A stretch of 64,000 nucleotides of DNA from Monocercomonoides exilis PA203. Taxonomy: Eukaryota; Protista; Preaxostyla. The position numbers and the translations under genes are program-made. Position 1 is the stretch's first letter. Each line of letters starts with the position of its first letter. Positions 1 to 64,000 of this stretch are shown piece by piece. The stretch lies in assembly GCA_001643675.2 (NCBI GenBank), contig LSRY02000001.1:1426001-1490000 (forward strand). The letters are read 5' to 3'. The notes beneath the pieces were generated by a model, which searched no databases, was not told the DNA's origin, and worked only from the letters and a program-made list of their open reading frames with translations.

Positions 1-306
1 AAATTTGAAAATTTCTTTGTTATTAAAATGAAGCGCTAAAAATAAAAATATGATATGAAAAATGCACACTTTTATAAAGAAGTGTGAAAAAGGTTGAACA
101 TTTGAATTTTCAATTTGCATCAAACAGGTGAACGGTCACAACATTGAATGATCTGAGATCAAACTTATTTAACTTAGATGTGTTTGATGCAAATTAAAAA
201 TTCAAATGTTCAACCTTTTTCACACTTCTTTATAAAAGTGTGCATTTTTCATATCATATTTTTATTTTTAGCGCTTCATTTTAATAACAAAGAAATTTTC
301 AAATTT
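1..306. repeat. Near-perfect inverted repeat (foldback): 126-bp arms at 1-126 and 181-306, 54-bp spacer
   Basis: 181-306 is the reverse complement of 1-126 with one mismatch found (caatttgcat vs atgcaaatta). The left arm runs to the window edge and may extend further. Confidence 0.95.
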
Positions 307-1406
307 ATGTTCGAATGTTGATAAAAAAATGAAATGTGAAAAAATCAAGAAAAAACAAGTTGTTAAACTTCAGATTTTGAAAATAAAAAGGAAAATGCTA
401 GTAGTTTTTAAAAATGTATTTCAAAATTTTGTGAAACGCTTCTTCGGCTGAAAAAAGTCACTTCAAAATAAATAAAAAATTGCTGTATCTCTACGAAAAA
501 TAAACAAAATTTGAAAAACAAACCAGTAATTTTATGTATTTGTTTTATAAACACACTCATCCGAGTGTTGAGGTCTGTCTAGTTTTTTTGAATGATTGGC
601 ATGCAAAATCAAAAAAAGTGCCAATAAAGAAAAAAATCCCATTAAAAAGTTGACCCTAAATGAAAAAAGAATGAATAAAAATATTTTTTCGAAGGAAAAG
701 AAAATATTGAGACATTTCGATAAAGTTTGATTTTTCATCATTTATGTTTTTTTTAAAAAATGAAGATTTCACTTCTGACTTCAAAAAAGAAGAATGACCG
801 TTCATAAAATATACAAACATTGAAAATAATAATGAATATAGACAATATGTGATGAACAAATTATCATTTAAAAAGAGTTGTTGTTTGAAAATAAAATGAG
901 AGAAAAATGGTTGATTTGCAAATATGAACAGAATCATTGTTGAAGAGAGCAACGATATTACATAATATAAACATGGAATTACACAAAACGAAAAATGAAA
1001 AAATGATAAAATTTTTAAGGTGTTTCTCATTGCACTGAAAATTGAAAATGCTGATTATTCAAAATAAAAACACAGAAAAAGAAATGAATAACTAAAACCT
1101 TTCAAACATCACTGAAAAACAAAATTAAAATCAAAAATGAAACAGCTGTATTGATTTATGTTCTCGCCCTTCATGCAGAAGCGGATAAAAACTGAAAAAT
1201 ACGTCTGAATCGAACATTTAACCACTCTGATTTCATTTTTCGCTCCCTCATTTGAATGCACATCTTTCAAAATAAGCGTTGACTTGAAAGCATTCAAAGC
1301 ATCTTTCCCAGTGTGTTGACAAATGTTAACAATGCAAAGTAGTTCTTGCGATTGCATTAATGAAGCCAGAATATGGAACAACTGCTGCTCAAAGAACAAC
1401 TCAGTC

Positions 1407-4400
1407 TCACTGCATGTCTGAGATGAACGAGGCACTCACAACTTTTGAGTCTTCGGTGTAATCGATTGCATCTGACACAGTCACCATCGTGGCACCAGTC
1501 GGAAAGTGTTGGAAAAACTCGCGCTTCATCACAAACAGCGACGGGCGATCGTCCTTGTTCTGCGCCACTGCCGATCTCACCAGGCCACAGAATGTCGTGC
1601 CTTCGATTTCCGACATGTCCGGCCTTTCACCATTTTTGATTTTCTGCCCTGCCACCTCGGTCTCATACTCCCCAAACGGAATCTCCAATGTCAAGCACTC
1701 CCACAGCATCATCCCAATTGAAAAGGCAACTGACTTCTTTTTCGCTCCCATATTCTTGTTGATCAACAGTTCTGGTGCTTTCCATCTCAAGCACTCTTTT
1801 TTGAAAAGTTCCTCATCCTCAAACGCTGATGAGGGAAGGGAGTCACTATCATCATCGCCATCATCGTCACTGGCATATGTCACAACTGTTGATGATGAGA
1901 CGGATGATGAGTCTGAACTATCATCCGATGAGAAGTCTGAATGCATGACAATGCAGATGACCATGTGTTCAGAAAACAACACAATGTGTGAACTGAGATT
2001 TGCAAGAGATGAGAGAGGATTCTCCATTTCATTAAATGAATGAAGTGCAAGATTGGCCACCCAGAACAGGATCTGGGCAGCTGTTTGCTCCCTTTCCTTC
2101 AAGGAGCCAATTGCCATCTCCTTTGTCTTGTTCTTTCCATGAAGAAGCATGAACAGTGAATCCCTCAGATCCACAATCAACTTCTCATGTGGAGATGAAC
2201 AGGCCATCGCATCCACCAGATTCGACATCGATGAAGTGGTGGGACACAGATCCTCCCCACGAACAAATGTTGAATCTGAATCAGTTGTAGAAGTGGTGGA
2301 AGTGGATGAAATGGATGGTGAAGGAGATATCTTTCGGATCTCTTCTTCCTCCTCCTTTTCCAACACCCAATCAGGGATCTTATCTGAATCTTTCCCCAAG
2401 ATGTATTCTGTCGATCCGCTCTCACTCAACAAATGCTCTGATGACTCTGAATGTTCCATATTAGTCTCATATATTCTCTTCTTGATCCTCTCATCATTCT
2501 TTTTCTCTGCCTCTCTCTCTGCTCTCCTCCACTGCGCCTCAGGCGACATCTCCATCGTCACCATCTCAAATGCCTTCGGATCCTTTTTGATATTATCATC
2601 AACAATCTCCTTGTATTTTTTCGCTTCTTCTTTTGAATTTCTCCATCGAATTGCCAATATTATTGATACAATGAGAACAATCAACAATAAAACAACAAGC
2701 ACAATCACAATCAATAACCAATAAGATTTTCCTTCTTTTCCTCCTTCCACCACTTTATCATTTCCAGTCTTTGGTTCTGTTTTGTTCTTCAGAATCTGTG
2801 AAGAAGTGGATGCCAATCGCTTCCCAAACAGAATCATCACTGACACCTCTGTTTCATTTCCAATATTTGAAATTTTTTCTGATGGAACTCTTCCAATCAC
2901 TTTTGTTTCTGATACAAAACTGCCTTTCTCAAATGGATATATCTCAACCAACTCCACATCCCCCGTTTTAAATATCAATCTGAATGACAAGTCACAAGGC
3001 ACAAAAAGGGATCCCTTGAATTTCAAAACATCACTGCTGCCATTTTCATTCACTGAAACATCTTCCAGTCTGGGAATGAAAAATGGAGATGACCTTTCTC
3101 CTGCTATCCCTCTCAAATCACATCCATCGTTCAAAATCCAAAGAGAAGAATTTTGCATCAATCCATCTCCACCTTTCAAGCTGGAAATGGTTAATGATGC
3201 TGAATCCGAACAAATGATGTTTCTTCTCACTGATGGATATCCTTCAATTGATGGATTGTTGTTCAAAAACTCCCCTTTCTCAATCGTCACATCGCATGAA
3301 GACACTGACAATCCACCTGATGAAGCATCAGAAATAATCACATCCTTCATCATCAATGAAGAATTCGCTGAGTGAACAAGTGATCCATTCCATTTGCATA
3401 TTTCTTCAAAATTATTATTTCTCTCTTTTCCCACTTCTTTTGCAGGAACTCCAATAAATTGACATGAATCAATAAAAACATCTTTTGCATTGTTAATCTC
3501 CATAATACTTCCTTTATCAGAGAGAGAATCACAGTTTGAACAGGAACAGTTTGAAAGAACGATTTGAGAAGAAGTTGAAGAAACGGAAAGGACAGAAGCT
3601 CCTTTTGAATTCCTCGAACAGTTGTTGAATGAGGAGATTCCAATAGAAACTGTTCCTGATGACAAATCGTTTATCGCAATAACGCAACCTTCAGATAATT
3701 TCACTCCATCTGTAGATATTCCATTAAATACAACACTTCCACAATCACCAATCTCAAATACATCTGTTGTTGATTCAAGTTGTTCCAGTTTCACATTTGC
3801 GATTGATACCTCATCTCCATTTAACAAAAACGAAGGCTTCTTGAATGAAAGCATTGATATTGAGCAGTTGTCAACATGAAGAATTCCACTTTTGATGCTC
3901 AACAATGTTGAATTGAGAACAACAGATTCAATGTTTTCTGATTGGCCAACAGAAGAGAAATCAACAAATGAAAGAGAAAGTATTCCATTTGCTTCATGAA
4001 TAATAGAATTGCCTGAATATGAAAATAACTGACCAAAATTGAATTTCACGCTTTCGATCCTTACTTTTTCTGAGGTTGTGATAATACTTTCCTCGTTGGT
4101 TATTGTTGAGCTCAGATGCACCAAAGCAGCTGAGGGAGATTGCAATGAGCGGATGGTCACATCATGAACATCACATTTCCCAACAACTTCTGTTTGATCC
4201 AAGATTAGCAGCTGTGAGTACAGAGATGGAATGATGTGCTGAATTCCAAAGCTCAATGAGTGGCATGGCGTGTCGAACTCTCCACATTGCTTGTTATCTT
4301 CGTGACTTTCAGAAACAGAAGACACAAATATCGTCTCGCTCTGGTATTTCACAACTCTCAGCAGAAGATCTTCTTCCCCCACAAACGCGTCGGTTGTGCA

Positions 4401-7400
4401 GCCCCATATTGCCAGATTTTTCACAAATGGTGCTCTGAAATCCAACAAGAATTGCTCGTCAATTATTTGTGTTTCGATTGAGTGGCATCTCACATACACA
4501 TCTCTCCCTCTGAATGCAGAGTTGTCTCGGAACGTGATATTCGACAGCACAAAATTCAGAGACTGTTCAGCTGCCGAGGTTCCTTCCAGAAACAGCCACC
4601 CACCTCTTCCTGTGCTCGAGCAGAAGCACTCGGAAATCGTGCAAAATGAGCACTCAAAACTTCCTCCCTCATTCAACTCACAAAACATCCCTCCTCCATT
4701 TCCACACTTCAACCCTCCGCATCTCTTCATCGTTGTGTTCCGAATCACTATTTTCAATGGCTCATCATTTTCATTTCGAATGATCGAGATGTTTTCTGTT
4801 GTGTCTTGGATGACTTCTTCAAACAAACTCCACTCAATAACAATGTTTTGTTCCTCTTCATTTGTCTCTCTTCTTGAACTCTTTGATATGCTCAATCCGC
4901 TTGCCCCATCCAGCTCAATATTCTTCATCGTCAGATTCTTCACATTCAGCACTGTTGTCGACAACACAGAAATAACATCCTGCGAAAAGCTCAACAATTG
5001 CATCGTCACCAATTCCAACATAACCTTGCCTCCATCTGCTTTGATCAGTTTATAATTAATTATGTACTCTCCATTTTCTTCATTTTTTGTGAACGAACAA
5101 TCTTTCACAGTCAACAATCCTTCAGTTGATCCAACATGCATCAAAACATTCACACCACTTGCGAATGAAGATGGAATCACAAACTTGATCAGCTCGAAAC
5201 TGGTAATGCCACAAATCTTCATTGCTGCTCCTTCTGCTCCTTCAAGCGATGAGACACATTCCAATGAGCACATGCTGCTCTCATCAGATTTCACTGATAT
5301 TCCACTCACATCAACACTTTTCTGAAGAATTCCATTTCCAATGATGCTGATAATCCTCTCGTTTCCTTCTGGCAATCGATCCAATGAATAATCAATTGAC
5401 AGACAAGGATAATCTGAAAGACCACAAATGCACACATCTTTTCCATCATCACTGACAACTATCTCTGAGCCAAAGGTTCGCCAAAAATAGATCAATGGAA
5501 TGGCATTCGTTGAATCATTTCCATCAAAGCCACTCAAAGAATCCAATGAAATATCAGCAAGATGCCCAGATACAAATGGAAGAGAGGTGTTTGTGATGCT
5601 CTTTGTCAAGTTTGGCGATTCAACAAACAGGTCATTTCCATATGTCGCAATATTTGGCTTGTCTGCCTCAAAAACAGGGGATGAGATCACAAATGAAGAA
5701 TCATCATCAATCAGCTTCAGTGCCATCCCTCCCCCAAACCCAATCTTCCGTTCTTCTGCTGGAGCTGTGCATCCTGTGAATGTGCACGAAATAATATCCA
5801 TTTGAATGCTCCCTTTCAATTGAGCATCAATGGCACCTCCCCTGCTTTCGTCAGCAAGTACAGAGCATTCATCAAATTCACATTCTTCAATATTTATTTC
5901 TGCATTTGTATTTTCATCATCGCTGTTGTCAATGCTCACACACCCTCCACTTCCAGCAGTTCTTTTGATTTTTGTGAAATTGCTGTTCGTCATGTTCAAC
6001 CACTGAGTGCTTGTTAACTCGGAATATGAACTGCTTCCAGACAATGAGATCAATGGATAATCGCTCAAATTTATCGATGAAGCTGAAAATGAATCAATGT
6101 TCAAGATCCCTGACTCAACAGACAAGAACAGAATTGTCAATTCTGATGATGGATTTTGAAGGGAAATCGAACATTGAGAAATGGTCATTGATGATGAAGA
6201 TGACGAAATGAAAGTGGAATGTGATGAAAAAGAAGATGGAAGAGAGAAGATGAGTTTTGATAATTCTGTTTCAACATTTGCTGTTATCATCGATGAATTG
6301 GATGTTGAACTTGAATCAGAGATTGTCCAACCACTTTCATCATCTTTTCCTCTGATTTCATGTTTCTTTTCTTTCAAGTCCAACTCATCACTCATCATAA
6401 TCATTCCATTCACAACAACTTTCTTTGTTCCTGTTTGTCTTGTAAGTGAGTGCTTCATTGTCAAACAAGGGAATTGGACAATTCCACACTGTGAGTGATT
6501 GGATGCCTCAGAATTGCTCACATATATTTCTTCTGGAATAGGGAGGAGATAGATGCACAGAGGAATGGCCACACTGTTGTTTCCATTGTCATATCCTCTC
6601 ACCTTCTCAAGAGTATCCAAAGAGGCTTCCACACATTTGATGTTTTCTGATTTTGCTGTTTCTTCCAGATTGGGTGAAATAACAAAGATGTCGCTTCCCC
6701 ACTTAGCAGTGTTTGTGCCAAATGAGGAAGAAATCTGGAAATCTGGGTTTTCAGTCAACAATCGAAGAAGAATTCCTCCCCCAAGTCCATCTGTTGCTGA
6801 GCAATAGCACCCATCAAAAGATCCACGATTCACTTTCACTTCATTTCCATTCCCTGCACATAGCATCATCGATCCCCCATCAGCCGATGTTCTGCTTCCA
6901 CATCTTTCAAAAGTGCTCGAATTCACATCAATGTTTGCCTTGTTATTCGAAAACGACATCACTGCTGCTCCGCTCATTGTTCTCTCAATCCCATCAAAGG
7001 CGCACTCTGAAAGTGTCAATGAAATCTCATTTGTTGAAGAAAGCGAAATCAATGAATTTGTGGAAATCGTCTTTGCCCAGTTCACATGTTCCATCTGAAA
7101 CATCCCATTCTGGACATTTATCAGTTCTGTCGAAAATGCTGTTTCTGTTGATTGTACGCTCCCAAAAGATATGTTCAGTCGGCTGATCCTCATTTCTCCT
7201 GCTCCACTTATCTCAAACATCCTTGACCCACGGTTATTCGGATGTGACGAGTCATACACGAGAACAAAGTCCCTGGCAGTCAATGTGCCTGTCGAGACTG
7301 AAAATAGAGACAACCCAGATGCTTCAAATTCTGTATGGATTGCTGTGCTCATATTGCTTTGACCATAAACAGTAAAACTGTCTGCTCCACAATCAAAACT

Positions 7401-9155
7401 GTTTGTTTCGATTATTGTTCCTGAAAAAACTTCGATTGCAGTCACATATCCTGGAATAAGTTGAGTCAAACAATGGCTGATAGTGCCGCATGGATGAGAT
7501 TCATTTATTCCACATGCAAATGCATCTTTGGCGTTCGGCTGGGTTTCAATTGAAGAAACAAATCTCACTCTGCCACCTTCATTACGAAGCCATTCACTAT
7601 GATCAGTAATTGTATTGAAATTAGCACTATCTGTGATGACCCTATTTATTGTTTCGGTGGTTGAATAGCAACTGGGATCAATGTTGTTTGCTGAAGAGTC
7701 TTGAAGAATTATGTCATGTCCACAAACCACGCATGTGTTATTATGGAAAAAACAATAAAAAAATAAAATTCCATTGTTATTTTCATTCACTTGTTGATAA
7801 ACAGCTCCCCCTCCACACATTGAAAAGCAATTACAAAATAGACAGTTTGATATAATAACTTGATCTGTACACTTCCAATGCTCAATAGCACCCCCAGCGG
7901 ATGATCTCTGATGATTTGCTTGGCAAGATTCAAAATACGAATTGATAATGCAACGTTTCTGTCTTTGAGTTTTCGTTGGACAAAAACAAATTGCTCCTCC
8001 ATCGTTTCCCGAAGAACAATTTTGAAAAGAGCAATCATCAACAATTGGTTGAACATAGATGTTTTCGATCATGATTCCACCTCCCCCGCAGTCTGTGGTT
8101 GCTTCAGCAGAACATTGAGCAAATGAGGAATGAAGAACAATGCATTCTGCAATTTTCAAAGCGTAAATACCTCCTCCTCTTGTTGATGAAGCACTGCATC
8201 TTGTGAATGAAGAATTCTCAACAGTGAGAATGGCACTTGCGTTGTCATGAACATAAAGAGCTCCTCCTTGTGGTGCTGTACAATCTTCCCATTCACACAA
8301 TGAAAAGGATTGGCTTTCCGTTGAATTAATTTGTCCCTTTTTCTGAAGAGCATTCATTTCTCTTTTCCCAAAGTTTATTGTCATATTTTTGCAGATGAAT
8401 TCATGTGAAGAATATGACCCTCCTGAGATCCCTCCTTCAAAGACATTCACACACGAATAAATGAGACAGTTCTCTATTGAACTTCGAAAACATGAATGTT
8501 CCACATAATGATCGCTATTCGCGGCATATTTCACAGACATGTTCCTGAAGGCACAATTAATGATCTGTTCAATTTTGCTCTTTCCTGATAACAGGAAATT
8601 GTCTGAAGATGAGACAGCCAGATCAGTAATGATGGAATTTCTCAAAGCTACCGAATTTGAATCGTCAGATGAAAATATGAGACTGGACGGATTAAGACTC
8701 TTTGGGGGGATCAAACTCAAATTCACCATGCTAATTGACCCACTTTGCAAAACAAAGGGAGATTCCGATTTTTGGTGGAAAATGCACGAATCAATCAAAG
8801 TGGCTGATTTGTCAGAAATTCGCATTGATGGCGACAACGTATATTCAAATACTATACTTTTCAGTCCAACTGAAGAATTGGCAAATGTGAAAAATGTGCC
8901 AATTACTGAAGAAATTCCTGAATGCAAAACTTTCATTTCTAATTTATTTCTCTGTTGAAACAAGGAACAAATATTGTTATTTGAGGAATAAAGCTTATCT
9001 TCTGGCACAACTCCATAAGGATAATTATAAAATTTGTAAGAAATAAAAGTTTTCCAATCATTGTGCTTTTTCAATGTGGCAATTCCAATTTTGTCTTGTC
9101 CATTCAACGCTTTTGTCAGGAAAAGAAATGCCAAAAGAAACAAATGCAAGCTCAT
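1407..9155 (-). CDS. Giant intronless type-I membrane protein (2582 aa): signal peptide, beta-helix-like ectodomain with CG..PC modules, one TM, Ser/acidic tail and a protein-kinase-like C-lobe remnant
   Basis: Hydrophobic N-terminus MSLHLFLLAFLFL; GGA(L/I)/FxxC repeats; four CG-x4/5-PC modules; TM YWLLIVIVLVVLLLIVLIVSIILAIRW; C-terminal LRWKAPELL, FSIGMMLWECLTLEIPF, GERP, RPS resemble TK/TKL subdomains VIII-XI. Confidence 0.9.
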   Translation of the reverse strand: MSLHLFLLAFLFLTKALNGQDKIGIATLKKHNDWKTFISYKFYNYPYGVVPEDKLYSSNNNICSLFQQRNKLEMKVLHSGISSVIGTFFTFANSSVGLKSIVFEYTLSPSMRISDKSATLIDSCIFHQKSESPFVLQSGSISMVNLSLIPPKSLNPSSLIFSSDDSNSVALRNSIITDLAVSSSDNFLLSGKSKIEQIINCAFRNMSVKYAANSDHYVEHSCFRSSIENCLIYSCVNVFEGGISGGSYSSHEFICKNMTINFGKREMNALQKKGQINSTESQSFSLCEWEDCTAPQGGALYVHDNASAILTVENSSFTRCSASSTRGGGIYALKIAECIVLHSSFAQCSAEATTDCGGGGIMIENIYVQPIVDDCSFQNCSSGNDGGAICFCPTKTQRQKRCIINSYFESCQANHQRSSAGGAIEHWKCTDQVIISNCLFCNCFSMCGGGAVYQQVNENNNGILFFYCFFHNNTCVVCGHDIILQDSSANNIDPSCYSTTETINRVITDSANFNTITDHSEWLRNEGGRVRFVSSIETQPNAKDAFACGINESHPCGTISHCLTQLIPGYVTAIEVFSGTIIETNSFDCGADSFTVYGQSNMSTAIHTEFEASGLSLFSVSTGTLTARDFVLVYDSSHPNNRGSRMFEISGAGEMRISRLNISFGSVQSTETAFSTELINVQNGMFQMEHVNWAKTISTNSLISLSSTNEISLTLSECAFDGIERTMSGAAVMSFSNNKANIDVNSSTFERCGSRTSADGGSMMLCAGNGNEVKVNRGSFDGCYCSATDGLGGGILLRLLTENPDFQISSSFGTNTAKWGSDIFVISPNLEETAKSENIKCVEASLDTLEKVRGYDNGNNSVAIPLCIYLLPIPEEIYVSNSEASNHSQCGIVQFPCLTMKHSLTRQTGTKKVVVNGMIMMSDELDLKEKKHEIRGKDDESGWTISDSSSTSNSSMITANVETELSKLIFSLPSSFSSHSTFISSSSSSMTISQCSISLQNPSSELTILFLSVESGILNIDSFSASSINLSDYPLISLSGSSSYSELTSTQWLNMTNSNFTKIKRTAGSGGCVSIDNSDDENTNAEINIEECEFDECSVLADESRGGAIDAQLKGSIQMDIISCTFTGCTAPAEERKIGFGGGMALKLIDDDSSFVISSPVFEADKPNIATYGNDLFVESPNLTKSITNTSLPFVSGHLADISLDSLSGFDGNDSTNAIPLIYFWRTFGSEIVVSDDGKDVCICGLSDYPCLSIDYSLDRLPEGNERIISIIGNGILQKSVDVSGISVKSDESSMCSLECVSSLEGAEGAAMKICGITSFELIKFVIPSSFASGVNVLMHVGSTEGLLTVKDCSFTKNEENGEYIINYKLIKADGGKVMLELVTMQLLSFSQDVISVLSTTVLNVKNLTMKNIELDGASGLSISKSSRRETNEEEQNIVIEWSLFEEVIQDTTENISIIRNENDEPLKIVIRNTTMKRCGGLKCGNGGGMFCELNEGGSFECSFCTISECFCSSTGRGGWLFLEGTSAAEQSLNFVLSNITFRDNSAFRGRDVYVRCHSIETQIIDEQFLLDFRAPFVKNLAIWGCTTDAFVGEEDLLLRVVKYQSETIFVSSVSESHEDNKQCGEFDTPCHSLSFGIQHIIPSLYSQLLILDQTEVVGKCDVHDVTIRSLQSPSAALVHLSSTITNEESIITTSEKVRIESVKFNFGQLFSYSGNSIIHEANGILSLSFVDFSSVGQSENIESVVLNSTLLSIKSGILHVDNCSISMLSFKKPSFLLNGDEVSIANVKLEQLESTTDVFEIGDCGSVVFNGISTDGVKLSEGCVIAINDLSSGTVSIGISSFNNCSRNSKGASVLSVSSTSSQIVLSNCSCSNCDSLSDKGSIMEINNAKDVFIDSCQFIGVPAKEVGKERNNNFEEICKWNGSLVHSANSSLMMKDVIISDASSGGLSVSSCDVTIEKGEFLNNNPSIEGYPSVRRNIICSDSASLTISSLKGGDGLMQNSSLWILNDGCDLRGIAGERSSPFFIPRLEDVSVNENGSSDVLKFKGSLFVPCDLSFRLIFKTGDVELVEIYPFEKGSFVSETKVIGRVPSEKISNIGNETEVSVMILFGKRLASTSSQILKNKTEPKTGNDKVVEGGKEGKSYWLLIVIVLVVLLLIVLIVSIILAIRWRNSKEEAKKYKEIVDDNIKKDPKAFEMVTMEMSPEAQWRRAEREAEKKNDERIKKRIYETNMEHSESSEHLLSESGSTEYILGKDSDKIPDWVLEKEEEEEIRKISPSPSISSTSTTSTTDSDSTFVRGEDLCPTTSSMSNLVDAMACSSPHEKLIVDLRDSLFMLLHGKNKTKEMAIGSLKEREQTAAQILFWVANLALHSFNEMENPLSSLANLSSHIVLFSEHMVICIVMHSDFSSDDSSDSSSVSSSTVVTYASDDDGDDDSDSLPSSAFEDEELFKKECLRWKAPELLINKNMGAKKKSVAFSIGMMLWECLTLEIPFGEYETEVAGQKIKNGERPDMSEIEGTTFCGLVRSAVAQNKDDRPSLFVMKREFFQHFPTGATMVTVSDAIDYTEDSKVVSASFISDMQ

Positions 9156-10329
9156 TTGGATGAAAAACTCTTTTGATGAGAAAATTAAAAAATTACATAA
9201 ATGATCAAAATTTCAAAATAAAAAATGATTTCAACAATTGATAGTCAACCAAATAAAAATAAATTAATACCTTTCAAAATATTAGGAATTCATTCAAGGT
9301 CATATAATGGCAATTCCTTTACACAATTGGTTGTCCATCATTAATCCGTATTGATTGAAACATTCATTGTTTTTATTGGTTTACGAAATTGTGATAATTG
9401 AAGTTTAATAATGATAATCAGCATTTATTGAATTTCTGAATGGATATGAAATTGGAGACTTCTTTCATTGAAATACAAGACCCATTCATGATAAAATAAT
9501 CAAAGAAAGTTTTTTGTTTTCAATTCAAACTTTGAAATAATTCCATAATTATATGTTCTTTTTCAAATAAATAATTAGTATTCTTCTCAAAGCAACAAAG
9601 TGATGAATCTTTTTTTATCTCTTGTTCCGATCCTCGTTGAAATTTAATGAAGACAATCTTTCCTTAACTTCCTGTTTTTGTTGTTTCAAGTTTTCATCCA
9701 CCATCTCTATCTTCTTCTCTTCAATCGTGCAATTGCTTTTTCTTCAAAGCTTCCACCAGATCAGATATCATTTCACAAAACAATTCTTCATTCTCTTTTC
9801 AAGTGCACATCAAATTTCTCTCTTCCAACAGAATTCCATTCATTCTTTTTTTTTCCTATTTCTAATTTGTGAAGTGGTTTTGATTGTCATCAAGATTCTG
9901 AAATTGCCTTCTTCTATTTTTGGAGTATTTCAACATCAGTGAAGCTGCTCCAGTTTTGAATAACAATTAAATTAGCAATGCCAGAAATATTATCAGATTC
10001 AATTTTGGATTAAATGAAATTGAATGTTGAACGGCTCAATATTTGTTGAGGCAAGCAATTGAAAAGCGCATTCTTTCTCTTCCTCATTTTTCTTAACATT
10101 ATCAACGGCATCGTTCCCGTATGATTTGTATCATGACTAAGTGAAATAAAAGATCGATTTTGATGGAAAATTTTTTGGTACAAGATTACAAAAAAAATTC
10201 ACAACCCGATTTAAATAAAATAATGCGAATTTTTTCCTCATGTTCTTTAATGGCAAATCTCATATTTATTTAAATCAATTCGATCGTGAACTGCATTTCA
10301 AGCACACAGAATTTTTTTTTGCAGAACTC

Positions 10330-12406
10330 TCAGAAACGCATAAATTCGTTATCTCCTTTTCCTTCTTCTCCTTTTCTCCATTCTTCTACATCTTCTACTT
10401 TTCCTAACTCCTCTAGCACAACCAGCGCAATCGCTGCTGGCAACAGAACCACATCTTCCATCCTCAGCCCCGCTGCCGACAGTCCCTTCTCCACAATCTC
10501 TCCCACTTCACACACCGCAATCCCTCGCCCCATCACTTCGTCGTCCAGCTTCACCACCAAATATTTTAAGTGAGACAATCGCTATATCTGCAACAACGGG
10601 TCAAATAGGTTGTAGATCGACGGGAACGCATTCACATCAGCCGCTGCAAAGATCCGCTTGCTCCCCGACTTCGTGCCCATCGACGCTGCAAGCGACGGAA
10701 GCGGAGCCACCAGCGGGACCGAAAGCATCGCCGAAAGCGCCACATCATTCGCACACACAACACCCCCAGACAGCTCAGCCCGCCGCGCCACATCAAATCC
10801 TTCGAAGCGTCAGTTGCTCCCTCAGTAACGACTATCTGTGATTTTCATACACCTCAGCCGCCTCTCGATGTCGTCCATCGCTGCTGCCGATGTGTATGAC
10901 GCCGCCACCTCCGATGCATTCGAAGGGTCAATCAAAGGTGCTGATGATGGCTGATCATCTCCTGCCGCCTTCTTCTCTTCGCTTCTCCGCCTCCTGAATG
11001 GCGAAGCTGACTGGCGTGCTGTTCCAGTTGAAGAAGAAGATGACGACGAAATAGCAGAGCGAATGAACGACTGCTGCTCTGCGACAAGCATAAGAAGCTT
11101 TCTTGATACCTCAACATACCAGGCGGCAGCTTCATTGGAGGAACAAACACAACATCTTAATTTGGATTATAAATTTCTTCATTCAATAAAAGCACTCTAT
11201 CTTCGAGAGACGTGAAGAGATGGAACAAAGTTTATTGAAAAGAAAAGTCGAAATGCAAAGAAGAAGAAGTATCTCTAGAACAATTGGAATAAGAATTAGA
11301 TGATGATGATAAAAATGATGAAAAAAGGAGAAGAATTTGAATAATTTGGAGAAGAAAAATAGGAAGAAAAAGAAAAAGAAGAAGAAGAAGAAGAAGAAGA
11401 AATAAATGAAGAAGAAGAATTGAAGAAGAAGAAGAAGAAGAAGAAATAAATGAAGAAGAAGAATTGAAGAAGAAGAAGAAGATGATGATGATGATTGAAG
11501 AAGAGAAGGAGAAGGAGAAGGTGAAGGTGAAGGTGAAGAAGAAGAAGAGGAAGAAATGATTGGATGTGGAGAGTTCAGAGATACACGCGGAGGAGTCGAA
11601 GGCTGAAGAAGGGCAGCGGTGATTGGATGAGTGCTTATGCTAATAGAAGGAGCCGAGGGAGAAGGAGAAGAAGAATTTGAAAAAGAAGAGGAAGAAAAAA
11701 GAGGAGGAGGAGAGGAAGAAGGCGATGACAATGACGATGACTGCGAGTTAGTCGGAATGAAATGCTGAGTTCAGAAATATGCAGCTGATCTAGGATTGTA
11801 TAGCGTATAAGCAACTGAAGGTAGCCGAACTGGATGTTCGTTGAAAGAAGAAATCGCTGATGCCTTCGGAAGCTTGCCTTCCGCTCTTTTCGCTTTCTGT
11901 GGCCTTGGCGGAAGCGAAGCCAGTGAACACGATGCTGACAGAGGCGAAGGATGCATAGGAATTGTGTGAGCAGAGGTAATGTTTTCGTCTGAACGCCTTT
12001 TGGAAACAGCCCCCTCGCGTTGCGTTGGCAGCTGGATTGTGAAAATTGGCAATGGAGGAATTCTTTTTATTTGCTCCTTTGAGAACTGAACGAAAGACTC
12101 TTGCTTGAGTTCATTCTCCTTCTTCGAAGTCGGAGATGCATCCTCAAGTTCGATTGTTTGCCTCACAACTGGATGGTTGAAATGCTTCCGGATATACCTT
12201 CTTTTCAATATCAACGGCAAAAGAGACAAGAGACACGAGCTTTCGAAGTGTATCGTTATCATTAGAACTAATTGGGTTCCAAACTTCGAGTTGGAGATGT
12301 TGAATCCGTCCAGCCCCACGCCACAGACAGCTGACATCACAGTATAAAAGCAATGACGGAATGAAAAGTCGCTTTCCCAAAATAAAAGGACAACTGCTGC
12401 AGCCAA
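10330..12406 (-). pseudogene. Fragmented IQCH-like (ATP-grasp-like) gene with poly-Ser insert
   Basis: Segments GTKSGSKRIFAAADV, LSAMLSVPLV and VVKLDDEVMGRGIA resemble the conserved IQCH core. In-frame TAG at 10582-10584, frameshifts between fragments, truncated at 10330. Confidence 0.6.
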
Positions 12407-15400
12407 AGCAATTATCTAAAATAACAATTTTTCCAAACAATATTTTGTCAAAAACACAGCACAGACGTCAAATGAATTAAAGCACACCAAAATCAATGAA
12501 AGATGCAAAACAAAATATGAGCGGTTTCTTTGAAAGCACTGCCAATTTTGCTTTGTTTTCTCTTTTCATTTTCCTGCGCAATGAACTTGTCCTCCACTTG
12601 AACAATCCGTTTCAACTCTTGATAATCCGGTATGTTGCGATTAGCAAACGATCATTCTGGCTCATGCACAATTTGATCCGCAAACAAAAAAGTTTGTACT
12701 CAAATTATTCGCATATGGGTTGTCTTCAAAAAAAAATCATTCCACAGTTGAAAAACGTTCGATAATACATTGGAATCATCAAAAATTATTATTTCTTTAA
12801 ATTTGAATTAGCAAATTTGAGATAGAGATTGATAATTCTGAGTTTACGAATATGTTGAATTAATAAAAAGGATAAAGATAAATATTTCTTTGAGAAAATG
12901 AAGGAAAACAATAATATCAATCTCTTCAATAAATAATAATAATAATAATAATAGAGTCTCAGTGTTAGAAAGAGTCATTTAATTAAATGAAATTGAAGGA
13001 AAAATAAAATTTATTCTTTGTTGTTGTTGATGGTGGTGGTTTTCAAAAAATAATTGATAAAATAATTTTCTAAAATGCTTGCACCCATATAGTCATATAA
13101 TGGAACAAAAGAAACGGATGATAACAACTTTTTTTATAGACCTTGGTAAAGTGAGAAAAAAAATTCGTCACGTCCGTCACCAGTTTTCCACTTCAAAAAA
13201 AAAATTAGATAAAATAAAATAAAAAATAAAGAAAAAAATAAATATATTAAGAAATTTACTAATTTTTTTTTTGAATTTTAACAGCTTCAATAGTGACTAA
13301 ATTACAATTTTAAGATACAAAAATATTTAATTTTTCTATTTTTCCCATTTTTACATAAATAATACATAAAGAAAAACTTTCTTTGAGATGCTTTATTCAT
13401 GTTTAAGATACTCAAAAGCAATGTGTAAGCATAATATCCTTATTTTTATTCTGAGATTTAATTTGGCTTCAACTTATTTTATCCAGATGGAAGAGCATTT
13501 AATATGAATAGCAAAATGGTCATGTTTTCAAGATCCAAGTCAAAGAAAAAATGAAAGGAAAATTAATAATAGGAAGAATGCAATGGTTTGAAAACGATAT
13601 TGAATTATTCCTTTTATGAAGGCAAACATTTCTTTGGTTTTTTGTTAAAAAGTGATTTTCTGAGTTTGAAACCTGATATGAGAAAAACTATAATAGAAAT
13701 ACTTCAAATGGGGGATAATTTGGATTTTCAAGCTTTTTTTGCATAAAGCATGGAAAAATTGTTTCACTTTTAACATTTTTAAACTGAACCAGATTTCAAA
13801 ATAAATTTGATTTTCATATCTGTAAACAAACATCATTGAAATAATTACAAAATGTTTTGTGACCTCACATGTATTTCAAAAAATAAACCCATTTTCTTTA
13901 AATTATTTGATCACAAAAAGATTATTGTATGTGCATAATTTTTCAATGAAAATGCCTGAAGACAAATATTTTGTCCCATTTGTTGTTATTTTTTTTTTTT
14001 TTTGGATAATATTTTCTCCATACAGAAGATTGGAAAAAATGATTTTTTGAAGATGAAAAGATGAAAGAATATAAGAAAAGAAAACAAAATGTTTCATAAA
14101 ATGAATACCAAATTGTTAAAAGATGAAACAAGTCAAGTGAATTATTTTCAATTTGCATGCCTTGTCTTTTAAAAGTGGAATTATGCATAGAAGAAAAAGA
14201 GCAGGCTCAGAAGGAAGTTAAAATAGCGTTTCTGGCTTAGAATTGCATTTTTTTCCACTTTCAATGTGAACATTTTTATTTCCACTTTTGTTTTCTTTGA
14301 TATTTTATTTATCTTTATATCTAGGAACAAGGCAAAGGAATTCATTTGAATACAATCAAAGAGATTACACATTATCAGCAAGAGTATCATAACCGAACCA
14401 AACAAGCCAATCAATCTGCTTGTTATATCTTGATTACGGGATAATACAGTGAAGAAAGCTAAGAAAACGTTGTGTTAATGAGCAACATTTTATGAGAGAA
14501 GTCAAAAGAGAATTGAAAGATGTCGAGGTTTGTGGATTTGGAGAGAGAGAAAGAAGAGAAAAGAGGAATAGAAATATTAGATGAACAAATGATCTGGAAA
14601 TGGTTCAAATTATCACGTTCTGATTAATAATAACGGAGAAAAAAGCAAAAGAAGCAAAAAACATTCAAAAAAGCAACAAGAAACGGAGTTGCACTTTTCG
14701 GTATCTTGTTGAATGGAAGAGCCTTTAATGTTATTGTTGAAAAGATTCAGTTCGAACATTGACAGTTAGGATGACATATGAATGTTTGAAATATTTCATT
14801 AAAGGTTTTCAGAGGCTGTTAGAAAAAGAGGAAAGATGAAATGGAAGAAGTGAAAAGAAAAGAATAGAAAAAGAAAAGTGTAAGATAAGATGGAGAAAGA
14901 AGATTTGAGAATGTCTTCACATGTATTTCGTGCTTAGTACTAATTTTCTTGTTCAATTTTTTGAATTCACAGGAATTGAGTATTGATTTTTATTTTCTGA
15001 ATATTTAAAAAAACAAAGAGCTCATATTTAATTTTCGAGAAGTTCCAATATTCCAATTTTTCTTTTCTCGTCATTTCTTTAAGTCGAGAACTGAAAATCT
15101 GTTGAAGTTTTTTTCGTAAACATATCTTTTTTATTCATTTGCAATGAAGCGAAATTATTACATTTAAACGAAGTGTATAAATTATAGAATCAAATGAGAT
15201 GTTGCGAATTATTTCAAATTATAGATAATACTTGTGTTTCTGTAATTTTCTTTATTTTTTCTTCACTTATCTTCTTCATATTATAAGTCCACATAAACAA
15301 CTTCAAAGAAAAATCAAAATGCAATGCTGTTTCACAACAAAACTTCAAAAATGCATTTTTTTCAGATAATGGCTTTCTTTATCAATCACATTATCTGATT

Positions 15401-17127
15401 TTATTTCTTTTTCGAATGGATGTAGTGAAATTATTTGCATAAAGCGATTTTTTCTCAATTTCATAAGAGAACAATCGCATAATGTGACGGAAACTTATGA
15501 ACAGTGGAAAACTGAGAAAAGGAAAAAGAGGAAAACATTGATTCATATAAAGAAACAAATGTAAAAGCAAATGCTTTATCAATCAAATCTTTTTTGCTTA
15601 TTTTTCTGAAACAAACTTCACCAGTGATAAAGTTGTGATTGATGCTTTTCATGTTCTTCAACAAATTTCTTTCATAAAATGTAAATTCAAATAATTAAAC
15701 TATTTCACAGCAATGAACTCTAATCATTAATTTCAAGATATATTTCTTTTTTCAATCTTTATTGAAACTGACTGCAGACCCAAAAATCCTGCTTCTGTTC
15801 CTCCAGCTCGCATGGAATGCCTTTTATTCCGCAAAAAGACAAGGTCAGCAGCGCTGATGTTCAACTTTCATTATTCATTCAGAACTCTTTTTTTTTTTTT
15901 TTTTTTTTACAAAATTCAATAGGATTTGAAGCTGAAAAATGTTCTCAGTTCGCATTGTGTGGTTCCTCATGAGCAACTTGTGCACCATCTCAAGTTACTG
16001 TGAAAACCATCTTTCACATCTTGCAGGCACTCATGTCTTGTTCAACCCATCAATACAATCAATTGAGCCAAAACCACCTCATAAAGCATCTCATTATTCT
16101 TTTGGCTCAACAGAGACATTCGGTTCTCGCTTTAGTGCTTCTTGAGAGTTTCACGTCGCTTCTCTATCTATCTTTATTGTTATTTCTTCTTCGATCTCTT
16201 TCTAATCAACTTCAGGTATTAATGAAAGCGAAGTGAAGGATAAAAAACTATCATTTCTTGTTGTTGATGAATCAAAATCAGAAATCGAGTTTGATGCATA
16301 TGTTTAAGTCAAAAATTGAAATTTAATTGTTTCGTATGTTTCAATTGAAGCGTTCAAAGCAACGGCGCCTTAAAGGAGTGCTTTTAATTGCTGCAAAAAT
16401 CTCATTGCTATCAACTTTATTCCTTTTAAGATGAAAAATGGAAAAATTTTCATTACAAGAAGAAGATTTCTCATGAATATAAAATTTCAAGAAAATACAC
16501 TTTGGATTAAATAAGAATTTGAGCTGAATGAAGAAGAAAATGATGATGAAATCCAAAAATATTGTTAACTTTTTATCCCATTTGATGACGGGAATTATTT
16601 TTCTCATTTCATTATAAACTTGAACGAAATTTTCCATTTCTTCTGTTTTCTTTAACCAAGAGCAACTTTCGAAAAGCTGCCATTTCAAATACGAAATGAA
16701 ATAGTCTCCTTCCACATGGCCATCCAATAAGAAATCGAATTATTGACCTCATAAGCATTGAATAACGATCAGAAAAATGAATAACGCACATTTTCCATTT
16801 AATATACTCTTTAAGTTGCTTTTCCTCAATGATCCACATAAACAATTTTTTGTTTCTATGAAACGATTTTCTTAAAAAAAAAACACATCTATTTTCATTC
16901 GGTTTCGTCAATATTAAACAATCATAATCATTCTCATGTCATCCTATTTTTTTCACTTCAATTCGTCGTTTTTTAATTTATGGTTAATTGTTCAATTTAT
17001 ATTAATTAACATGTTTTAGAATAAAACATCTATTTAATTAAGCAGACACATCTCATTCGAAAATAATATTTTTAAAAGAAAAAAATTGATAAAAATGAAG
17101 CGAAAAACATGAAAAAGCAAACACGAT

Positions 17128-19826
17128 TTAAATATGAAGTATTGCTTCAAGCGTCTGAATATTGAATGAATATCTTTGATCTCCGATAATATTTTTCATC
17201 CTGGAAATGATCCGTTCACAACTGACTTCACTACAGGGAGAAACAATTAATGAAAGGCACAATCCTGAATAAACAGTTTGAATATCTCCATATGCTGTCA
17301 ACACTCGATAATAAATTTCAGGATCGTTTTCGTATAAATCTTTAGGTTTAGATCTCATCTGTCTTTCAAATAACAGTCTGCAGCCTTCAGAATATTCTTT
17401 TTCCATTCCTCCTATGACTGTTTTTGAATATTTTGCAAAATATGCATCAAGCCTTGGAAACAAATCGACAAATAATGCATTTTCAATTTGTTTGATACTC
17501 TGGATTTCCTTTTCTTCATTGTATTCAGTTACAATAGTAAATTTGCTTGTGGAAAAAAAATCTTCAATTTCCACATTTTTTTCTCCTTCGATTCCTGAAT
17601 GAAGTCCTTCAATTTTCCTATAATCTTCACTATGGATGTCATCTTCCATATTAATGATTTGATTCTTCTGGCAATCATCAAGATCTGTATCAATATCCAT
17701 CATTTCCCCATGTGATGTATTCATTGTTTCTTGTATAGTCATGCATGATGAGAAAGTTGAATCATGATCAATAATTGATAGCATCGAGGAAGAGGAAAAA
17801 GATACATTTGATGAAACGTCAGTCGTTGAATATTGTTCATTTTCTTTTTCGAATTGTGTTTGACTTGAATTGCACTGTCCAAACAAAAAATCACACATAT
17901 CATCAGCAGAATTTTCTTCAGCTTCCAATAATCCATAATCATCGCTTTCGTTATCATCTTCATCGCTATCAAATATTTTTTCATTTCTCTTCTCATTTTT
18001 TTCTTGATCATCTTCTTCTAATTGTTTTATTAATGAAAGGATATCTTGCAATTCGTTTTTTCCTTCTAATAATATGAAAAGAATCAAAATAATATTTATC
18101 ATTATTAGAAAAAAGTGTTATCAAACCTGTATGAGTTTTTGATTTGTTCAAAAATACATACGGGAATTGGCATTCATCATCTATCCTGTAAAAAAACAAA
18201 ATATAAAAAAACAATGAGAAAAAAATTAAAAGAAGAAGAAATATAAAAACAAAAATAACTCATTTGTGTGAAAATCGACAGGATACGGTTTAGGATGAAA
18301 TAAAGATGATGCAATCTATCTGGATTCTGAAGAATAAGTTGAGGAAGATTGGATAGATGTTTCTGTTTCTTTTTCTAAAAATGAAGAAGTTGAAAATTTC
18401 CTGAGAGGAAAGAGTTGTTTTCGAACAAGTTGAACAGCGTTTGGCGTCACAGCATATGAAAGCACTATGTACTCTCCACGCGTTCCAACTAAAAAATAAT
18501 TATACATCAATATTAAAGCGTTAGTGATAGAATTTCTCCATTTATCTTCTCTAAAAGGATCTTGCTTTAATAAATAGAAAAAAAACTCAAAAACTTTTAA
18601 CAAAATAGGGAAAACATGGCTCAACTTGGTGTTATCATTTTCAAAGTGCATATGAAGCAAATGAAAAGGGAGTAAAAATGCTTCTGCTTTGATGATATCC
18701 ACAAGGCTATTCGTGTCTATTAAATTTTCCTTTTGAATGATTTGATTTTTCTTTCTGATGAATGTAGAAATGTTAAACAGAGAAAGCCATCTTGTTGAGA
18801 CAAAAGTGGGCGCATGCTTCTTCAGAAGGTTTTTCATTCACCGAGTATGGGCCTTCTGAGAAAAATTCAGCATTCTTAATTTGAGATCACATAGAAATGG
18901 GATTTTGGAAAATAAATTAGTGATTATCAAATTTGTCAAGTGATTGCAGCAATAAACATGAAAGGGAATAAATGAAGGATGTTTCTCAACAGGTGTCTTT
19001 TCAATGCTGAATTGTATAGATAAATTCTCAATGGCTCTTTTCTGAGATGACAATCCATCGGTGCAAAAACTCCTGATAACTGTATTGAACTGAGATAATT
19101 CTATAATTAAACTTTTATCAAGTGACTCATATTCGTTTGAAGTTCCACATGGAGGAAATAATCCCCAAAACATGGGCTTGCTGTCCAATGATAATTTTGA
19201 TATTGTCACAACAGTAATTTTTCGATTACCAACACATGCACCATCCAACATTAAACTCACTCCATTGTTCCTAATGCTTGACTGTTTTTCCTTTACGATT
19301 TTTGTTTTTTCTTTGAGCACCATGTGTGTAATTTTCTTTCGAGTCAAATATGTGTATATTGATGTTGATGAAAGCGAAGGACAATTTTGGCCAGCTCTTA
19401 TTAGTGAAGAATAAAATTATTCATTTCTTTCGAAGAAGATGATAAAAACGAAAAATTGCATCGACATATCATAGAAATAAACTGTTTTTGTAATTCTTGA
19501 ACATCAAAAGGGCCATCAATTTTAGAAAACAATTTTGTATCATTGAAAGATAAATCTTGATCACGAATCTTTTTGCATCGCGCAATGCTTTTGTATTTCA
19601 TCAATTCACAGTCGTGTTTTGCAACCACAGAATAACTTCTTCTACAAGATATCCCGCAAGCAAATCCATCCTTTGCATTTGGACATAGATAATATTTGTG
19701 ACAATCCTTTTTTGGAATTCCGTTTTCGTCAACAAGAGAATAAGTTATCCACAATGATTCGCCAATAACTTCAAACGAAAGTCGAGAAAGAAATTCATTT
19801 TTTTCCGAGGATGATCATACACTCAT
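17128..19826 (-). pseudogene. hAT transposase, disrupted
   Basis: Cys/His-rich N-terminus; SLMLDG (first D), FCTDG (second D), CCNH (CxxH), STRWLS, and C-terminal SPCSEVSCERIISRMK (catalytic E / dimerisation region). Frameshift near 19400, in-frame TGA at 18838, stop at 18316, probable intron ~18186-18258. Start position approximate. Confidence 0.88.
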
Positions 19827-20116
19827 TATAAAGAAAAACACAAAAAAATTAAATACCTTGAAAATCATAAAAAAGTTAACAAACCTTGTCCAAATTTTGT
19901 TTCACAGTGTTTATGTAATTTCACAAATTGACAATCTGTGTCACGCATTTTCTTTTTTTCCTTTTCGTAAATGTCTTTCAAACAAATAAAATGGTGACCC
20001 TTATGTGAGAAATGTTGTGAGATTTGAGCAAACTATAAAAACGTTTCTTAAACACTCTTGTAATTCCTTTGGTAAGTTTTCATTTTCCAGGTCTTCTTCC
20101 AACTCTAACATTTATT

Positions 20117-20393
20117 GTGACTTGACGTGACGTCAATGACTTCAGTTACGTTTCAAAATTCCGATTTTGGCTTTTGCGTCAGAAAAAAATAATTATGTTT
20201 GATTTGATAAAATATATTTTCAAAATTAAATTTGTAATTATTTTTAAAAAACAAACAGTGTTTTTGAAAAATTTAAAATTTTAAAGAATCACTTTAGTTA
20301 TTCAATGATTATTTCTTATGACGTGAAAATTTGCATCACGTACGTCAAAAATCGAAAAGTGCACGTCAGAAGTCACCACGTCACCCCGGGCTA
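20117..20393. repeat. hAT subterminal motif array plus terminal inverted repeat
   Basis: Clustered tgacgt/acgtca/gtgac motifs (e.g. gtgacttgacgtgacgtcaatgac; cacgtcagaagtcaccacgtcacc) in otherwise CpG-poor DNA, ending in gggcta. Confidence 0.75.
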
Positions 20394-20683
20394 GGCGTCC
20401 ACAAAGCAAACTGTTTTTCATATTACGCGAAAACAAAGCAAAATCTTGCAAAGAAGAAATCGATGATTAAAAGAATGATACACAGCTCTGAAAAATATAA
20501 GCACTCATTTCATTCTCCTATGCATCTATTCAAGTATCACAAAACACAATAGCGCAGTAGGTTTTATTATCTATTTATGCAATAATTGTATTTTTGATTT
20601 CAAAAATTTCTCCAAATAAAATGTTTATATTTTAATGTTTCACATTCATTTTGATATTTTTATATTTTATTTAAACCAAAAGT

Positions 20684-20714
<31 letters not shown>

Positions 20715-20772
20715 CGAAGTGGAAAATTGGTGACGGACGTGACGAATTTTTTCTTCACGTCACCCAGGGCTA
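20715..20772. mobile_element. Extra hAT terminus, inverted copy of the 13137-13194 end
   Basis: Reverse complement tagccctgggtgacgtgaagaaaaaattcgtcacgtccgtcaccaattttccacttc aligns over ~58 bp with 13137-13194. Its last 17 bp match the 20393 end with one mismatch. Confidence 0.85.
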
Positions 20773-20871
20773 GTGTGGTTAAATGCCATGTGAAGATTTT
20801 AACCATGAATTTGGTTCATGAAATTTTCAGTTTTGAAAAAGGATTGATCATACCCTTTTTAACTATTGAAA

Positions 20872-22097
20872 ATGGCAGCGATAGATCGTGCTATAAGAGA
20901 AGCAGGAAAAGGCATTTACAGGTCAAATCCAACAATTCCAACAAAATCAACTTTTGTTGCTGATGGAAAACTTACGCCAGCTGAATTTGTTGCAGCTGGT
21001 TTGCTCTTTTTTCTTTTTAATTTGATGTCATTTTATTGTGAATATTAATTTATTCAGGTGAACTTCTTCGTTCTAAATGTCCACAATGGCATTGGTATTG
21101 CTTATTTTATTTTTAATACTTTGTTTCATTATAATTATACAAATAATATTTGCTGTTTGTTTTCAGGTGTACTGGAGATAAAGATCGGATGCAAAAATGG
21201 CTTCCAGAGGACAAACAATTTTTAGAATTGAAAGGAATTCCATGCAGGATGAGAGCTGCTGATTTGATGGGTGGAAGTCCAGAAAAACTTGTTGGAAGTG
21301 GAGATGATGAATGGGTAGAAACTGGAGATGGTTTGTTAAAGAGTTTTCACTAAAGAGTTAAATTATTGTTAATCGTCATTATTAATTATAAAGATATTGC
21401 GAGCAAAGGATCGGAACAGACATCCTCATCTGCTTCTCCTTCTGAAGGAGATGATGAAGATGATGATTATATGGATTTTTCAGATGAAAGCGTTTGCCTA
21501 TTCAAAATTTATTAACTAACTCCCTTTCACGCGTTTTCGTGATAATATTTATATTTATATTTTTATGAAATTTATTCTCGAAATCTAAAGTCTGCGCCAA
21601 CATCAACAAGCACAGGCTTCAGAACATATGACGCAACAATCGTGTACGATATTTACTATAATTCACCTCGTTTGTTCTTAAAGGGATATGCAGAAGATGG
21701 AACATCTTTACTTACAAAAGAGCAAATCTTGGAAGATATGAGCGAGGTTTTCAATTTTTATCATAATATCTAAGAATTTAAAAATCATTCTCAAAAATTA
21801 TTGGATCTCTTGCGTCGTAATAATGATTACACAATTTTTATTTTGCAATTATTTATTGATTGCTATAAATAGGAGCATGCAAGGAAAACTGCAACAGTTG
21901 AAACACATCCACATTTGGGGGTACCAACTGCATCAATCCATCCATGCAAGCATGCCTTGACCATGAAAGCTATGGTAGAGCACGAAATGGAAGAAGGACG
22001 GCAAGTTCGCCCAGAGCAATACTTCTTCTACTTTTTGAAGTTTGTCTCCTCAGCCATCCCCACAATTGAAATTGCAGGTGCAGGTTTGAATTTCTAA
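20872..22097 (+). CDS. ATG3: Autophagy E2-like conjugating enzyme Atg3 (5 introns)
   Basis: GKLTPAEFVAAG, KCPQWHW, LPEDKQFL, RTYDATIVYDIYYNSPRLFL, catalytic SIHPCKHA, FLKFVSSAIPTIE. GT-AG introns restore the frame. Confidence 0.96.
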
Positions 22098-22481
22098 AAT
22101 AAAATTTAAAAGTGATTATATTTTCCATTTCGAATTGTTTTTATGAAATTGTTATTTTTTCAGTTGAAACCGAGTAAAGCTTTTTTGTCTTTGAACAGAC
22201 GAAATATTTTGCAGCTTATTCTTTTTCCACTCGCTACACCTTTTTTATTATATAAATAAATACACCGTTTATGTTTGAGAAAATCTTGCGATTATTATTA
22301 GGATGAGATATTTAGTGATATCACCATTGAACTTTATTTATCAAAAAGAAATGAAAATATTCTAGGTAAAGGTTACAATGATCTTTTTATCTTTCTTGTA
22401 TTATTCAGGGTGAATTTCTTGATATTTCGGGGCCATTTTTGGGATTAAAAAATTACCTGTTTAATTTTTTGTTGAATGTTT

Positions 22482-25400
22482 ATGTCTTCAACGAACCCAA
22501 ATGATTTTATATCAAACATTTCAGATAAAGTTGCAGTTTGACAATTTTGAAGAGAAATTTCGATAATCACTTTTCACGCTTTTCATAATGTTTGATATTT
22601 TAGAAAGATAATCCAGAGATTTGCGCTCATCAAACCAACACTTTGATGAAGCCAATGCCATCATCAAAGATAAAACATGATGTTTTAGAAAAAAATATTC
22701 CAAGACATAGATTAACCGAAGATATTAAAAATGCTTTGCGAGATGCTCTTTTGAAAGATAACAACTTTAATGCTGATTTGTCGGATTCAACAAAAACAAA
22801 TCAAATTATTTTTGGAGCTGCCACCGATGAAGTTATTTCAAAATTTGTCGAAGAACACAATCAGATTGTGGATCAACTTCGTTCGGAAATTACATCATCG
22901 ATTCATTTATCTGAAGTTATCAATCAAAAGGTTGTCTGCTATTGTGTTTTTCAAGCAAAACTATTTTTTTATCTATTTGGCTCAGGATAATGATTTACAG
23001 AAATTACACAACAGATTTATAAAGGAAAAATCACGACGGCGTATTTTTCAACAAGCATTGCAATCCAAAGATACTCCAACAAGTGAACATAAAATTTGTT
23101 GGGGAGATGACATTTATAGGGATGATGAAGATGAAGAAACAGAAGATCAGTGTCCAGAGCGCACTCACCAGCACCTTGGCACAGCAAGAGGAAGCCGCTT
23201 GGAGTCGATTCAAGAAAAATCTAAACGAACACCACCGTCGACACCTTTTGCTTCTATGACGCCTCCAAGACTGACACCTATATCTTCATCCGCCCCTGCG
23301 TCCTCTTTGCTTTCTTCGGATACCACACAAGCGCAGTGGTTCAGTCCAGGGGCAGGAGCGTTCCCGGGCGCAGGCCACGCACAGAGCCTGTTTGCATCAG
23401 CTGGCGACACTCGCAGCGGGAAACGTTCTCTGCCAATGTATCAGGCTGTGCACAGCTTCTCGACAGATGGCTATGCGGCGCTGACATTTCAGCCTGCGTC
23501 AAGTGTGCATCTTTGAAATCTTTGTTTCTGTTTTCTCTTTTTGGGCTTTGTTGAATTGGAAAAAAAAATTTTTTTTCCAAATTTACTGATGCATGTGGCA
23601 TTGCTTGAATTATTTGAAATCATTCAATTTTTATTCTGCTTATATCTCTTGTTTTTTTTTTTTTTTAACAATCATAATTGCCTTTTGCCCCATTACAATT
23701 TCTTTATCCGAAATAAAATGCGCCAAACATTTCAATAGAACAAACAACAGCGCCTCCGTTTTTTGAGCATTCGTCGCAGTTTGCGAATCAGAATGCTTCG
23801 ATGCTCCCTCCACAGCACTTCTGCCAGTTTAATCTACCACTGCCACAACAACAACAGCAACAGCAACAGCAGCAGCAGCAGCAGCCAATGCAACAGATGA
23901 AAGTGAAGAATGGTGTACATGGCACAAGCACAAGAACAGAGCAGCCAGTCAATTTGCATCAACAACAAATAGAAAAAGCAGAGAGCTGTGAAAGTGGGTG
24001 CTTTTCTGGTGATGGGAAAGCAGCTGAAACAAAAATGGCAGAGAAAAAAGAGGAAGGAAACGAAGAGAGCAACAAATCAGAAGGAGAAGGCGAATGCGAG
24101 GAAACTTCTGGAAAGGAAGATAACAGAAGAAAAGAGAGGAATAATAAAGCGAAAAGGAAAGAGGAGAAAAGCGAAGCAAACAGCTCAGAAACACACTCGC
24201 CTTCGAAGCTGACAGAAGGGAGCGGTGCAAAAGGAGCAAGCGAAACATCAGAAGAAAGAGGAGAGAAAGAGCAGAAAGAGCAGAAAGAGACGAAAGAGCA
24301 GAAAGATCGGAAAAAGATGAAGAGAGGGAAAGAAGAGGAGAAAGAGGAAGAAAGAGGAAGCGAAGAAAGAGAAGTAACACAGCAGACTTATTCTACTTCT
24401 GCACAACAACAACAACAACAATTGCAGTCACAAGGAAATAAAACAGTAGTTCCTTCATCTTCATCATCTGCTTCATCATCATCATCATCTTCTTCTTCTT
24501 CTTCATCGTCTTCGTCTTCGTCTTCTTCTTCTTCTTCGTCTTCATCTTCATCTACAACATCGTCTGAACCCAAAGTGTTGTCTCGCCAGTTCAGAGACCC
24601 TGACAGTATGAGCATAACATAACTTCAGTTGTAATTATTGTTTATATTACTATTATAACTATTATTACTATTATTATTAAATATTATAAATATGCATATA
24701 TATGCATTTATATATTATCTTTTGAAACATAATTCTCATTCAGAAACATTGCATTTCACCATATTGCGCAAGTTCACTGACGAGTCTGTATTGGTGGATG
24801 CGCTGAAGACGCTGCCGGATTTGCGTTCTCTTTTTATCCTTCCAAAATCAGGTGAAGTTGCCCCACATACAACTGGCTTTGTGGAGTTCAACACGGCAGA
24901 GGCAAAGAATGCGATGCTGAAGCAAAGGACATTGGTGTGATTGAATGAGAAATGAAATTAGAGAGATCGAAAGAGAGAGTGTGTGGTTGATTGATTAAAT
25001 GAATAAGGATGAGTTACGTGGAAGGGGAAAAAATAATTACTAGAAATTCAACTTTGGCTATTTGTTTTTGAATGAAGAATGCAATTTTTATTTGATGACG
25101 TTTTAAAAGTTATTGAACTTGGATTTCTCATCTATTTATTTATTTATTGATTTATTTATGAATCAAAATGTTATTTCCCACATTTATCATTCACCCTCAC
25201 TCACTCACTCACTCAAACAAACAAACAAACAATAATTCCTCTTCCAGCCATTGAAAGAAGGAGCCACTTTGAAGGACACGCTGTTTTTCAGCGACCAAAA
25301 AAGGAAAGAATTCGTCAAAGTGGAAAGTCTGAAGCAGACTGTCACAAAAGAGCAGCTGCAGTATGCAAGCTTCATATTTGAATGAATTTTTGTATTATTC

Positions 25401-26811
25401 ACAAAATTTTTGTATTGATTTTTTATTCTTCCTCATTGTCTTTCTCTTTCTCTTTCTCAATCTCTGGATAAATGAACCACGAAATATTGAAAATATATAT
25501 ATATTTTTCCCAATAATATTATTTTTCTCTTTCCATTTTGACCACCAAATCCACCATCACTTTCCATTCATCTATTCTTCATCAATTCTTTTCTATTTTT
25601 CTTCTCTTCCTTTCTTCTCTCCCCTTCTCTCCCCTTCTCTCCCCAGGCGATTAGACCACGTTATTGACGTAGAGTATTCGCAGCCAGCGCGTGTTGCCTT
25701 CCTGCGGGTGGCGCCGTCGGCCGAGCAGCTGCTGGAGAAAGTGAAGCTGGACGGGACGATGAAAGGGCCAGGCTTCAAGATCAACTGGGCAAACAGCAGC
25801 AAGTTCGCGAACACGCTGCTGATTTCGATGGAGCAGCCGGCAGAGCTGCTGCGGCTGTCGAACAGAGAGAACGAGGAGAAGATGGAGGCTGACTTCACAA
25901 TGGACGGGGTGAGGCCGAAGATCGTGCTGATACCGACGACTTACCAGAGGCAGTCATACTACGGGGTCATTGAATACCCGCTCACGTGGAATGGAGAGGC
26001 GGTTTGTGGAAGAGAAATGAAAATGAAAATGAGAGTAATAATAATAATAATAATAATATTTCATATCTTTTTGTGTGATGTGATTGAAGTTTTTGATCAG
26101 AATAAAAAAATTCTTTTTTATTGAGGCAGATTTTGAAAAAAAGCAATTTCATTCCAATGTTACATTTGTTTTTATTATTTATTTATAATTTATTTATTTA
26201 TTTATTTTTTAACTCCTCCTTTTTTTATTTAGGCCGCCTTGAAAGCTGTCGAAACCTTCAAGCAAGGCTACAAGCTGGACAATGTGGACATGACATTCAT
26301 TCTCAAACAGCCAATTGCGAAGCAGCCGTCGGGAAACTCTGCCTCTTCTGCCTCAATTTCTGAGGGAAACACAAACAGCACAAGCAACACAAGCAACACA
26401 ACCTGCACAAACACAGAAAATGTCAGTGGAGATGGCTTTTCTGGGCTTTCGATGGCCTCTCAGCTGCCGTCGCTTCCGTTTGAGTGCTCGCCTTATTCTG
26501 TTCTGAACTCACCCACAATGGGACCTCTGCATCTGGCACACCACACAGCACAGCCTGCTTCATCATCATCATCATCTTCTTCTTCTTCTTCTGTCACTGC
26601 TGCTGCTGCTTCTGCTTCTGCAGCGAATGGATTGCATTTGTCTGCACATTCTTTTACTCCTGTATTGTCTGGTTCATCATCATCATCATCATATTCTTCT
26701 GCTTCTTCTTCTTCTGCCTCCTCTTCTTTGACGTCTTCAGCAATGCAAGTTCCACCTCAGATTCCAGAAATGCCATTTTCTAATTATCCTTCCTCTTCCT
26801 CTTCTTCTTCC

Positions 26812-26843
<32 letters not shown>

Positions 26844-29800
26844 ATCATCATCTACTCAACATCCAAACCACCAGAAAGAGAAAAAAAGCGGTAGACAGGC
26901 CTCCAAAAAGCACAACAACACACGAGCTGATCATTTATACCTGAAACAAATAGCAGAAGAATTTAATAAGAACTACTCAGACAAGTCCATAATGATCACC
27001 TTGGGGCGATCTCAAAGTGGAAAATCCACAAAAATTAATGCACTTTTCGATATGCAACCGGATTCTCTGAGTAGAAACGCGACTTTTCAGGCGCAGACGC
27101 CCATCACAGGACTTGTCCACCCATCAGCTGCACCTCTCCCTCAACAGCAGAAGCAACAACAACATCAGCAACAGCCATATCTCCCTCATCAGCCGATGCC
27201 TCAGATGGCATATCCCCCAATGCCTGGCAGATATCTTTCGTATGGCCAGGCGCAGCCAGCGTTGTCTGCTCCTTTGTCTTCGTCTGCACCTCCTCCAGCA
27301 CACAACGGAAGGATTTTGGTTCTTCCATCGCTTTCATCGGCTGGCTCATCAAATGCACCCATTGCACAAACAGTCAACTCCTCATCCTCTCCTCTGACTC
27401 CACCAACAGACAATCTTCCACAGCAGCTGCAGCATAAGCATTCAAACAAGACACATTCATCTTCCTCTTCTTCTTCCTCTTCTTCTTCTTCCACACAATT
27501 CGGGTTAACCCACACTGCTTTCTCGCAGTCTGCTCGTCCCTTTGTCTCCAATCCATTTGCTAGCACAACAACGTCATCATCATCCTCATCAACAGTAGCA
27601 GCAACAGCAGATGATCCATTTTCACAAACGTCAAGAAAAGAAGGTGATGAAAGTGTGCAGATTGGAGAAGCTGGCTATTTTACAATGCCATCTGTGTATT
27701 CATCAGGTTACTCTATGCCTCCATTTTCCACATTTCAGCCAGCAATGTTTGCGCTTCAGGGAGCAAATCAAATGAATCAAACACCTTCATCATCATCATC
27801 TTCTTCTTCCTCTTCTTCCTCTTCTTCGGGTCCTTCAACTGCATATCCAGATGGCTCTTCTCTTTCGGTGGCTTCTGTTGCTTCTTCTTCTTCTTCTTCT
27901 TCATCGACATCACCAACAACAACACCCCAAACTTCATCATCATCATCTTATTCCTCTTCTTCTTCTTCTTCTTCCTCTTCCTCTTCTTCTCCTTCATCAT
28001 CGTCTTCATCATCAATTCCATCTTCTCCTTCCTCTTCTCTTTCATCATCTGCACTTCACAGCCAGCAAAGCAGTCAGCATTCTTCATTTCGCAATTTCTC
28101 CCCTCTTATCTACCCTCAATCTTCAACCTTCCCTTTCCTCACACAAAATGGCAAAGTGATATATCCTCCATCGATGGCTGGAAACAACACGGTCTCCACT
28201 CAAAACCCACAAACGCCCATTGCTGCAGGCTCAGCAAACCCAGAATCACCTTCACTGGCCTCTTCTTCTCCATCTTCTTCGACAATTTTCTCCTCTTCTC
28301 TTTCTTCTTCTCTTTCTCCTTCTCTCAAGTCATCCTCTCCTTCTGCATCATTGACATCGACTTCTCCACCACCTCCTCTTCACTCATCATCATCATCATC
28401 ATCTTCTTCTTCTTCCTTCTCTTCCTTTTCCTCTTCCTCCTCTTCCTCTTCTCATATGCCTTCTCATCAGCCCTATCAGCATCTGCCCAACTATCCTCCA
28501 CACCTGAGGATGCCACCATCGTATCTGCCAATGCCCCAACAACAACCACAACTTGCTCAGCTTCTGCCGCAAAACAAGCAAACGCAGCTTGCTTCGTCTC
28601 ATCCTGTACAGCCTTCTAATCAATCATTCTCGATGCTTATGCCTCATCAGTCATCTTCTGTGATTCTATGGAAGATTCCAGTTCAATCACAATCTCAACT
28701 TCAACCTCAGCCTCAGTCTCAATTACAGCCACAATCATTGCAATTCCAGCCATCCTCTGATACGCAGACAGTTGCATCAACAACATCATCATCGACATCA
28801 CAACAGCAGGATAACAAGCAAATGAGTTCTATTTCACAAAGCTCATTCATGTTCCTCACACCGCCACGTTCACATTCTCTGTCTCCATCTGCACGAGACA
28901 GAAGGAAGACAAGAAGGCCTCATTCGCTGATGGTGACAGCATCTGCAGCAGATCAGCAAAACGAGGGAGAGCTGGAAGAAGCCAACAGCAGGTCTGCATT
29001 GGAGGAGTCTGTGAATACGTCTGATGAAGGAGGAATGAAAGAACAGAGCGAAAAGATAGAGAACGAAGCTGACAAGGAAAAAGGGGCGCAAAAAGAACAT
29101 CAAAATAGGACAGGGAATGAAGAAGTTATTGATGGCAATCAATTGATGGACTCTATTCTTTCCAATGATCACGACCAATTCGTCGATCTGTCTCAGAGTT
29201 CAGTACAATCATCATTATTATTGTTATCGTCGTCATCATCTTCTTCATCATCGTCCCCGCCATCGTCTCCTCCACAGTTATCTGCACAGACCATGAAAGA
29301 GTCAGCGTTTAGTAATTCGAGCTTATCTCTTGTCAGCCCATCCGTTCAACAGCAGAGTGCAATGCAACAGGATAATGCGTTACAGTCTTCATATGACTTT
29401 AACTACTCCACGTCTTCTGATATGAATGAATTTATGTCACATCCATTTGCATACAACTTTCCAATTGGATCGTTTGATGGATCATCATCTTCTTCTTCGC
29501 CTTTGCCCGAGGCTTCATCATCATCATCGCCATTTGTATCAACATCACCACCTTCATTGACAACAAATGCAGCTGAAGGTTCTTCTTCCTCTTCCTCTTC
29601 CTCCTTCTCTTCTTCTTCTTCTTCTTCTTCTCTCTCATCGCAAAGCATCGTCACTCCTGATACACCCGATACAACCGACCCATTTGATTCCTCTGACATT
29701 TCCCTTCGTCCTTTACGCATCGTCCCATCCAGCAACTCTATGCGGTCAGATAGCATCGACTCTCCATTAGCCCCGTTCCAGTTTTCTCCCAAATATTCCT

Positions 29801-30363
29801 CTTATTCGAACCCAGCTTCCTCTCCCCCGCCTTTCCTTTCGAAGATTAGAACACTCACCACGGACTCCTTGTCTCAACAGCAGAGCATTCCCTTTGATTC
29901 TGCCAATCTGGTCACATCTCCATCGATTCTTCATTCGCTGGCTCCTTCTTCTCCTTCTGCTCTGAATTCATCGTCTTTATCGTCTTCGCCTTCAGGAGTA
30001 TTGCCTCCTGATCCTTCGTTTACTTTTCCATTCACTTCATTATCCCCAGGTAATTTAACCTCATCTTCCTCCTCTTCGAACTCTTCTGCCAATAATACTT
30101 CCTCTTCTTCTTTTTCTTCCTCTTCTTCTTTTTCTTCCTCTTCCTCTTCTTCTTCCTCCTTCCCTTCCTCCTCTTCGCCAACCCCTTCTGCTTCAATCAA
30201 CCAGCTGTCTCCTCCATCACCTGAAGAATCTCCTTCGTTATTGCTAATAAGCAAAGCAGGCCTTATTTCGGATTCTAACCAAGACTCACAGTTAAAGTTA
30301 CACTCACAAAATTTCCCTCCTTTTGATGTGATTTCGACGCAAGACAATCAAAACTCTGTTTGA
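22482..30363 (+). CDS. Large spliced protein (~2,200 aa) with central RRM-like domains and extensive Ser/Gln/Pro low-complexity regions
   Basis: ORFs at 22643, 22770, 23801, 24692, 25363 and 26239 can be joined by GT-AG introns (acceptors e.g. 23738, 24743, 25247, 25646, 26232; phase checked for these five). RNP1-like TGFVEFNTAEA, VAFLRV, YGVIEY. Confidence 0.65.
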
Positions 30364-32415
30364 ATATGTTGAAATGACAGATTAATAGATGGATGTTTGG
30401 ATGTATGGATTGTGTGTAGATAGATGATGGATATATAGGTCAATGAATAAATAGCAAGATACATATGTTGATAAATGGACAGATGTGCATATGTATAAAA
30501 GATTGTTTGTTAGAAACACCCAAATAAAAAAAGCGAAACAAAAAAAAATGGAGAGAACAAAATGAATTGGAAGAAATATATCAGTTTACGTTTTGAATGA
30601 AGAGGGATTGTTGAAATACTGTTTTTTGTTCTAAATGTTAATGTGGAATATTTCATATTTCGAATCTCGACCAATTATGTGTCTGTATAACTATCAACAA
30701 TATATGCAACAGATAGAAATAACATTATGTGAAAGACTTAAATTAGCACAAAGGAAATGTTTGACAGATTAATTAGCAAAACAACTTATTCAATGTGTTT
30801 GATGTTGCAATGTTGCAACTTTGTGTTCTGTTTTGTTTGACGATGCTTTGTAGTCATTCTTAAACGATAAATAATTGAATTGCCTAAATTTTTTGGAATT
30901 AATTGGAATCAAATTGATTTGTTATGAATGATGATTGAATGGACACAACAGAAAGGAACACTCATATTAGACTGAAGATAATTGAAAAACGAGCAAAGTC
31001 TGAAGAATAATTTTGATTGGAAAACTTTTTTTTTTTGATATTTGGAAAGAAAAGGATTTCTTGTTTTTTTATTTCAAACAGAGTGAAATTCTGCTTTGCA
31101 TCTGAACTGAATGGCATTATTATTTGATGGACGATAGGAGATTCACGAAAACAGAATATGAAGCGAAAGAAACTGTGAATATTAAAGTGGATATTGAAGA
31201 CAGCGCTATTATTTCCTTTTTTGTCAGTGAAAATGAACATTCTATAAATAGAACTATAAATTCATTTGTTTGTTTAATTTGCTTGCCAATTAATAAAATA
31301 AATCTTTATTAGTATTTGTTTTAATGTTAGTAACTTTTGATTTTATCTGAACTATCGTAAACTTTTAATATATAATGGATGCGTCTTTGTTTGAGTTTCT
31401 ATTTTTGGCATATAAATTTTCTGTTTCGATCTGTTTCATTTGAAAAAAAAATGTTTTTTCTTTCTTTCTTTTTTTTTTTTTTTCTTTTTCATTTTCTTAT
31501 TGAATTTGTTGATTTTTTCTTTCTTTCTTTTTGATGTTGATTTTTTTTATTTTGATTTATTTATTTATTTTCTTTGCCTTTTAAAACTTTTATTTATATA
31601 AATTTTTAATAGTTATTTACATAATTGAAATTTCAAAATGATAAAACGTTCGAATTGGATCTTTCTGTATTGTGATATAAATTTGATTTTTCAATAATAT
31701 TTCGAAAAGAGAGTTAATTTGCTTAACTTTTTTTTTGTCTAATTTTATTTTATTTATTATTATTATTATTATTTTATTTTTCTCATTATCTTATTTTTAA
31801 TAAGATATGAGTTTGATTTTGAAAGCATATAAGTGAAGTTTTCATTTTTTTTGTTTGATTGCAAAGCAAATCACTCAACACCAATGTTACGGGTGTTATT
31901 GCTTTTTGTTTTGTCAATGAGCGCACGATGCTGTTTTCGAATGGAAAACTCTCTCGCTTTGACTCACTTTATATTGGGTTTAATTTAATTTAATTTAATT
32001 TATATTTTTAACAAAGTACTTTGGATGAATCTTTTCCATCATTCTAACGGATTGATTTTATATATGATTTTTGATATTTGTTTTTGGATTATCTCATTTC
32101 ATTTTTTTGAAAAAAAATAGTTATTTTAAATTTCCAAATTTGATATTATCGGATTCTGTTATTTATTGTGGATTAAAAAGTGAAAGAAAGTTTTCAACTG
32201 ATGTCAATAGAACGATTTGTCCTTTTTTTTCAAAAAAAAAAAAAAAAAATAATAATAATAAGCAAATAAAATAAAAAGTTGAATAATAAATTGTTAACTT
32301 TTTGTGCTATTGCAAATAGTCTTTTCAAGTGATTTCAAAATTAGATTATATCATTTTTGATTCAGGAACCCATTAAAATGGCTTTTTATTATTTGAGTTA
32401 AAAATACAATCATTG

Positions 32416-33714
32416 ATGCGTAAATATGCGCAAGAAGCATTGATCATTGATTGTCCAAGTTTGAACAGAATTATTAATTCATAAGATTAGAAATGAAGAG
32501 CTTTTTTAGATCTGTATGGAGAAGGATCTTGGCCAGTTTGTTTTATGATTATCGCGTATTTAGCGTGTCTCTTGCTTGGGAGCACTCAATTGATCTTTGA
32601 GTTTTCTCAAAAATCTTCTCAAAAAAGCTGGATAAAAATTCTGATTTTAATATTCCTATTGGTTTCATGTTTAATGAATAATTTCGTAGCTTTCGTTCCA
32701 CTTCCGTTTTCTATTGTATCGGGAATGATAACATGTGAAATTATGCCTGGATTTTTTCGATTTTGGTTATGGTCTCTGTTATTTTTTTGGATTGGAAATG
32801 CTACAATTTTGGCTCATTTGAAAAAGAAATGGATTAAACGTTTCCTGAGTTTAACAGTTGTTGCGTTTGTGATTCTGACATTTTTTGGATCTGTTATATC
32901 GTCGTTGCGTTCTGCGGTATCAATGTCAAAAACATGGATTTTGATAAGGATATTGTTTGATCTAATTTTCCATGCAATTATGTTGGTGCTTTCCATTGCA
33001 ATGACAATATCATTTGTAATTATCCGAAAGCGTATTCTTCAAACGGAGTATAGATTTTTGTCTGATAGGTTATGCGCTTTCTATGTGATGCTCATTGTAC
33101 TGGATTGCGCATTTATTCTTTTTGTTATTCATAATTCAATTCAACTTTTCGGGATACATCTGTTGTTTAATTTCCACAATCCTGGAATCATCGAATGCAG
33201 GAATAATGAAAATAATTGGTATACCAAATACATTTTAATTAAAGTTTAATACATTTCCACCACATTTTATGATTTGATGTATCTGTTTTTTTTTTTTTTT
33301 TTTTGGAAAAATACGCATATATTCAACAGTTACAAGCCAATTCTACAATCTTCCTTGCTTGAAGTTTTATTTACTCCATTTCCAATGATCGCTTTTCTAT
33401 CCACTTTTATGTATTTTGCAGTGAAGTCCATCCGATTGCGACCAGTTGTTTCTGCAATTCCACAGCCTGAAAATATTCTGCTATCAAACACACATAATTG
33501 TTCTGATTATGTTTCTCTGAATAGCCTTGAGCAACCACATGTCAGTGTGAATTTTGAAGATTCCTATCAGCACTCGCCAAACAAGAAAGTGACTTCAACA
33601 CCCATCCAGCGTCATTACCGCCCTCATCAGCACAGCCACAAGCATCGTCACTCTCGCCAGACTGGATTGTCCTCTCGTACATCAACTGCACCTGCCACTT
33701 ACTCTTCATTGTGA
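32416..33714 (+). CDS. Seven-transmembrane protein (TOM1/THH1/GPR137-like topology), 2 introns
   Basis: Seven hydrophobic segments after splicing; Ser/His-rich cytosolic tail ending YSSL. The family assignment is an inference from topology. Confidence 0.7.
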
Positions 33715-34412
33715 TTATGTTGTTTTTTCAGAGAACGGTGAAAACTTATGATTCGTAGGGGTATTATTATTTTTATTTTTTTGTTGGTTATATATGTGTA
33801 TCATGTGTAGTATTTCTTTCTTATTCTACATTATAGTCAACTTTCTTTAAAATCTATAACATGATATTGAAATTTCTTTTGTTGTATCGTTGCTTTAATT
33901 TAATGATACCGATTAATTATGCCACTTTCATGAAAAATTCGGCTTCAAGCCGAACATTGAGTTGTTATCTTATTTTTTTAATGTTTGTGTAGTTTATTCA
34001 TTTCTCATTGTGTAAAGAGTTGAATTATTATTGATGAGTGGAATTTTCCATTTTTTTGCAAGAAATTTATATTTAAAAATTATTTTGCAATTTGCTGTGC
34101 GATGGATGCTTGAAACTTAAAAGATTTTAAATGAATTTATTTATTAATAAAACCATTTAGCAAAAACAAAACAATTGAACAAGTCGAAGAATTTGATTTA
34201 TATTAAAATAAAAAAAAGAAAAGAAAAAGAAAAAAGACCTCATTTTGTGTTAATAAAGGAGTTGTTTGAATCTTTGCACGTTCTTGTTTCATGAAAAAAC
34301 GAAAATCCATTTTGGCAAATCAATCGATGATCAAATCCCGCAACCATTATATATCATATAATTTTCGAAGACACATCATAGCCCCACTTTCTCCTCTCCT
34401 TTTGGTGTTCAT

Positions 34413-37400
34413 ATGAACAGCATAAGTGTCAAATTTAAAGCGCGATTATTTGAAACAAATTATTCAGGGCTATGGACAGTAATAGGAACAGGATATGCTG
34501 CCGTTATTGATGATGTATGAAATATATTTTTCTGACTCCTATTCCATAGAAAACTTCATTTCTTTTTATTTTTCCGTTTATAACTTATTTTCTGCGAATA
34601 TTTAAATTTATGAAATTACAATTTTTGTTTTGATTTTTGCTTAATTCTTTTTATATTAATTGATAATTCTTTTGTGCTATAATCCGTGAAAAATCACAAA
34701 TACAGAATATATGCTTTTATGAAGACGATAAATCAATAAAGCCACAGTATAAATTTCCGATTATATCAGATAAAAATGCCTACCAGAAGGAGGGAAGTCT
34801 GCATAATAATTTATGTTTTTTTTCACGCACTTGTTTCATAACTTGTATTTTTAAAATTCATTTTTTCGTTGTGTATCATTCACAAATTATTTGTGTTGTA
34901 ACGCTATGTTTTGCTAATGCTATTTTGCTTTCGAAATTTAGGTAGTGTAATTGTGTGGACTGAGCCAAAAGAAAAAAAGGACTACTCATTAAGCTTCGCA
35001 ACACCGGACGGTTTTCAAAAAATATGGAATACGATACAGGCTTTCATTTTAATGAATACAGAAATTGAGCTTCCCCCAATTTCTGCTGAAACGCTGGGTG
35101 ATGTAGAATGTCTTCTTTTTTCATCCTGCCAAGATCCTGTTGGAAACTTTCGCCTTACAAAGATGGCAACAACAACGAACCTCATCAGCGAAATTATTTC
35201 TGTTAGAAAAAGCCTTGATGAAAAAAAGATGAGAAATCTTCCATATTTCCATTCAATATTCCGTATTATTCGAATGATTATCAACACAAACAGCAAGCCG
35301 TTGCTGTGCTCCATAATCAAAGACGAGCAGATGACGCTGGACATCATATCGTGCCTGGAATACGACCCGACGCTTGGGGCGAGGCGGATTGAGCATCGGC
35401 GGTATTTGGAGAGTGAGACGAGGGTGCACATACCAAAGATTCTATTAGAAGTGGTGGATAAAATGGAAAAGAAGGAGAAAGAAAGCAACGAACTGAAGAA
35501 AAAACTCAGAATTGCAAAGGAAATGACAGAAAAGAAGCGACAAAAGGAGAAAAAAGCGATGACAAAGTTTGGGACAAAGATGGGGATGAGCGTGGGGATT
35601 GGGGGGTTGACTCTGGGTGGTATTGATGAAGACGATGGGGATGAGGAAGAAGAAGAAGAAGAAGAAGAAGGCGAAATGAATTCTCGTGAAGAGAATGAGG
35701 AGGAGGATGAGGAAGAGGATGATGAGGAAGAAGAGGAAGGGGAAGAAGATGATGAAGATAGTTCCACTTGGAAATTGAGTGAAGGTTCACTTGATGCGGA
35801 AGATGAGCTTGACAAAGAACCAGAGGATGAGAAAGTGAAAGAAAAAGAGAAAGAAAATGAAGAAAATGGAAACAATAAAGAAGGAAAAGAGAAAAAGAAA
35901 GAAAATTTCAGAAAGGAAATGAAGAGCAATGAAAATGATCAAAAGACAGATGCAACAGTCAATTCAAAGAGAAAACCAAAAGATTCTTCACATCACTCAC
36001 AATCCGCTCAAAAATCCAAAGCAAAACGAAAAGCGAAGAAAGAGCCTGTGAAAGAGAAGCAGCGTGTGTACAGTCGGGCTGACGGGATGAAGTTTTCTGG
36101 CATAAAATCCGAACTAGCAGGGGTTGTGGAGCTGCTGGAGTGCAATTATCAGATAGACTATTTGAAAGGGGTGATCTTGCCACGGATGATCGATGATGCA
36201 GTGAATGACAAGCTGGAGGACATCAAAGATCAGAACAAGACACAAATCATCAGCTTTTTCACGAGGCATCCAAGACTCATTGAGGCGATGATTGAGTTTT
36301 TGAAGAAGGATGTTAAACATTCTTCGATTAAAAGTGAAGCACATGAGATAAAAACAAATGAAACTGTTATGTCATCATCGTCATCATCATCATCATCTTC
36401 TTCTTCTTCTTCTTTCTCCTCCTCCTCCTCCTCATTATCAGCAACAGCATCATCAACTCTTCTTCAGCCAATAGAGAAGAAGAAGACGAAGAAGACGAAG
36501 AATGTTCCGAGTGAAGAAGAGGTGGAGATTCGATTGCTGAAGGAGTGGATGAGGCAGAAGACGATTTATGAGGAAGAGATGAGTCTGAGGAAGACTTTGC
36601 AGGAGAAAGAGAAAGAGAAGGAGAAGGAGAAAGAAAAGGAGAAGGAGAATGCAGAAAAGTTGAATACATTTGAAGAGAATGGCGGAAATGGCAATATGAA
36701 TGTACAAGGACAAGATGCAGCAGATGGAGAAATGGAAGGGGTTATAACAGCATATGCGATGAATTATGGAGAAAGCAATGAAACAAACAAGGAAGAGAAT
36801 GAAAACAGAGAAAGAGGAGAAAATGAAGAAAATGGAACGAAAAACGAGCAAAGTCTTTTGATTGATAGCAATCCATATATCAACATTAATGATGCTAACA
36901 ATGTGTATACAGCTAATAATGATGAAATACAAGATTCATTCATGAAGGACAGCCAGTCTGTGCTCAATGAACAACAATTAATGAAAGAAGGGCCTATTTA
37001 CTCTGCACAATCATCATCTTCATCATCTTCATCCTCCTCCTCCTCCTCTTCTTCTTCTTCTTCTTCTTCTTCTTCTTCTTCCTTCTCCTCCTCATCTAAC
37101 CTCTCATTGAACAATAACCCTTCCCCACAAAATAGTGTGTCTTCTATTGACAGCTCTGTTTCTCCTCCGACTTCTCCAAACTTCACAATATCATCACCCA
37201 CTCACAATCACTCACTTCTCACAGACAGTAATTCATCTGATGGGAATTTAGATTCTTCTCCTATTTATTCTTCTTCTTCTTCCTCCTCCTCCTCCTCTTC
37301 TTCTCCTTCTTCTTCTTCTTCTTCTGACCCACTTTCTTCCAATCTCTTCATGTCAGATGACTATTTCGATGAAGAAATCCCTTCTTCTCTGCCTTCAACT

Positions 37401-40400
37401 GCTGAGCTTCTGCCTTTCTACACCCGCTCTTCCTCTCATCCATCAGACAATGATTCATTTTTCACTGCTTCTTCTTCTTCTTCTTCTTCTTCTTCTTCTC
37501 TCTCAACTTCTCTTCCTTCCACTACATTTTCATCATCTTCTTCTTCTCTTTCTTCTTCTTCTCTTTCTTCTTCCTCTTCTTCCTCGTCTTCATTCAACAG
37601 CAGCATTTCACTTCAGCTTCATCCTCAGTCTTCTCCTGATCTCTTCACAATGCATCAGTCACCCACTTCACTGCTCACTTCATCCAATCCACACAACCCT
37701 TCTCTTTCAGACATCCAATCATACACTCACACTCAACAACCATCTTCATCATCATCTTCTTCTTCTACTGATTCTTCTTCTTCACTCTCCACATCACCTT
37801 CTTCTTCATCTTCCTCTTCTTCTTCATCTTCCTCTTCTTCTTCCTCTTCCTCTTCTTCTCCCCTTCCTCCACCACCACCACCTCCCCCTCCTCCTTCCAT
37901 CCCCATCCTCACTCGTCGTGTAGAGTCTCTCAACACTCTTCTCGAACTCTGTCTGATTGTCCGCAACTTCGAGGCACAAGTTCTTATGCTGCGGTCAGCT
38001 GCTATTCAGATGGACAAGATGGGTGCTGAAGAAGCGAAAGAAGAAGAAGAAGAAGGAATAAAACAAAAAATGAATGGAGAAGGAGATGATGATGGATTAA
38101 GAAATGGAATGGGCGAAGAAGAAGAAAGAGGGGGTTACTTTTCTGGGACAGAAATACAGAAAGAAGAAGGAGGAGGAGGAGGAGAAGGAGCAAATCTTCT
38201 GAATGATTTCGCAGAAGGAGCAGAAGGCAGAGGTGCAGCAGCGTACTCAGATGACATTCAGCAGGTGATTGATGAATTTATGTCACTCTGCTTTGACAAG
38301 TTCTTCATTTTGGATGCATTGGGAACGAACATTGAGCATCCACTGCTAAATATCAGGATTATTGCAACTGAGATATTCAGAACGTGTTTGTGCATATCTG
38401 GATCACTGGTGAGAAGATCAATCATTGAAGACGAGGTTTTATTAATTAATTAGTTAATTTGATATTCATAACATTCTTAATAATATTCTTGCTATGTTCT
38501 TGTGCTGCAATCTAATATACTCAATCACTTTTTCTATTATTCAATTTTCTGTCTATATTATTATAATTATTATTATTACTTAATAATTTTCTTCTCTCTT
38601 CTTCTCAGCCTCTCTACTGTTTCCTCAACACAATCTGTGGCCGTCTCCATTCAGAAGAAGACGAAGGGCTGTCCATTCTTTTGTATTCGACTGTCTCTAT
38701 TCTGCTGGGCAGTGAGGCAGGCAACAATTTGATAGACACCTTCTTCTTCTCAAGTCCTCAGCAGTTCTCTCGCTCATTCCTTTGCTATCCAAATAATTCT
38801 TCTATGCAGATGTTGCCTTCTTCTTCTTCCTCTTCATCATCATCTTCTTCTACATCTTCCTCCTCCTTCTCTCCCTTCTCTCCTTCCCCATCTCCTTCTT
38901 CTCCATCTCCTTCTCCTTCTTCTCGTATCAGCCACTCCATCTCCTTCAATTCATTTGCACATGCGGTTTTTGCTCCTTTGCTGGCTGTGCCGCGCATAGA
39001 GACAGACACAATGATTGCAGATGGACTCAGAAGACGTATATTGAGGAAGAGCAGTTTATATACACAGAATAAGAGAGCGATGAAGGAGAAGGAGAGAGAG
39101 AGAGAGGAGAAGAAGAAGAAGGGAAAGAAGAAAGGGAAATGGGCAGATGCTGATTTTGATGAAGTTGATGAGGATAGCGATGAGGAAGAAGAAGAAGAAG
39201 ATGATGATGATGATGATGATGATGATATTGATCACAACAATCATGGTGAACATTCTTTCAACGGAAAAGCTAAGCAAAATGCAAATTGTGGTTCAATGAA
39301 AGAGGAAGAAGACAATTCTTCTTCTTCTTCTTCTTCTTCTTCTTCCTCATCATCTTTGACTGATGAATCATCAGAAGTTGTGTTGTGGAAGCCGACAATT
39401 GTGTCTCGCTCTCTTGTTATAAAAGGAATGACACTGGAAAAGTCAGTGAGGTTTATGAAAAGACTGTTTGGAAGAAGTCCAAAAAGAGAAGTTGAACAGA
39501 ACGAGGATGAAAATAGAGATGATAGAGAAGATAGAGAAAGCAATGGAAATAAGGGAAATAACGGAAAAGATGTGGAAAATAAACAAAATTCGATGAATGA
39601 GGGTGTTATAGAGAATACTGTTAATACTAAAAGTGAATCTAATATGTGGGGAACAAACAGTAAAAATGGGGAAATTTCTAAAAAAACAGAAATTTTAAGT
39701 AAAAAAGATAACAAAAATAAGTATAACAATAATACAAATGAGCCAGTATTCGCTAATCTTCCCTTCATTGTGAATGATGATGACAGATTTCTATCAAAAA
39801 TGGTTGTGAATATACTGAATGCATCTCCATCGTCGTCTTCTTCGTTTTCTTCTTCGATCATCGCAACTGGTCTGTTTGCTGATTCTAAAAACACCTCTGC
39901 CCATCAAATTCTTTCTTCTCTTTCACTTTTGCTTTCTGCTTCATCTTACTGTTCTTCTTCTTCTTCTTCTTCGTTCCCAACATCTCCTTCTCTTCTTTCT
40001 CCTCCTTCTTCTCCATCCTCTTCTTCCTCCTCCTCTTCCTCTTCCTCCTCTTCTTCCTTAATGTCACGTGTCCCTCTCCCTTCTCTCTTCACACTGAACA
40101 AACTCATCTTCCTTCTGTCCAATCTTGTCCAAGCACACTATCGCCCCACCCTCCTCTTCATGAGCAAGAACTTCATGTACCATCGCATCCTTGCTCTTCT
40201 CCACCCATCCCACATCCTCTCAGCCATGCGACAGAACACAGCTTCTTTGCTTCGCTCTCAGGCTTCTCTGCTTCCTCCTTTCTCATTTCCTCTTTCTAAT
40301 TCTTCTTCTTCTTCTTCTTCTTCTTCTTCTTCTTCTTCTTCTTCTTCTTCTTCTTCTCTCTCTTCTTCTGCCTCTGTCTACACCACCCGTTCAGTGGGCA

Positions 40401-43400
40401 TTGAAGTGTGCAATCTCCTTCGAACAGTCCTGTCTGTCAGCCGCAAAGACGAAGAGGCACAAATATTAGCCGCAGGGCTTGTGCCCCACCTGCTCACCAC
40501 TGTCCTCGATGAAGAAGGGAGGGACTCGCTCTTCTTGTCTTCTCTGCTGTCTATTATGAACACTGTGAATACACTACCAGCAAAGAAGAGATTCAGAGCG
40601 TATTTGATGAAAAGGTATGTTGCACTTTCGGAGGATCTGAGCAAACAGCTGGAGAATTCAGGGACGACTTTGAGGGAGCAGGTGCAGCTGATGTCTGCAA
40701 GTGGAAAGGATGAAACAATATTGCCTGGGGCATCTTCGCCTTCTTCGTCATCATCATCCCCTTCTTCATCTTCCTCCTCCTCCTCCTCTTCTTCTTCTTC
40801 TTCTTCTTCATTGTCTCATGGAAGTAAATCAACACATTCACATTCTCGTACGCAATCACATTCACATTCGCTTCTATCCAACAATCACTCTTCTTCTTTC
40901 TCTTCATCTCCTCTTCGAAAATCTGATATCTCTTCTTCTTCTTCGTCTTCTTCTTCTCAATCACGAAGCATTCTATCAGAAGGCAATGGCATTCAATCAA
41001 AGCATGACTCATCTTCCGATGAAGAAGGAAGCAACAGTCTGAACAGCCAGCACATTCCATTGGATGAGATTTCTGACTCGCCTTCTTTTGAACAGCCGCT
41101 TCCACATCTCAAAAGACAGTGTGCAAGAAACATGGCAGACACACAAGTCAATCAATCATCTGCTTTCTATTCGTCCAATGCACAAACATATCCATCCATG
41201 CTATCATCATCCTCTTCTTCCTTTCCTTCTTCTCCTTCTTCTTCTCGAAACACTTCCTCCATTTTACCGAAAGAGCCATTCAAGTTCACTCTCCGCAACG
41301 ACCGAGGCATCTACAGCCGAGCCGAGCTGCTTCTGCTGATTGAGGCCAGAAATGATCCAATTTTGTCTCTTCTCTTCCAGCAGCTGGGCGAAGCTGTGGC
41401 AAATGACACTCTTCAGAGCAAGAGCAGCAGCAGCAGCGGTTCAATGGGCGTTTTGTCGTATTTGGAGAGGATGACAGCGAGAAAAGTGGAACCACTTCCG
41501 CTGATGACAGAAGGGGCAGGAGAAGCAGATGAGGAGGAATGGAAAGGAAAAAGTGTGGATGAGAATGTGGACTATGAAGGACAGGAGAATAGAAGTGAAT
41601 ACAGCTTGCAGACAATGAGGAAAGGCGTGGGAAAGGGGAAAATGGATCAAGATGCAAAGAAGGAGGAGAAGGAGAGTCAGGAAAGCACAGCCATAGGATG
41701 GGCAATGAAAGTGTCTCAAAAGGGGCAAGCAGGAGTGAGCTCTGCTTCTGCTGGCAGTGGAAATGGCAGTGGTGGAGTTGGCTCAATGCCATCATTTGCA
41801 CCTGCGTCTTCCCTCATCTCCAGCACCGCTGTTGGCACAGGCAGAAAGGGCACGCCCATTCCAGCGAGGACATTTCCGATGGGCGACAAGACGGAAGAAG
41901 AGTTCGACTTCATTTTTTCGCAGCCGCTTTTGGCAGACAGTGCAGAGAAAGACGATATCAATGGCAGCTTGTCTAATGGCTTGCAAAGACAGCCAGGGAG
42001 AGTGAAGATGAGCAAGGCAGTCTCAAACAGCTGGTCAGCCTTTGTCGATCACTCAGATCTGTCTGACTTGGAAGATCTGTCGGATCTTAATGACGAGCAA
42101 AGTGTTGTTCCCAATAAGAACAATACTTCTGCTTCTGCTTCTTCGAAAGAGGAAGGAGAGAAGCAAAGAGGGTTGTATTCGATTTCTCAGCAAAATAAAA
42201 GCTTGTCATCATCCATAGCAGCAGCAGTAGCAGCAGGGTCGAATGCTGCCCACAAAGAAGACAAATCAACAAGCAAGAAAGTTCAGCTGTCTCTTTATGG
42301 CGCGAGAAACGAGAAGGAGACAGATGAATTTGATGTGCAGCACAAGAAGAGGAAGAGGAAGCAGGAAGACTTCGACGAGAGTGAGAAGCTGAAGGAGGAT
42401 GAGTCTGAGAGGCGCCATCAGCTGTCGAAGAAGAAAGGCAAGAAATCGTTTGGACTTGGGAGTGAAGATTTTGATATTGAAGACGATGAAGAAGAAGAAG
42501 ATGATGATGATGAAACGAAAGTGGAAGAAGAGGAAGGGGAAGAAGATGTTGATGCGTTCCTTTTGGGAAAAAGAAGGAGTTCTTGGCATAAAAAGAAGAC
42601 TCTTCCAACTGAGGATGAGAAAGAAGAAGATGAGGAAGGAGTGAAGAAGAATGGCAGAAAGAAGAAAGAAGAGGAATTCGGAGAAAAACGAAACGAAGAA
42701 ATGGAAAGCAATATGTCAAAACTGCAAAATGGAAATAGAACCAAAGGAGAAGAAGGAGAGAATGAAGAAGGAGGAGAAGAAGAAAATGCTATTTCTTCGT
42801 ATAATCACCTCGCATCCGACTCAAAGAAGTTCAAAACAGCAGAAGTGACAAATTCAATCACAACAACCCCAAAAGCCCAAAGCCAGCAGTCGACTCCAAT
42901 CAAACTGAAACTGAAAGCGCTGACCGGAAGCAACAAGGCGAGGCAAGACACGCCAATTCCTCAGATGCCTCGGACATTTTCTGGTCCCTTCTCATTTTTG
43001 GGTTCGTCTGCGTCGAATGCAGATGCAAAAGGAGCGTATCAAACAAATTCGAATGGTAACTTGTCGTTTTCTTTGGGCAATCTTTCGCATTCGTCTTTCC
43101 ATCCGGCAACAGAACAAAGTGTATCAACATCAGCAGCATCTTCCAGCAATGGTAATAACAATGCTGTTGACTCAGAAATCGGGCAGTTTGATGAAGTTGG
43201 CGAGGATGAGACGTTTGAGGCAGAGTTGGATCTGATCTTTGGCTCCCATCCCGCAAAAAGCAGAAGCAGCAAGAAAGACAATCAGAATTCAGTCAGCCGC
43301 AAAACGATGAGTCGAAAGGAGGCTGCGATGCATTTTGCGAAGAATGAAGAAGGGAAAGAGGAAAGGAGAGAGAGAGAAGAAGCATTGGCAGATTCAGAGA

Positions 43401-45685
43401 GAGTTGGGAAGCATGTCAGCTTTGAAGAGGAGAAAACAAAGAGGAGAAAGAATGAAGTGGATGGAAGATCAAATGGCTCATTGATCAATAATTTAGACAA
43501 AACTAACAATGGAATGGATTCAATTGCCGAGAGCAGCAAAGTTGAGGAGGGAGAAAGCGAAGAAGAGTTGCTTTTGTCGCTTACCAGAAACTTGGACTCA
43601 AAATTGCAGCAGAACAACGAAGAAGAAGATGACGATGATGCTTTTGCATCTCTTCGCTCTTCTTCTTCTTCTTCTTCTTCAACTGGATCAGCTCGCACTC
43701 CAAAAACACCTCCTCAGAGAAAGATGGAAGTGTGTGATGATTCTGCATCGGCTGTTAGCACTCCTCCATCTCCTGTTGCTTCTCCTGCTAAATCTGAAAG
43801 TCGAAGCAATTTGGCTGTTGATTCAACAGCAGTTTCTTCTTCTTCTGTTGCTGCTTCCTCAATTGCACCTTCCTCTTCTCCATCAGCATTGGAAGTGGAT
43901 CATCACACATTGACTATCAAGCCATATGTTCATAAGCTAACCCCAATCCATCTTCCCCACATGAGTGTTCCTCATCTGGTGCTCGAAAAGAAGAAGCTGA
44001 AAAAGATGGCATCCAGCCTCTCTTTGAAGAGCAATTCGTTGTCTTCTTCACTTTCTGCTGATGACAATGAAGACGAGCGAGTTAATGGTTGTATTGAAAG
44101 AAACGCATCATCTGAATTGTTGAAAGAAGATGCTGTTGATGAAGAGAGGCAAAATATTAGAGTAACAAAGGGACATGACAATAAAGGTCACTTGAAATCA
44201 AACAAATTGGATGAAATCGAGCCAAAGCCGACAAAAAGAAAGCATTCTGAAGCATTCGATGAAAGCATCGAAAAAGAAGACAAAGAACTATCTAATTCTG
44301 GAGATATCAGTCAATCAGAAGACTTTAGCAATGATTTGTCTCTTATAGAAGATTCTGAAATTGGAAAAGTGATTGCAAACAAACTTGCACAACAGAGCAA
44401 AATTGCAGAGTCTGCTCAGTCAACCAGAAAGCATGTCAAAACAGAAGAAACTTCTTCTGATAAACAGCCAGCATCAACATCTATAACAGAGACAACGCCA
44501 TCTGCAAATGAAAAAACGAGTAACAAAAAGGTTACAGTTGAAAAATCAAAGTTAACAGTTTCTGAAGCAAATTTCTCAAGTCAAGAACACGCAAAGTCAA
44601 TCAACGTTTCATCGACCTCTCCAAAAGTGCCATTACAATCATCATCCACTTCTCAATCACCCAAAAGACCTCACGTTCCACCTCCTTCACCGCCAAGACA
44701 GCACCACGCTAACATCTCAGCAAAGGAAACCCATCTTCACACTCCTCCTTCTTCTCCTTCTTTCTCTCCTTCCCACAAACAAGGTGTCACTTCCACCTCT
44801 CCCTCAATTTCCCATCTCGCAACCGTTACTCATCTCAACTCACCAAATGTCTGCTTATCTTCTCCCTCACCTGAATCCCCCTTCCCAACCTCACATCTCG
44901 ATATTGCTGACATTGGCCCTCAGCCCTCATCCCCTTCCCCTTCAGCCACATGGCCTGTGAATGTGCATACGAACTCTCCTTCAATGCAGCAGATGGCCCC
45001 ACTCCCTCAGAACTTCTCTGACGACGAGCATCCAGCGCCTCTCCTCTTCGCTTCATCGACTTCTCCATCGGCTGTGTCTTCTTCGTATTCGGCTGTGCGC
45101 TCGCCGCCAAGCTCTCCCACTGCTCATCTCAACTTCCGCCCTCTTTCGGCTGCTCATTTGTCGACCGCAGCAGTAGCTGCATCGGTTGTGACATCCTCTT
45201 TGAATCCATCTTCCTCTTCGTCTGCTCCTGCCTTCTCTTCCTTGTCTATCCCAGTTTCTAATTCATCATCATCTTCTTCTTCTTCTTCTTCTTCTTCACT
45301 CCAACATCCACTTGGCCAATCAGCACTTGCGTCGACCCCTCTTTCTCTGCAGCGCGAGAACCCAGTAGACGATGACTCTCCGCCTGCCTTTGCAATCCCT
45401 ACCATCCACTCGCCAAGCTCTCCTCAAGCTTTTCGGTCAACATCTTCTCCTTTTTCGTTTCGGATGGGGATGGGCATGGGCAATCTGGTGCACTCTCCAC
45501 ACTCGCCAATCTCACCACACTCTCAGATACCAAACTTCCAATTTCTGACAGCCCCGCCTCTGCACTTCCCGCCCATCCAATCTCTTACTCTGCCTTCTCT
45601 CCCTAAGCAGCTGACGTCGTCTTCTCAAAGCACGAAAGCTCCTCAAACTACTCAAACTACTCAAACTTCTCCTAAAAAGCAATAG
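34413..45685 (+). CDS. PPP4R3: PP4 regulatory subunit 3 (SMEK/Psy2/PP4R3) homologue, expanded to ~3,600 aa
   Basis: EVH1-like N-terminus (WTVIGTGY; SVIVWTE..DYSLSFATPDGFQKIWNTI) and SMK-1 domain motifs (ELPP, DIISCLEYDP, HRRYLE, YQIDYLKGVILP). An intron at ~38436-38608 joins the 1180-aa and 2334-aa ORFs in frame. Confidence 0.85.
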
Positions 45686-46085
45686 CATTTCATTGTATTT
45701 AATTAAGCACTTCATAAAATCAAAGAATTAAATGAAGCGAAAGCTTAATGTTTTATCATAATGTTAAATTTTATAAAACATCACAATACAATAATTATTT
45801 TCTATTCCGGAATTGTTCTTTTCTTTTTTTGGTGTGATATCAGATAAAGATGATTATGATCATAGAAACACAATAATAAAAATTACAAAAACCTCTTTAC
45901 CCTTTGCAGTTCTTGATAAAACGTCAAACGAATAAATATTGAAGATAATTTGATTTTAAATGAATGAAGACTTGCGAGATGAAAAAGGAAACAAAAAGCT
46001 TATAAAATAAAGCCAATAATGAAACATTGGAAATGGAAAACTTTGTTAATATGAAGTGAATATTCGGTTTATTGTAATGTTTGAT

Positions 46086-46745
46086 TCACAGTTCTTTTTT
46101 CTCTTTCAACTCCTTGTTTATCTCTTCAATTCTTTCAATAATTTTCTGCTTGCTGTTCTCACCGTCTTTAGAGCCAATGTTTGCATTGGCCTTTCTAATT
46201 TCCTCCTCCACCACATTATCATCTCCTTCATCATCGTCTTCATCGTCTTCGTATTCTGTCTCAGTCTCAGTGGACAAGAGATCCTCTTCATTGATAATCA
46301 TGTCGCTGTCAGACGAGCTTTCATCTCCACCAAAGTCCCACCACTTCCTCTTCACGGGCTCTCCTCTCAGTCTCTTCTGCTGCCTCTCCCACTTCTTCCG
46401 CAGCTCGTTCCGCTTCTTCCGGCGCTCCTCTCTCTCTTTCCTCTCCTTCTCTTCCTGCATCCTCCTTCCCCTCTCCAGAATCTCCATCACCGTCTTTCTC
46501 CGCTCAGCACGCATCACATCAAAGTCCACTTTTGTGGCAAACGCCTGCTTCGTCTTGAAGCGTTTGTAGGAGTAAAAATAGAGAAGGTAGTTGATCACAA
46601 GCACAACGAGTATCAAGCCCATATCCAGCTTTGTGTTGTCAACTATTGACAGTAGCGCAGTCAGCGATGGTGTTGCTATGAATGCGAATAAAGCAATGTA
46701 TATGATTGACCTGCAAGACAATGCAAAAATTATAAGTGAAAATAA

Positions 46746-46778
<33 letters not shown>

Positions 46779-48366
46779 TACAAATCTGTTTACATAAATT
46801 GAAATAAATAAAAATAAAATTTGTTATAAAAATCTTTCATTTTCAATGTAATGAATATGAGCTACTTTTCATTATGAATCATTAATTCGAAAACAACCGT
46901 TCAAAAATCAATTTTTTTTTGTATTAGGGAAATTTTAAACTAAAACAGTTGCTTTTCTTTCCTTCTTTTATTTATTTATTTATTTATTTTAATTCTCCAT
47001 TTCAGATACCTTATTCTGTTGACTTTTCGAGTAATTTCTTTGTCCTTCAACCGCCACAGCACAATGGTGATAACCAACGGAATCAGAGGAAGATAAATTG
47101 CCCACGAAAAGAAAGGCCGAATTGAGAAGTTCTCCTCTTTGCTCCTAAAATAAATGGAAAAAAAGTAAGAAAAATTCATGAAAGGAAAGAAAAACAAAAA
47201 AATGAGGGGATAAGTGAATGAAATCCAATAGAAATAAATCAATAAATATAATTTGATCAAAAAATTGTAGATTTTAATAAAAATTCAAAATCCATCTAAC
47301 ACAATATTATTCATTCTTTTCTTCTTCATAGCAAAAGAGATTTTAGCAAACACTTTAATACAATTTAGAAGGATTTGCATTAGAGACACCCCCATAAACA
47401 GTATGTCCATTGTTAAAATCCATTGAGAAAACGCCCATCCAAACATCACGAACATTGTCGTTAGCACAATAAGACCCAAAATTGGCTTGCTGGATTCTAA
47501 AAATGTTCCAAAAATGTATTTTTAGAAATAAATGTGTAAATATATGTGAGTTATAAGAACTTCTTTCAACTTTTTCTTCAGTTTGCATACCTACAATTGG
47601 AGTAACTGCAACTTTAATGCCATATTCTTCTGCAATAGATTCAAAATCGATATTTAATGGATCCAAAGAAGGTTTTCGATCTTTCTTTTTCTTTTCTGTT
47701 TGTATTCGTACAATGGAAAAAAAATAATTCATAAAAATTTAAAAATATTTTTCTTTTGAAACCTGAATCTTCTCCTCGAGAGGCGTTGAAAAACATCGAA
47801 AGAGAATAAATGCCTGGCTTCAAATCATACATCTTGTATGCAATAGTACAATAATATCCTTGAATGGAATATTGCCTTGCAAGAGCAACAAGATCAGAAG
47901 AAACACCAGATGCTTCAGTTCCATCTGTCCAATTTGAACAAGTGTAATCGTAATTGAACGCCGAAGCCAATGCATCTTTCTCTGTCATAACGTGCCTCAT
48001 AAAAATAAAAATTTTTCTTTTCAAACTTTTCGTTCACGGCATGTATTTCAAAAAGAAAATTTCAAACTTTGAAGGCGAAAACACCCTCACAATAAGATTA
48101 CTTGTTGTAGAGTATTCGTCTGCAATCGGGATGAGCCCAAGTTGAATTGTTTTTTCTTTTGAAAATTCAAAAGTTGTTGTTTGTCCGGCTTAACGATGCA
48201 TTCAATTTCGAAAAGAATCAAAAATATTTATATTTCATCAATCCAAGTGCAATAAAAATTTCAAAAGCAAAGCAATAGTGTAAATCACACGTCGAATGAT
48301 TTTTGGCTTTGTGTCCTCTTCACCGAGAGCAAAACTAAATAATGAATAAACAAAAACAAAAATCAT
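46086..48366 (-). CDS. Multi-pass membrane protein with signal peptide, luminal domain and charged C-terminal tail (multi-exon)
   Basis: ATG at 48366 gives MIFVFVYSLFSFALG-EED; several hydrophobic exons (47285-47479, 46976-47260, 46086-46721); acidic/basic tail. Family not identified. Confidence 0.6.
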
Positions 48367-48404
48367 TTGTTGATTAATTTACCCATATTTATAATTATAA
48401 AGTC

Positions 48405-49320
48405 ATGTCTATTTTATCTGCAGTCGTTTCTAGAGTTTCAGACAAATTAGTTTTGTGTTCCGCAATTCCTGATATATTGTGTATGCGTTTATCGATGCTA
48501 TTTAGATTAACTAACATTTTTCGTTTTGAATAAAATATTATTTCAATATTTCTTGTTAATTTCAGCTGAAGATTTGCGAAATAAGTCATTTAAGATATTG
48601 GAAAAAGTGACTCCAACGTTTAACTCTCATATGGTTCTTGAGGATAATGAATATACATTCTAGTTTGATTGAAAGAAACTATTTTAATATTTTTTTAATG
48701 ATATCCCCCCTTCTCCAAATAATATTATAAGTCTTTTTGTGGAAAAGAAATGTGCATTTCTTATTTGTTGTGATAGGTCTTTTCCAAAGGTGGTAGCATT
48801 GAAGTTTTTGGAAGACATTTCACAACAGTTTTTCAGTCTTTTTGGAGCAACGGTTGATGTAGTGTCAAGGGAAAACGCTTTTTCAGCTTTCAGCAGCCAT
48901 ATAGATTCAAAGAAAGTATTTTATAACACATCTAAACAACGTTTACAGTTTGAAGAGCTGGATAAAGAGTTGAATCAGGTTAAAGACATTATTACAAAGA
49001 CTGTAGATGATGTTATAGAAAGGGGAGAAAAACTTACAAGTTTGCTTGACGTTTTTATTTCTTCTTTTTTGCAAAAATGTTATTTTTGTTTAGTGCTCCA
49101 AGACTTATCAACAAGTCTAGTTTCTGATTCAAAGAGATTTCGTCAAAATGCTCAAACTCTTGACAGTATTTCTGGATTGCAAAAGTTTGCGCTGTTAATA
49201 AATGATATTTTAATTTTGTTTTTGTTTTATTTGTTTTTTTGAAAACATTAAAGATATTTACCTCAAATTATTATTATTGGAATAATTCTTGTTGCAATTT
49301 ATATTAAACTAAAATATTGA
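48405..49320 (+). CDS. SEC22: Longin R-SNARE Sec22 (4 short introns inferred)
   Basis: VSRVSDKLVL N-terminus, CDRSFPKVVALKFLEDI longin motif, SNARE motif ELNQVKDIITKTVDDVIERGEKL with zero-layer R, C-terminal TM YLPQIIIIGIILVAIYI. Confidence 0.9.
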
Positions 49321-50317
49321 AAGGCAAGTGGATGATTTGAAATTAAAAGATTTTCACTGATGTTTCAAAGAATTGCAGTAGTTTTATCTTAACTTTTCAA
49401 TATTGTTGAGTTAAGGTTTTTTTTTTCATGTTGCATAATTCAAAGAAACTCTTTTATAACTCAATTCAGTATTTTGATGCATTAGCAGTTAATATTATTT
49501 AACTTTTTAATATTGCAAAGCTCTTTCAAAGATCTTAACTGAAAACAACAAATAGATTAGTCTTTCACACAATTGTTTTTTATTTTTAATTAAATTCAGT
49601 ACTTATTTTTCAAAAGTTATCGGAAAACAAATGAGATGAAAATGAAAAGGATCAATTGAAACATGTTTCAAAAACTTTATTGTTTGAATGGAGCTTTTTT
49701 TCACTCATTTTCCACAAAACAAAAGATTCAATTGAGATTGTTATTACTAATCATTTTTTCCATGATTTTACAAAAAGCTTCTTAAACTTTTCTCAATCAA
49801 CGTCTCAAAGCCTATACAGAAGGCTTCACTGATTTCAATTGTTTTGTGATCTGGTTTGAAATTCTGACTTTGAAGTTTTTTTGTTTAAGGCACAAAAATA
49901 TTGCATCACTCAATTCAAAGAAAAAATTGGTATATGCAGAAAATAGGGGTACCTAAATTTTCTCGTTGTTTTGTTATATATATATAGAAATAAAAATCTA
50001 ATTCACATTCATTCATGTGTTGCATATAAGTGACACATCAAATTAGAAAATTATGAAGGAAATATGAAAGAAACAACTTCATATTCCAATTTATTTTCAG
50101 TTTTTTTATGTTTTGTTCCATTTAATAAATTTGATATGAAAAGGAAAAGTTAAATAATTATCGTCAAATACATAGAAACAGGACGTTCTATCATGCTTTT
50201 CAATGGTGATACATTTAAAGAAGATTTTGAAGTTGTGGAAAACCGTGATGATTCAAAATTACTTTTTAAGTTAATATTCTGGGTTACCTTTCACATGATT
50301 TATTAATTGATACACAC

Positions 50318-50685
50318 AAATACAATTTGTGCAAAAAATTCCTGACAAAATCGATTTCACAATAACTGCAGGAGTAATGATTCTGACAATTTTCCTCAAA
50401 ATATATCTCATTGATACAAACTCATTTGATATACAAAACTTTCAAAACAGCTTCATTTGTGCTCAGAATAAATTAATTTTAAAATTTTCGGAAAAATAGG
50501 ATTTTGAGTTTCTCCGAAATTTTGATATTACTTTTTCTGAGCACAAATGAAGCTATCTTGAAAATTTTGAATATCATATAAGTTTGCATTAATGGAATGT
50601 ATTTTGATGAAAATTGTCAGAATTAATCCACTTGCGGTTATAGTGAAATCGATCTTGTCCGTATTTTGTGCGAAATCCAGTATTT
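50318..50685. repeat. Imperfect foldback palindrome, ~170-bp arms, short loop (MITE/foldback-like)
   Basis: agcttcatttgtgctcagaa pairs with ttctgagcacaaatgaagct; attctgacaattttc with gaaaattgtcagaat; atcgatttcac with gtgaaatcgat. Roughly 80% arm identity by eye. Confidence 0.9.
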
Positions 50686-52182
50686 TATGCGATATCTATA
50701 TTGAATTTTTGTCTATAAAAACACAAAAGTCATAACTGCAACAATAATCATCTCTATCTTTCTTTCACATCAAGCTATGTCTTTTGATTCAATGAAATGA
50801 AAAAAAATATTTCAACTTAAGTTTTATTTTCGAATTCATAAAAAGCGAGTTGGCACTGATAATCAGAATATAGAAAATGTGACATTCAATGAATCGAATC
50901 TATAGGATTCGCCTTTTCAAATTCTTCAAAACGTTTCATTAGACATATTTTAGTTAGAATCAATAAATTCAAATATGTTAACTCAATTTCGATTACCTTC
51001 AACTTATCCAAATTTGCTAAATCTAATTCGAATTCTTTTAAACTTTTTTTTGGTTAAAAGGGCAATTTTATGATCAACACAAAATGATCGCATGTTTTTG
51101 TTTTTGTGCATTTTTCACTAACTTTGAATGATAACTGAACAAAAGATTATGGCTCATCATTAAAAAGAAATGTGTGTGATCAATCTTTAAAAATTATTGA
51201 GTTTTTTCTGTCAATTTTTCTTAATTGTGACTTTTTTTATTATTGATGTATTCTCTTTCACATGCACAAGCTTTGCATATTGTAATATGTTTTGAATGTT
51301 CCATTTTAGCTTTAAAAAAGATTCAAATTGTATTTTTTTAAATTTTTTTTCATTTTGCAATATTTTCATTTCAACTTCAAATTTTATTGGCTATGAAATA
51401 ATAAAGAATGAAAATGAAGTTTAAGTTTAAATAATTTTTTCTGAAAAATTAAACAAAAGAAAAAATCTTAAAATTCTAAAAATTCTTTTTCATTTTTTTA
51501 AAAAGAGAGAAATGAGAGAGAAAATTGGTGAATGTTTATTAAGACAAATGATAATGATGATAATGGCCTTCATGTGGTTATTTGAATATAGTGATTGTTA
51601 TTTTGTTTGACTATGACTTTCATTTGATGAGAAAGAAGAAGATCGTGAACGAGATAAGTTTGAATCCGAAGATTGAGAAGAATCTGATTGTTGAGAAAAT
51701 AAATGATGAGTTGAACTTAATTGCAAAGACGAAATTGGAGTATTTGACTATGGTTGAGTGGAAATTGTCGTTTCATTCAGTGATGCTTGAGAAGAATATT
51801 GTGTATTTATTAGGGGCAAAGGGGAATACAATGAAAATTGATTGGATGAAGTCGACTTCCGCAGACGAGTTGATTCCCATTGATCAGGAAGAAACCAAGA
51901 AAAAGGGCAACTTCTTGTATCATCATTTATTCTTTCAATTTCTTTCAACTTATCTTCATTTCTTTCAGAATCGTTGAGATTGATGTTGTTTCTTTTTTCT
52001 TTTTCTTTTTTTATTCATAAGTTGTATCATCATCTATTTCTATTTCTTCTCTTTCTACAAAATCCAATAATGAATGTTTTTGTTTTTTCTCTTGATCTGA
52101 ATGCTTTGAAAACAGTTTACAGAATGGGTCGTCTGATTCTGTTGATTCTTCTCAAAATGATTAATAATGGAAATATGAAAGT

Positions 52183-53344
52183 TTAAAATGTTCTTTTCAT
52201 GCTCAAAAGAACAATATGGGTGTAACAACAAAAACAAACCAATTCTTTGGATTGACTTTGAATACTCAAAAGTTGAATTTTCATTTGCAAGATTAAGTTT
52301 TTTTTCTTTGTCTTTCTATATACTGCTCGTTCGCTTTCTTTTTCGCTTCCTTTTTTTGATAAAATTGAGTGTGAAGTTCGTAAATAATCAACTCGTTTGC
52401 TTCGCAATCTGATTTCGTTAAAGGATTGTGTAAAATGTGAAAATTGGTTAAACAAACTGAAACAATAAATAAAAAAAAAAAATGTTTTAATATCCATAGG
52501 CCAATTCCTTCTGAACACAGTAAATAAAGTCTTTAATCGTCCAAAAAACCTTTCCACAATAACCCTGTGCTTCGATAAATATGGTGTTCCATGTGGTTTT
52601 GTAATAATAGCTCCTAATTCTGCTTTAGCTCCCATATAGGCAGAGTCTGCCATGATTTTGGAACATTTGAGATGTTTAGAGAAGGTTGGATAGTGATTTT
52701 TGAATATTTCATAATCATGAACGCTTCTGGGGTAAAAATTACTGATTGTGCTTGCTAATCCGTTCTTTGGATTGACTCCAATTTCAACTTTAACACAGTA
52801 AGAATGATGTTTTCCACGAAAAAAATTTCATTCCATCTGCCAATTTTCCACTTGGCCTGCAAATAGGCACAATTGTGCAATCCATAATTAGACCAACCTC
52901 TTGCAACTCTTTAATTTTATCTTTACGAAAAATCAAAAGTAAATTTACAAGTGTATCTTTTATGTTTCCAACAATGCTGTGTAATAACTGCGTAACTGAG
53001 CTATGTGATTTGTAAAATGGATAAGTCAAAAGTTCTGTCATTGATGTTGAGCCCAAATGAAGGAAATTGAGTATAATAAAAAGTTGTTCGTCAATATTTT
53101 GAATTGCCTTTTGCTTTCCACGATGATGAGGTAATTCGTAATCAAGAAGAAGAAGCAACATATCAAATTCTGTTCTTTTGAAACCTGTCAAGCTGAAAAA
53201 TCCGTGAATTGGATCTTCGCTTTTTTGACAAGCTTTTTCAATTAAAAAATTTTTTTTCTCTTCTGGAGTTATTGGCATATGCGTTGGAAGCGTTATTCTT
53301 TTTTCTGCACCCTCAAGACCTTCCAAAAAATTCAATCGTTCCAT
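52183..53344 (-). mobile_element. PIF/Harbinger/ISL2EU-type (DDE_Tnp_4-like) transposase with two frameshifts
   Basis: FFSLTGF, EQLFIILNFL helix region, IMDCT (D), SVHD, MADSAY (D), RVIVERFFGRLK (E), and CLTNFH..NPL in a shifted frame. Element ends not found. Confidence 0.85.
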
Positions 53345-53682
53345 GACAAATATTTATTTGCATAATTTCAATTGATCTTACACCATTTTTTGTTCAATCA
53401 TCTTTATGATCGACGAACCAGTATTTAAAGTTTTGAAATTGATTGAGTCATTTTGAAAAAGAATTTGTTTTATCGTATTTTTTATCAAACTTATTTCAAT
53501 TTAGTTCCACTTTTTCTAATTAAAAAAATATATTTAAAATAGGTCTATTCATTGTTATTATCTCATAAAAAAATAATCAATATTTAAAATACTGAATCCG
53601 TATCCACATGCTTTTAATTCTCATATATTTGTGAAAATTTCTTTTTCCTTTGTGAAGTTTTTTGATCGAATGTGGCACAAAT

Positions 53683-54971
53683 GGTACAATCCCAATAGGC
53701 GGACATAACCCATTATTAAATATGGAAAATTCAAATAAAAAATTAGAAATATCCAAATTGAGCCAAACCTTCAACGATGAAGATAAAACCGTTGATTTTC
53801 TTGTGGAAAGGAATCTGGTTAAGAAGCAAATTTACTGTGGCAAATGCAAAAAGATGATTGGATTCAAAAAAGAAGCAGATGAAAGATTTCGCTACCGTTG
53901 CCAACACCAATCAGTCAGCATAAGGAAAAATACAGTTTTTGAAAAAATCCGAATAAAAATGCATCAATTTATGAAACTGTCACTGTACTTTTGGATAAAC
54001 ATTACAGCAAAACAGGCAACTTTACTTACAAATCTATCCAAAAACACGGTCTGCCACATTTATTTTCTTTTTAGGAGAGCCGTATCTCGGGAAATGCAGA
54101 TTATGAAGAGAAGGATTGGTGGAATCAACAGAATAGTTCAAATTGATGAGATGCTTTTATTTCGCAGAAAATATAAAAAAGGAAGAAAAAAACCTCAGCA
54201 GTGGGTTTTCGGAGGTATTGACGTCCCTCAAACAGGAAAAGGAAAAAGCAATATGTTTATGGAAATGGTTCCAGATAGAAAAAAGCACACTTAACATTCT
54301 TCGGTGAGAAGAAATATTAAATTAGGTTCAATAATTAACAATGACAGCTGGCGGGCCTACAATGGAATGGAAAATCTTGGTTACACACATAGAATGGTCA
54401 ATCACAAAAAGACATTTATTAATAAAGAAACAAACACACACACCAACCGCATAGAAGGTCTCTGGTCCTTGTTTCGTAAAAGCTTACCACCACATGGAGT
54501 CAGACATTCAGTAATTCAATCACACATGGATTCTTTCGCTAACAAAACGCAAGAAAACAGTACTTATTACACCTTTTTGGATACCTTGGCTGTCAATAAT
54601 ATTTATGAACAAATGGAAGTTTGAATTTTTAATTTTTTTTTTCAATTAACTTTTTTTTCTTTTTTCAGATGAAATAAAAAATATCGATGAATCAGAATGC
54701 CACAAGTTGAAGCACATAACATACCAAGTTATTGTTTTCTATTTGTTCATTTTTCTATCCATTCAGTGTTATTCTTTATTAATTTTTAATGAGCAAACAA
54801 TAAAAAAATATTATTGACTTTTTTTTAATTTTCTAAATACAGCACCCACCAGCACTTTTCATTTTAAACATGTCTTCAACAAAAAGACATGATTCTTATA
54901 TTTGAATCAATTTCTTTTTTCTTTTTTCACATTAAAAATTATGGGTTATGTCCGCCAATTGGGATTGTACC
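53683..54971 (+). mobile_element. Complete Merlin (IS1016/IS1595-related) DNA transposon, 1289 bp
   Basis: 31-bp TIRs ggtacaatcccaat(a/t)ggcggacataacccat with one mismatch; perfect 8-bp TSD gcacaaat at 53675-53682 and 54972-54979. Confidence 0.97.
53722..54624 (+). pseudogene. Merlin transposase with one in-frame stop
   Basis: CGKC..YRC zinc ribbon, VQIDE, RKYKKGR, QWVFGG, VPDR, SIINNDSWRAY, HRMVNH, HTNRIEGLW. A TAA at 54292-54294 separates two in-frame ORFs. Confidence 0.93.
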
Positions 54972-55045
54972 GCACAAATTATTCAACAAAAAATAAAAAA
55001 CGGTTACGATCAATATTGGAGTTAATTTGATTAAAAATACGTGCT

Positions 55046-58012
55046 ATGATTTGGGTTGTGTGCATACTTTGCTATTTGTGCAATAGTAATTTCGTAGGAG
55101 GGCATAAAAGTCAAGCAAACAATTCCAATCAAGAAAAAGAAGAAGCACTACACAAAGAGAATATTATCAGCGTTTTTGAAAGAATTGATCAACCGAGACA
55201 AGATTTCACAACAGCAGAACAAGAGAAAAATGAAATCGTTGAAGAAGAGGACGATTGCGCAGCAGAGAAAAATGAAAGGGAGCTCGAAGAAGTTGCAAAT
55301 AAAAACATCATATTTGAAATGGAAGAATCCTCAGAGGTGCATGACAAAATTGCCAAAAAAGAAATGATGCATAATGAGGAAAATGAAGTGGACGTGGATG
55401 GAGAAAATGGAGTTGATAGCGAAGAATGCGGTCAAAATGGAAAAGTCCCATGCAAAACAATAAAGAAGGCAGTGGAACATTGCAAGCCAAAAAGCACGCT
55501 TACAATTTACACTGCAGAAAGTTGCAATAAATATGACTTTGAGCCAATAACTATTGAAGGATGCGAAATCAAAATATCGATCAGAGAGGGAACAAAAAAC
55601 CGAATTACAACAGCTTTAGATGAAAATAGAGTACAAAAAGGGGATGCATTGTTTAATGTAAAAGACGAGGGGCACTTTCACATGTATAGAACAGACATAT
55701 TCGTGGACACAAAGCGAGAAAGTGGAAGAAATCAGGGATTAATTGCAGTAGAAGGAGAAGGATCAGAGATGGAAATGGACACAATGGATATTTGTAATAT
55801 AGGCTCTGAGAACGTGCTGAACTGTGTGCTGATTCAATGCAAATTAGGAGGATTGAATCTTCAAAAAGTCAAGATCTCTCAGTTTAACTCCTTTTATGCG
55901 TTGATATTTGCTGAAGCTTCTCAAAAAGTTTATGGGTATTATTTAACTTTGGAAGCAATTTCCACACTTAGCAAAACTCAGTCAGTAATCACAGTACTGG
56001 GGGAGTGTCGATCAACACATTTTGATAATTGCAATATTTCAAATTGCCAATCGACAGAGCACAAAATTGGAGGAGCAGTTTATTTGGAAATCTGGAATAA
56101 AGAACATTCTTATTCATTTGACAACTGCCGATTCTCGAATTGTTCGTGCAAAAGTGCAAATGAAAATGAAGTGAAAAGAAATGGGCAGCAAAATGAAGAG
56201 TCGAAAGGAGGAGCAATATATATCCGAGTGGAGGATGGAGCAACTGGAAAATTGAAGTTATCATTAAAAGGGATGACAATTTCGGAATGTACAGCAGACA
56301 AAGCTGAATTTATTTTCTTGTCTCTTCCAGCAGGAAGAGAGCAGATTGACGAAAATGAATTTTGTTTCGAGATGGAAGGGATATATGGGAAGTCAAATTA
56401 CTTATTGCTTGAAGATAGGAAAGAAGGGAGAACAATCGATCTTCTGACAGACAAAGAGAATGGATTACCATATTATTCTGCAAATGTTCATGTGGGAGGT
56501 GACAAAGCAAGCAACGAGAAATCATGCGGACGAAAAGAAGAACCGTGCGATATGATCAGCACAGCCATCAAACACAATCTAAGATATAATTATTTGACAC
56601 TGAATATCATTGAAAGGGTGCCTGTCAATGAACCATTGTTGGGTTTTCAGCATGTAAGAATTTCATCTTTATCAGATTCTTTTTCAGTACCATCCACAAT
56701 AACTGATCAGAATAGAGGAACACTTCGAATTGGAGCAAATTTGAAGGCTGAAGAATCAATTGCAGTATTTGGAGAAAGAAACACTCACATTACGCTTAAA
56801 CATTTTGATATTGAATATCCAGATGCAATTGAAGGAGACGCGCTCAATTTAATTCATGGATCATATGGACTGACTATCACTGATGTTGTCTTTAGACCAT
56901 GGTACACTGGATTAGTGGGAGAAAATGTTCTTGGAGGAGAAGGAAAGCTTCTTCCATATAAATTGATTAAGTGCAACGAAATGAGAGGAAATATTACACA
57001 GCTTACCATTTATGGGAGAAATAGAAACATCACAAGAAAAAATCAACACACAAGCCATGAAGCTAACGAGAGACCGTCGGTAATGGAAGGCAATCTCGAA
57101 AAGGAGAGAATCGATCAAATGAATGAAGAGGATAAACCATTGTGCTCTTGGGATTCGGGCCTAATTTTTCTGAATTTTTCGATTATGATAGAAGTTTATG
57201 ACAGTAAATTTGTTGATATTAGCGACGGTGTTTTCTATTCATTGATATCGAGTTTGAATCTCTATAATTGCAGCTTTGTGAACAATCATCCAGTTGACCG
57301 GGATTGGGAAAAATATCCATCATTGCGCCACAACATTCGATTCGATGGAGATGAGGGTTATGGGACTAGTATACACTCATTGATGCCTGGAAGTGATGGA
57401 TTGGATGGAAAGCCCTTTGGAATGCAATCAAACAGAAAGGCAGGTGGAACAGCAGTTGAGAACATGGATTCGTATTTCTTTTCGCCCATTTTGAAGAACA
57501 TAACAATGAAAAGAGATGAAACGAGAAATAAGAATGAGCAACAAAGTGAAAATGAAAATGAGAAAGAAATTGAGGCAGTTGTGCATGGATCGTATCTATT
57601 TCCTTGTGGACTGACGTTAGAAGCGTCCAAAAAAAAGAAAGGAGAAGAGATGAAATGGACAAATTGCCCAGTTTCGGAATATTCAAATGAGACAGAAATG
57701 AAAGTGAGGATTCCTCCATCCTTGCTTGATGTGGATGAGTACACATCAGTCGTCTGCCGCTTGACATATCCGAGTGGAGTTATTAATGGAGAAAACAAGC
57801 ATTCAGTAAATGTGATTTTGGTGAAACAAAAGAAAGATGATTCAAACGAAAAAGATCAAAAGAAATTGACAAAAGCACAAGTTGTAGCAATCGTTGCCTC
57901 TACAAGCGTTTTTGCAGTTGTAGCCGTGGCGATTGTAATTGTGACAGTTGTGTGTGTAGTCAGAATCAAAAAGCGAAGGCAATACACATCAATCGTTGAT
58001 TCTAAAATTTAA
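55046..58012 (+). CDS. Intronless type-I surface protein (988 aa), same family as 1407-9155, short cytoplasmic tail
   Basis: Signal peptide, CGQNGKVPCKTI and CGRKEEPCDMI modules, GGAVY/GGAIY repeats, TM near the C-terminus, tail KKRRQYTSIVDSKI. Confidence 0.9.
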   Translation: MIWVVCILCYLCNSNFVGGHKSQANNSNQEKEEALHKENIISVFERIDQPRQDFTTAEQEKNEIVEEEDDCAAEKNERELEEVANKNIIFEMEESSEVHDKIAKKEMMHNEENEVDVDGENGVDSEECGQNGKVPCKTIKKAVEHCKPKSTLTIYTAESCNKYDFEPITIEGCEIKISIREGTKNRITTALDENRVQKGDALFNVKDEGHFHMYRTDIFVDTKRESGRNQGLIAVEGEGSEMEMDTMDICNIGSENVLNCVLIQCKLGGLNLQKVKISQFNSFYALIFAEASQKVYGYYLTLEAISTLSKTQSVITVLGECRSTHFDNCNISNCQSTEHKIGGAVYLEIWNKEHSYSFDNCRFSNCSCKSANENEVKRNGQQNEESKGGAIYIRVEDGATGKLKLSLKGMTISECTADKAEFIFLSLPAGREQIDENEFCFEMEGIYGKSNYLLLEDRKEGRTIDLLTDKENGLPYYSANVHVGGDKASNEKSCGRKEEPCDMISTAIKHNLRYNYLTLNIIERVPVNEPLLGFQHVRISSLSDSFSVPSTITDQNRGTLRIGANLKAEESIAVFGERNTHITLKHFDIEYPDAIEGDALNLIHGSYGLTITDVVFRPWYTGLVGENVLGGEGKLLPYKLIKCNEMRGNITQLTIYGRNRNITRKNQHTSHEANERPSVMEGNLEKERIDQMNEEDKPLCSWDSGLIFLNFSIMIEVYDSKFVDISDGVFYSLISSLNLYNCSFVNNHPVDRDWEKYPSLRHNIRFDGDEGYGTSIHSLMPGSDGLDGKPFGMQSNRKAGGTAVENMDSYFFSPILKNITMKRDETRNKNEQQSENENEKEIEAVVHGSYLFPCGLTLEASKKKKGEEMKWTNCPVSEYSNETEMKVRIPPSLLDVDEYTSVVCRLTYPSGVINGENKHSVNVILVKQKKDDSNEKDQKKLTKAQVVAIVASTSVFAVVAVAIVIVTVVCVVRIKKRRQYTSIVDSKI

Positions 58013-58622
58013 AAAGATCAAAAAAAGAATTATCGAATATCTTTTCGATAATTTTTAGAGATTTTCATATTTTTATTTCAATTAGAGAATTTTGTTTGTG
58101 TATTTTATTTCGAATTTCATTCAAAAATGAGAAAGTTTGAAACATAATTTCTTCTAACAAAAAAAGTTGATTTTCGTGAAAAAAAAAAAAAAGACATTTG
58201 TGTTAAGTTTGTTATTTATAATTTGAATGACTGTTTTTGAAATACTCTGTTATTTGAAGTAATCCAACTTCATTCATTTAATTACACATTTTTTCACAAT
58301 CAAAAATTCAAAATCAAATAAAAGAAAGCCAATCAAAAATTACAAAATAATAACGCATTTTCAAAAAAGGAAATTAAATGTTTGTTATTATTAATATCAA
58401 TTTGGAAAATATTTTTATATTCAACAGCCACTTGTTGTGGAAGAATTTATGTGATATTTATGTGAATTTTGCAAATAAAAAGAATGTGCATTTCTTTAAT
58501 ATTCTATTGCTTTTGTCATTTTATAACGTTCACAATCAACTGATTGTAAATATTCATGCAAAACATTGGCGATTTTTTTAAAAAAAAAAATTGATTGAAA
58601 AATTGATTCTGGGCTTGATCAA

Positions 58623-59342
58623 ATGGATTCTCTTTTTGAAGCTAACGGTGTTTTTCAATACATTGGACGTAATCTCGGATGCTGCTGTGAAGAAGACTGT
58701 GACTGTGATGTATATTGTGCACCATCACCAATAGGCGGACAATGCGCGAACTGCGGACATCATCCTTTATCTCATTGTCGTCTTTGCGATAAATGTCAAG
58801 ATCCAATTCTTGATGAGAAATCTGCATATCATCTATGCTGTTTGGATCTCTTGTGTGAAAAATGCGAAGCGTCTTATAGTATGAATTTTTCTTTTTTTCT
58901 TTTAAAATTGTGCATTTTATTCGATTCTGAATATTTTAGAGCCAGATGAAGATATTATTTGTCCTCGTTGCTCATGCCTAACACCAAGAAAGCCATTTGT
59001 TATTTCAGAAACAGATAAGCCAAAAGAGAAACCACAAACTTTGGAAGATCATTTTCAAACTGCTGTCGCTCGTGTTGCTCTTCTAGAAAAACAACCTTCG
59101 ACAGATATAATGCTTCAACTTTACAGTCTCTTTAAACAACAAAGTACTGGAGATTGCACTGGAAAGAGGCCTGGAATGACTGACATTAAAGCAAGAGCAA
59201 AATATGATGCATGGAATTCTCGAAAAGGCATGAACATCAAATTTATCTTTTTCTTTATTAATTTTTTAAATATTGAATAGGCATGACAAAAGAAGAAGCT
59301 ATGAAAGAATACATCAAAGTTGTTGATTCGCTGATGAAGTGA
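58623..59342 (+). CDS. Acyl-CoA-binding protein fused C-terminal to a Cys/His zinc-binding motif and a RING-like domain (2 introns)
   Basis: Exons 58623-58878, 58940-59227 and 59281-59342 join in frame. ACBP motifs LQLYSLFKQ..GDC..KRPG..D..RAKYDAW...KGMTKEEAMKEYI. Confidence 0.85.
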
Positions 59343-59647
59343 AACACTTCAACGTTGGATTAATGATTTTCATCGTTCCACCGCTATGAAGCGATTTATT
59401 CTCACAGATTTTGTGCTTGTTGACGGAAAGTTGAAACCAGTCATTTCGCAATTGTTTCGATTGAAAGAGAGACAATTCATCTTTGAAATAAAATCAAACT
59501 ATATTCATTTCAAATTTTTTGTTAATATGAAAGTCTGTTTTCATTTCTTGTTTTTTCATTTCATTTGTGCATATTTGAAAACGAAAGATATATCCCAAAA
59601 TAATGTCCAAATCATTATTCACAGATTAAATAAAACATTTTTTTGAT

Positions 59648-62600
59648 ATGAGCGATCCTTTTAAAAGAAGAAATGAATTTCAGCAATTTGCAAGGCCAAG
59701 AGGAAATATTGATCATGACGAAACAAAATCATTAAGTTTAAACTTCAAAAATTCTCGGAATAATTTTATTATTTTTGATCAAAAACATCAAATTAGCTTT
59801 CCAATGGATTGATACAGACTATACCGTTTTACAAGAGCCTTTGCCAGACATGCCTGGTTCATGCGTTGGACAAGTATTTCTTCTTTGTTGGAATGAAAAT
59901 TAAATTATCACTTATCAATTGAATTGAAATTAGGTTCCATGCATCAGATTTTATGGAATCACAGAAGAAGGAACTTCTGTGCTTGTGAATTGTCATGGCT
60001 TTACTCCATATTTGTACATCCAAGTGTGCAAAAAATTTCATTTTAATTATGATTCAAATTCACATGTTAAATATAGGAACCTCCGAATTTCACATCTGAA
60101 CATATAAAAGCATTGACTGCAGCTCTGAATAATCATGTTTGTGAAAATTTCAAATTGAATGAGACGACATTTTTATGCAACATTAATTGTTTCAAGGCTC
60201 CTGTGCATTCAATACACAGAACTCAAAAGATGAGTATTTATAATTATCATGATAAATTGGCGAATTTTCTAAAAATATTTGTCCAGCTTCCTTGGCACAT
60301 TCCAGTTATTCGACGTATGATTCTCAATGCTTTATCACTCTTCATTATTTCGTGAATTGAATTATCAGAGGCTTTGAAAGCAGGAGTTGTTATTGAAGGA
60401 TACGGACAGAGGGCATTTCAAACATACGAATCAAACATTGATTTCGTCCTTCGACATTTGTTCGATACAAAAGCAGTTGGCTGCAGCTGGGTCGAACTGC
60501 CCGCAAACGAATACAAGCTCAGAGGAAACGATTCATCAAGTCCTTCGCAAATGAAGCCTTCGAGCACTTGCCATTTAGAAGCTGACATCGCGTGTGCACT
60601 GCATTTGTCCCTCCAAAATATATTCTCAATTAACGAATCTTTTATCTCTAATTTTCTTTTTATATTTTTCAATTGGACTTATCACGCTTTCGAATATTTT
60701 TTGCTTGCCATTCAACAACATCAGATTCCACAAACTTATTTTCCATCCACCTGACGGTAAATACATGGCAATTGCACCTTTTCGTGTGTTATCATTCGAT
60801 ATTGAATGTGTTGCCTCCCAAAAAGGAACTTTTCCACAGCCAGAAAAAGACAAAGTCATCCAAATATGCGCAACTGTTGCTGTTTATGGTTTATTTTGCA
60901 TTTTCTTTCTTTTTTGCTTGTCGAAGAGATTCTGAATAATTTTCTCATTTTCTTAAAAAAATTGACTCGCATGTTAAATACATTGTGTGTTTATGTGAAC
61001 AATTCATCCTTCATTTTGTCTTTGCACACAGGCAAAGTCGAGCCGCTGTTCCGCATTGCCCTTGTGCTCAACACCTGCACGCCAATCATCGGGGCGCATG
61101 TCTTTTCTTATGCGACAGAAGAGGAGCTGCTGAATGCGTGGGCAGACCTCGTCACCATCATCGACCCTGACATTCTGACGGGTTACAACATCATGAACTT
61201 CGATATACCTTATTTGTACAAGCGTGCCACAGCACTCAAATGCACTGGCTCGCACAAAATAGGCAGAATCATCAACTCTCCAATGACTGTGTGTAATTTA
61301 TAACTTGTTTCAGCTCGTTATAAACCTTACACAAATGAAAAACTAATTTCATTTTTTTTTTACTCGATGCGTGCTCGTGTATTCTCTTTGTATTTTTGAA
61401 TTATCTATTTCTTTTTCAGGTAAAATTGACTAGTTTTCAGAGCAAACAGAAAGGACATCGCGAAATCCACGACATCTCAATCGACGGGCGGGTGATGATT
61501 GACATGCTGACGGTGATGCAGAACGACTACCGCCTCTCGTCATACTCGCTGAACTCTGTCTCTCAGAAGTTCCTGGGCGAGCAGAAGGAAGATGTACACT
61601 GGGCAATAATAGGCGACCTGTTTGAGAAGGACGCAGAGTCGAGGCAGCGGCTGGCTGTGTATTGTCTGAAGGACTCGCTGCTGCCCTGGCGGCTGATGAC
61701 GAAGCTGATGGTGATTGTCAACTTTGTGGAGATGGCGCGGGTGACAGGAATGCCGATGAGCTACATGTCCACACGAGGGCAGCAGATTCGCGTGGTGTCT
61801 CTTCTGTACAGAAAAGATGCTGAGCACAACATGGTTATTCCTTTCTTGGACAACGGAGGCTCTGGAGAAAAGTTCAAAGGAGGAGAAGTTATCAGTCCAA
61901 TAAAAGGGTATTATGACGATCCTGTTGTGACACTGGATTTCTCGTCGCTGTATCCATCCATTATGATCTGCCACAACTTGTGCTATTCCACCCTCTTGCG
62001 CCCTGAGCAGATGTGTTTGATGAGCCCAGATGAATACATTAAAACCCCGTCAGGCAACTTCTTTGTGAAGGCATCTGTTAAAAGAGGGGTTCTTCCAATT
62101 GTTCTTGAAGACTTGTTGAAGGCGCGTTCGAAGGCGAAGAAGGAGATGAAGGAGGCATCTGACCCGTTCAACGCTGCTGTTCTGAATGGGCGGCAGCTGG
62201 CGATGAAGATAATGGCGAATAGCGTTTATGGCTTCACTGGAGCACAGGCAGGAAAGCTTCCTTGTTTGGAGATCTCGCGGAGTGTGACAGCGTTTGGACG
62301 AGAAATGATTCTGAAGACGAAGAACATTGTGGAGACTCATTATGTGAAGGCGAACGGGTTTGAGAATGATGCTGTTGTGGTGTATGGAGATACAGATTCA
62401 GTTATGGTGAAGTTTGGGATGAAAGACTTGCACACTGCAATGGAGAGAGGGAGAGAGGCAGCAGCGTTCATCACATCGCAGTTTGCTCCGCCTGTCAAAT
62501 TGGAGTTTGAGAAGGTATATTGGCCGTATCTGCTGATGTCGAAGAAGCGATATGCGGGGCTGTTCTGGACGAAAGAGGATAAATTTGACAAGATTGACAC

Positions 62601-63489
62601 GAAGGGCATTGAAACAGTGCGAAGAGATAACTGCCCGATGGTGCGACTGGTGGTGGAGACGTGTCTGCAGAAGATTCTGGTGGCGAGAGATTTGGAAGGC
62701 GCACAGAACTTTGCGAAGCAGATCATCGCAGATTTGCTGCAGAACAAGTTGGATATGTCGCTTCTGGTGATCTCCAAGCAGTTCTCAAGGCCAGCAAGCA
62801 TGTATTGCTCCAGACAGCCGCATGTGGAGCTTGCAGAAAGGATGAAGAAAAGAGAAGGAACAGCGCCACAAGTTGGAGAAAGAGTGTTCTTTGTGATGGT
62901 AGAAGGAGCAAAAGGTGCGAAAGGGTTTGAAAAATCAGAGGATCCGCTGTATGCGATGACGAACGGCATCCCCATTGACACTGACTATTATCTGGAGCAC
63001 CAGCTGAAAGGGCCGCTGAAGCGTCTGTTCTCGCCCATTCTGAAAGAACGTGTGAGCAGTCTGTTTGAAGGTGACCACACGCGAATAAGGAGAAAACCAC
63101 CGACTTCGAGCTCGTCTCAGTCAGCATCATCTGCACTGATGAAGTTTGTGGGTGTGGCACTCGCCTGCATCAACTGTCGGGTGAAGCTGACTCCACAAGA
63201 GACAAACGCTGTATGTTCGTCGTGCAAGACGAGGGAGGGTGAATTTCTGATGGAGGCACAGAAGATCGTTGCACAGGCAGAGGAACAATTTGGATATGTG
63301 ATGGCACAGTGCCAGCGCTGCTCATCCTCTTTGCACACACCTTTCTTATGCTCAAGCAGAGATTGCCCTCTTTTCTATCTTCGTACAAAAGTGAAGAAAC
63401 AAATCGAAGATGCTTACGGATGTTTGGAACGTTTTGGCCCGCCATGCGTAATTCCAAATCCTCCAATTCCTGTATGTTCTATGATTTAG
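59648..63489 (+). CDS. POLD1: DNA polymerase delta catalytic subunit (multi-exon)
   Basis: YESNIDFVLR, ExoI SFDIEC, ExoII GYNIMNFD, LDFSSLYPSIM, K..ANSVYGFTG, YGDTDS; C-terminal CysA (CINC..CSSC) and CysB (CQRC..CSSRDC). Confidence 0.98.
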
Positions 63490-63792
63490 AAGTTTTATTT
63501 TTTTCACAATAATAATAAGCATATTTTTATCATTTCATCTTTTCTCTTTATTTGTCTTTGTCATTTTAGTTTTTTTAACAAAATGTATAATTTTTTTAAA
63601 GCGTTATAAACTTAAGAGAATTGATGGGACTTTTTGATCAAATTGATAAAGAATGAAGTGTGTCTGCAAAATGTGACCAAGTTTTTATTTCTTTTATTGC
63701 TTTATGATTTGTTTGATTTTGTATAACATACTAATGCGTTGTGAATGCTTAAAATTTTGCTTAGTCCTCTTAATTTAACTATTAACCCGCAG

Positions 63793-64000
63793 CCAAGAAA
63801 ATTGACTATTGAAGATATTAAGCACTTCCCAAAAGCTGAGCTTCATTGCCATCTTGGTGTGTTCACATATGTTATGTTATGCATCATTTTTATTTTTCAT
63901 TCCTGCTCATTAAAGACGGAAGCATTCGACCAAAAACAGTCATTGATCTTGCATTGGAGCAAGTTTGCTTTGTTCTTTAAGCAAAGAAATAATCGATTTA
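63793..64000 (+). CDS. Adenosine deaminase-family gene, 5' part (runs off the window; first exon unresolved)
   Basis: PKAELHCHL|DGSIRPKTVIDLA across an intron (63857-63914) is the HxH metal-binding signature of the ADA family. Confidence 0.85.

Follow-up and report, generated by a model that had tools for sequence, protein, structure and literature searches.

A gene that joins a Cys-rich zinc-finger half to a canonical acyl-CoA-binding (ACBP) domain was found on the forward strand of the window, by which we mean the whole 64,000-nucleotide stretch of DNA analysed here, taken from Monocercomonoides exilis, an oxymonad and a mitochondrion-less protist. The locus is a single three-exon gene (58623–59342, +) with a 201-aa product, a putatively soluble protein that carries, in order from its N-terminus, a 5-Cys/2-His zinc module, a RING-type finger and the ACBP domain. 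The coordinates of the exons, introns and domain-coding regions are summarized in Table 1.

Table 1. Features of the fusion gene; positions are those of the 64,000-nucleotide window.
Feature	Start	End	Strand	Description
Exon 1	58623	58878	+	Codons 1–85 and first base of Lys86; ATG at 58623
Putative N-terminal zinc module, coding region	58680	58775	+	Residues 20–51; ligands invariant in 17 copies
Probable RING-type finger, coding region	58785	58977	+	Residues 55–98; split by intron 1
Intron 1	58879	58939	+	61 nt, GT..AG (GTATGA...TTTTAG), phase 1; splits Lys86
Exon 2	58940	59227	+	Rest of Lys86, codons 87–181, first base of Gly182
ACBP domain, coding region	59047	59324	+	Residues 122–196; split by intron 2; PF00887 match
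Intron 2	59228	59280	+	53 nt, GC..AG (GCATGA...GAATAG), phase 1; splits Gly182
Exon 3	59281	59342	+	Rest of Gly182, codons 183–201, stop TGA 59340–59342; codes for ACBP helix 4

Exon 1 codes for the N-terminal beta-hairpins, the 5-Cys/2-His module and RING ligands 1–6, and exon 2 for the last RING ligands (CPRCSC), the conserved TPRKPF tail, an acidic linker and ACBP helices 1–3. Left unspliced, exon 1 would meet a stop at 58947–58949, and exon 2 one at 59278–59280 with ACBP helix 4 missing; the second intron must therefore be spliced as well, since the last ACBP helix is otherwise not reached. The initial annotation had arrived at a product of about 200 aa by removing the first intron only; the size is correct at 201 aa, but the second intron, with its GC–AG borders, had gone unmentioned and is also needed. 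A word search of a protein database with the open frame around exon 1 (58599–58946) found the deposited protein of this gene, P0001 (NCBI KAH7832535.1 / XP_067736390.1, MONOS_5445). The translation of exon 1 is identical to residues 1–85 of P0001, and the three exon translations together with the split codons Lys86 and Gly182 reproduce the deposited 201-aa protein; the three-exon gene model, including the GC–AG intron, is already public at NCBI. The precomputed Pfam annotation of P0001 lists ACBP (PF00887) and nothing else, and the protein was deposited under the name 'putative esterase'. A Pfam search of the protein did not find any hydrolase domain; the deposited name is wrong, and it was probably derived from bacterial fusions of ACBP with a hydrolase. 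P0001 has a cluster mate, P0002 (MONOS_11340), which is encoded by a second copy of the gene on contig C7 (the C7 twin).

That the Cys-rich half and the ACBP half belong to one gene is strongly supported by annotation and comparison. The alternative reading, in which the two halves are separate genes or an annotation artefact and the Cys-rich ORF and the ACBP are expressed independently, draws on the free-standing 108-aa ORF formed by unspliced exon 1 and on the non-canonical GC donor of intron 2. It is contradicted, however, by exon 2, which has no in-frame ATG upstream of the ACBP domain, so that the ACBP could not be translated alone. The start of exon 2, comprising the last RING ligands and the TPRKPF tail, is itself conserved (consensus [DE]-[DEN]-I-[ILV]-C-P-x-C-x-C-x-T-x-R-[KS]-x-F) and Met-free in all orthologues. 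Intron positions and phases likewise speak against separate genes, as they are kept across three named genera: intron 1 interrupts the identical codon in the identical phase in the C7 twin, a paralogue on contig C6, the Blattamonas and Streblomastix orthologues, and the assemblies L013, L014 and L016 (seven sequences besides the window gene), and intron 2 recurs at its codon in the C6 paralogue and, with its phase also shared, in Blattamonas, with GT–AG borders in both. The C7 twin has the GC donor of the window gene, while L013 and L016 have no intron 2 and a continuous reading frame in its place. The zf-RING_5 and ACBP profiles each align without a break over one exon junction (the ACBP match in P0001, profile positions 2–76 of 76, is continuous over the exon 2/exon 3 junction), and the orthologue of Blattamonas nauphoetae (KAK2964138.1) is annotated as a single 204-aa protein of the same architecture, with its ACBP at 122–196. 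In addition, the window gene and the C7 twin differ by 10 silent changes against 1 replacement. The two-gene reading was rejected on these comparative grounds, and we regard it as highly improbable. The first intron, initially proposed as joining two apparently separate ORFs, agrees both with the deposited protein and with the orthologues.

In the M. exilis genome there are three such genes, namely the window gene, the C7 twin and the C6 paralogue, the last of which is 45% identical, has the same architecture in about 190 aa and contains one extra intron. These are all the clear ACBP-domain genes found in this genome, and every one of them carries the zinc-finger N-terminal half; therefore these mitochondrion-less cells probably handle or sense acyl-CoA in large part through the fusion. 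Contig C35 has a further weak, exon-split ACBP match, which resembles a canonical gene for a short ACBP. Upstream of the window gene and the C7 twin, the segment that they lie in keeps about 90% identity for over 2 kb. Besides the ten synonymous changes and the one non-synonymous change (Thr184Ser), the 13 differences between these two copies include two in intron 1; exon 1 has nine changes, all of them silent. Counting exon by exon with the split codons left out gave a dN/dS of 0.024 (binomial p 1.2e-6), and the window gene is under strong purifying selection. From about 58850 to the stop the two copies are almost identical, introns included, and beyond the stop their identity collapses to 59% over the next 300 nt. 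Because the silent changes cluster in exon 1, the 3' part is near-identical and identity drops after the stop, the comparison suggests gene conversion of the 3' part. About ten orthologues and paralogues of 36–65% identity retain every putative zinc ligand, and this conservation, together with the silent bias between the twin copies, argues that the motifs are more than chance.

The assignment of residues 122–196 as a canonical four-helix acyl-CoA-binding domain with intact ligand-contact residues is firm on sequence grounds. These residues matched PF00887 over the whole profile with an E of 1.6e-28 and 99.1 bits (cut-off 28.3), exon 2 alone still matched it (E 6.1e-20, 71.6 bits), and solved ACBPs in the PDB matched the protein with E values down to 4.4e-19. 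Acyl-CoA contacts in bovine ACBP are made by Tyr28, Tyr31, Lys32, Lys54 and Tyr73. In the alignment to bovine ACBP (1aca), Tyr28, Lys32, Lys54 and Tyr73 were retained, and Tyr31 was replaced conservatively by Phe. The full-length AlphaFold model contained four helices (120–131, 140–154, 168–178 and 185–200) with pLDDT >90, and an ESM Atlas shape search returned matches to an ACBP cluster at TM 0.90 (rmsd 1.3 Å over 89 residues). The ACBP domain had been called intact from the open reading frames, and the profile match and the contact residues bear this out; by analogy, the ACBP half would bind long-chain acyl-CoA as other ACBPs do. It is connected to the RING-type finger by a short, conserved, acidic linker of about 15 residues. 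The pTM of the whole chain was 0.44, a low value that points to halves which the model does not pack on each other with confidence and that is consistent with independent domains.

Residues 55–98 probably adopt a RING-type fold, as judged from predicted structure. The array reads C55-x2-C58-x14-C73-x-D75-x2-C78-x2-C81-x11-C93-x2-C96, followed by the invariant C98 and by a conserved C-x-T-x-R-K-x-F tail. Its eight positions (C55, C58, C73, D75, C78, C81, C93 and C96) fit the RING spacing taken as reference, C-x2-C-x(9-39)-C-x(1-3)-H-x(2-3)-C-x2-C-x(4-48)-C-x2-C, with an acidic residue at ligand 4. The Asp in place of the RING-HC His, which the initial annotation had pointed out, is a conserved feature of the family: at ligand 4, nine sequences have Asp and one (L014) has Glu. 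Acidic zinc ligands occur in some known RING variants; here, either the acidic residue is used at site 4 or the invariant C98 could complete the second site.

None of the Pfam RING models scored above its gathering cut-off with the window protein or its orthologues. The closest approach was that of zf-RING_5, which aligned over profile positions 2–42 of 43 in all three species, with 17.1 bits in M. exilis (E 0.0054), 17.9 bits in Blattamonas (E 0.0032) and 24.8 bits in Streblomastix (E 2.2e-5), against a cut-off of 27.9. A Pfam search with exon 1 alone gave only noise (DUF6729, E 3.6), because intron 1 splits the RING. Against the PDB, a sequence search with residues 1–110 produced nothing beyond chance hits on a taste receptor's cysteine-rich region (E >5), and a profile search with the RING region returned weak matches, mostly to RING domains (CNOT4, PCGF6, Pirh2, Hakai and TRIM21, E 0.17–7); in the PCGF6 alignment, Asp75 lay under the RING His. 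When the Cys region was modelled by AlphaFold (residues 1–112, from a shallow alignment of 18 rows), a RING-like fold was predicted with pLDDT 86–90 over residues 51–105. The leading Foldseek matches were RING domains (TRIM2, PML, TRIM21, TRIM25, TRIM23, TRIM32, RNF168, TRAF, RNF213 and HRD1), with probabilities up to 0.97, rmsd of 2.2–2.9 Å over about 50 columns and E never below 0.2. Similarly, nearly all of the best 50 rows of a VIA-align comparison with 48,161 chains were RING domains, headed by the SEA complex (Z 5.7), Nse1, APIP6, TRAF6 and KAP1, where Z below 8 is a range that the tool calls common and modest scores are expected for a domain of 50 residues. An Atlas feature search with the N-terminal half gave scores of at most 0.81, to be read as a lead only, and every named row was a RING family; the same search with the whole protein gave no usable match to named clusters. 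We call the RING-type fold probable because the structural matches are almost uniformly RING, despite their modest scores.

The module that precedes the RING (residues 20–51) resembles a small zinc finger of a kind not yet described. Its motif is G-C-x4-C-x-C-x2-Y-x6-G-x2-C-x2-C-x-H-x4-H, with the putative ligands C21-x4-C26-x-C28-x12-C41-x2-C44-x-H46-x4-H51 arranged as had been noticed initially, and all 17 copies of the module that were compared keep G20, C21, C26, C28, G38, C41, C44, H46 and H51. It did not match any Pfam family in the window protein or in the orthologues, and AlphaFold modelled it at low confidence (pLDDT 56–67). In the search of 1.84 billion proteins, the module recurred apart from RING and ACBP in three kinds of otherwise unrelated eukaryotic protein, as two tandem copies in proteins of 270–320 aa, as a single copy flanked by a C2 domain and a TKL kinase domain (P0013/P0024), and as one copy in a protein that ends in a PARP domain (P0021). 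A word search with P0009 for a name of the module family returned no named protein among ten matches. Several known fingers were considered and rejected: SWIM (C-x-C-xn-C-x-H), which had no Pfam match, PHD, in which the His would not be at the right place, and AN1, B-box and DHHC-CRD, whose ligand orders differ. None of the matches in a PDB profile search reached significance; among them was the zinc element of the RNA polymerase beta-prime subunit (E 0.5–9), whose spacing C-x-C-x12-C-x2-C equals that of the module and serves as a lead only.

This likeness bears on a reading in which nucleic acid or membrane lipid, rather than protein, would be what the zinc-finger half binds, and the protein would serve as a regulator responsive to acyl-CoA or as a carrier tethered to membranes. 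The shared spacing, the use of the module as an accessory finger in kinases and PARP-domain proteins, and the basic T-x-R-K-x-F tail after the RING would all suit such a role. On the other side, the similarity in the PDB is not significant, the module is modelled at low confidence, RING folds rarely bind nucleic acid, and neither a nuclear-localisation segment nor a membrane segment is evident in the sequence of P0001. We consider this reading improbable.

In order to see how widely the N-terminal half occurs, a profile of it was scored against the 1.84 billion representative proteins, which gave 13 matches at E ≤ 0.001. Matches spanning both the module and the RING came only from oxymonads (Monocercomonoides, Blattamonas, Streblomastix and further assemblies), and no RING-type part was found outside oxymonads among these proteins, in line with the rarity initially supposed for a RING–ACBP architecture. 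The match in Streblomastix strix (KAA6355418.1) covers the module and the RING and is partial, and the Logan proteins that match both have an ACBP exon downstream on their contigs. Two of the long proteins recovered, P0006 (1841 aa, with 15 short matches) and P0008 (a 2034-aa bacterial protein with a CHU_C domain), were set aside as compositional matches rather than relatives. Two further orthologues, P0027 and P0028, came from a word search with the ACBP half (11 candidates). The family falls into two paralogue lineages, type A and type B, which share intron positions; both types are present in M. exilis and in the organism of SRR13490893, and the duplication that separates them is therefore old. 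As for orthologues in other metamonads, which had been proposed as a check, they exist in Blattamonas and Streblomastix, but the N-terminal-half profile had no match in non-oxymonad preaxostylans. This suggests that the fusion arose within oxymonads, absence from databases being weak evidence. Among the 30 nearest models in the ESM Atlas shape search there was ACBP alone or ACBP with a hydrolase and no RING–ACBP combination, and neither a RING–ACBP fusion nor an ACBP of oxymonads was found in the literature searched.

RING domains that recruit an E2 usually show four contact features, known from c-Cbl–UbcH7 and from the E2~Ub complexes of RNF4 and BIRC7: a hydrophobic residue before C2, an aromatic or hydrophobic residue in the helix, a Pro after C7 and a linchpin Arg or Lys after C8. 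Two of the four are retained in the oxymonad family. The Pro after C7 is invariant in the orthologues, and the position four after C6, which in type A we take to be equivalent to Trp408 of c-Cbl, is Tyr in type A and His in type B, so that the aromatic feature applies to type A only. The residue before C2, normally Ile, Leu or Val, is Lys, Gln or Glu in every orthologue, and the position after C8 is Ser, Gln, Asn, Lys, Phe or His, with no conserved linchpin Arg or Lys.

These positions are central to a reading in which the protein works as a RING E3 ubiquitin ligase and acyl-CoA on the tethered ACBP would gate how active it is or which substrates it takes, making it a direct metabolite sensor. 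The RING-type spacing and predicted RING fold, the retained Pro and type-A Tyr, and the short conserved linker leading to an intact ACBP pocket are what such an enzyme would require, and a ligand-gated RING has a precedent in RNF146, which the structural comparison also returned (4qpl, Z 4.3). However, the polar replacement of the hydrophobic E2 contact before C2, the variability of the linchpin position, the use of Asp or Glu instead of His or Cys at ligand 4, and the Pfam RING scores under threshold all weigh against it, and we hold an acyl-CoA-gated ligase to be possible, if doubtful.

The reading that we favour, with roughly even confidence, is that the zinc-finger half is a protein-docking or adaptor module placed beside an acyl-CoA-binding ACBP. 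The ACBP half would bind long-chain acyl-CoA, and the zinc-finger half would dock on a partner protein or complex, so as to place or read out the acyl-CoA pool there, in the manner of the added domains of ACBD6, ACBD3 and plant ACBP4/5. Docking is rated above E3 activity because the E2-contact positions are atypical; the best VIA-align match, which is a scaffold RING of the SEA/GATOR2 complex, and the low pTM of the whole chain are counted in its favour. Against it stands the fact that most RING domains act as E3 ligases, and the docking reading is further limited by a RING call that comes from a predicted structure and a shallow alignment, with Pfam RING scores below cut-off. True E3 activity with E2 recruitment is possible, and is the less likely of these two readings. 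A more specific proposal, in which acyl-CoA occupancy would open or occlude the E2-binding face of an Asp-type RING and, jointly, the 5-Cys/2-His element would represent a new, scattered family of eukaryotic zinc fingers outside Pfam, seems to us rather unlikely to hold in full.

What the gene offers is a RING-type ACBP fusion that is conserved, duplicated and under strong purifying selection across a protist order. With a catalytically active RING, the protein would offer a small, naturally occurring case of an E3 ligase gated by a metabolite, and a ligase switched by acyl-CoA would let a mitochondrion-less organism couple its lipid supply to protein turnover through a single protein. If the RING is not catalytic, the fusion would be a new means of anchoring an acyl-CoA carrier. 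On either reading, the zinc-finger half is unannotated in the deposited protein, whose name is misleading.

Multidomain ACBPs are well known, and include ACBD6 (with ankyrin repeats), ACBD3 (with a GOLD domain), plant ACBP4/5 (with kelch repeats) and ECI2 (with an enoyl-CoA isomerase), as well as forms with membrane segments; in those that have been studied, the second module docks the carrier on partner proteins or membranes. Like ACBD6, ACBD3, ACBP4/5 and ECI2, the window protein joins a canonical PF00887 four-helix bundle to a second module, but unlike them it has as partner a RING-type finger and a zinc module, both N-terminal to the ACBP, within 201 aa. The bacterial fusions of ACBP with an alpha/beta-hydrolase (Atlas row 2) have the ACBP in common with the window protein, which is without the hydrolase. 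The domain combination is new among multidomain ACBPs, with an atypical, lineage-restricted RING, and a RING-type partner is not described in the literature searched. As a RING, the finger resembles the RING-HC domains of c-Cbl, TRIM2, TRAF6 and PCGF6 in its eight-ligand cross-brace spacing, its short central helix and the Pro after ligand 7, the fold being predicted, and like c-Cbl it ends in C-x2-C-x-C; it departs from RING-HC in the Asp or Glu at ligand 4, in the polar E2 contact of loop 1, in the non-conserved linchpin and in zf-RING_5 scores of 17–25 bits against the cut-off of 27.9. The nearest precedent for a metabolite-gated E3 is RNF146, a small-molecule-gated ligase that combines a RING with a WWE domain binding iso-ADP-ribose. 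As in RNF146, a RING-type finger is tethered in the window protein to a small ligand-binding domain; the ligand-binding partner is, however, ACBP with acyl-CoA instead of WWE with iso-ADP-ribose, the homology between the two proteins is limited to the RING fold, and gating, a property of RNF146, is hypothetical here.

The pattern of identity along the gene at window 58623-59342 and its twin on contig C7 of the M. exilis genome suggests gene conversion of their 3' part, as read from the two sequences. Between about window 58850 and the stop codon the copies were near-identical, introns included, and silent differences were concentrated in exon 1. Immediately past the stop, identity fell to 59%, and upstream of both genes lay a segment of more than 2 kb with about 90% identity between copies. 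Coordinates of the loci are summarized in the table.

Coordinates of the window gene's twin and of other loci noted
Feature	Position	Strand	Remark
Twin copy on C7 (MONOS_11340, P0002)	G000:C7:58480-59199 = locus L001 1501-2220		
Short ACBP gene candidate	G000:C35:333714-333903 = locus L011 ~1374-1853	-	weak Pfam matches
Streblomastix strix orthologue region	L018 = SNRW01034649.1, 440-620		
Flanks of Blattamonas orthologue	L017 = JARBJD010000003.1, 1-1372 and 2413-3703		
988-aa ORF, membrane segment at C-terminal end	window 55046-58012	+	directly upstream of the window gene

The zinc-finger half was present in all clear ACBP-domain genes of M. exilis (3/3). A multi-intron gene on contig C35, whose Pfam matches were divided among exons, appears from its sequence to code for a short ACBP of the canonical kind that lacks this half. 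In the Streblomastix orthologue as deposited (KAA6355418.1), the zinc module lacked seven residues (x-H-x-P-x2-H). Given an earlier acceptor and TAA read as Gln, as in the known variant code of Streblomastix strix, the genomic DNA codes the missing residues (K-H-Y-P-N-[TAA]-H-S), and the apparent deletion looks like an annotation artefact; further in-frame TAG and TAA codons occurred elsewhere in this gene.

Two genes bordered the Blattamonas orthologue: one gave faint TPR/ANAPC3 matches, and the other encodes Rpn13, a proteasomal ubiquitin receptor; this adjacency is probably coincidental.

The N-terminal 5-Cys/2-His module of the window protein was also found in other eukaryotic proteins from ENA, Logan and JGI (P0009-P0014, P0013/P0024 and P0021). 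Proteins 270-320 aa long contained two tandem copies; an ankyrin-C2-kinase protein had it between its C2 domain and its TKL kinase domain, and it was also present in a protein with a PARP catalytic domain. The module matched no Pfam model and, judged by sequence, may represent a zinc-finger family not yet described.

The deposited name of the window protein KAH7832535.1, 'putative esterase', is unsupported; the protein contains no hydrolase domain. Among the 30 nearest models of the Atlas shape search, the sole other architecture close to it was that of bacterial fusions of ACBP with an alpha/beta-hydrolase, which were probably the source of this name.
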